Source: a virus. Taken from it: a stretch of DNA of 22,781 nt. The position numbers were made by a program, and so were the translations under genes. Positions 1 to 22,781 of this stretch are shown here, in pieces. The notes under the pieces were generated by a model that searched no databases, was not told the DNA's origin, and saw only the letters and a list, made by a program, of their open reading frames with translations. Position 1 is the stretch's first letter. Every line of letters starts with the position of its first letter. The stretch lies in UHGV virus genome UHGV-1752254; one strand, given 5' to 3'.

Positions 1-417
1 TCCACCACGAGAGTGTACGCCGTAGTCTATAAATACCTCATGCCAGCCTACTTGACTATCTTCAGAAGCGTTAGGCAGTTTGCTCTCGTAACTGGACAGA
101 GTATTTATGACATGTTACTAATAGTTGTCATTTGTTGTTTTCCATATTTACTCACCTTAATATGATTAACCCTGATAGGGTTGTTATTTCAGCGGTTTTC
201 AAATGAGATATTATGGTGATCTGGCAGATTTGCATAACATTAAAATTTAATTTGTTTAACCGCTTTTAATAATAAGCGTTGTTTGTATCCCAGCAATCTG
301 TTTTTTGGTTTTTATTCCATTAAGGTGGGGCTTTACACTGGAGCCAGTTTATTTATACTTCATACGTCAGCCTGAACAACTGGCATCTGCTGCGCTGCGC
401 CATCGAGAGATTAAGAA

Positions 418-1017
418 ATGGCGCATATACAACTGGTCAAACAAACCTCTTCCGGATTACTTCTCCCGGCGACGCCGGAGAGTTGTGATTTTCTGCATCA
501 AATCAAAATAGGCGAGTGGATACACGCAGACTTTAAGCGTGTGCGTAACTACGCATTCCACAAGCGTTTTTTCAAACTCCTGCAACTGGGATTCGATTAC
601 TGGACTCCGGTCGGTGGGGCGATCACGCCTCGCGAACGAGAACTGCTGTCTGGTTTCGTTGATTACCTGTGCGAATCAGTTGGTCGGGAACACACGCCAG
701 CCCTGAGTGATGCCGCAGAGCAATATCTGAATACAGTTGCGACACGCAGAACCCGGGATACGGCATTGCTAAAGTCGTTTGAGGCTTTTCGCGAGTGGGT
801 AACCATTCAGGCTGGATTTTACACCGAACATTTTTATCCGGACGGTAGCCGCGGGCGTCGGGCAAAATCTATCGCTTTTGCGAATATGGACGAAACCGAG
901 TTTCAGCAGGTTTATAAATCTGTTCTGAATGTGCTGTGGAACTGGATTCTGTTCCGTAAATTTTCCTCTCCGGAACAAGTCGAAAATGTGGCCGCGCAGC
1001 TGCTGGAGTTTGCGTAA
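418..1017 (+). CDS. Phage nin-region protein, DUF1367-like, function unknown
   Basis: 199-aa ORF starting at ATG 418. Its stop overlaps the next start (TAATG at 1015-1019), suggesting translational coupling. Position upstream of a YbcO-like gene and a Q-like gene fits a lambdoid nin region. Family assignment is from memory of similar prophage proteins, not a search. Confidence 0.6.
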   Translation: MAHIQLVKQTSSGLLLPATPESCDFLHQIKIGEWIHADFKRVRNYAFHKRFFKLLQLGFDYWTPVGGAITPRERELLSGFVDYLCESVGREHTPALSDAAEQYLNTVATRRTRDTALLKSFEAFREWVTIQAGFYTEHFYPDGSRGRRAKSIAFANMDETEFQQVYKSVLNVLWNWILFRKFSSPEQVENVAAQLLEFA

Positions 1018-1307
1018 TGGTGGATTTACGTAAAGCGGCGCGGGGGCGGATGTGCACCGTCAGAATTCTTGGCTACTGCAATCACGATCCGGAAACGTCT
1101 GTGCTGGCGCATTACCGACTGGCGGGAACGTGCGGAACAGCGACAAAACCACACGATATGCAGGCGGCGATTGCCTGTAGCTCATGCCACGATTTAATCG
1201 ACGGGCGGGTAAAAACAAGCGATTACACCAAAGAAGATTTACGCCTGATGCATGCAGAAGGTGTTTTTCGCACGCAAGAAATCTGGAGAAAGGAAGGTTA
1301 TTTATGA
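1017..1307 (+). CDS. YbcO-like (DUF1364) Cys-rich putative nuclease
   Basis: 96-aa product (MVDLRKAARGRMCTVRILGYCNHDPETSVLAH...CSSCHDLIDGR) matches my recollection of the DLP12 YbcO family in length and Cys/His pattern. Stop overlaps the next start (ATGA at 1304-1307). Confidence 0.7.
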   Translation: MVDLRKAARGRMCTVRILGYCNHDPETSVLAHYRLAGTCGTATKPHDMQAAIACSSCHDLIDGRVKTSDYTKEDLRLMHAEGVFRTQEIWRKEGYL

Positions 1308-1846
1308 TTTACCCAACAAATACAGGCAAAAGCGGGGAACACCTTCGTCTCACCACGCTGGAAAGTGTCTGGATTCAGGGAAAACTGCGCATGTGGGGGC
1401 GCTGGTCGTATATTGGCGGCGGTAAGACGGGGAATATGTTCAACCAGTTGTTGGCCTCTAAAAAGCTGACAAAAACGGCAATTAACGAGGCGCTCCGGAG
1501 GATGAAAAAAGCAGGTCTGAACAAGTCTGAACTTGAGGCTTTTTTGCGGGATATGATTAACGGTAAGCAAAAGAGCTGGCTGGCGCATTGTACTGATGCA
1601 GAGGCGTTATGTATTGATCGGGTCATAAGTGAGGTGCTGGCAGAGCATCCAGGATTGATTAGCGTCCTTCGGCAACGGTATGAGGGGCGGGGGATGACCA
1701 AACGCAAAATGGCTGAATTGCTAAATGATGCACACCCAGAGTGGTGTTTTAGCACATGCGAAAAGCGAATTGCTAATTGGTTGGCCGTTGCTGAGTATGC
1801 GCTATACATTCCCATGCGAGAATCATTCGCTCAAAAAACGGCTTGA
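1304..1846 (+). CDS. Putative late-gene regulator (Q-like antiterminator by position; family uncertain)
   Basis: 180-aa ORF from ATG 1304. The track ORF 1184..1846 is the same frame with an upstream start that would overlap the preceding gene. It is the last nin-type gene before a promoter/terminator pair, the tRNAs and the lysis cassette, which is where Q sits in lambdoid phages. I do not recognise the sequence as a specific Q family. Confidence 0.45.
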   Translation: MIYPTNTGKSGEHLRLTTLESVWIQGKLRMWGRWSYIGGGKTGNMFNQLLASKKLTKTAINEALRRMKKAGLNKSELEAFLRDMINGKQKSWLAHCTDAEALCIDRVISEVLAEHPGLISVLRQRYEGRGMTKRKMAELLNDAHPEWCFSTCEKRIANWLAVAEYALYIPMRESFAQKTA

Positions 1847-1871
1847 TTTTTTACGCATAAACTGCTTCAAT
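1843..1871 (+). promoter_or_regulatory. Candidate late promoter (P_R'-like): TTGATT, 17-nt spacer, TTCAAT
   Basis: -35-like TTGATT at 1843-1848 and -10-like TTCAAT at 1866-1871, just downstream of the Q-like gene and about 60 nt upstream of an intrinsic terminator. Weak match to consensus. Confidence 0.2.
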
Positions 1872-1931
1872 TTTGCTACGCTTCGCAAAGCTGTATCGCG
1901 AGGCGAATCAAGCGCAATTAAACTTTAATAG

Positions 1932-1960
1932 AACCCGCCATCGAGCGGGTTTTGTTGTTT
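1932..1960 (+). terminator. Intrinsic terminator (tR'-like) downstream of the Q-like gene
   Basis: Perfect 7-bp stem AACCCGC / GCGGGTT (1932-1938 and 1945-1951) with a 6-nt loop, followed by TTGTTGTTT. Confidence 0.6.
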
Positions 1961-2092
1961 CTGTGGTGTGATATCAGAAACGACATTTAATCATCGCCTT
2001 CAAAATAAATTTATTTATATGTTGTTGTATATATTTTAAGTGAAAGTGAATTATTCACATAAAATAAAAACATATAAATAAATTTACATAAC

Positions 2093-2121
2093 TTGACGCA
2101 AAGTGTTGTTGCGATTGGAAT
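2093..2121 (+). promoter_or_regulatory. Candidate sigma70 promoter for the tRNA pair, with AT-rich upstream region
   Basis: TTGACG at 2093-2098, 17-nt spacer, TGGAAT at 2116-2121. An extremely AT-rich tract at about 1990-2090 could act as an UP element. The tRNAs start about 80 nt downstream. Confidence 0.3.
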
Positions 2122-2199
2122 ATTAAATCGTATTATCGAAAACGGTTCTGAGGGGGAACTCTTCTTTGCTCGGTGATATCGCTCCCCTGAAGAACCAAT

Positions 2200-2275
<76 letters not shown>

Positions 2276-2278
2276 TAT

Positions 2279-2353
<75 letters not shown>

Positions 2354-2711
2354 GAGAAACAAGCCTTATTGTATCGTGGCACTGGCGTATTTTTTATTAC
2401 GTGGGGTGGGTTGTTTTAAAAAGACAATCCGTTCTCTGACTATGATTGGAGGTCGGTTGTAGTCACAGTGCTAATTTTTTTACGGCAGCAGAATGGTGCA
2501 TTATCGGTGGAGATTTTGTATTTCCTGGCAGGGTCGGTGATGCATCATTCTGGCGTTGTAAAAGCACCGCAGAGGTGTTCCTCAGTGCGAGGGTGGTTTA
2601 GATAGTGGTTTGGCGGGGAATCACAATATCTGTTGTAGAGATGGATATTTCGGGAGGCACCCGACACCTCGATTCTTATTACAATAAAATGATTTATCTC
2701 ATGCAGTGACC

Positions 2712-2738
2712 AACCGCCATATTTGGCGGTTTTTTTTA
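2712..2738 (+). terminator. Strong intrinsic terminator closing the tRNA transcription unit
   Basis: 8-bp stem AACCGCCA / TGGCGGTT with loop TATT, followed by a run of eight or more T. Confidence 0.7.
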
Positions 2739-2762
2739 TTCCTTCCTCAGGACAAAAAAAGA

Positions 2763-2797
2763 CACGAGCATCCTGGAATACTCGTGGGACAAAGTCC
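2763..2797 (+). repeat. Hairpin-plus-GGGACAAAGTCC module, copy 1
   Basis: Inverted repeat CACGAG (2763-2768) / CTCGTG (2781-2786) with a 12-nt loop, immediately followed by GGGACAAAGTCC (2786-2797), which contains the palindrome GGAC-N3-GTCC. Confidence 0.5.
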
Positions 2798-2832
2798 TTT
2801 AGATAGCAATTTGCGAGAGGGTGAAAAAGTAG

Positions 2833-2867
2833 CGCGGTCGTCGGATTAAGACCGCGGGACAAAGTCC
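2833..2867 (+). repeat. Hairpin-plus-GGGACAAAGTCC module, copy 2
   Basis: Inverted repeat CGCGGTC (2833-2839) / GACCGCG (2850-2856) with a 10-nt loop, immediately followed by an identical GGGACAAAGTCC (2856-2867). Same architecture as copy 1, 70 bp downstream. Confidence 0.5.
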
Positions 2868-3127
2868 ATGAAGAATAATAAGTATTGGCCCCCTTCTGGG
2901 GACATGTTCATACTACTAAGCTTCAGAAGTGGTTTAAATCATCAAATTGACCTTAATTTTCGATAAGTCTTATTTCATTTCTTTGCGCCACATCTGGCGC
3001 GCATCAAATAACGCCACGCAAAGGGCATCTGCGGATGCCGGTGCTTTTGACGGGGTGTTTTTTACGGGCCGCTGGTGGCCATTTTTTGTTTCCATTACAC
3101 AGCGCCCGCATCTGCGAGGTGGGGGTT

Positions 3128-3343
3128 ATGAAATCCATGGATAAGTTAACAACGGGTGTCGCCTATGGCACCTCCGCAGGCAGTGCTGGCTACTGGTTTT
3201 TACAGTTGCTCGATAGAGTAACTCCGTCACAGTGGGCTGCAATCGGTGTGCTGGGTAGTCTGGTATTTGGCCTGCTGACGTACCTGACAAACCTTTATTT
3301 CAAGATTAAAGAAGATAAGCGCAAGGCTGCGAGAGGTGAATAA
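3128..3343 (+). CDS. S: Class II holin (pinholin), phage 21 S-like, with dual-start motif
   Basis: 71-aa product [71 protein letters not shown]: two TM helices and a charged C-terminus. Met1-Lys-Ser-Met4 gives the antiholin/holin dual starts (ATG 3128 and ATG 3137). G-rich RBS upstream. The track ORF 3035..3343 is the same frame with an unlikely upstream start. Confidence 0.9.
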
Positions 3344-3840
3344 TGCCTCCATCATTACGAAAAGCCGTTGCTGCTGCTATTGGTGGCGGAGCAATTGCTA
3401 TAGCATCAGTGTTAATCACTGGCCCAAGTGGTAACGATGGTCTGGAAGGTGTCAGCTACATACCATATAAAGATATCGTTGGTGTATGGACTGTATGTCA
3501 CGGACACACCGGAAAAGACATCATTCCCGGTAAAACGTATACCGAAGCAGAATGCAAAGCCCTCCTGAATAAAGACCTTGCCACGGTCGCCAGACAAATT
3601 AACCCGTACATCAAAGTCGATATACCGGAAACAACGCGCGGCGCTCTTTACTCATTCGTTTACAACGTGGGTGCTGGCAATTTCAGAACATCGACGCTTC
3701 TTCGCAAAATAAACCAGGGCGATATCAAAGGCGCATGTGATCAGCTACGTCGCTGGACATATGCTGGCGGTAAGCAATGGAAAGGTCTCATGACTCGTCG
3801 TGAGATTGAGCGTGAAATCTGTTTGTGGGGTCAGCAATGA
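3343..3840 (+). CDS. R: SAR endolysin (lysozyme), phage 21 R-like
   Basis: 165-aa product with an N-terminal Gly/Ala-rich signal-anchor-release segment ([20 protein letters not shown]) followed by a lysozyme-like domain. Start overlaps the holin stop (TAATG). Confidence 0.9.
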
Positions 3841-4301
3841 ACAGAGTAACCGCGATTATCTCCGCTCTGGTTATCTGCATCGTCGTCTGCCTGTCATGGG
3901 CTGTTAATCATTACCGTGATAACGCCATCGCCTACAAAGAACAGCGCGACAAAAATGCCAGAGAACTGAAGCTGGCGAACGCGGCAATTACTGACATGCA
4001 GATGCGTCAGCGTGATGTTGCTGCGCTCGATGCAAAATACACGAAGGAGTTAGCTGATGCGAAAGCTGAAAATGATGTTCTGCGTGATGATGTTGCCGCT
4101 GGTCGTCGTCGGTTGCACATCAAAGCAGTCTGTCAGTCAGTGCGTGAAGCCACCACCGCCTCCGGCGTGGATAATGCAGCCTCCCCCCGACTGGCAGACA
4201 CCGCTGAACGGGATTATTTCACCCTCCGGGAACGACTGGTAATGATGCAGGCCCAACTTGAAGGTGCTCAGCAATACATAACCGAGCAGTGTTTAAAGTA
4301 A
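3837..4301 (+). CDS. Rz: Rz i-spanin (inner-membrane spanin subunit)
   Basis: ATG 3837 overlaps the endolysin stop (ATGA). N-terminal TM segment ([20 protein letters not shown]) followed by a long charged, coiled-coil-like periplasmic domain. Position immediately after R. Confidence 0.85.
4057..4242 (+). CDS. Rz1: Rz1 o-spanin lipoprotein, embedded in the +1 frame of Rz
   Basis: 61-aa ORF wholly inside Rz in another frame. Signal peptide ending in the lipobox LVVVGC, then a proline-rich mature region (PPPPPAW...PPPDW). AAGGAG RBS 7 nt upstream of ATG 4057. Confidence 0.8.
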
Positions 4302-4438
4302 AATCTTAACTACAATATGATTCATTTTGATGATTGTTTCATAAGGAACAGTGAAGTAAGATCTAAGAGGAGTTAAATTTTATACAGTATAATCATAATA
4401 TTGCAGCAAGGTGGTTATAATTGAAAGAATATTTAGAT

Positions 4439-5896
4439 ATGAATACATCTCATGTAAGAGTTGTTACTCATATGTGTGGGTTCCTGGTTTGGCTCTATAG
4501 TCTTTCAATGTTGCCACCAATGGTTGTAGCATTGTTTTATAAAGAAAAAAGCCTGTTCGTTTTCTTTATAACTTTCGTTATATTTTTTTGCATTGGTGGC
4601 GGAGCGTGGTATACAACTAAGAAATCTGGCATTCAATTACGTACCCGTGATGGGTTTATTATAATTGTAATGTTTTGGATTTTGTTTTCTGTTATTAGTG
4701 CATTCCCTTTATGGATTGACTCAGAACTTAATTTAACGTTCATTGATGCTCTGTTTGAAGGGGTTTCTGGAATAACAACAACAGGAGCAACTGTAATTGA
4801 TGATGTTAGTTCATTACCTCGGGCATATTTGTACTATCGGTCACAGTTAAATTTTATAGGTGGTTTAGGAGTTATTGTTCTGGCGGTTGCTGTATTGCCA
4901 TTATTGGGTATTGGTGGTGCAAAGCTTTATCAGTCAGAAATGCCGGGGCCATTTAAGGATGACAAACTCACTCCCCGCCTGGCCGATACGTCACGGACAC
5001 TGTGGATAACTTATTCTTTATTAGGTATTGCTTGTATTGTCTGTTATAGACTTGCAGGAATGCCTTTGTTTGATGCTATTTGTCACGGGATTTCCACAGT
5101 TTCGCTTGGTGGTTTCTCAACTCATAGCGAGAGTATCGGATATTTTAATAACTATTTGGTTGAGCTGGTGGCTGGTTCTTTTTCCCTGCTATCGGCTTTC
5201 AACTTCACTCTTTGGTATATTGTTATTAGCAGGAAAACGATAAAACCTTTAATCAGAGATATTGAACTTCGTTTCTTTCTGTTAATAGCCTTAGGGGTGA
5301 TCATTGTTACCTCTTTCCAGGTCTGGCATATAGGTATGTATGACTTGCATGGAAGTTTTATTCATTCGTTTTTTCTTGCCAGCTCCATGCTCACTGATAA
5401 TGGTTTAGCTACGCAGGATTATGCAAGTTGGCCCACGCACACGATAGTGTTTTTGCTGTTGTCAAGTTTCTTTGGGGGATGTATAGGTTCAACTTGTGGT
5501 GGAATTAAGTCACTTCGATTTCTTATACTTTTCAAACAAAGCAAACACGAGATAAATCAGCTTTCTCATCCCAGAGCGTTGTTGAGTGTAAATGTAGGAG
5601 GGAAGATAGTTACAGATCGTGTAATGAGGTCTGTATGGAGTTTCTTTTTTCTTTATACTCTCTTCACGGTGTTTTTTATACTGGTGTTAAATGGTATGGG
5701 ATATGATTTTCTTACATCATTTGCAACAGTGGCTGCATGTATTAATAATATGGGATTAGGTTTTGGGGCTACTGCATCGTCATTCGGAGTGCTTAATGAC
5801 ATTGCAAAATGTTTAATGTGCATAGCTATGATTCTTGGTCGCCTTGAAATTTATCCTGTTATTATATTGTTTTCAGGTTTTTTTTGGCGCTCCTAA
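4439..5896 (+). CDS. trkG: Trk-system K+ uptake protein, TrkH/TrkG family
   Basis: 485-aa polytopic membrane protein from ATG 4439, starting MNTSHVRVVTHMCGF as I recall Rac-prophage TrkG. An in-frame TTG at 4421 with an AAGGTGG RBS is an alternative start. Several glycine-rich selectivity-filter-like motifs (TTTGATV, GGLGV, SLGGFS, GSTCGG, NNMGLG). The gene and its upstream region are visibly AT-rich relative to the flanks. Confidence 0.9.
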   Translation: MNTSHVRVVTHMCGFLVWLYSLSMLPPMVVALFYKEKSLFVFFITFVIFFCIGGGAWYTTKKSGIQLRTRDGFIIIVMFWILFSVISAFPLWIDSELNLTFIDALFEGVSGITTTGATVIDDVSSLPRAYLYYRSQLNFIGGLGVIVLAVAVLPLLGIGGAKLYQSEMPGPFKDDKLTPRLADTSRTLWITYSLLGIACIVCYRLAGMPLFDAICHGISTVSLGGFSTHSESIGYFNNYLVELVAGSFSLLSAFNFTLWYIVISRKTIKPLIRDIELRFFLLIALGVIIVTSFQVWHIGMYDLHGSFIHSFFLASSMLTDNGLATQDYASWPTHTIVFLLLSSFFGGCIGSTCGGIKSLRFLILFKQSKHEINQLSHPRALLSVNVGGKIVTDRVMRSVWSFFFLYTLFTVFFILVLNGMGYDFLTSFATVAACINNMGLGFGATASSFGVLNDIAKCLMCIAMILGRLEIYPVIILFSGFFWRS

Positions 5897-5982
5897 TATA
5901 TGGCTGATTTATAATTGTGAGTTTAATATTATGTTGACTCACTCATTGATCCAATACCTAACTTTACCAGCAACCCCTCCGT

Positions 5983-6018
5983 CCCCAGTAGCACTGGCTG
6001 CTGGGGTGCGTTTTATTC
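5983..6018 (+). terminator. Possible weak terminator after trkG
   Basis: Stem CCCCAG (5983-5988) / CTGGGG (6001-6006) with a 12-nt loop, followed by TGCG and TTTTATT. The U-tract is offset, so this is weak. Confidence 0.3.
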
Positions 6019-6033
6019 ATAAAGCAAGGCTGT

Positions 6034-6825
6034 ATGAGCGAGAAATTAAAGATAGTCTATCGCCCATTACAAGAATTGTCACCGTATGCGCACAACGCCA
6101 GGACGCACAGCCCTGAGCAGGTGGCACAACTGGTAGAAAGTATTAAGCAATTCGGCTGGACTAATCCGGTGCTGATTGACGAAAAGGGCGAAATTATTGC
6201 GGGTCACGGTCGTGTTATGGCGGCTGAAATGCTCAAAATGGATTCTGTTCCGGTCATTGTTCTGTCTGGCCTGACGGATGAGCAGAAAAAGGCGTACCGC
6301 CTGGCAGATAATCGCCTGCCGATGAATGCTGGCTGGGATGAAGATCTGTTGCGGATGGAGCTGTCGGACCTAATCAATGCTGATTTTGATGTCTCCCTGA
6401 CAGGCTTCATCCCGACAGAAATTGATGAACTGTTGACGGATGTTTTGCCCGGTACAGGAAATGAGGAGGAGCCGTATACGACGAAAATTGATACGCCTGT
6501 TTATGAGCCGTCGGGCGGTAAACCGGATATCAGTGAACTGTACGACGATACGAAAACTCAGGAGCTGATCAGCCGGATACGTTCGGCGTCCCTTGAGCCT
6601 GATATTGAGAAATTCCTCCTGTGTGCGGCAGAACGTCACACGGTGTTTAATTTCAGCAGAATTGCGGACTATTACGCTCACGCCCCCTCTGAAATTCAGT
6701 GTTTTTTCGAGGAGTCGGCGCTGGTGATCATTGATTATCAGCAGGCTATTGAAAATGGATTTGTCCGGATGACGCAGCGCATGGTGGAGATCATGCATGG
6801 TGGTGAGGAGGAGGAATATGCGTGA
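6034..6825 (+). CDS. ParB-like nuclease-domain (ParB/Srx fold) protein
   Basis: 263-aa product. The N-terminal ~100 aa carry ParB N-terminal domain hallmarks (YRPLQELSPYAHNARTHSPEQV...PVLIDEKGEIIAGHGRVMAA...RLADN). Acidic, poorly characterised C-terminal half. Occupies the position of ynaK next to trkG in Rac-type prophages. Confidence 0.85.
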   Translation: MSEKLKIVYRPLQELSPYAHNARTHSPEQVAQLVESIKQFGWTNPVLIDEKGEIIAGHGRVMAAEMLKMDSVPVIVLSGLTDEQKKAYRLADNRLPMNAGWDEDLLRMELSDLINADFDVSLTGFIPTEIDELLTDVLPGTGNEEEPYTTKIDTPVYEPSGGKPDISELYDDTKTQELISRIRSASLEPDIEKFLLCAAERHTVFNFSRIADYYAHAPSEIQCFFEESALVIIDYQQAIENGFVRMTQRMVEIMHGGEEEEYA

Positions 6826-7750
6826 TGATTTTTGCGCCTTTATTCTGACTCACGGGCGACCGGACAAAGTTCTGACTTACCGGACGTTGCGTCGTGCTGG
6901 CTATACCGGGAAAATTTTTATCGTTGTTGATGATGAAGATAAGACACGGAATCAGTACATGGCTGAATTTGGTGAACAGGTGCTGGTGTTTTCCAAAGCC
7001 GATATCGCCAGTCGTTTTGACGAAGCCGATAATTTCTGTGACCGCCGCTCAATTTTTTACGCCCGTAATGCCTGTTTCGACCTGGCAAAACTGGTCGGGT
7101 GTAAATACTTCATTCAGCTCGATGATGATTATCACGAGTTCCAGTTTCGGGTGGATCGCAACTATGACCAGGCCTATTTTCCGATAAGGAAACTGGATGC
7201 GATCCTTTCTGAAATGCTGGCGTACTACGAATCAATACCTGCTCTTTCCATCGCTATGTCGCAGGGCGGGGATTTTCTTGGTGACAATGGCGGCCATGCT
7301 TCGTGGGTGAAACGCAAGGCAATGAACAGCTTTATCTGTTCGGTTGATCGACCGTTCTCATTCATGGGGCGCATTAACGAGGATGTGAATACGTACACGA
7401 ATCTCGGTCGCTGTGGTGAATTGTTTATGACGATCGGTGCTGTCCAGTTAGGGCAGAAACAGACGCAGAAAAACAGCGGCGGAATGACCGAGCTGTATCT
7501 GGATTCCGGAACCTACGTTAAAAGTTTTTACTCCGTCATGTATGCGCCGTCGTGCGTAAAAATCTCACTGATGGGTGCCAGCCATAAACGCATTCACCAT
7601 CAGGTCACCTGGAACAACGCTGCAGTAAAAATCCTTCACGAAAAATACAGGAAGAAGACACCCTGCATATCAATGGGGGTGACAAATGATTCCGTATTCG
7701 AAAGTCGAGTCTCTGGCAGCGTGCCGGATGACTGCACAACAAATCGCTGA
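6818..7750 (+). CDS. Hypothetical protein with GT-A-fold (family-2-like) glycosyltransferase signature
   Basis: ATG 6818 is preceded by GGAGGAGGAGG and overlaps the ParB-like stop by 8 nt. The track ORF starts at an upstream in-frame ATG 6797. Motifs spaced as in GT2-type enzymes: FILTHGR (res ~8-14), IVVDDED (~35-41), IQLDDDY (~99-105, DXD-like). No obvious TM segments. Function is inferred from motifs only. Confidence 0.6.
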   Translation: MRDDFCAFILTHGRPDKVLTYRTLRRAGYTGKIFIVVDDEDKTRNQYMAEFGEQVLVFSKADIASRFDEADNFCDRRSIFYARNACFDLAKLVGCKYFIQLDDDYHEFQFRVDRNYDQAYFPIRKLDAILSEMLAYYESIPALSIAMSQGGDFLGDNGGHASWVKRKAMNSFICSVDRPFSFMGRINEDVNTYTNLGRCGELFMTIGAVQLGQKQTQKNSGGMTELYLDSGTYVKSFYSVMYAPSCVKISLMGASHKRIHHQVTWNNAAVKILHEKYRKKTPCISMGVTNDSVFESRVSGSVPDDCTTNR

Positions 7751-7937
7751 CGTTCTGGATGTTGATCTGAACCGACTGAAAGAAAATCGGGAAGCAATGA
7801 CAGATTTTTATGCGGCCATCCGTAAGGGCAGAGCGAAAGGTGAAGCCGAGTTACGAGCGGCATTGTTTAAGCTTGCCAGAAAAGGGGATGCCTTTGCTCT
7901 GCGCGAACTACTCAGGGTGGATAAAAATCAGGACTAA
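7686..7937 (+). CDS. Small HTH-like DNA-binding protein upstream of terS
   Basis: 83-aa ORF. GGGGGTG RBS-like upstream of ATG 7686; an internal ATG at 7728 is an alternative start. Helix-turn-helix-like segment (TAQQIADVLDVDLNRL). Its 5' end overlaps the 3' end of the preceding gene by 65 nt. Confidence 0.5.
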   Translation: MIPYSKVESLAACRMTAQQIADVLDVDLNRLKENREAMTDFYAAIRKGRAKGEAELRAALFKLARKGDAFALRELLRVDKNQD

Positions 7938-7940
7938 CTG

Positions 7941-9035
7941 ATGAGCAGACCGGACTGGGGGGCGTTGCAGCAGGAGTATATTGCTGAATACACCCGCTCC
8001 GGTATATCTCCGGTGGCATGGTGTGAAGCAAGGGGACTGAATTACGCAACAGCCCGTCGTTACATCAAAAAAACTCCGAAAAATGCGCAGACAGAAATGT
8101 GCAAAACTGCGCAAAAAAGTGCGCAGAAAAAATCTGCGCAGACTGCACAAAAGCGGAACGAAAAATCTCAGGAAAAAAAGCCAGTATTCGATGCGGGCCT
8201 GAATGAGGGCGACGCGGAGGAATTTTCGTTCTGTCCCGATGAATTCGGCATTTCTGACCAGCAGGCTAAGTTTGCGATGCTTGTTGCTCAGGGTAAAAAG
8301 CCGACAGAGGCGTACCGACTAGCCGGTTATGAGGGGCAAGGTGCGACAGCTAACAGCAACGCCAGTCGTATGCTTAGAAATGCCAGGGTTTTTCGCGCTA
8401 TCAGCTACTTCCGCAATCAGTACCAGAAACGCTATACCGCAGACCTGGATTTACTAGTGAGTCAGTTGATGGCTATTGTCCTGGCCGACCCCAATCAGCT
8501 TGCACAATTTCGCCGTGTTAACTGCCGTTATTGCTGGGGCGAGAATCATCTCTACCAGTGGCGCGATATAGCAGAATTCGACAAGGCAGCGGCGCAGGCT
8601 TCCAGAGATGGCAAACCCGAACCGGAATATGGAGGCCTCGGCTTTGTTGATAACGCCATACCCAATCCGGACTGCCCGAAGTGCTGCGGTGAGGGAACGG
8701 GACAGCTTTATATGGCTGATACCACTCTGCTTGATGGGGATGCGCGGCAATTATATGCAGGGGCAAAATTCGGAAAATTCGGCGTTGAGATCCTGCTGGA
8801 GGATAAGGCTGCCGCCCGGCGTGAATTGTTGCGTTTGCTTTCTGCTGGCGGGGCTTTATGTGCAGATAAGCGGCTACAGGAACTGGAAATTGAACGGCGC
8901 AGAATGGAAAACCAGAAGCTGCGCAAAGAGATCGAAACGGTGGAAGATAATGAACATCCCCAGCCTGTGGCGATCAATATTAATGTGGTTGATGCCAGAG
9001 TAAGGAGTGATGAAGATGATCTCTCCGACGCTTAA
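7941..9035 (+). CDS. Terminase small subunit
   Basis: 364-aa product with an N-terminal HTH (ISPVAWCEARGLNYATARRYIKK) and a central TerS-like motif (FCPDEFGISDQQAKFAMLVAQGKKPTEAYRLAGYEG...ANSNASRMLRNARV). Directly upstream of the large terminase gene. Confidence 0.75.
   Translation: MSRPDWGALQQEYIAEYTRSGISPVAWCEARGLNYATARRYIKKTPKNAQTEMCKTAQKSAQKKSAQTAQKRNEKSQEKKPVFDAGLNEGDAEEFSFCPDEFGISDQQAKFAMLVAQGKKPTEAYRLAGYEGQGATANSNASRMLRNARVFRAISYFRNQYQKRYTADLDLLVSQLMAIVLADPNQLAQFRRVNCRYCWGENHLYQWRDIAEFDKAAAQASRDGKPEPEYGGLGFVDNAIPNPDCPKCCGEGTGQLYMADTTLLDGDARQLYAGAKFGKFGVEILLEDKAAARRELLRLLSAGGALCADKRLQELEIERRRMENQKLRKEIETVEDNEHPQPVAININVVDARVRSDEDDLSDA
8084..8149 (+). repeat. Cluster of six TGCGCA-type hexamers inside terS (candidate pac site)
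   Basis: TGCGCA at 8084, 8108, 8120 and 8135, plus variants TGTGCA at 8098 and TGCACA at 8144, spaced 9-15 bp and each in an A-rich context. Encodes the low-complexity peptide NAQTEMCKTAQKSAQKKSAQTAQK. Confidence 0.5.
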
Positions 9036-10317
9036 TGTGCCTCAGGCGCGATTTCTTTCAATGCCCCATAAATTTAAAGCCTATATTGCTGGTTTTGGCT
9101 CGGGCAAAACATGGGTTGGGTGTGGCGGCATATGCAAGGGGATTTGGGAGCATCCAGGTATAAATCAGGGATATTTTGCGCCAACGTATCCCCAAATTCG
9201 CGATATTTTTTACCCTACAGTGGAAGAAGTTGCTGCTGACTGGGGATTGAACGTAAAAATTAATGAGGGAAATAAAGAGGTTCACTTTTATTACGGACGC
9301 CAGTATCGGGGAACCACTATCTGCAGATCGATGGAGAAGCCACAAACGATCGTCGGTTTCAAAATTGGTAATGCGTTGGTGGATGAACTGGACATTTTGC
9401 CGAAGGAAAAAGCCAGAACGGCGTGGCGCAAGATAATTGCGCGTATGCGTTATAAGATTGATGGACTTCGCAACGGTATTGACGTTACAACCACGCCGGA
9501 AGGATTCAAATTTGTCTACGAGCAGTTTGTTAAAGCCGTGCGTGAAAAAACAGAGCTGGCCTCACTGTATGGTCTGGTGCAGGCATCTACTTTCGATAAT
9601 GAAAAGAACCTGCCAGCAGATTACATTCCTTCGCTTCTTGAGTCATACCCTCCAGAGCTGATTAAAGCCTATCTTCGAGGACAGTTTACTAACCTGACAA
9701 GTGGTACTGTTTACCATCAGTTTGACCGGAAACTGAATAATTGCGAAGAAGTGGAGCAGCCAGGGGAGCCGATTTATATTGGGATGGATTTTAACGTTGG
9801 AAAGATGGCGGGGGTCGTCCATGTACTGCGTTTGGGGCTTCCATGTGCGGTAACTGAAATCATCAATGCCTACGATACACCGGATATGATCCGCATCATT
9901 AAAGAACGCTTCTGGCTGTATGACGGGAATGATTACCGGAAAGTGAGGGAGATTTATATTTATCCAGATGCTTCCGGAGATTCCAGAAAATCAAGTAACG
10001 CAAGTACGACGGATATAGCCCAGCTTAAGCAGGCTGGTTTTAACGTTGTGGTGAACAGCTCGAACCCGCCAGTAAAAGATCGCGTTAACTCAATGAATGC
10101 AATGTTCTGCAATGCCAATGGCGAACGTCGCTATAAAGTTAATGTGAAGCGTTGTCCGGTATATGCCGAATCTCTGGAGCAACAGGTCTGGGATGATAAG
10201 GGGGAGCCTGATAAAAAATCTGGCAATGATCACCCGAATGATGCCGGAGGTTATTTCATCGTTAAGCAATTCCCTATTGTCAAACCGACCGGAAGAGTCA
10301 CATCACTTCGGATTTAA
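9016..10317 (+). CDS. Terminase large subunit
   Basis: Walker A motif GFGSGKT near the N-terminus and terminase-like ATPase/nuclease organisation. TAAGGAG RBS 8 nt upstream of ATG 9016. The track ORF starts at an in-frame GTG at 9007, too close to the RBS. Confidence 0.9.
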   Translation: MISPTLNVPQARFLSMPHKFKAYIAGFGSGKTWVGCGGICKGIWEHPGINQGYFAPTYPQIRDIFYPTVEEVAADWGLNVKINEGNKEVHFYYGRQYRGTTICRSMEKPQTIVGFKIGNALVDELDILPKEKARTAWRKIIARMRYKIDGLRNGIDVTTTPEGFKFVYEQFVKAVREKTELASLYGLVQASTFDNEKNLPADYIPSLLESYPPELIKAYLRGQFTNLTSGTVYHQFDRKLNNCEEVEQPGEPIYIGMDFNVGKMAGVVHVLRLGLPCAVTEIINAYDTPDMIRIIKERFWLYDGNDYRKVREIYIYPDASGDSRKSSNASTTDIAQLKQAGFNVVVNSSNPPVKDRVNSMNAMFCNANGERRYKVNVKRCPVYAESLEQQVWDDKGEPDKKSGNDHPNDAGGYFIVKQFPIVKPTGRVTSLRI

Positions 10318-10319
10318 TT

Positions 10320-11726
10320 ATGGCTGATATATCAACACCCAACCTCGACTATAACGATATGCTGGAGGCGTGGGATATTAACGACGCACTGATGGGCGGT
10401 ACGCTTGAAATGCGCAGGCAGGGGGAAAATTATCTCCCAAAATGGCCTAACGAAGATGAAGACGCTTATAAAAAACGCCTGTCTGTGGCTACGCTACTTC
10501 CTGTGTATGAAGAAAGCATCAAGCAAAATATTGGGCGCATATTTGCAGAGCCGACAGTATTGAGTGAGGAAACGCCGGCAAAAATCAGGGAATATGCAGA
10601 AAATATCGACATGGAGGGAAGCCGACTGGATGTGTGGGCGCAGCAATTTTTCAGCCTCGCATTTCAGTATGGTGTGGCACATGCGCTGGTGGACTATCCA
10701 CGAACGGATATGAAAGAGATTCGGACAAAAGCCGATGAAAACGCGGCCGGTAGTCGTCCGTACGTTACGATGCTGAATCCACGCCAGGTTATTGGATGGA
10801 AATCGAAAGTTGAAAAAGGGAAAGTTGTTCTCACTGATTTGCGTATAAAAGAGGTCATCATTATTGATGGTGATGATTTCGGGCAGAAGAAGGTGGAGCA
10901 GATCCGCCATATTATGCCCCGTCGAGTTGAAATTTATCGACGTAGCGAAGGCACTAATGGCGAATCTGTCTGGACGCTTCATGAGTCATGGAATACCAGC
11001 CGTGATGATATTCCTCTGGTAACACTGTACACGAAGAAAACAGGATTTATGCGTGGTACACCGCCATTGCTTAATCTTGGCTTGCTGAATATCAAGCACT
11101 GGCAAAGCCAGAGCGAGCAGGACAATATTCTTCATGTTGCCCGCGTTCCATTGCTGGTGGCCTACGGGCTGGACAGGAATGAAGAACTGACGGTTGGTGC
11201 ATCCACCGCTACGATTTTTGAGGACAGAACAAAAAATGGCCTCGAATATGTTGAACATAGTGGCGCAGCGATAGAATCTGGCGAAACATCACTTGAGAAG
11301 CTGGAAAATCAGATGCGTCATGCCGGCGCTAAACTTCTGCGTGCTGAAAATACATCCACCAAATCTGTTGATCAGACTAATGAAGAGCGAATGCAGGAAA
11401 ACTCGCCGCTTTATAGAATGGCGAACTCCCTCGAAGATGCCCTCGATAATATTCTCCAGATAATGGCGGAATGGATCGGAGAGAGTTGCGGTGGCAATGT
11501 GGATGTGCGCACTGAACTGGATGTATCTGCCCAGGTGTTTGACTCATCCTCCGCGCTGGCTGTTCAGTCATTGCGTCAGGGCGGTGATATACGTCAGATT
11601 GATGCGATTCGGGTGTTGCAGGCGTTGAAATTTATCGATCAGGATTCCCGTCCAGAGGAAGTGATCGATGAATTAAAAAATCAGAGTGTAATGCTGATGG
11701 AAATCAATGATGCAAACCGTGAATGA
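10320..11726 (+). CDS. Portal protein
   Basis: 468-aa ORF immediately after TerL (3-nt gap), with acidic portal-like composition. Canonical position in a terminase-portal-head module. Confidence 0.8.
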   Translation: MADISTPNLDYNDMLEAWDINDALMGGTLEMRRQGENYLPKWPNEDEDAYKKRLSVATLLPVYEESIKQNIGRIFAEPTVLSEETPAKIREYAENIDMEGSRLDVWAQQFFSLAFQYGVAHALVDYPRTDMKEIRTKADENAAGSRPYVTMLNPRQVIGWKSKVEKGKVVLTDLRIKEVIIIDGDDFGQKKVEQIRHIMPRRVEIYRRSEGTNGESVWTLHESWNTSRDDIPLVTLYTKKTGFMRGTPPLLNLGLLNIKHWQSQSEQDNILHVARVPLLVAYGLDRNEELTVGASTATIFEDRTKNGLEYVEHSGAAIESGETSLEKLENQMRHAGAKLLRAENTSTKSVDQTNEERMQENSPLYRMANSLEDALDNILQIMAEWIGESCGGNVDVRTELDVSAQVFDSSSALAVQSLRQGGDIRQIDAIRVLQALKFIDQDSRPEEVIDELKNQSVMLMEINDANRE

Positions 11727-12822
11727 ACGGCTGCGTGATGAATCAATTGCTCATGCAGTCTGGATATCCCGCTATAGCACTGGCGTGGCTGCCAGAATGG
11801 TGAAAATACTGAATGACAGCGATGCGGAACTTACTGCTCGCCTGCTGATAGCACTGGACAGCCTCGATCCAGGTAGTTTTACCGTTAAGCGCCTGGAGTC
11901 ACTTCTGGCGAGCGTCAGAGAGGTTAACCGCACTGCTATTAACAGCATGTTTACCAGTCTCTACGGAGAGCTGAACGAGCTGGCAATTTATGAGGCTGGT
12001 TATCAGTTAAGTCTGTTTGATTCTATGCTACCTGATTTTGTTGCTGATGTTCACCCTCTGGTTGGTATCTCTCCTGATGCACTTTATGCCGCTGCAATGG
12101 CGCGACCATTTCAGGGACGACTGCTCAGTGAGTGGGCCTCAGATCTTGAGGCGGATCGGCTCAGACGCATAACAAATACAGTGCGTCAGGGTTTTTTGCT
12201 GGGGGATACCAATGAGCAGATCGCAAGAAAAATTCGGGGACATGTCAGTAAGGGATTTCAGGATGGTGCATTGCAGATGAGCCGGGCTAATGCGGCCAGC
12301 ATTGCAAAAACAGCGGTTGGACATCTTGCTGCTACTGCCCGTGAGAGTTTTGCCAGCGCGAATAATGATTTGATTAAGGGTAAGCAATGGTTATCAACGC
12401 TTGATAATCGTACTACGCCACAATGTCGAATCAGGGATCGCCTCAAATATACGCTGAATAATAAACCTGTAGGTCACAGCGTGCCTTATTTGCAGGGGCC
12501 GGGAAAAATTCATTTCTGCTGCCGCTCAACGGAAACGTTCATTCTGAAATCAGCGAAGGAACTGGGTATTGATGTTCGCGATATTTCCCCGGCTGAGCGG
12601 GCCAGCATGGATGGCGTGGTGGCCGGAGATACAACCTACAGGGAATGGTTTTTGCGTCAGCCTTACACCAGACAAAAACAGATTGTGGGGGAAACCCGAG
12701 CAAAGCTGATTCGGGATGGTGGTATGTCGCCAGATGAATTTTACACCGATAAAGGCGAATGGCTGACGCTGAAGCAGCTCCGTGAGCGTGATGCACAGGT
12801 ATTCAGAAAAGCAGGGATTTAA
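11707..12822 (+). CDS. Head morphogenesis protein (Mu F-like / SPP1 gp7-like minor head protein)
   Basis: 371-aa ORF overlapping the portal 3' end by 20 nt. Position after the portal gene and size fit this family. Confidence 0.7.
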   Translation: MMQTVNERLRDESIAHAVWISRYSTGVAARMVKILNDSDAELTARLLIALDSLDPGSFTVKRLESLLASVREVNRTAINSMFTSLYGELNELAIYEAGYQLSLFDSMLPDFVADVHPLVGISPDALYAAAMARPFQGRLLSEWASDLEADRLRRITNTVRQGFLLGDTNEQIARKIRGHVSKGFQDGALQMSRANAASIAKTAVGHLAATARESFASANNDLIKGKQWLSTLDNRTTPQCRIRDRLKYTLNNKPVGHSVPYLQGPGKIHFCCRSTETFILKSAKELGIDVRDISPAERASMDGVVAGDTTYREWFLRQPYTRQKQIVGETRAKLIRDGGMSPDEFYTDKGEWLTLKQLRERDAQVFRKAGI

Positions 12823-12841
12823 ATAAATCATTTATTACAAC

Positions 12842-12868
12842 AGGCTACCTTCGGGTGGCCTTTTTTAT
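12842..12868 (+). terminator. Intrinsic terminator (UUCG tetraloop) after the head morphogenesis gene
   Basis: 8-bp stem AGGCTACC / GGTGGCCT (one G-U pair) with loop TTCG, followed by TTTTTATT. Confidence 0.6.
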
Positions 12869-12926
12869 TGCTGCGATCCGGATGGTGAGCAGCGTAACTG
12901 TCGGAAGACTTAAACCAGGTACTAAT

Positions 12927-13691
12927 ATGAAACTGAAAACGGTCGAGATTAACGGAAAACAATACGCAGAAATTGATACTGCTGGCCTGCCAGTTTATGT
13001 GCACGACGATGGTAAAGAAATTGGCTTCGATGCACCGCTGGCGACAAAAAAAATTACAGAGCTTAATAGCGAGGCAAAAAATCATCGCCTGGCTAAAGAA
13101 GCTGCAGAGGAAAAACTGGCTAAGTTTGCCGCTATCGAAGACCCGAAGAAGGCGATCGAGGCACTGGAAATGCTGTCAAAAATCGACCAGAAAAAGCTGC
13201 TCGATGCGGGACAGGTTGACCAGGTTAAGGCAGAAATTACGAAAAATTTTCAGCAGCAATTAGATGAAGAAAAGCAACGCTCTCAGATGCTGGAGAAGCA
13301 GCTTTACGATTCTATGATTGGCGGTAGTTTTGCGGGTTCAAAATATATTGCCGATAAAATTGCGATCCCGGCAGATTTATTACAAGCCCGCTTCGGGCAG
13401 GCATTCAAAGTGGAAGAAGGGAGGATCGTTGCTTATGACGCTTCCGGCAACAAAATTTATTCCCGCGCGAAGCCTGGCGAACTGGCGCAGTTTGATGAGG
13501 CGCTGGAGTTCCTTGTCGAAAATTACCCTCAGAAAGACTACATCCTGAAAGCCAGTGGCAACAATGGCGGCGGCTCCCGTCCGACACAGCATGATATTGG
13601 TCAGAAAACGATGAAACGCTCTGCTTTTGATGCACTGGATGTTGCAGGTAAGCAAAACGCATTGAAAGACGGTATCACAATCGTTGATTAA
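12927..13691 (+). CDS. Head scaffolding protein
   Basis: 254 aa from ATG 12927; the track ORF starts at an upstream GTG that lies inside the terminator. Highly charged, predicted alpha-helical/coiled-coil sequence, sitting between the head-morphogenesis and major capsid genes. Confidence 0.6.
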   Translation: MKLKTVEINGKQYAEIDTAGLPVYVHDDGKEIGFDAPLATKKITELNSEAKNHRLAKEAAEEKLAKFAAIEDPKKAIEALEMLSKIDQKKLLDAGQVDQVKAEITKNFQQQLDEEKQRSQMLEKQLYDSMIGGSFAGSKYIADKIAIPADLLQARFGQAFKVEEGRIVAYDASGNKIYSRAKPGELAQFDEALEFLVENYPQKDYILKASGNNGGGSRPTQHDIGQKTMKRSAFDALDVAGKQNALKDGITIVD

Positions 13692-13789
13692 CACATTTGT
13701 CAGCTTCCGGATGGGAGCTGGTGTCAAGGCTGGATAGCTCATTACTCCATCTATTCACAATTACGCAAATTTTTAAGGAATATTTAATT

Positions 13790-14929
13790 ATGGCTGGAAA
13801 TACCCTGACCGGGTTGATCCCGACTATTTATACCGCCCTGGATGTTGTATCCCGTGAGCAGGTAGGTTTTATCCCTGCGGTAGCAAAAAACGCAAAAGCT
13901 GACGCCGCAGCAAAAGATCAGACGGTAACCGCGCCAGTTGCGCCTGAGGCGAAAACCGAAGATATCGTACCGGGGCCGTCAGCTCCGAATACCGGTGATC
14001 AAAATATTGGCACTGTTGATGTAAAAATTACTAAATCCAAAATGGCACCGGTTAAATGGAATGGTGAAGAACAACTGGCTCTTGGCCCTTCAGGGACTTA
14101 CAACACCATTCTGGCTGATCAGTTCAAGCAGGCTTTTCGCGCCCTTGCAAACGAGGTTGAGGCTGATCTTGGTGCGTTGTATTTCGGTGCTTCCCGCGCC
14201 GTGGGAACCGCAGGGACAACGCCGTTTGGTGTTAAAGATGATCTTTCTGATGCTGCTCTGGCTCGTCAGGTTCTGGAGGATAACGGCGCACCGACAACCG
14301 ATCTGCAGATGGTGCTTGGCTCCACTGCCATTGCTAATTTGCGCGGAAAACAGTCTGTATTGTTTAAAGTGAATGAATCCGGCACTGAACAGCTACTGCG
14401 TGAGGGCGTGTTGGGGCGTCTGGAGGGATTCAATATTCACAGTTCGGCAGGTGTGAAACGAGCGCCAAAGGTTGCTGCAACTGGTTATCTCGTGAATGGA
14501 GAGAAAAAAGAAGGCGATGTTCTTATTTCCATTGATACTGGTTCGGGGAGTATTTCTGCAGGTCAGATTGTTACGTTCGCTGGTGATCCGAATCAGTATG
14601 TTGTGGCAGCAGCGACCAGCAATCTGATTACTCTTGCAGCGCCCGGACTGCGTCAGGATCTGGCCGATGATACTGCCATCACAGTTGTTGGGGCCTTTAC
14701 GGCAAATATGGCGTTTGATCGCAACGCGTTTCTGCTGGCATCCCGTACTCCGGCAATGCCGGAAGGTGGCGATAATGCTGATGATGTAATGAATGTTACG
14801 GACCCGATTTCAGGGATTACGTTCCAGATTGCACTGTATCGTCAGTATCGCCAGGTGCGCTATGAAGTTGGACTGGCATGGGGTGTTTCATCAGTGAAGC
14901 CGGCACATGGTTGTCTGATTCTTGGTTAA
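13790..14929 (+). CDS. Major capsid protein
   Basis: 379 aa from ATG 13790, preceded by an AAGGAA RBS; the track ORF has an upstream extension. Follows the scaffold gene and is followed by a terminator. Size and composition fit a coat protein. Confidence 0.75.
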   Translation: MAGNTLTGLIPTIYTALDVVSREQVGFIPAVAKNAKADAAAKDQTVTAPVAPEAKTEDIVPGPSAPNTGDQNIGTVDVKITKSKMAPVKWNGEEQLALGPSGTYNTILADQFKQAFRALANEVEADLGALYFGASRAVGTAGTTPFGVKDDLSDAALARQVLEDNGAPTTDLQMVLGSTAIANLRGKQSVLFKVNESGTEQLLREGVLGRLEGFNIHSSAGVKRAPKVAATGYLVNGEKKEGDVLISIDTGSGSISAGQIVTFAGDPNQYVVAAATSNLITLAAPGLRQDLADDTAITVVGAFTANMAFDRNAFLLASRTPAMPEGGDNADDVMNVTDPISGITFQIALYRQYRQVRYEVGLAWGVSSVKPAHGCLILG

Positions 14930-14939
14930 ACATTCAAAC

Positions 14940-14962
14940 GGGGCTTCGGCCCCATTTTTAAT
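14940..14962 (+). terminator. Intrinsic terminator (UUCG tetraloop) after the major capsid gene
   Basis: GGGGC-TTCG-GCCCC hairpin (14940-14953) followed by ATTTTTAAT. Confidence 0.65.
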
Positions 14963-14971
14963 GGGGGACAT

Positions 14972-15148
14972 ATGGCCGGATTAACTAAAGAGCAAAGAGC
15001 ACAGCGTGAAGCCGCACAAAAAACGCAAATTGAGTTAGTGGTTATGGTGACCGATTATCAGATGTTTCCCGGCGCACCAACTATCGCTAATGTTCATCCT
15101 GATGAAGTTGACAACTGGAAGGCTATGGGCTGGAAAACTCAGGAGTAA
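14972..15148 (+). CDS. Small hypothetical protein (58 aa), absent from the ORF track
   Basis: ATG 14972 preceded by GGGGGA. Open frame giving MAGLTKEQRAQREAAQKTQIELVVMVTDYQMFPGAPTIANVHPDEVDNWKAMGWKTQE, with stop TAA at 15146-15148. Fills the otherwise non-coding gap between the capsid terminator and the next gene. Confidence 0.4.
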   Translation: MAGLTKEQRAQREAAQKTQIELVVMVTDYQMFPGAPTIANVHPDEVDNWKAMGWKTQE

Positions 15149-15151
15149 CAC

Positions 15152-15547
15152 ATGATCACTTACGTGACCTGTGATGACGTTGATAATGCGTTTGGGAACG
15201 CCTGGACGAGTGAGAACGCTAAAAATAAAGCTGTTTTAATGGCTAATGCCTGGCTTAATGGCTTCAACCTGAAAATTAACCCATCCCGTATTCCGGAAGA
15301 GGTAAAACTTGCGGGAGCATATGCAGCCAGAATTGCCTCATTCGGTAAGTTGTTTCAGCAGAAAAATGATTCTGGCGTTGTTATCAGTAAAGCCGTGTCG
15401 GCTGACGGGGTCAGTGTATCGAAATCATTTTCTGAGTTGCCAGCAAACAGCACTGCATTGCTTGAACCCGATTTACAGCTTGCGATAGCACTGCTGAAAC
15501 CGTACGGACTTAGTCGCTCACAAGTCAGGGTTGTGAGGGGGGGATAA
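15152..15547 (+). CDS. Putative head-tail connector / head completion protein
   Basis: 131-aa ORF with AGGAG RBS 6 nt upstream. First of four small genes between capsid and major tail. Role assigned by position. Confidence 0.5.
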   Translation: MITYVTCDDVDNAFGNAWTSENAKNKAVLMANAWLNGFNLKINPSRIPEEVKLAGAYAARIASFGKLFQQKNDSGVVISKAVSADGVSVSKSFSELPANSTALLEPDLQLAIALLKPYGLSRSQVRVVRGG

Positions 15548-15930
15548 TGGGGCTTCGTGAAGAGATTCAGTCAGAGGTTGCCGCTGCTTTTGATGAGGAT
15601 TTAGCGGACGCCGTGAGTGATTTTTCTGGTTCTTACGTTACGCACCGGCACTGGGATCCTGTGACGGAAACTGGCGGCGAATCCACCGCAATCTATACCG
15701 GGCGAGGCGTGTTGACACGTTATAAGCTGGGCAGAATTGATGGGATTAATATTTTGCATGGTGACCTTAAATTAACCGCTCTGGTATGCGAGGTTACGGA
15801 TAAACCAGCTGTCGACCATATTATTGAGATTTATGATCCTGTATCAAGGCAGTTACAACGATACGAGGTAATTACAGCAAGTGTAGATCCTTCCGCATCA
15901 GTTTACTCTATCCAGTTAAGGAGAGCGTAA
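15547..15930 (+). CDS. Putative head-tail joining / head closure protein
   Basis: 127-aa ORF whose start overlaps the upstream stop (TAATG). Role assigned by position. Confidence 0.45.
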   Translation: MGLREEIQSEVAAAFDEDLADAVSDFSGSYVTHRHWDPVTETGGESTAIYTGRGVLTRYKLGRIDGINILHGDLKLTALVCEVTDKPAVDHIIEIYDPVSRQLQRYEVITASVDPSASVYSIQLRRA

Positions 15931-16311
15931 ATGGCAAAGGCATGGGATATAGAACCGTCAATATTTGCCGGGATGATTGAGGAAGATGTAGGGCTGAAGA
16001 TTCGCTACATCGCTATTCAGATTCTTACTGCTATTGATATTGCTGCTCCGGTTGATACCGGACGTTTCAGAAATAACAACCTGGTGTCGTTACAGCATCC
16101 CGATTTTGGTATATCTGATAACGTGGATCCGAACGGTACGATTGCTGTTCAGCGTGGGATCGGGGTTATTTCGAAAGCTGCAAATTACGGAGTTATTTAT
16201 ATCCAGAATAACCTTCCTTATGCAGAGGCTCTTGAAAACGGTCATTCACAACAAGCGCCAACTGGCGTGTATGCCAACGCTTTTCATGGTGTTTTACAGG
16301 CTTACAAATGA
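15931..16311 (+). CDS. Putative tail completion protein (HK97 gp10-like)
   Basis: 126-aa ORF with AAGGAG RBS. The motif NNLPYAEALENGHSQQAP resembles the HK97 gp10 family as I recall it. Confidence 0.5.
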   Translation: MAKAWDIEPSIFAGMIEEDVGLKIRYIAIQILTAIDIAAPVDTGRFRNNNLVSLQHPDFGISDNVDPNGTIAVQRGIGVISKAANYGVIYIQNNLPYAEALENGHSQQAPTGVYANAFHGVLQAYK

Positions 16312-16700
16312 CGTTTACTGAAATCAGAAATACGGTTATTTCCAGAATGACGGCACAGACGATTATTGATGGAAAAGACGTATTGTATCCGAACGCGCCA
16401 ACGTTCGATCCTTCCGGTAAGTTAATCTGGGCGCGGTTAAGTAATATTCCCGGGCAGGCTGGAGTTAATGAAATTGGCGCGGGGCCGATTGTTTATCGCA
16501 CGGGGATAATCATTATTCAGTTATTTGTCCCCGCAGGTTCTGGTTCAAAACTCATTACTGAGACAGCCGATAAATTGCGGGAACTGTTTGAGTTTCAGGA
16601 TGACGATCGTCTCAGTTACCAGGCTGTTTCCTCAATAGCCGTTGGCGAAAAGAATGGCTGGTTCCAGCTTAATCTTCAAATTCCATATCGCGCGCTCTAG
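16308..16700 (+). CDS. Putative tail terminator / neck protein
   Basis: 130-aa ORF overlapping the upstream stop (ATGA), immediately before the major tail gene. Confidence 0.45.
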   Translation: MTFTEIRNTVISRMTAQTIIDGKDVLYPNAPTFDPSGKLIWARLSNIPGQAGVNEIGAGPIVYRTGIIIIQLFVPAGSGSKLITETADKLRELFEFQDDDRLSYQAVSSIAVGEKNGWFQLNLQIPYRAL

Positions 16701-16726
16701 CGCAATTAATGACATAGGAGGCTCCT

Positions 16727-17689
16727 GTGAGTTCAGGTGCAAAGGTTATCTCGGCATTTATCCGGGAGACGGTTGCAGGCACTACGCCAGCAAGTGGTGA
16801 CTGGAGTTTATTAAAACGCACAAGCTGGGGAGTAAAACCCACCCAGAATAAAGGCGAAAATAATGAGATTGGTGGCTCCCGGATGGCTCAGGGGGCGACG
16901 CCTGGCACTGTGGATGTCGGCGGTGATGTTGGTACCAAATTTCGCTGGGGTCAACATGATGATTTTCTTGCATCCTGTTTCGGCGCGGAATGGTCAGGCG
17001 ATTCTCTGACAATGGGGAATGAGCGAATAACATTTTCTCTGGCGACCTATGCGTCCGATGTCGGAATTGCCTCTGTCGTCAGAGGAGCGCAGGTTGGCTC
17101 ATGGAAAATGCAGATCCCTAACGACGGCGATATTACAGCGACCGTAACCTTTGCCGGACTGGACTGGGAATCAAAGGCCGATGATACGAATTTTATCAAA
17201 GGCGAACCTGTGGATAGTGCAGGAAAGCTACGTTATTCGTTTAAGGAGGTTTCAGCAGTAAGCCTGAATGGTGTTGCCGGAGGTAACGGTTTTTGTATCG
17301 ACAGTTTTGATATTCAGTTCGATAACAAACTCCAGACACAGCGTTGTATCGGGACTGGCTCGCCTTATGCAGGAGCAAATATTCCGACTACTTTTACACC
17401 GTCCGGTACGGTGACGCTTTCATGGTCTAAAGCCGCGTGGGAAATCTGGAGTAAAACACTGACTGGAGAAACAGTTCCGTTCAGCTTCACGCTTTCGAAT
17501 GGAGAGGGGGCATACACTTTCAGTTTCCCGAAGGTTCAGGTGTCAGGTGAATGGCCTGATGGGGGTAATAGCGACATTATCCAGGTTCAATTGAGCATTA
17601 CCGCAGCAGATGAAGCACCTACGATAACCAGAAAAAAAAATTCCCCGGCTGCCGTGATCGCAAAAGCCAGTGCTGAGGCGATTAGTTGA
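16727..17689 (+). CDS. Major tail (tube) protein
   Basis: 320-aa ORF from GTG 16727 with AGGAGG RBS 5 nt upstream. Gly/Thr/Ser-rich beta-type composition. Located just upstream of the chaperone-frameshift-tape-measure trio. Not lambda V-like. Confidence 0.7.
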   Translation: MSSGAKVISAFIRETVAGTTPASGDWSLLKRTSWGVKPTQNKGENNEIGGSRMAQGATPGTVDVGGDVGTKFRWGQHDDFLASCFGAEWSGDSLTMGNERITFSLATYASDVGIASVVRGAQVGSWKMQIPNDGDITATVTFAGLDWESKADDTNFIKGEPVDSAGKLRYSFKEVSAVSLNGVAGGNGFCIDSFDIQFDNKLQTQRCIGTGSPYAGANIPTTFTPSGTVTLSWSKAAWEIWSKTLTGETVPFSFTLSNGEGAYTFSFPKVQVSGEWPDGGNSDIIQVQLSITAADEAPTITRKKNSPAAVIAKASAEAIS

Positions 17690-17749
17690 TTTTCCGTTAT
17701 TCCTCCTGTGGTACTGCCCTACAGGGGGACGCATTGAATGAGGTTATGG

Positions 17750-18199
17750 ATGTTTATTCTTAATCAGAAAATTATCATTGGTGGAGAACGCTGGTTTACG
17801 CCAATGAAGGACTTAAAACCTGTAGACGGGTTAAAACTGTTGGTGGCAAGCAGCGATAACGATCAGTATCGCTCCCGTAATGCATTAATCCGTCGCCACA
17901 TTGAGAAAATGGATGCCAGTTTGCACGTCGGAACGAAGGAGTTTGATATTTCAAAGGTTTCCGAGGTGGATTCTGTTGATGATTTACTCATTGATAATGC
18001 CGCTCGTTATCTGCTGAAAGACTGGAAAGGGGTTGGTGAACTGGTTAATGGTGTTGAGGTTGCACTGGAATATACGGCAGAACGAGGGATCGCGCTGCTT
18101 AAGCAGAATCCAGAGTTGTACTGGCAGATCCTTGCAGAAGCAGCCAGCATCGCCCAGGGTAAAGAGCAGCAGAAGCAGGATACGATAAAAAAGCCATAG
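17750..18199 (+). CDS. Tail assembly chaperone (gpG-like)
   Basis: ORF between major tail and tape measure. Likely start ATG 17750 with GAGG 6 nt upstream; the track gives 17738. Ends 6 nt after a canonical slippery heptamer. Confidence 0.75.
   Translation: MFILNQKIIIGGERWFTPMKDLKPVDGLKLLVASSDNDQYRSRNALIRRHIEKMDASLHVGTKEFDISKVSEVDSVDDLLIDNAARYLLKDWKGVGELVNGVEVALEYTAERGIALLKQNPELYWQILAEAASIAQGKEQQKQDTIKKP
18187..18193 (+). other. Programmed -1 ribosomal frameshift site A_AAA_AAG
   Basis: Heptamer A AAA AAG sits in the zero frame of the gpG-like gene (codons AAA 18188-18190, AAG 18191-18193). The -1 frame is open from 18193 to the stop at 18507. Confidence 0.7.
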
Positions 18200-18507
18200 C
18201 TGCCCAGCGGTGGTTATCGGAGTTCGGGGGAGAAAGGGGGGAAAAGGCAAGATGGAAGCGAGAAAAACTCAGGTTGCCACCGATACCGGAACCAGAAATA
18301 GACCCGGTGCTTAAGGAGTTGTTGTACGCCTATTCGGTAATATCCCGTGCCCGACGTTATGCTGGAATGGCTGGGGTGCCTTTGCCTTTATCTCTGACAG
18401 AGATAAATGAATATTTAGCCACTCATCCGGTATTGATTGAGCGCGATGAATTTGAAGCAGTGATCTTTGCACTGGATGACCAGTATTTTCAGGAGCAGTG
18501 TGTGTAG
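18193..18507 (+). CDS. gpT-like C-terminal extension of the G-T frameshift fusion chaperone
   Basis: The -1 frame from the slip site reads AIAAQRWLSEFGGERGEKARWKREKLRLPPIPEPEIDPVLKELLYAYS... without stops to 18507. The track lists only the portion from an internal TTG at 18274. Confidence 0.65.
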   Translation, partial: AIAAQRWLSEFGGERGEKARWKREKLRLPPIPEPEIDPVLKELLYAYSVISRARRYAGMAGVPLPLSLTEINEYLATHPVLIERDEFEAVIFALDDQYFQEQCV

Positions 18508-18627
18508 TTGTTAATTACGTACACTCTGTTACAGAGATGTGATGGTGTCTTTAATTAAATCGATGATGCTCCTGGAGAAAAGCATTGCGTGGCCTCGTAA
18601 TCGCTATATCTACTATTATGTCGCCTG

Positions 18628-18655
18628 AAACCCACTTCGCGGTGGGTTTTTTGTT
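18628..18655 (+). terminator. Intrinsic terminator-like hairpin between the chaperone and tape-measure genes
   Basis: Stem AAACCCAC / GTGGGTTT around a TTCGCG loop, followed by TTTTGTTG. Lies in a 165-bp non-coding gap. Confidence 0.5.
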
Positions 18656-18672
18656 GTCAGGAGTTTTAATAA

Positions 18673-21600
18673 ATGGCAGAGCAAACCTCGCGTCTCGCAA
18701 TAATTATTGATAGCACTGGAGCGAAAAATAATGCTGACAATCTGACCTCCTCATTAGTCAAAATGACGCAGGCTGGGGAAACTGCTGCAAATAGCGCAGG
18801 GAAAGTGACTAAGGCAACAGAAGATGAGAAGAACGCGCTCGCAAAATTAAAAGCAGCTATTGATCCAGTTGGTGCCGCAATTGATACTGTCGGTCGACGC
18901 TATTCTGAATTAAAGAAATTTTTCGATAAAGGGCTTATTGATAAAGAAGAATATGAATTTCTTGTCCGTAAACTTAATGAAACCACAGAGGAATTGAGCG
19001 GGGTTGCGCAAGCGCAGAGAGAAGCCGAGAAGGCCGGAAAACTTACTGCCGCCCAGCAGGAAGCGCAGGCTCAGGCCTTTCAAAGAATGCTGGACAAGAT
19101 CGACCCTCTGGCTGCGGCGCTAAGAAATCTTGAACAACAGCATGATGAACTTAATGCTGCGTTTGCATCCGGGAAAATAAATGGTTCTCAGTTTGAGAAT
19201 TATAGCCGAAAAATACAGGAAACACGGCGAGAGCTTACCGGAGAGGCTCAGGCAGAGCGAGAAGCAGCAAAAGCGCATGATGAACAGGTTGTTGCTTTGC
19301 AACGTCTGATTGCTCAACTTGATCCTGTCGGAACTGCTTTTAATCGTCTGGTAGAACAACAGAAACAGCTCAATGAAGCAAAAGCTAAGGGGATGCTTTC
19401 TCCTGAAATGTATGAGGAGCTTTCTGGAAAACTTCGTGCTATGCGGAGTGAGCTTGAGGTTACTCAATCACAATTAAGCAAAACCGGAATGTCGGCAAAA
19501 CAAACGGCTTTTGCTATGCGCATGTTGCCTGCACAAATGACGGATATTGTTGTTGGGTTGTCCACTGGTCAGTCGCCATTTATGGTGTTAATGCAGCAGG
19601 GCGGCCAGCTAAAAGATATGTTCGGTGGGATTGGCCCGGCGATCAAAGGTGTAGGTTCTTATGTGCTGGGATTAATTAATCCTTTTACCCTGGCCGCAGC
19701 AGCCGTTGGGGTCTTAGGACTGGCTTACTATAAAGGCTCTCAGGAGCAGGACGAATTTAATAAATCTCTTATTCTTACCGGAAATCAGTTGGGGACAACC
19801 AGCGGGCAATTGGGCGATATAGCTCAACGTGCCGGGAATGCGGCTGATTCGACAACTGGTGCTGCGGCGGCAGTATTAAATCAGCTTGTGCGTTCGGGAA
19901 AGGTAGCGAGCAGTTCGCTGGAGCAAGTGACGACAGCGATAGTAAAAACGAGCGAAGTAACAGGAATATCAACCGAACAACTGGTTAATGACTTCAATGA
20001 AATTGCAAAGGATCCTGTCAGTGCCATATCAAAACTTAATGATCAGTACCATTTTCTGACACTTGCGACTTATAACCAGATTAAGGCGCTACAGGATGAA
20101 GGGAACCAGCAGGAGGCCGCCCGCATTGCGACAGAAGAATACTCATCCTCAATGATCCAGCGCACCAACCAGATTAAAGAAAATCTTGGTTATCTTGAGA
20201 CTGCATGGAAAGCTGTCGCAGACTCCGCAAAATGGGCATGGGATTCCATGCTGGATATTGGCCGTGAGGCCTCCCTTGATCAAAAAATCTCAGATGTTCT
20301 CCGTCAAATTGATGAAATAGAAAAAAATACCCGACCCGGAGTTTTCGGGTTAGGTGGCATTGGAGATGGCGGAGCTCAAAATAAAAGGCTGGCACGATTA
20401 AAGCAGCAATTGGGCGTACTTCAAGCAGAAAAAATTGCTCAGGACGTACTAAATTCATCAATAAACGATTACAACAAGCGACAACAGGAAGGAATTGAAC
20501 TCAGACAGAGAGCAGATGCCTTTTCAAAACAATATCAGACCCGGGAGCAGCAGAGAGCTAGTGAACTTGCAAAACTGGAAAAGCTAAAGAATCAGTATTC
20601 AAAGGAAGAATATAATAATCTTATCGCTCAAATAAATGAGCGTTATAAAGATCCAAAGCAACCAAAGGCGAAAGGTTATTCTGATGATGCAGCCCAACGA
20701 ATGATTGATCATCTGAATCAACAGAATGCGTTACTAAGTTCACAAGCTGAGTTGACCGTTAAATTAAGTTCCTCTGAACAGGAACTGGTTAAGTGGCGTC
20801 AGCGGATTGCCGACCTAGAGTCACGACCATCATCGAAATTAACCCAGGATCAGAAATCGCTTCTCTTACACCGGGAAGAAATAACCGCGTTGATGGAGAA
20901 AAATGTTGCGATTGAAAAGAATAACAGGCTAATCAAGGAATCCGCCGAAATAACAGCATGGCGTGATTCATTGCAGGCTTCGATTGATAATCGTCAGCAG
21001 GGGTATGATATTCAGATTGCTGGTTATGGGGTTGGCGATAAAAATCAGCAACGCCAGCAGGAATTACTGCGGATTGAACATGGATATAACAATCAGCGTC
21101 TGCAACTTGAACGTGACTATGCAGATAAATCCCGTGGAATGTCAGATCATGTTTTTCAAGAGAAAATGCAGGCTCTGAATGATGCTCTGGAACGGGAAAA
21201 AGAAATTGTCAGACAGAAAAACGAGCAGCTCGATATTCAGGCAGGAGACTGGGTTAGTGGTGCCTCCCAGGGATTCAATAACTGGCTGGATGACACTAAG
21301 GATATCAGTGAGCAGATAAAATCAACCACGACTCAGATGTTTGATGGGATGACCGATGCGCTGGGTGATTTTGTCACGACAGGCAAGGCAAATTTTCGTT
21401 CTTTCGCTACTTCCGTGATTTCGGATCTTAGTCGAATGGCATTAAAGGCTTCAATTACTGGGATTTTCGACAGCATTAGTAACAGTTCTTCTGGGGGGAT
21501 TTTAGGAACTATCGGGAGTGCTATTAGTAAATTTATTCCGAATGCAAAGGGCGGTGTTTATGAGTCTCCGTCATTGAGCACGTATTCGAACGGTATTTAT

Positions 21601-21906
21601 GATTCCCCGCAATTTTTTGCTTTTGCAAAAGGGGCTGGTGTTTTTGGTGAGGCTGGACCGGAAGCCATTATGCCATTAACACGAACTTCCGATGGTTCTC
21701 TTGGTGTCAGAGCTATTAATAGTAAAAGTGGTAATGGAGGCGGAGATATTACCTATGCCCCTGTATACCAAATCACTATTCAAAATGACGGCCAGAATGG
21801 AGAGATTGGCCCTCAGGCAATAAAAGCACTTATGGGGATGGTTGATCAGCGGGTGCAGGGCAATCTGTTAAATATGCGACGTGATGGGGGAATATTAAGT
21901 GGCTAA
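18673..21906 (+). CDS. H: Tail tape measure protein (lambda gpH-like)
   Basis: 1077-aa coiled-coil-rich protein. Recognisable similarity to lambda H in the central segment ([10 protein letters not shown]...[21 protein letters not shown]) and the C-terminus ([15 protein letters not shown]...RRDGGI). Confidence 0.95.
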
Positions 21907-21940
21907 TACGGAAGAATTTCACTGGTTACCAGAGGATGGA

Positions 21941-22237
21941 ATGAAAACAGAAAATAAACCATCGATAAAAACTGTAAGATTTGGCGATGGTTATGAGCAA
22001 CGAAGTCCAAATGGACTTAATCATTCTCTGCGCGTTTTCACCTGTGATTTCAAAGTTGAGGCGAATGAACGTGATTCATTTGAAAAATTTTTAGCCCGGC
22101 ATGAAGGCTATAAATCTTTTTTTTGGCGCCCGCCGGGTATTAACAGAAAAATCAGAGTGGTGTGTCGAACGTGGTCAGCGACAGAACATATCACCTATAC
22201 CGATTTTTCGTGTCAGTTTGACGAAGTGGTGATCTGA
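21941..22237 (+). CDS. M: Minor tail protein M (lambda gpM-like)
   Basis: From ATG 21941 the product starts MKTENKPSIKTVRFGDGYEQRSP, paralleling lambda M (MKTF...VRKVRFGDGYSQRAP). The track's GTG start at 21899 would overlap the tape-measure stop. Confidence 0.85.
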   Translation: MKTENKPSIKTVRFGDGYEQRSPNGLNHSLRVFTCDFKVEANERDSFEKFLARHEGYKSFFWRPPGINRKIRVVCRTWSATEHITYTDFSCQFDEVVI

Positions 22238-22781
22238 TGCAGGACATACAACAGGAAACGCTGAATGAATGCATTCGTGCGGAGCAGTCGGCCAGCGTGG
22301 TGCTCTGGGAAATCGACCTGACCGAGGTAGGCGGGGATCGCTACTTTTTCTGTAATGAGCAGAACGAAAAAGGTGAGTCTGTCACCTGGCAGAGTCGGCA
22401 GTATCAGGCCTATCCCATTCAGGGGAGTGGATTTGAGATGAACGGCAAGGGCAGTGCTGCCCGTCCGACACTGACGGTCTCTAACCTGCACGGCATGATC
22501 ACCGGGATGGCGGAAGATCTGCAGAGTCTGGTCGGCGGAACGGTGGTCCGGCGTAAGGTTTACGCCCGCTTTCTGGATGCGGTGAACTTCGTCAACGGAA
22601 ACAGCGAAGCCGATCCGGAGCAGGAGGTGATCAGCCGCTGGCGCATCGAGCAGTGCAGCGAACTGAGCGCGGTCAGTGCCTCTTTTGTACTGTCCACGCC
22701 GACTGAAACGGATGGCGCTGTTTTTCCGGGACGTATCATGCTGGCCAACACCTGCACCTGGACCTATCGCGGTGATGAGTG
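22237..22781 (+). CDS. L: Minor tail protein L (lambda gpL-like), truncated at the window edge
   Basis: ATG 22237 overlaps the gpM stop (ATGA). The frame stays open to the end of the window. Translation MQDIQQETLNECIRAEQSASVVLWEIDLTEVGGDRYFFCNEQNEKGE... is almost identical to lambda L as I recall it. Confidence 0.9.
   Translation, partial: MQDIQQETLNECIRAEQSASVVLWEIDLTEVGGDRYFFCNEQNEKGESVTWQSRQYQAYPIQGSGFEMNGKGSAARPTLTVSNLHGMITGMAEDLQSLVGGTVVRRKVYARFLDAVNFVNGNSEADPEQEVISRWRIEQCSELSAVSASFVLSTPTETDGAVFPGRIMLANTCTWTYRGDE

Follow-up and report, generated by a model that had tools for sequence, protein, structure and literature searches.

IpeX, from prophage DLP12 and PA-2, consists of the 3' UTR of nmpC/lc, a porin gene. 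This RNA element is found in the interval from Q to the lysis genes, runs opposite to the latter and stops at an intrinsic terminator. In SgrS, the module that binds Hfq is laid out as a U-rich stretch, a small hairpin abutting the terminator hairpin and a poly-U tail, and modules of this type were reportedly described by Otaka in 2011 and Ishikawa in 2012. Read-through of sRNA terminators is frequent and is trapped by a second terminator downstream (Morita et al., 2015, PMC4509938). The genes of PasA and PasC, two sRNAs from lambdoid prophages of EPEC E2348/69, lie just upstream of the holin/lysozyme operon but are read from the strand opposite to the lysis genes, and both RNAs end at an intrinsic terminator; the 3' end is common to their variants whereas the 5' part varies, a PasD/STnc100-like RNA lies upstream on the other strand, and Hfq dependence of Pas RNAs has been shown (Pearl Mizrahi et al., 2021, PMC8550237; Zhu, Shabalina & Storz, 2026, bioRxiv 10.64898/2026.05.13.724894).

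The locus considered here is part of a 22,781-nucleotide stretch of virus genome UHGV-1752254 (the window), where it was confirmed to lie in the interval from the tRNAs to the holin gene, within the region crossed by late transcription. As with PasA and PasC, the locus adjoins a holin/lysozyme operon on the opposite strand and, as at the Pas loci, a weak STnc100-like match (2545-2741) is found upstream. The twin modules at this locus are quite likely tandem Rho-independent terminators that end a small, unannotated RNA gene on the minus strand, in the leader of the late operon.

Anatomy and strand of the twin modules

An earlier note on this DNA, made from sequence alone, described two GC-rich inverted repeats, each followed by the same 12-mer, and this description was borne out. 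Thus, CACGAG(CAT)/(ATA)CTCGTG occupies 2763-2786 and is followed by the 12-mer GGGACAAAGTCC at 2786-2797, CGCGGTC/GACCGCG occupies 2833-2856 and is followed by the identical 12-mer at 2856-2867, and the modules are 70 bp apart, start to start. The 12-mer occurs exactly twice in the window, both times within the twin modules. Since an exact 12-mer is repeated within 100 nt in approximately 8% of block-shuffled windows, the repeat alone is only mildly unusual, and the case for the modules as real elements rests on their recurrence in 65 distinct relatives, where the hairpins are kept through compensatory changes.

The sequence GGACAAAAAAAGAC at 2750-2763, taken in the note for a third, degenerate copy of the motif, is an A-tract that encodes the minus-strand U-tract UCUUUUUUUGUCC after hairpin 1. 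The related claim that neither hairpin is followed by a U-tract holds for the plus strand only; on the minus strand, hairpin 1 runs into U7 and hairpin 2 into CUACUUUUUC in the window and into U7 in many relatives. The order of elements on the minus strand is GGACUUUGUCC (a 4-bp mini-hairpin), GC hairpin and U-tract, with folding energies of -15.0 and -16.2 kcal/mol for the two modules. The stem-loops are GC-rich, with stems of 7 bp in the proximal hairpin (T1, hairpin 2 of the note) and 9-10 bp in the distal one (T2, hairpin 1), and a U-tract lies directly 3' of the stem on the minus but not on the plus strand. The hairpins were thus wrongly held not to be ordinary terminators, as on the minus strand they are ordinary intrinsic terminators in build, each preceded by a mini-hairpin. 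Among the roles that the note had offered, that of part of a small RNA is supported, although for the opposite strand. The features of the locus are as follows.

2933-2938, minus strand: TTTAAA, -35-like hexamer of a putative sRNA promoter; (G)TTTAAAC is nearly invariant in 65 distinct relatives
2910-2915, minus strand: TAGTAT, -10-like hexamer 17 nt past the -35-like hexamer; TTAGTA(G/A)TAT is conserved, with a variable spacer
2754-2905, minus strand: predicted small RNA, about 82 nt to T1 (near 2824) or about 152 nt via read-through to T2 (near 2754)
2888-2903, minus strand: 5' hairpin GUCCCC-AGAA-GGGGGC, with compensatory changes and wobbles
2868-2887, minus strand: A/U-rich stretch CAAUACUUAUUAUUCUUCAU, 20 nt, single-stranded in predicted folds; putative seed and U-rich Hfq site
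2857-2867, minus strand: mini-hairpin GGAC-UUU-GUCC (second 12-mer, 2856-2867); stem invariant in all members
2833-2856, minus strand: proximal terminator hairpin T1, CGCGGUC-UUAAUCCGAC-GACCGCG, with a compensatory change
2824-2832, minus strand: T1 tail CUACUUUUU, a weak U-tract in the lineage of the window, judged by the tail states of relatives
2787-2797, minus strand: mini-hairpin GGAC-UUU-GUCC (first 12-mer, 2786-2797), with two-sided changes
2763-2786, minus strand: distal terminator hairpin T2, CACGAGUAU-UCCAGG-AUGCUCGUG, flagged by a terminator scan
2752-2762, minus strand: T2 U-tract UCUUUUUUUGU, whose complement is the supposed third copy at 2750-2763
2712-2741, plus strand: convergent intrinsic terminator AACCGCCA-UAUU-UGGCGGUU followed by U8, conserved in relatives
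2868-2966, plus strand: 32-codon ORF, intact in 95/123 loci; a rival or a cis-target, outside the preferred model

On the minus strand the T2 hairpin is followed by UCUUUUUUU, and the U-rich UUAUUAUUCUUCAU precedes the mini-hairpin. The T1 tail has five consecutive U in the window; among the 65 relatives it reads CUACUUUU(U)C in 29 and U6-U9 in the other 36. The plus-strand terminator at 2712-2741 ends the tRNA/STnc100-like transcript, 11 nt from the T2 tail. A tRNA remnant was rejected, as ARAGORN and the Rfam tRNA model found only two tRNAs, at 2200-2353.

The 105-aa minus-strand ORF (2545-2862), dismissed in the note as spurious, does look so because it crosses three terminators, but the plus-strand ORF of 32 codons from 2868 had been missed. 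The sense (minus) strand holds no conserved ORF. A 21-codon ORF from the -10 region was rejected because its start codon is missing in many relatives and it lies in another frame in K-12. A 41-aa minus-strand ORF (2970-3095), annotated in some RefSeq genomes and one phage record, was likewise rejected, its frame being broken in relatives by 5-nt or 6-nt indels.

Conserved structure and a modular family

Compensatory changes were noted in each of the three larger hairpins. These were C-G to U-A in the 5' hairpin (26/65 relatives), U-A to C-G in T1 (29/65) and both A-U to G-C and G-C to A-U in T2 (among 59 relatives), this covariation coming largely from a few haplotype classes and hence representing few independent events. 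In a more distant paralog, the T1 stem reads GCGACC/GGUCGC. The distal mini-hairpin (2787-2797) is swapped for UGGC-AUU-GCCA in 25/59 relatives, with both sides changed and pairing kept, while in the proximal one (2857-2867) the first loop base may be U, A, C or G and one member (L210) has a U.G wobble on the minus strand. Wobbles on the minus strand were counted overall in 40/65, 35/59, 9/59 and 5/59 sequences; the first count refers to a U.G pair of the 5' hairpin, the plus-strand equivalent of which is a C-A mismatch, and the second and third to U.G or G.U pairs of T2. The fraction of pairs kept was higher when read on the minus than on the plus strand, both for the 5' hairpin (95.9 vs 85.9%) and for T2 (94.4 vs 85.9%).

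In alignment A2, 96.4% of cells were paired and 30 cells were changed on both sides, a result equalled by 0/500 shuffles, with slid controls at 41-54%. The pattern used to gather alignments A1 and A2 itself specifies the T1 3' arm and parts of the T1 loop and of the 12-mer, and the invariance of these positions in the two alignments is therefore partly by construction. The family-wide alignment A3, in which sequences were aligned to the model, gave 95% paired with 8 pairs changed on both sides. Covariance model R1 scored 111.9 bits at 2822-2909 on the minus strand and also picked out the T2 module, with 17.9 bits (E 0.007), as a second, degenerate copy of the complete unit.

Folding pointed to the same strand, the minus strand being more stable than shuffled sequence (z -3.5, -3.0 and -4.1) and the plus strand less so (z -1.5). 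The 82-nt form folds as 5' hairpin, single strand, mini-hairpin and terminator, with 2868-2887 unpaired in both minimum-free-energy and centroid folds; in paralogs, this stretch is replaced by unrelated sequence. A search of 2750-2945 on both strands with all 4227 models of Rfam 15 at a permissive E-value returned no family, only a chance-level match to astro_FSE (score, 16.5 bits; gathering score, 70). Neither the single-stranded stretch nor the conserved loop had a complementary partner in the window beyond chance.

The TTTAAA element is kept, with the same -35/-10 spacing, in paralogs with unrelated RNA bodies, and in the K-12 paralog TTTAAA-17-TATGAT was flagged by a promoter scan. The window element matches the consensus at 8/12 positions and was not flagged, and is for these reasons referred to only as a putative promoter. 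When IMG/VR was scanned with no more than the promoter pattern, the matches were apparently all unrelated, AT-rich and due to chance, judged by the sources of the contigs.

The locus belongs to a modular family, one member of which is part of the core genome. This paralog lies in the yodB-serU spacer of 5418/5426 E. coli genomes (99.9%), K-12 included, and combines the same promoter-like element and 3' module with a different body (R1 score, 51.3 bits). Adams et al. (2021, PMC7815308, supplementary file 1) list an "orphan" 3' end at K-12 2043181(+) among Term-seq results for LB at OD 2.0 and a third condition; this 3' end is the last U of the U-tract of the paralog, on the strand that matches the minus strand of the window. 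Some prophages contain a second copy with the same promoter-like element and 3' module and an unrelated 5' body, and further members, from prophages that the searched E. coli genome collection does not contain, lie in antisense orientation either downstream of Q or immediately upstream of the holin gene. Cassette behaviour was evident in phage SerU-LTIIb, where the block 2745-2930 is missing as a unit from the second tRNA-holin copy, and in one group of relatives homology ends right after the T1 U-tract, leaving only one 12-mer site. Literature searches for the 12-mer, for an sRNA at yodB/serU and for the K-12 coordinate gave nothing relevant, and the locus was not found in the RIL-seq paper supplements searched.

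A broader reading, put forward tentatively and with well under even confidence, is that these loci form an undescribed family of modular enterobacterial sRNAs in which exchangeable 5' hairpins and seeds are joined to a fixed promoter and a near-invariant 3' cassette; this cassette would consist of the GGACNUUGUCC mini-hairpin and a terminator whose 10-nt loop, UUAAUCCGAC, is conserved. Antisense prophage members would occupy the interval between Q and the holin gene and one member would have been domesticated in the core genome. The cassette might then be more than a terminator, being recognized specifically by a protein or by a kissing-loop partner, and the prophage copies might tune late/lysis or host genes in lysogeny.

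The predicted RNA and alternative readings

In the preferred model, transcription from a sigma-70-like promoter, TTTAAA-N17-TAGTAT (2938-2910), would start near 2903-2905, as judged from the -10-like hexamer, and would yield an RNA composed of the 5' GC hairpin, the 20-nt A/U-rich single strand, and the mini-hairpin GGACUUUGUCC with its terminator. Given the weak T1 tail (CUACUUUUU), a share of the transcripts probably reads through to T2 (U7), so that two forms of about 82 and 152 nt would be made. The gene would be placed within the late-operon leader of an intact Rac prophage, to which the RNA is predicted to be antisense, opposed to late (lysis) transcription and converging on the plus-strand terminator at 2712-2741. 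Its promoter would presumably be active in lysogens. Because its elements follow the same order as in the SgrS module for Hfq binding (U-rich stretch, small hairpin, terminator hairpin, poly-U), the RNA may by analogy be a base-pairing sRNA of the Hfq type, although the five consecutive U of T1 in the window fall below the at least seven typical of Hfq-binding sRNAs (PMC4509938). Such an RNA could act in trans through the variable single-stranded stretch and possibly also in cis on the complementary late transcript, by RNA duplex formation or by interference from convergent transcription upstream of the holin gene.

It is considered rather unlikely that the selected feature is instead a small plus-strand protein gene (32 aa, 2868-2966), with the modules serving as 5'-UTR elements that occlude its start, as suggested by the second 12-mer abutting the ATG, and with the minus-strand RNA perhaps an antisense regulator as in type I toxin-antitoxin systems. 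This ORF has the same length and stop in 95/123 loci across approximately 25% nucleotide divergence, starts with ATG or GTG, ends in an Arg codon that is CGA, CGG or AGA among relatives, and has an in-frame pN/pS of 0.38; moreover, the predicted single-stranded stretch of the minus-strand RNA is exactly antisense to its start codon and first six codons. The promoter-like and 5' hairpin segments overlap this ORF, open in 77% of loci, which could explain part of their conservation. However, control frames gave pN/pS values of 0.36-1.11, and variable columns were spread evenly over codon positions (15/11/15) with no excess at the third. In 28/123 loci, including lineages represented by 9-11 independent contigs, the ORF is broken by 1-nt indels or stops while every RNA hairpin remains intact, and paralogs that retain the promoter and the 3' module, such as K-12 and L037, lack the ORF. 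The ORF also lacks a Shine-Dalgarno sequence and was not called in RefSeq annotation, and the peptide matches nothing in Pfam or PHROG, lacks the hydrophobicity of type I toxins and contains no hydrophobic run of membrane-helix length. A type I toxin-antitoxin system with a hydrophobic toxin was therefore rejected, since the antisense overlap exists but the ORF is broken in 23% of loci and the coding signal is weak.

That the modules do no more than terminate transcription, with no functional RNA product, is judged unlikely; they would then be a bidirectional insulator or else what remains of the 3' end of a moron cassette exchanged at the Q-S insertion hot spot. The Q-to-holin interval is mosaic, other relatives carrying TerB/DUF3927 genes, toxin genes or nothing, and the T2 module, as a degenerate copy of the complete unit, points to a duplication with later decay. 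Against this, paralogs with differing bodies keep not only the terminators but also the promoter-like element, the 5' hairpin and the spacing, and the core-genome copy, kept in nearly all E. coli genomes, has a discrete 3' end in vivo.

It appears very unlikely that the hairpins serve to process, stabilise or attenuate the plus-strand late RNA where it passes from the tRNAs to the lysis genes, processing and attenuation being among the proposals of the note. The modules do lie on the path of Q-antiterminated transcription and the hairpins can also form in plus-strand RNA, but C-A and A-C mismatches occur there where the minus strand has wobbles, no U-tract follows on that strand, the plus-strand fold is not clearly above shuffles, and in K-12 the same module lies outside phage late operons with its 3' end on the strand corresponding to the minus strand of the window. 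Finally, the proposal of the note that the GGAC-N3-GTCC palindromes are operator sites for a dimeric regulator, suggested by two identical palindromic 12-mers 70 bp apart, is extremely improbable, since one group of relatives has a single site, the half-site is altered (UGGC-N3-GCCA) in 25/59 relatives with complementarity kept, and wobbles confined to one strand are meaningless in duplex DNA, a pattern that is the behaviour of RNA structure and not of conserved DNA half-sites.

Comparison with known systems

Should the predicted RNA be made, intact Rac-type prophages would encode a regulator head-on to the holin/endolysin/spanin transcript; the core sequence is present in approximately 7% of complete E. 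coli genomes, and strain EC190486 (NZ_CP143092.1) is an example among 369 genomes with the intact Rac prophage. The finding also accounts for the spurious ORFs that gene callers predict over the locus. The candidate RNA gene of the window and the yodB-serU copy of K-12 are both unannotated.

Identity with PasA, PasC or PasD was rejected, as no homology was found by BLAST, R1 gave no match at the pas loci of E2348/69, and PasA, unlike the predicted RNA of the window, is without a mini-hairpin. If made, the window RNA would thus represent a second, unrelated solution to the PasA/PasC arrangement, which would point to lambdoid phages in general having a place for an antisense sRNA upstream of the lysis cassette. 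Similarly, identity with IpeX was rejected for want of sequence similarity and of an R1 match in the DLP12 region of K-12, although the predicted RNA of the window would share with IpeX its place in the interval from Q to the lysis genes, its opposite orientation and its end at an intrinsic terminator.

The likeness to the SgrS module is one of layout, with a U-rich stretch, here a putative Hfq site, a small hairpin set against the terminator and a poly-U tail. Unlike SgrS, T1 of the window has only 5 U, and a second terminator, complete with a mini-hairpin, is already present in the natural locus. With respect to the element that ends at K-12 2043181(+), differences are that the latter belongs to the core genome (yodB-serU spacer), has a single terminator and has a different 5' hairpin and single-stranded body. 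The two nevertheless share the mini-hairpin GGACUUUGUCC, the terminator stem, a near-identical 10-nt loop and the TTTAAAC element, and the core-genome paralog (2,043,090-2,043,181) would be an added candidate for the heavily studied list of K-12 sRNAs.

Two tandem terminator structures on the minus strand

The late half of an intact Rac prophage, which is inserted at ttcA, makes up the window, and an identical stretch is present in E. coli EC190486 with intR, xisR, ralR, recET, kilR and sieB on one flank.

Features of the window around the twin modules
418-1846: DUF1367 and DUF1364 genes and a Q-like antiterminator gene (DUF1133)
2200-2275: tRNA-Thr
2279-2353: tRNA-Gly
about 775 nt: non-coding interval that holds the twin modules
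2868-2966 (+): 32-codon ORF, starting directly after the second 12-mer
3129-3343: essD (holin)
after essD: rrrD
after rrrD: Rz/Rz1
4421-5896 (+), after Rz/Rz1: trkG
up to the window end: head and tail genes

Both of the hairpin-plus-12-mer modules that the earlier note had proposed for the plus strand were confirmed, one at 2763-2797 (CACGAG...CTCGTG at 2763-2786, then GGGACAAAGTCC at 2786-2797) and one at 2833-2867 (CGCGGTC...GACCGCG at 2833-2856, then the identical 12-mer at 2856-2867). The 12-mer repeat is by itself weak proof, since a repeat within 100 nt was seen in about 8% of shuffled windows. On the minus strand the order is ...UUCUUCAU-GGACUUUGUCC-CGCGGUC(UUAAUCCGAC)GACCGCG-CUACUUUUUC...(26 nt)...GGACUUUGUCC-CACGAGUAU(UCCAGG)AUGCUCGUG-UCUUUUUUUGUCC, and thus each module consists of a 4-bp mini-hairpin (GGAC/GUCC), a GC hairpin and a U-tract. 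The observation was real but the strand was wrong: the hairpins, described as not being ordinary terminators, are ordinary in kind when read on the minus strand, and what was taken for a degenerate third copy at 2750-2763 is the distal U-tract seen in complement. The distal hairpin (T2, 2763-2786) was flagged as a minus-strand terminator by the scan tool, while the proximal one (T1, 2833-2856) went unflagged only because its 10-nt loop exceeds the 8-nt limit of the tool. A strong plus-strand terminator at 2712-2741 converges on both.

The folding strand of these tandem, conserved intrinsic-terminator structures was established by counting each pair on both strands in relatives.

Pairing in relatives, by strand
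5' hairpin: 95.9% paired on the minus strand, 85.9% on the plus strand
T2, distal terminator: 94.4% paired on the minus strand, 85.9% on the plus strand

The gap arises because U.G or G.U pairs on the minus strand (in 40/65, 35/59, 9/59 and 5/59 sequences) would be C-A mismatches on the plus strand. Fold prediction, a check proposed in the earlier note, favored the minus strand over shuffled sequence (z = -3.5) and the plus strand less so (z = -1.5). The predicted fold of an 82-nt minus-strand RNA was exactly a hairpin, a single strand, the mini-hairpin and a terminator. For the named structure, 96.4% of cells were paired, a level reached by 0 of 500 shuffles and compared with 41-54% for slid controls, and 30 cells were changed on both sides, although these changes stem from a few haplotype classes and part of the proximal module was set by the pattern used for collection.

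A conserved cassette and its wider family

The whole interval occurs in 390 of 5426 complete E. coli genomes and in 2 phage records, and the element core in 369 genomes, none of which has an RNA gene annotated for it. Scanning IMG/VR with a pattern yielded 116 loci with 65 distinct sequences.

Conserved parts, 5' to 3' on the minus strand
1: (G)TTTAAAC, a variable 17-nt spacer, then TAGTAT or TAATAT
2: 5' hairpin, GUCCCC/GGGGGC, GUCUCC/GGAGAC or GUCUCUCU/AGAGAGAG
3: A/U-rich sequence of about 20 nt
4: mini-hairpin GGACUUUGUCC
5: terminator hairpin CGCGG(Y)N/N(R)CCGCG
6: U-tract

Three kinds of sequence followed the proximal U-tract in relatives, namely the distal module of the window, a module like it in design but not in sequence (UGGCAUUGCCA, CACGGACA...UGUCCGUG, then U-rich), and unrelated DNA. 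In the second tRNA-holin copy of phage SerU-LTIIb, 2745-2930 is missing as one block. Given this block absence and the varied sequence 3' of T1, the unit behaves as a cassette, the constant part of which runs from the promoter-like element through the proximal terminator.

Some BLAST matches of the core covered the mini-hairpin and proximal terminator only, and these led to a paralog in the core genome.

Core-genome paralog
1560-1683 of L211, a compared DNA piece; K-12 NC_000913.3 about 2,043,059-2,043,182 (+): paralog in the yodB-serU spacer

This paralog has the same TTTAAAC element (flagged by scan as TTTAAA-17-TATGAT), an identical mini-hairpin and a nearly identical terminator loop, but its 5' hairpin and single-stranded body differ from those of the prophage element. 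It scored 51.3 bits with R1, the covariance model built for the candidate RNA, and 5418 of 5426 E. coli genomes contained it; K-12 RefSeq annotation has nothing at this site. A Term-seq 3' end classed as 'orphan' lies at 2043181(+) in K-12, with ...AATTATGGACTTTGTCCCGCGGCTTTAATCTGACGGCCGCGTTCCTTTTTT before and GACTC after it, and is recorded for LB OD 2.0 and on a third condition sheet but not for LB OD 0.4 (Adams et al. 2021, PMC7815308, supplementary file 1). This is the position of the last U after the paralog module, and the mapped end gives direct evidence of an RNA that finishes at the module in the proposed orientation.

Further members, identified by a broader scan together with R1, carry yet other bodies within the same gene-like architecture. 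A second member, on the same strand and about 0.9 kb away from the first, is present in some E. coli prophages (L060 1961-2042 (-), L095 6812-6891 (+)); it carries a GTTTAAAC-N17-TATACT element of its own, another body and a terminator stem, GCGACC/GGUCGC, that is compensatory relative to CGCGGUC/GACCGCG. Prophages that matched nothing in the collection of E. coli genomes also have members with other bodies (L230 2330-2490, L236 5790-5950, L216 2670-2756); Q and a TerB-like gene flank the one in L230, and the one in L236 is directly 5' of holin genes, each antisense to its neighbors. Across the wider set, in an alignment fitted to the model, 95% of cells were paired and 8 pairs were changed on both sides. 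The 10-nt terminator loop, UUAAUCCGAC or a near variant, and the GGAC/GUCC stem (window 2840-2849 and 2857-2867, for example) were nearly invariant among paralogs with unrelated 5' parts, and in the mini-hairpin the first base of the loop varied freely. Loop and stem are conserved far beyond the need of termination, which hints at a specific partner; no site complementary to the loop was found within the window.

Neighboring features and the 32-codon ORF

The 32-codon ORF was kept as a rival or possible cis-target, the single-stranded stretch of the RNA being antisense to its start codon, but its coding signal was weak and a small-protein gene is unlikely here. The ORF was intact in 95 of 123 loci (77%), with an in-frame pN/pS of 0.38 and synonymous Arg codons at its end; however, other frames gave pN/pS values of 0.36-1.11, variable columns were distributed 15/11/15 over the three codon positions, and frameshifts or stops in 28 loci spared every RNA hairpin. 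Moreover, the ORF has no Shine-Dalgarno sequence, its peptide had no match in Pfam or PHROGs, and the paralogs lack it.

Other features of this Rac prophage were also noted. Just 3' of the Q-like gene, 1866-1960 (+) contains a terminator (stem-loop 1926-1957, then a T-rich run) with weak leader and sRNA-like Rfam matches, and is probably a pR'-tR' short transcript analogous to lambda 6S RNA or StxS. Two terminator-like hairpins, 3024-3048 and 3067-3090 (+), lie directly 5' of the holin start within a stretch of about 90 nt common to phiP27, an Actinobacillus phage, cdtI and mEp460, the holins of which are quite different. At 2970-3095 (-) lies a 41-aa ORF for which one phage record and some RefSeq genomes list a hypothetical protein; it is probably no gene, since indels of 5 nt and 6 nt occur within it in relatives. 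The gene trkG, which encodes a potassium transporter, is cargo between the lysis cassette and terminase genes of the complete prophage, and the anti-phage pair iteA/iteS is part of the same prophage, a short way upstream of the window, at L212 14258-17651.

The proposed RNA and its analogs

The terminators probably mark a new, unannotated family of sRNA-like genes, which includes a paralog in the core genome of nearly all E. coli. We infer that transcription in lysogens starts from the conserved putative promoter, which would yield an RNA of about 82 nt with its end at T1. In the window lineage the tail of T1 is broken up (CUACUUUUU as opposed to U7 in other lineages), so read-through to T2 (U7) is likely and would give an RNA of about 152 nt. 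Read-through at sRNA terminators is frequent, forms extended at the 3' side no longer bind Hfq, and a downstream terminator traps read-through (Morita et al. 2015, PMC4509938); T2, a second terminator that is naturally present and has a mini-hairpin and U7 tail of its own, would give the RNA a correct 3' end again. For trans targets, the likely seed is the variable single-stranded stretch. The predicted RNA also has full complementarity with the late transcript in a region about 220-370 nt 5' of the holin start codon, so cis action on late mRNA or interference by convergent transcription is possible.

The element matched no Rfam family. The module by which SgrS binds Hfq comprises a U-rich stretch, a small hairpin, a terminator and poly-U, and the layout of the element matches this, as a resemblance only. 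IpeX of DLP12 is unrelated to the element, and PasA, PasC and PasD of EPEC E2348/69 showed no similarity to it by BLAST or R1. By analogy of position, the closest counterparts are PasA and PasC, Hfq-dependent sRNAs that lie on the opposite strand beside the holin/lysozyme operon (Pearl Mizrahi et al. 2021, PMC8550237; Zhu, Shabalina & Storz 2026), with a PasD/STnc100-type RNA upstream on the late strand; the Pas preprint ties STnc100 to PasD and places both beside PasA/PasC (Zhu, Shabalina & Storz 2026). The window mirrors this layout: downstream of both tRNAs, 2545-2741(+) gave a sub-threshold STnc100 match (19.9 bits, gathering score 47), the end of which is the convergent terminator, and may be a diverged member of the STnc100/PasD group.

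Follow-up and report, generated by a model that had tools for sequence, protein, structure and literature searches.

A conserved phage gene pair of a predicted TAGT-family glycosyltransferase and a ParB/Srx-domain partner, with DNA as its possible acceptor

Two overlapping genes in a 22,781-nucleotide stretch of viral DNA (UHGV virus genome UHGV-1752254; hereafter the window) form a conserved phage pair at the head of the DNA-packaging operon, in which gene 2 encodes a GT-A-fold protein of the TAGT family and gene 1 a ParB/Srx-domain protein that is co-inherited with it (Table 1). Folds, catalytic motifs, two-way co-occurrence and operon position are established here. The explanation we favour, at somewhat below even odds (about 0.45), is a late-expressed DNA glycosylation module whose ParB-like protein activates the enzyme or clamps it on double-stranded DNA.

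Table 1 Features of the gene pair and its surroundings in the window
Feature	Position	Strand	Details
Terminator-like hairpin closing the AT-rich trkG insert	5983-6006	+	Upstream boundary of the module
Gene 1 (full-length form of ynaK)	6034-6825	+	ORF, 263 aa, pI 4.5; Pfam ParB_N, phrog_620
ParB/Srx-type nucleotide-binding domain (NBD), gene 1 residues 1-135	6034-6438	+	
Conserved C-terminal domain, gene 1 residues ~145-245	6466-6768	+	
Near-invariant linear motif Y148-[ST]-x-K151-x3-P155-x-Y157, in the linker	6475-6504	+	
Coupling junction	6805-6825	+	GAGGAGGAGGAA, gene 2 ATG and gene 1 TGA; sequence reading
Gene 2 (TAGT, PF20691, GT-A glycosyltransferase)	6818-7750	+	ORF, 310 aa
GT-A core, gene 2 residues 1-185	6818-7372	+	
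D102-D103-D104, DXD metal/NDP-sugar motif	7121-7129	+	Conserved 98-99% in 174 distinct homologues
Basic C-terminal subdomain, gene 2 residues 186-285	7373-7672	+	pI 9.4; GGMTxLY...GTYVKSFY...RIHH conserved, family-specific
orf83, small terminase-small-subunit-like gene	7686-7937	+	phrog_309, 8.3e-23
Terminase small subunit gene	7941-9035	+	Pfam Terminase_2, Terminase_6N, Terminase_6C (assigned to both subunit genes jointly)
Terminase large subunit (TerL) gene	9007-10317	+	Same joint Pfam set: Terminase_2, Terminase_6N, Terminase_6C

The two overlapping reading frames and the Shine-Dalgarno run were confirmed as an earlier reading of the sequence alone (the sequence-only reading) had described them. 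Gene 2 starts at the ATG at 6818-20, 3-6 nt downstream of the run GAGGAGGAGGAA (6805-16), and stops at the TGA at 7748-50; gene 1 ends within gene 2, at the TGA at 6823-25, so that the two overlap by 8 nt. A mechanical ORF list offers an alternative upstream ATG at 6797, which we ruled out in favour of 6818 because all 26 of 26 gene 2 homologues begin MRDDF. Abutting or overlapping genes are the common arrangement among related loci (79/80, 74/78 and 73/77), and the pair region is present in 867 of 5426 complete E. coli genomes (~16%). The sequence-only reading could match the pair to nothing named, which needs correcting: RefSeq calls gene 1 ynaK and gene 2 ‘GREB1-related protein’, and gene 2 belongs to the Pfam family TAGT (PF20691).

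Gene 2 matches PF20691 with 121.1 bits (cut-off 27.5, E 7.6e-35) over residues 8-222 and phrog_842 with 1.1e-103; all its listed homologues carry PF20691, and the protein has the GT-A (nucleotide-diphospho-sugar transferase) fold. Three motifs, FILTHGR (residues 8-14), IVVDDED (35-41) and IQLDDDY (99-105), had earlier been taken as signs of a GT-A enzyme. They are real, and together with the fold, the Pfam match and the conserved DDD they bear out that assignment: across 174 distinct homologues, R14, D38, D41, D102-D104 and D189 are 97-100% conserved, N187/D189 are conserved alongside R14 and the DDD, and E188, part of E188-D189-V190 in the window, is at least 80% conserved. Gene 2 also matches the catalytic signature R...DDD...ED[Y/F] of phage GT-A DNA glycosyltransferases and JGT (bioRxiv 10.1101/2023.12.21.572611). 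Its basic C-terminal subdomain lies mostly outside the Pfam match and is a candidate acceptor-binding region; AF2 confidence is low in the C-terminal third of the enzyme, where the structural model is unreliable.

In gene 1, a profile search placed Pfam ParB_N above threshold (28.9 bits, cut-off 26.3, E 1.2e-6), and phrog_620 matched at 8.5e-91. This match and a ParB/Srx fold assign the protein to the ParB/Srx superfamily (PF02195), so that the N-terminal domain proposed from the sequence holds. The AF2 model comprises the NBD (residues 1-135), a linker (136-170, pLDDT below 50) and a helical C-terminal domain. Box II reads G57-H58-G59-R60, where the canonical form is GERR, and box III reads D92-N93; aligned to the GERR of Noc/ParB, the motif shows no variation at G57, G59 or R60 and at least 90% conservation at H58, while N93 aligns with the box III Asn. 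Gene 1 is accordingly predicted from its residues to carry NTP-binding boxes II (GxxR) and III (Asn), and its capacity for NTP hydrolysis is uncertain because the catalytic Glu of GERR is His here. Within the linker motif, Y148, P155 and Y157 are each conserved in 99% and K151 in 87% of 115 diverse partner proteins, and the residues around it have pLDDT below 50.

A canonical partition ParB of the ParABS type was considered and rejected: TIGR00180 scored 38.5 bits against a cut-off of 58.45, no HTH family was matched, the N-terminus (MSEKLKIVY) lacks the LG[KR]GL motif and the window holds no parA gene. Gene 1 is not a partition protein. The Pfam search found no DNA-binding domain or HTH family in it, and its relatives are strongly acidic throughout (median pI 4.65). 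The ParB domain is wholly absent from ~15% of partner proteins. The C-terminal domain of ~100 residues is a previously undescribed domain; in most partner proteins it is joined to a ParB NTP-binding domain.

Co-occurrence of the two genes, on which the sequence-only reading had staked its pairing, held in both directions. Upstream of the enzyme gene, 80/80 and 77/78 loci encode the partner C-terminal domain; conversely, retrieving loci with that domain alone brought up a TAGT gene in 79/79 of them. Enzyme and partner domain are strictly co-inherited, and the constant partner of the enzyme is the C-terminal domain of gene 1, not necessarily its ParB domain.

The pair is spread over many bacterial phyla and at least one haloarchaeal virus, with 46-59% identity across hosts including haloarchaea. 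Lactobacillus phage c5 has the order cos-ParB-GT-...-TerL, and the arrangement recurs in phi jlb1, Nocardia NTR1, a Porphyromonas phage (27% identity) and the haloarchaeal HHTV-2. In E. coli the pair adjoins different terminases, with or without trkG. Vibrio phage pv27 carries it among primase, exonuclease and helicase genes, with no annotated packaging genes beside it. Fusions to a class-I methyltransferase, a sulfotransferase, a P-loop domain or a second TAGT were also seen, and by analogy these resemble the sugar-tailoring enzymes of DNA hypermodification clusters (PMC13229309).

Downstream of the pair, the TerL gene starts within 4 kb in at least 65 of 94 diverse loci and comes from at least four unrelated families. 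Between gene 2 and the terminase small subunit gene the window has a further conserved small gene, orf83. Of 117 diverse loci, 40 have a member of its family immediately after the enzyme gene, and orf83 probably belongs to the packaging module rather than to the glycosylation module. Because the terminase genes follow at tight spacing, the pair heads the packaging operon, and its gene order suggests that it is probably transcribed with the late genes. Upstream, trkG has a GC content of 35-40%, against 47-52% for the pair, the latter being that of the phage backbone and packaging genes. No promoter-like site was found in the spacer between trkG and gene 1, and a promoter scan of positions 5700-8100 returned sites no more frequently than in shuffled sequence. 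The foreign insert, or true moron, in this slot is trkG, not the pair, which is an accessory part of the late operon with variable presence among lambdoid phages.

Rac-type prophages had been named as holding ynaK and a degraded ydaY at the equivalent positions. An 11.56-kb deletion in K-12 Rac joins the positions equivalent to window 6287 and 17848, so that K-12 ynaK retains only the first ~85 codons of gene 1 and ydaY derives from the 3′ portion of a tail-assembly gene; the deletion junction rules out ydaY as a degraded copy of gene 2.

We looked for enzymes that could make a classical TAGT acceptor. The window contains no TET/JBP dioxygenase or ThyS-type hydroxymethylase, the complete c5 and phi jlb1 genomes have no annotated hydroxymethylase or dioxygenase (a source of 5hmC or 5hmU), and TET/JBP and ThyS families are absent from the 25 commonest Pfam families among 122 upstream ORFs of diverse loci. 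No recurrent or annotated hydroxylase gene appeared in the genomes and neighbourhoods checked, no first-step glucosyltransferase was found beside the pair, and tblastn at E≤1e-5 gave no T-even phage match to gene 2. The literature searched yielded no report of sugar-modified DNA in these phages. Since no hydroxymethyl-pyrimidine is made, the acceptor would have to be a group found in canonical DNA or something no less universal; phage-made 5hmC, 5hmU or glucosyl-hmC is unlikely. The diversity of the downstream terminases (at least four unrelated families) means, furthermore, that it cannot be a specific packaging protein. Such solitary TAGTs, which have no hydroxymethylase, are an open problem in recent papers, accounting for 288 of 753 glycosyltransferase-bearing phages (PMC13216743) and ~65% of 25,000 contigs in another survey; the association with a hydroxymethylase or dioxygenase, from which the family takes its name, is thus not universal among TAGTs.

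DNA as the acceptor, a clamp or activator role for gene 1 and a biological purpose for the pair are what we infer from this material. The conserved two-protein module at the head of the packaging operon would be transcribed with the late genes. Gene 2 is predicted, from its fold and catalytic motifs, to be an active TAGT-family GT-A glycosyltransferase, and gene 1 would be its obligate partner, in which a ParB/Srx domain, a disordered linker and a helical C-terminal domain may form an NTP-gated clamp or activator that keeps the enzyme bound to phage dsDNA. Contact with the DNA would come from the basic C-terminal subdomain of the enzyme. An NDP-sugar would donate the sugar, and replicated phage DNA would receive it ahead of packaging or as packaging proceeds; the sugar might mark that DNA or shield it from host nucleases.

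Several lines of evidence favour DNA. Characterised TAGT relatives glycosylate it, among them the T2/T6 enzyme (PMC13216743) and the metavirome GT-A enzymes and JGT (bioRxiv 10.1101/2023.12.21.572611), and the NBD of gene 1 appears to be of the type fused to phage DNA methyltransferases (PMC12704722). A phage ParB-like protein with the domain layout of gene 1 serves a thymine dioxygenase on dsDNA (PMC13229309). The replication-type genes around the Vibrio phage pv27 pair, the tailoring-type fusions and the basic C-terminal subdomain of the enzyme point the same way. Against DNA count the acidic partner without a DNA-binding domain, the failure to find a 5hmC/5hmU source, the absence of sugar-modified DNA in these phages from the literature searched and the fact that, to our knowledge, every characterised TAGT acceptor is a hydroxyl group. 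The TAGT-domain protein GREB1, moreover, glycosylates a protein (PMC7968844). In the most far-reaching version, which we consider doubtful, the sugar would go straight onto a canonical DNA component, for instance a ring nitrogen or exocyclic amine of a standard base, with no hydroxymethylation beforehand, and the ParB clamp would present the DNA to the enzyme together with the undescribed C-terminal domain.

We think it unlikely that gene 2 is instead a protein glycosyltransferase that modifies its own partner (at Tyr148/Tyr157 or Ser/Thr 149) or another universal protein, the sugar-modified ParB-like protein then acting in packaging or being injected. Glycogenin, which glycosylates its own tyrosine, is one precedent, and GREB1, with ER-alpha as its substrate, is another (PMC7968844). 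The invariant linear motif can, however, be read equally well as a docking peptide, the NBD of gene 1 is of the type coupled to DNA methyltransferases and Vibrio phages carry the pair within a replication gene cluster. The fusions to tailoring enzymes would fit glycans on DNA or protein alike and do not decide between the two.

It is improbable that the pair performs classical TAGT chemistry on foreign 5hmC/5hmU DNA of co- or superinfecting phages, leading to exclusion or to a greater sensitivity to type IV restriction, or on rare oxidised bases. All characterised DNA-acting TAGTs do need 5hmC, 5hmU or a pre-attached sugar (PMC13216743; bioRxiv 10.1101/2023.12.21.572611), an anti-phage role of prophage glycosyltransferases has been raised as a possibility (bioRxiv 10.1101/2023.12.21.572611) and the pair is common in E. 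coli prophages. Yet its place at the head of a late packaging operon and its tight coupling to terminase genes argue against expression in a lysogen, and one carrier of the pair, Lactobacillus phage c5, has no integrase annotated in its genome. Identity at the level seen across hosts, haloarchaea included, points to a universal substrate, and we know of no hmC phages in haloarchaea. Among the PADLOC-DB 2.0 defence models, neither the enzyme nor orf83 found a match, and gene 1 matched only the N-domain of the type II methyltransferase model.

We give similarly little credence to a packaging-initiation accessory: marking or processing of the pac/cos region, or bridging of DNA and terminase, would fall to the ParB-like protein, and the enzyme would act on a nucleotide, nucleotide-sugar or other small molecule. 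Adjacency to cos and terminase genes is constant, a TerS-like small gene follows the pair in 40 of 117 loci, and ParB/Srx domains bind various NTPs, some being kinases such as SerK and Srx (PMC12704722). This account is at odds with the replication module that houses the pair in Vibrio phage pv27, with the partners that have no ParB domain, with the acidity of the partner and its lack of a DNA-binding domain, and with the many lambdoid phages that package DNA without the pair.

Least probable is the cargo interpretation of the sequence-only reading, a horizontally acquired defence or anti-restriction moron in a variable slot, independent of late functions: some lambdoid phages lack the pair, E. 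coli copies stand beside different terminases with or without trkG, and the slot houses a true moron in trkG, but backbone-like GC, a spacer free of promoter-like sites, a ParB-GT-terminase order conserved across bacterial phyla and an archaeal virus, and the absence of any matching defence-system model tell against it. As a whole, that functional interpretation is partly supported, its coupled ParB-like protein and GT-A enzyme standing and its cargo slot not.

If the DNA glycosylation reading is right, the 2026 finding of ParB-like activators of DNA-modifying enzymes extends to a second enzyme class. The window offers an E. coli-native example of the solitary TAGTs, and such TAGTs are not truly solitary, having a strictly co-inherited partner whose undescribed domain is in most cases joined to a ParB NTP-binding domain, in a pair found at the packaging-operon head from enterobacteria to haloarchaeal viruses. 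The vague annotations ‘GREB1-related protein’ and ‘ParB/Srx N-terminal domain protein’ become a defined two-component system, for which K-12, lacking the pair, is a clean host and many natural isolates hold apparently intact prophage copies. With ordinary DNA as the acceptor, the pair would represent a new class of DNA glycosylation acting after replication; in the direct version, that class would occur in temperate phages across many bacterial phyla, in one or more archaeal viruses and, within E. coli, in prophages of roughly one sixth of the sequenced strains. A DNA acceptor would be relevant to restriction evasion, prophage-DNA sequencing artefacts and tools for site-directed DNA glycosylation; a protein acceptor would imply a widespread phage protein-glycosylation system.

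Among known systems, the ParB-like accessories of 7-deazaguanine and phosphorothioate DNA modification (DpdA/DpdB, DndB) share with our proposal a ParB/Srx-fold NTPase that aids a DNA-modifying enzyme, but their enzymes and chemistry are unrelated to those of the pair and they belong to cellular defence islands, not to phage late operons. ParB_N-DNA methyltransferase fusions are phage or prophage genes, like the pair, and often lie just upstream of terminase genes. Their N-terminal domain is what the ParB domain of gene 1 resembles most, at 1.2e-50 and 2.2e-38 (phrog_498; PADLOC MTase_II; PF02195+PF01555; Kaljevic et al. 2025, PMC12704722). In these proteins one polypeptide holds both the ParB domain and the modifying enzyme, whereas gene 1 joins its ParB domain to an adaptor domain and leaves the enzyme as a separate, translationally coupled protein predicted to transfer a sugar, not a methyl group. 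Human GREB1, the O-GlcNAc transferase of ER-alpha (PMC7968844), shares the Pfam catalytic domain of gene 2, yet it is a 1949-aa eukaryotic cytoplasmic protein with a protein substrate, no ParB-like partner and no phage or DNA context.

Closer in organisation is 5mYOX176/ParB176, in which a thymine dioxygenase depends on a phage ParB-like protein for its activity on dsDNA specifically (O'Toole et al. 2026, PMC13229309). That ParB is specific to its cognate enzyme, and such proteins are often encoded near terminase genes (PMC13229309). The 5mYOX-associated ParBs have the layout of gene 1, an NBD, an unstructured linker and a C-terminal domain with no DNA-binding domain, and are likewise encoded beside their client DNA-modifying enzyme, gene 1 overlapping its proposed client gene; the likeness is one of domain layout, with ~15% of the partners here lacking a ParB domain. 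Their client is a dioxygenase, whereas here no dioxygenase is present and the client is a predicted glycosyltransferase. To the TAGT family itself (T2/T6 beta-glucosyl-HMC-alpha-glucosyltransferase, TET/5mYOX-associated metagenome GT-A enzymes, JGT), gene 2 belongs by sequence, with the same fold and signature, and many members are reported near ParB-like and terminase genes, as here (bioRxiv 10.1101/2023.12.21.572611; PMC13229309). It is distant from the T-even enzyme and is accompanied by no TET/JBP dioxygenase, ThyS-type hydroxymethylase or first-step glucosyltransferase; its additional features are a basic, conserved subdomain at the C-terminus and a partner domain that is strictly inherited with it.

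The ParB/Srx-domain protein encoded by gene 1 (the partner) and the GT-A glycosyltransferase of the TAGT family (Pfam PF20691) encoded by gene 2 (the enzyme) form a conserved module. Among loci fetched by the enzyme alone (IMG/VR; one genome per species), a co-directional partner-domain ORF preceded the enzyme gene in 80/80 and 77/78 testable loci, and the two genes abutted or overlapped in 79 (of 80) and 74 (of 78). Loci fetched from IMG/VR by the partner C-terminal domain alone all contained a TAGT gene (79/79), abutting in 73 of the 77 testable, which bears out the pairing proposed in the sequence-only reading. Hosts comprise Enterobacteria, Bacteroidota, Clostridia, Veillonella, Desulfovibrionaceae, Chlorobi, Saccharibacteria, Acidobacteriota, Verrucomicrobiota, Kiritimatiellae, a Pelagibacter relative and an archaeon, with enzyme identities to the window protein of 46-59%, close enterobacterial relatives excepted. 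Of 5,426 complete E. coli genomes, 867 cover at least 80% of the 2.2-kb region. In one complete genome, E. coli NZ_CP159152.1 (hit H11), an IS5-like ISKpn26 lies inside the stretch that corresponds to window 5800-8000.

The window corresponds to the late region of an E. coli prophage of lambdoid (Rac) type, in the order DUF1367, YbcO, Q antiterminator, two tRNAs, holin, lysozyme, Rz/Rz1 and trkG, followed by gene 1, gene 2, a small TerS-like ORF (orf83), TerS, TerL, portal, a Mu-F-like gene, and coat and tail genes. Both genes of the pair are present as originally described, the first ending inside the second. Because all homologues begin MRDDF, we place the start of gene 2 at its listed ATG and not at the upstream ATG at 6797. 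orf83 begins within the glycosyltransferase gene and shares its last 65 nt; the phage has both orf83 and a separate TerS, and orf83 may be a second DNA-recognition subunit or a regulator.

Coordinates of the features discussed (window positions unless a locus is named)
Feature	Position	Strand	Details
tRNA genes Thr (TGT), Gly (TCC)	2200-2275 and 2279-2353	+	between Q antiterminator (1184-1846) and holin (3035-3343)
Terminator-like hairpin	5983-6006		end of trkG, just 5' of gene 1
Gene 1 (partner)	6034-6825		263 aa; stop codon 6823-25 within gene 2
Gene 2 (enzyme)	6818-7750		310 aa; ATG 6818, directly 3' of GAGGAGGAGGAA
orf83	7686-7937	+	83 aa; phrog_309 'terminase small subunit' match, 8e-23
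TerS (separate from orf83)	7941-9035		364 aa
K-12 junction	6034-6287 and 17738-18199		locus L166 (E. coli K-12 type strain 8A) 3235-3838
Vibrio phage pv27 pair	locus L246 6459-7888
Fused enzyme relatives and fused partner	locus L115 189-1739		proteins P0128, P0130, P0167, P0164, P0147, P0148, P0151, P0186, P0199

The three motifs picked out earlier in gene 2 are present and occupy catalytic-type positions. R14, D38, D41, D102-D103-D104, N187 and D189 are 97-100% conserved among 174 distinct homologues. The enzyme is predicted to be active and is clearly under strong constraint. It is basic (median pI 8.7), and its residues 186-285 form a family-specific C-terminal subdomain that is likewise basic (pI 9.4) and for the most part not covered by the Pfam TAGT match. 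In some relatives (45-53% identity) the enzyme is joined to a further domain: a class-I SAM methyltransferase, a sulfotransferase (PF03567), another TAGT, or, at the N-terminus, an unassigned P-loop (GxxxxGKS) domain. A single partner protein carries an N-terminal methyltransferase ahead of its ParB domain. These fusions look like sugar-tailoring additions, which suggests that products may be methylated, sulfated, phosphorylated or disaccharides in some lineages.

Profile alignment of the partner to Noc/ParB placed G57-H58-G59-R60 at box II (GERR) and N93 at the Asn of box III; G57, G59 and R60 are invariant and H58 is at least 90% conserved. Its N-terminal domain is closest to those of phage DNA methyltransferases (phrog_498, 1.2e-50; PADLOC MTase_II, 2.2e-38). 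A partition ParB was rejected: the protein has no HTH, ParA-binding motif or parA neighbour and scores below the TIGR00180 cut-off. The partner is acidic in all lineages (median pI 4.65; net charge about -25 for the window protein). Profile searches with its C-terminal domain matched mostly stand-alone proteins of ~130 aa lacking a ParB domain, and such ParB-less ORFs occurred in 12 of the 79 loci fetched by that domain, although in two of these a contig edge truncates the ORF and in one a separate ORF immediately 5' encodes a ParB domain. The enzyme gene of Vibrio phage pv27 is preceded by a stand-alone 139-aa copy (E 1e-45) without a ParB domain. The claim that the pair matches nothing named was wrong for each protein singly, RefSeq labelling them 'ynaK: ParB/Srx family N-terminal domain-containing protein' and 'GREB1-related protein'.

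The pair recurs beside packaging genes in distant viruses. The order is cos, ParB-like ORF1, enzyme ORF2, two small ORFs, TerL, portal in Lactobacillus phage c5; ParB, enzyme, TerS, TerL, portal in phi jlb1; Orf1-Orf2-TerL in Nocardia phage NTR1; and RusA, ParB, enzyme, TerS, TerL, portal in a Porphyromonas phage of only 27% identity. Genes 21/22 of haloarchaeal virus HHTV-2 overlap, and TerL lies 3 kb further on. The 191-kb Vibrio phages, whose partner is the stand-alone 139-aa form, carry the pair in a replication module (primase, exonuclease, helicase), not beside terminase. In 40 of 117 diverse loci the enzyme gene is directly followed by an orf83/phrog_309-family gene, and TerL, from at least four unrelated families, begins within 4 kb 3' in at least 65 of the 94 loci with enough sequence.

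Upstream, no gene recurs (Q, DnaB, lysis genes, RusA and a few DNA methylases were seen). When the Pfam families of 122 upstream ORFs were ranked by frequency, the first 25 included neither TET/JBP (5-methylpyrimidine dioxygenases) nor a thymidylate-synthase family. No dioxygenase, hydroxymethylase or DNA methyltransferase is annotated in the complete genomes of c5 (31.8 kb) and phi jlb1 (38 kb). Within 5 kb upstream, a few of the loci L040-L163 (alignment A3) carry, non-recurrently, PAPS-reductase-domain genes (in one locus with a DUF3440 gene), GDP-mannose dehydratase/epimerase, or C5- or N6/N4-DNA methylases.

The acceptor must be common to E. coli, Lactobacillus, Nocardia, Bacteroides and Haloarcula, or be encoded by the module. 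Terminases and other neighbours cannot serve because they are not conserved; the remaining candidates are nucleic acid, a universal metabolite and the partner protein. DNA is favoured by TAGT family precedent, the methyltransferase-type ParB domain, the experimental precedent for ParB-activated DNA modification, the adjoining packaging or replication genes and the enzyme's basic subdomain. Our leading reading, at a probability of roughly 45%, is that the partner would hold or activate the enzyme on dsDNA and the enzyme would glycosylate phage DNA after replication. Its main weakness is the chemistry of the acceptor: no hydroxymethyl acceptor is made, so the target would be a canonical DNA group, which would be new, or a non-DNA acceptor.

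The chief rival, appreciably less probable, is that the partner or another protein is glycosylated at the invariant Tyr/Ser/Thr motif; GREB1, which carries a TAGT domain, has a protein as its substrate (PMC7968844). It is improbable that the enzyme acts on hydroxymethylated DNA of foreign origin. A packaging-initiation or small-molecule role seems equally doubtful. Of the earlier functional interpretation, which is supported in part, DNA modification is favoured, while a moron or defence role is the least probable of these: the GC content of the pair (47-52%) equals that of the packaging genes, whereas trkG (4421-6006) is an AT-rich insert (35-40% GC versus 45-52% in its neighbours) with its own hairpin. 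On this basis trkG is the moron, and the pair belongs to the late operon as an accessory but ancient component. trkG is absent from many related prophages that have the pair.

The Rac prophage of K-12 has an 11.56-kb deletion that brings window position 6287 up against 17848. Its ynaK (87 aa) therefore corresponds to the opening ~85 codons of gene 1, and nothing is left of the enzyme, terminase, portal and head genes. ydaY, earlier listed as degraded at the equivalent position, derives from the 3' portion of a tail-assembly gene and not from the glycosyltransferase.

Our literature search turned up no experiments on the ParB-TAGT pair as such. The T2/T6 TAGT enzyme adds a second glucose to glucosyl-hmC, and solitary TAGTs, of function termed undefined, occurred in 288 of 753 phages in one survey (PMC13216743). 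Metavirome GT-A enzymes of TAGT type glycosylate 5hmC with diverse sugars and have the R...DDD...EDY/F signature that JGT also has; about 65% of ~25,000 glycosyltransferase contigs lacked an adjoining 5mYOX or ThyS (hydroxymethylase) gene and were given no interpretation, and the neighbours recorded included ParB-like and terminase genes (bioRxiv 10.1101/2023.12.21.572611). As quoted by Burke et al., Iyer et al. (2013) proposed that ParB proteins guide modification enzymes at packaging (PMC8256090). In 2026, a thymine dioxygenase was reported to require its cognate phage ParB-like protein on dsDNA; that ParB comprises NBD, linker and CTD without a DNA-binding domain, and the commonest neighbours of such dioxygenases are glycosyltransferases (31%), ParBs (27%) and terminases (19%) (PMC13229309). 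Where ParB-fold domains are joined to DNA methyltransferases, they are prophage-enriched and bind CTP, ATP or GTP (PMC12704722). Both protein families, and ParB-plus-modification-enzyme modules as a kind, are therefore already known; uncharacterised is this specific module, which combines a TAGT enzyme with an undescribed partner domain inherited strictly alongside it, has no hydroxylase, stands at the head of the packaging operon in phages across bacteria and in a virus of an archaeon, and is directly testable in E. coli.

Follow-up and report, generated by a model that had tools for sequence, protein, structure and literature searches.

The window analysed here, which is the whole 22,781-nucleotide stretch of the virus genome UHGV-1752254, contains a prophage terS gene (7941..9035, + strand) encoding a small terminase subunit of 364 aa. 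The protein matches Pfam Terminase_2 (PF03592) at aa 122–321 with 35.1 bits (cut-off 26.1), a match that includes a large insertion with four invariant Cys residues, and it matches phrog_51 over its full length (2e-76). terS is followed by terL (9007..10317, + strand) for the large terminase subunit (Pfam Terminase_6N, 3.7e-33; Terminase_6C, 4e-11), by the portal gene (10320–11726), and by a Mu-F-like head gene (11707–12822). This order, terS-terL-portal-MuF, is typical of headful packagers; the TerL type alone proves no packaging strategy. The match of terL to the PBSX family is weak and lies under its cut-off, and no homologue with a solved structure was found. Genes for a ParB-like protein and a glycosyltransferase lie just upstream of terS, and no methyltransferase domain was detected among the neighbouring proteins scanned (4421–12822). 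The terS of the cassette described below occurs, annotated as the small subunit of terminase, in 883 (16%, or about 1 in 6) of the 5,426 complete E. coli genomes.

The N-terminal part of TerS is an HTH-like domain of three helices (aa 1–44, encoded by 7941..8072, + strand), with YATARRY as the presumed recognition helix. It is followed by a disordered, Lys-rich linker (aa 45–98, encoded by 8073..8235, + strand), in which Ala and Gln are also abundant; in the predicted structure, pLDDT is low beyond aa 45. When the 44-aa HTH profile was used for a second protein search, only short truncated ORFs (38–77 aa) were obtained, which are usable as an alignment for folding, not for judging diversity.

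The linker-coding segment contains an array of six strand-neutral hexamers, which spans codons 48–70 of the ORF 7941–9035 (+) and begins 12 nt past codon 44. All six lie where the original prediction had placed them, and their flanks are A-rich as it had described. Hexamers 1 (8084..8089), 3 (8108..8113), 4 (8120..8125), and 5 (8135..8140) are exact copies of TGCGCA, hexamer 2 (8098..8103) is TGTGCA, and hexamer 6 (8144..8149) is TGCACA. The predicted spacing of 9–15 bp is correct if read as start-to-start distance (14, 10, 12, 15, and 9 bp). Five of the six are in the frame xxT-GCG/GCA-CAx (hexamer 1, for example, is read AAT-GCG-CAG), and hexamer 2 is in a different one (A-TG-TGC-A). Tandem Repeats Finder reports a 36-bp unit repeated 2.1 times. 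In the whole 22.8-kb window, TGCGCA occurs 11 times, compared to 9.5 expected, and four of these occurrences fall within 57 bp, where ~0.02 would be predicted from the density of the remaining seven. The local excess is therefore strong. The array at 8084–8149 forms a single cluster, the next TGCGCA being found at 8920.

In a synonymous null model, the same peptide was recoded with the window's own codon usage in 200,000 trials, which gave P = 2e-4 for at least four exact TGCGCA and P = 0.027 for at least six hexamers within one mismatch. The AQ-rich peptide alone is thus insufficient to account for the hexamer excess. Variation was then scored column by column in a set of close relatives comprising 43 unique sequences. 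Varying columns make up 6/36 of the hexamer positions compared to 25/51 of the spacer positions (Fisher P = 0.003) and 56/81 of those in the downstream linker (P = 2e-7 relative to the hexamers). The hexamer columns are thus three times more conserved than the spacers, and they equal the non-synonymous positions of the HTH in conservation. The spacers between them drift at approximately the synonymous rate and the remaining linker faster: past the array, each of the three codon positions shows 0.78–1.19 extra alleles per column. Hexamer 1 shows no variation in these relatives, and hexamer 4 is TGCGCG in one sub-lineage. Since most of the relatives carry exact TGCGCA at the positions of hexamers 2 and 6, the two one-off hexamers of the window are degenerate copies. 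At the position of hexamer 2, the exact form is read [A/C/G/T]TG-CGC-A, which encodes Arg after Met, Leu, or Val, with free variation of the base preceding TG. Copy number among the close relatives ranges from 4 to 7 in whole units. The form common to most of the variants has six exact TGCGCA, and the window array, with four of six hexamers perfect, is a slightly decayed version of this form. These patterns reveal purifying selection on the hexamers. It had been proposed that the repeat may be constrained as both DNA and protein; the first part of this proposal is upheld and the second is not, as the linker peptide evolves faster than synonymous sites. The constraint is thus essentially on the DNA, leaving the linker peptide almost unconstrained.

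The same hexamer is found well beyond the close relatives. Each of 17 diverged sequence clusters with the window-type HTH (class A) has 4–8 exact TGCGCA in the 210 nt following the HTH, a zone for which the chance expectation is ~0.05. The 17 clusters range over Enterobacteriaceae, Aeromonas, and Vibrio, including prophages of Serratia, Buttiauxella, and Superficieibacter as well as Aeromonas phage phiARM81mr and Vibrio phage douglas 12A4, and they differ in the number, spacing, and reading frame of their hexamers. The 89 hexamers occur in the frames xxT-GCG-CAx (75), xTG-CGC-Axx (13), and TGC-GCA (1), with an extended consensus aaaC-TGCGCA-Ra and a spacing of 7–15 bp, or about one helical turn. 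In the Ala-Gln pairs of the linkers, Ala is encoded by GCG in 72/77 cases and preceded by T in 76/77, compared to 22/45 and 18/45, respectively, for Ala-Gln pairs elsewhere in the same genes. Reciprocally, of the 81 TGCGCA triplet arrays found in IMG/VR, 60 are no more than 450 nt away from the coding sequence of a class-A HTH. Nucleotide conservation of the hexamers in relatives, on which the original prediction had staked its own refutation, is hence observed despite changes in peptide, frame, copy number, and the remaining TerS.

Other HTH classes are associated with other motifs. Within the core family of the window's TerS, five further classes carry GGGGCA/TGCCCC, GTACGCA/TGCGTAC, CCGACC/GGTCGG, GGTTCGC/GCGAACC, or GTTTCCAC/GTGGAAAC, mostly as direct copies followed by inverted ones, typically four or five direct and one inverted in the GTACGCA class. 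Such direct-then-inverted copies are inexplicable by peptide repeats. An R-to-K variant of the helix (TAKRYIK[VI]) goes with TGCGAA/TTCGCA in two different core families (L174 and L178), and the HTH of phage 933W with four copies of [CT]GATCA. The homologue from phage pPE4 is 93% identical from 8236 onward and differs before this point in HTH, linker, and repeat motif, the last being of the GTTTCCAC/GTGGAAAC type. In 30 of 37 clusters, the 6-mer that is repeated most often in the entire ~3-kb locus is found in the segment downstream of the HTH. The motif thus tracks the HTH rather than the TerS core, and the linker-coding segment (8073..8235) forms the variable half of an exchangeable module of HTH and site, in which reader and site may move as one recombination cassette because they are adjacent. 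The co-variation of HTH and linker could partly stem from joint inheritance instead of recognition. We propose the HTH domain (aa 1–44) as the reader of the hexamers. An 83-aa ORF upstream was considered as an alternative reader, but it does not co-vary with the motif, being conserved in HTH classes whose motifs differ, and was rejected for this reason.

The closest precedent is the pac site of phage P1, which lies in pacA and consists of TGATCA/G hexamers bound by PacA/PacB; the window hexamers share the form TG-NN-CA with these. The similarity to P1 had been anticipated on the grounds of repeated hexamers and turns out to extend further, since the hexamers of both phages are located inside the small-terminase gene just downstream of the segment encoding the N-terminal HTH. 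In pacA, the HTH ends near codon 41, and the hexamers start from nt 194, 70 nt after the HTH-coding part. The NTARRY motif is common to both HTHs, and hexamer spacings are 7–15 bp in both P1 and the window-type arrays. Synonymous mutation of the P1 hexamers cuts packaging ~9-fold (PMC10028697). There are also differences. In P1, GATC is part of the hexamers, and Dam methylation controls cleavage, whereas TGCGCA has neither GATC nor Dam control. Moreover, 4+3 hexamers flank an IHF site and the cut in P1, the cut being located between the two clusters, whereas the window array is a single cluster of six, and the sole match to the IHF consensus in the window, at 12363, is not near it. A bipartite P1-like layout does occur in some class-A relatives, namely L175 (4+2 hexamers, 117-bp gap), L223 (4+1, 99-bp gap), and L179 (2+3, 66-bp gap). 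At the protein level, alignment of the HTH profile with PacA aa 1–78 using hhalign is collinear but weak (E = 6.9e-5, probability 63%), HMMER gave no match of the class-A HTH to P1 PacA, and BLAST detected no similarity between the TerS and PacA cores.

In the Stx phage 933W, TerS (NP_049510) has a clearly homologous HTH (HMMER E = 2.6e-12, 51% identity) attached to a core from another family than the window's. Its four hexamers are found at the same position after the HTH with a 12-bp period, and they are Dam-site hexamers of the P1 type, unlike TGCGCA. The 933W linker array is apparently undescribed, and no report of a mapped 933W pac site was found in the literature searched. The TerS of the window also resembles G1P of SPP1 and SF6, which likewise is an oligomeric Terminase_2 protein with an N-terminal HTH. 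In these phages, the direct repeats of pac (the pacL and pacR box repeats) overlap the start of terS, and the DNA has been proposed to wrap around a ring of HTHs, although the isolated DNA-binding domain displays almost no sequence specificity and the repeats are irrelevant to binding (PMC4737164). Sequence-specific binding of repeats has likewise not been demonstrable in vitro for the most thoroughly studied pac-type TerS proteins, those from SF6, SPP1, P22, and Sf6 (PMC4737164; PMC9611059). The window family differs in that it keeps an exact hexamer that co-varies with the HTH, which argues for base-specific readout. Multiple copies of a site for a TerS HTH are also present in lambda cosB, where direct and inverted R-sites for the winged HTH of gpNu1 lie beside the cut site. 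This is, however, a cos system with exact ends and IHF-assisted, intergenic sites of ~16 bp, and the HTH of gpNu1 belongs to a different fold class. The lambdoid ori iterons in gene O follow the same architectural logic, with an N-terminal domain that reads sites in its own linker-coding DNA and is exchanged together with them as one specificity cassette, but they serve replication initiation, and both the proteins and the sites are unrelated to those studied here. The pac site of phage Gally in LF82 has been mapped by virome coverage (PMC9928086); it was set aside as direct evidence for a packaging start because the Gally TerS is from an unrelated, Sf6-like family.

Sequence comparison thus shows DNA-level constraint, class-specific association with the HTH, and a P1-like layout. 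The array is therefore probably best regarded, as originally predicted, as the recognition site at which TerS starts headful packaging, that is, a P1-type pac element without Dam sites; conservation of the hexamers as DNA, their change with HTH class, and the layout shared with P1 all support this. Such a form of the P1-type pac site would be new. Against it count the two degenerate hexamers of the window copy, the single cluster with no IHF consensus close by, the weak homology of the HTH to PacA, and the in vitro results for the other pac-type TerS proteins. In the model that we propose, TerS consists of an N-terminal HTH on a long flexible linker joined to an oligomeric core, and the DNA encoding the linker would hold four to eight copies of the target hexamer of the HTH, TGCGCA. 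With the linker peptide under almost no constraint, this DNA would be able to carry the signal. Several HTHs of one TerS oligomer would bind adjacent hexamers cooperatively, thereby holding the DNA against the ring, and TerL (9007–10317), recruited next, would introduce the first cut in the vicinity and thereby begin the headful series. TerS binding and its cooperativity, the cut position, cleavage, initiation of packaging at the array, and the direction of packaging are in this model what we infer from the comparisons. The GenBank records for related phages do not start at the array.

The comparative data alone would fit a packaging site and an autoregulatory operator of the same HTH alike. 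The hexamers might thus be TerS-HTH sites for autoregulation, through which TerS would act as a roadblock or repressor of terS-terL, with pac proper elsewhere. DNA-level constraint, co-variation with the HTH, and location in terS agree equally well with this explanation, and the pac region of SPP1 covers the terS promoters, the suggestion having been made that a system of this kind might in addition serve to regulate viral genes (PMC4737164). We nevertheless consider it unlikely, given that recognition of pac or cos is the established role of DNA binding by TerS, that the matching layout in P1 is an experimentally proven pac site, and that the ~3-kb loci revealed no further candidate array of repeats. 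Autoregulation and packaging roles may also coexist.

It is less probable still that the hexamers are targets of another factor, such as a host protein or an enzyme that restricts or methylates DNA. The hexamer is palindromic, Dam regulates the P1 hexamers (PMC10028697), and GATC is also present in the 933W array; in addition, the ParB-like and glycosyltransferase genes lie close by. Then again, several of the class-specific motifs are non-palindromic, the motif tracks the TerS HTH in hosts from Vibrio to Escherichia, and the scanned neighbourhood lacks a methyltransferase domain. TGCGCA, which is the FspI site and contains GCGC, is neither avoided nor enriched in the remaining window. We attach equally little weight to a role of the self-complementary hexamers in secondary structure, whether of RNA or of single-stranded DNA, through which translation or stability of the terS transcript would be controlled. 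The region 8070–8165 does fold at −29.8 kcal/mol with a z-score of −5.4 relative to shuffles, and direct and inverted copies in the other classes could pair. A low folding energy is, however, automatic with repeated palindromes, and the comparative pattern does not fit: the hexamer sequence is invariant across lineages without arm-to-arm co-variation, odd copy numbers (5, 7) are frequent, the starts of some adjacent hexamers are separated by only 7 bp, which is too close for a hairpin, the GTACGCA class typically has four or five direct copies to one inverted, and the change of motif with HTH class is left unexplained. Finally, the 36-bp unit, the copy-number shifts by whole units, and the Ala/Gln/Lys-rich linker might suggest a mere by-product of a low-complexity AQK peptide arising by replication slippage, with no DNA function, but we give this hardly any credence, since a chance or peptide-driven repeat is effectively refuted by the synonymous null, by the use of three reading frames and the biased GCG and preceding T of the Ala-Gln pairs, and by the conservation of hexamer columns next to an unconstrained peptide, and since the inverted copies in other HTH classes encode unrelated peptides.

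Beyond the window, we tentatively suggest, with slightly less than even confidence, a general rule by which the linker DNA constitutes the pac array in a large superfamily of HTH small terminases and acts as a portable specificity cassette across TerS cores. Each HTH class would have its own motif of 6–8 bp in 4–8 copies, often in direct-then-inverted sets. No description of such a rule was found in the literature searched. The way in which pac-type TerS recognizes its own DNA continues to be described as unclear and controversial (PMC9611059), and the SF6, SPP1, and P22 models show weak, nearly sequence-independent binding in vitro (PMC4737164). The window family points the other way, with an exact hexamer that is kept from Vibrio and Aeromonas phages to enterobacterial ones and changes with the recognition helix. 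If the rule is true, it would provide natural matched HTH/site pairs for settling how pac-type TerS reads DNA, it would allow pac recognition sites to be read from the sequence for thousands of prophages, and it would lead one to expect, in 933W-type Shiga-toxin phages, a [CT]GATCA pac array that resembles that of P1 and is sensitive to Dam. The cassette is found in about one-sixth of complete E. coli genomes, and Shiga-toxin phages have the related array of the 933W type. Packaging signals of P1 have been built or disabled in phagemid delivery systems (PMC10028697), and the element described here could serve the same purpose. As a pac element, it would set the start of the headful series and hence of any lateral transduction of neighbouring host DNA.

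The small-terminase gene terS (7941–9035, plus strand) encodes a 364-residue protein that matches Pfam Terminase_2 above the gathering score and phrog_51 at 2e-76, and it is followed by genes for a Terminase_6-type large terminase subunit (9007–10317), a portal protein and a Mu-F-like head protein. The original prediction was a candidate pac site within terS, based on six palindromic hexamers, all of which are exactly as described: TGCGCA starts at 8084, 8108, 8120 and 8135, and the one-off variants TGTGCA and TGCACA at 8098 and 8144, with start-to-start distances of 14, 10, 12, 15 and 9 bp. Because the entire 22.8-kb window holds only 11 copies of TGCGCA against 9.5 expected, four exact copies within 57 bp represent a strong local excess. 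The array occupies codons 48–70, where five hexamers read xxT-GCG/GCA-CAx and encode Ala-Gln, and the hexamer at 8098 lies in another frame. When the peptide of codons 45–73 was kept fixed and its codons were redrawn from the window's own usage (200,000 draws), at least four exact copies arose with P = 2e-4; the array exceeds what the encoded peptide would give.

An AlphaFold2 prediction for TerS residues 1–60, run with a 58-sequence alignment, yielded helices at 6–20, 24–31 and 35–41 (core pLDDT 84–88) followed by a disordered tail. TerS is therefore predicted to comprise an N-terminal helix-turn-helix (HTH) domain, a Lys-rich linker of ~55 residues and a Terminase_2 core, and the array begins 12 nt past the final HTH codon, within the sequence that encodes the initial stretch of the linker. 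The core carries an insertion of ~90 residues with two CxxC pairs (C195, C198, C245 and C248; 8523–8534 and 8673–8684) that are invariant in all homologues aligned (NCRYCWGE ... CPKCxGEG); it resembles a zinc-ribbon, which would be unusual for a small terminase. A 44-residue HTH profile also retrieved 132 short proteins (38–77 residues among the matches listed, P0121–P0240), corresponding to terS genes truncated or frame-shifted within runs of seven to nine A; in the window, such runs are found in the linker DNA at 8066–8072 and 8174–8180. In several full-length homologues (L144 and L148), the array is translated out of frame before the original frame is regained. These cases could reflect sequencing errors, prophage decay, or slippage yielding a free HTH domain.

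The module formed by the HTH and linker (7941–8240) was found in 883 of 5,426 complete E. coli genomes. Among 43 unique sequences of the window lineage, six exact TGCGCA copies are the form common to most variants, and the window allele, with its two degenerate hexamers, is the most abundant single allele among the sampled loci (39 loci). Copy number ranges from 4 to 7, with whole units gained or lost. Measured as extra alleles per column, diversity is 0.17 in the hexamers and 0.53 in the spacers, compared to 0.07, 0.16 and 0.48 at codon positions 1, 2 and 3 of the HTH and 0.78, 0.89 and 1.19 at those of the linker downstream of the array. Varying columns number 6/36 in the hexamers versus 25/51 in the spacers (Fisher P = 0.003) and 56/81 in the downstream linker (P = 2e-7). 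Conservation of the hexamers is thus similar to that of the amino-acid-changing positions of the folded HTH; the spacers drift approximately as synonymous sites do, and there is essentially no constraint on the peptide surrounding the array. Hexamer 2 is preserved in the relatives, where it reads [A/C/G/T]TG-CGC-A, despite changes in the base before it and in the encoded amino acid (Met, Leu or Val, followed by Arg). Conservation at the DNA level, which the original prediction had proposed to examine in relatives' terS genes, is accordingly what the comparison shows.

Distant relatives that share the HTH also share the motif. All 17 clusters with the recognition helix ...[ST]ARRY[IL]K, including prophages of Serratia, Buttiauxella and Superficieibacter as well as IMG/VR contigs, have 4–8 exact TGCGCA copies within 210 nt after the HTH (~0.05 expected by chance); Aeromonas phage phiARM81mr has seven and Vibrio phage douglas 12A4 five. 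The linkers of these clusters are unalignable, and their 89 hexamers are distributed over the three reading frames as 75, 13 and 1, with a spacing of 7–15 bp in 58 of 72 adjacent pairs. In linker Ala-Gln pairs, Ala is GCG in 72/77 and T precedes in 76/77, compared to 22/45 and 18/45 for pairs in the rest of those genes. With flanks included, the consensus is aaaC-TGCGCA-Ra, and the HTH and its hexamers are joined to at least four TerS cores without BLAST similarity to one another. Conversely, when IMG/VR was searched for three closely spaced TGCGCA copies, 60 of 81 arrays (among the matches listed, first 80 loci) were located ≤450 nt from a coding sequence for an HTH of the window's class; at least one further array (L262) comes after a different HTH in a terS-like gene.

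Where the HTH differs, so does the motif. TGCGCA, in 4–8 copies, accompanies ...[ST]ARRY[IL]K (the window, L005–L007, L177 and L179), and TGCGAA/TTCGCA accompanies an R-to-K change in this recognition helix (TAKRYIK[VI]) in two loci with different core families, L174 and Yersinia phage vB_YenM_21.09 (L178). Among the short proteins, every aligned AKRY variant continues with Ala-Asn-Ser, the translation of GCGAATTCG in L174 and L178, or with the near-variant Ala-Lys-Ser. Within the window's core family, other HTH classes are followed by GGGGCA then TGCCCC (L008, L181 and L192), four or five GTACGCA then TGCGTAC (L185–L190 and L197), CCGACC then GGTCGG (L202 and L240), GGTTCGC then GCGAACC (L206 and L207), or GTTTCCAC then GTGGAAAC (phage pPE4, L002). 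Three different hexamers, each following its HTH, occur on a single core family. Since the inverted copies encode unrelated peptides, they are not peptide repeats. In an unsupervised comparison of the 200 nt after the HTH with the whole ~3-kb locus, the most repeated 6-mer fell in the post-HTH stretch for 30 of the 37 clusters, with motifs specific to each class. The pPE4 gene, 93% identical to the window from 8236 on with a different HTH, linker and motif before, is a natural swap. Such DNA identity of the core between the window's E. coli prophage and a phage recorded as 'Actinobacillus phage vB_Apl-pPE4' (PP818812) is surprising for a phage assigned to Actinobacillus pleuropneumoniae; either the exchange took place very recently or the assignment to this host is doubtful. 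Co-variation of HTH and motif may partly reflect joint inheritance of neighbouring segments, but two points argue against this as the full explanation: the motif is exactly conserved although the HTH has diverged to ~50–60% identity and the linker is unalignable, and the R-to-K and TGCGCA-to-TGCGAA switch is nested.

Several IMG/VR loci with other HTH classes (L202 at ~1325–1400, L240, L208 and L192) contain near-symmetric blocks of N direct and then N inverted copies, as in the four CCGACC and four GGTCGG of L202, where the peptide PTKPTKPTK...GRSGGRS is visibly set by the DNA; such blocks suggest two TerS-bound arms facing each other, as in lambda cosB or P1 pac. In phage Rac-SA53 (KU052037; L001 1412–2440, annotated 'gpOterS; fusion of two genes by deletion'), a deletion has removed the HTH-coding portion of terS and fused what is left to a gene O fragment. 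Its remaining array has decayed (TGCGCA, TGCGCA, TTCGCA, TGCGCT, TGCCCA), a single case that fits relaxed selection once the reader was lost.

In P1, the proven pac site spans 161 bp inside pacA; its seven TGATCA/G hexamers form two clusters, with an IHF site and the cut between them, and packaging falls ~9-fold when these hexamers are recoded (PMC10028697). By the P1 record, the hexamers begin at nt 194 of pacA and the second cluster spans nt 324–380, with cuts annotated at nt 275–285; the PacA N-terminus (...EFNLNPNTARRYLRAF) is collinear with the window HTH in an alignment. The layout of the array is therefore the same as in P1, which bears out the analogy to the repeated hexamers of P1 pac drawn at the outset. 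The reader is at most a candidate homologue of PacA: hhalign gave E = 6.9e-5 and 63% probability, and HMMER found no match between the window HTH and PacA. The central dinucleotide is the sole difference between TG-AT-CA of P1 and TG-CG-CA, but the window array has no GATC, a single cluster and no IHF consensus nearby, and is best filed as a putative variant of the P1-type pac site rather than a strict member. The TerS of Shiga-toxin (Stx) phage 933W, whose HTH is clearly homologous to the window's (HMMER E = 2.6e-12), has four [CT]GATCA hexamers with an exact 12-bp period directly after it (L176 1037–1083; NC_000924 ~28911–28957, inside terS NP_049510), encoding KIDHEIDHKTDHEIDHD, with relic TGTGCA and TGCGCA copies 60–90 bp beyond. 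This hexamer is both of the P1 pac type and a Dam site, which suggests a Dam-sensitive pac site in Stx phages. The window array could work like the ring-of-HTH model proposed for SPP1 and SF6. The HTH of those phages has almost no sequence specificity (PMC4737164), whereas the exactly conserved hexamer argues for base-specific readout in the window family.

An 83-residue ORF (7686–7937, plus strand) overlaps the glycosyltransferase gene at its end and stops 3 nt short of terS. Loci of several HTH classes keep it immediately before terS (45–64% amino acid identity), and it matches only the middle (positions 145–218) of phrog_309, a 319-residue 'small terminase' family. Being common to loci with different motifs, it was rejected as the hexamer reader; it could be a packaging accessory protein that has gone unrecognised. 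The plus strand also encodes a ParB-N-domain protein (6034–6825) and a TET-associated glycosyltransferase (6797–7750; PF20691 at 8e-35) between the lysis genes and terS. These two may form a module for DNA modification or anti-defence; a scan of neighbouring proteins (4421–12822) detected neither a TET or JBP enzyme nor a methyltransferase domain. A TrkH/TrkG-type potassium transporter gene (4421–5896, plus strand; Pfam 5e-145), inserted after the lysis cassette and ahead of the packaging genes, is a cargo gene comparable to trkG of the Rac prophage.

Taken together, the array is probably a TerS recognition array for packaging, and the comparative evidence strongly favors the pac-site interpretation. 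Binding of TerS to the array for autoregulation, instead of or besides packaging initiation, is compatible with the same comparative data. Action through RNA structure has a predicted fold with z = -5.4 in its favor, but such folding is automatic for repeated palindromes, and the invariant sequence, odd copy numbers, 7-bp start-to-start spacings and dependence on HTH class do not fit it. A restriction, methylation or host-factor target would leave the class-specific, partly non-palindromic motifs unexplained. Origin as a by-product of the peptide or of slippage is excluded by the synonymous-codon null, frame use, column conservation and inverted copies.

In lambdoid phages, the O gene combines a reader domain with its sites, the ori iterons, in the linker-coding DNA of the same gene, a cassette logic similar to that of the terS HTH and its array. 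The more interesting lead is the broader pattern, in which class-specific arrays appear to reside in the linker-coding DNA of many HTH-containing TerS genes.
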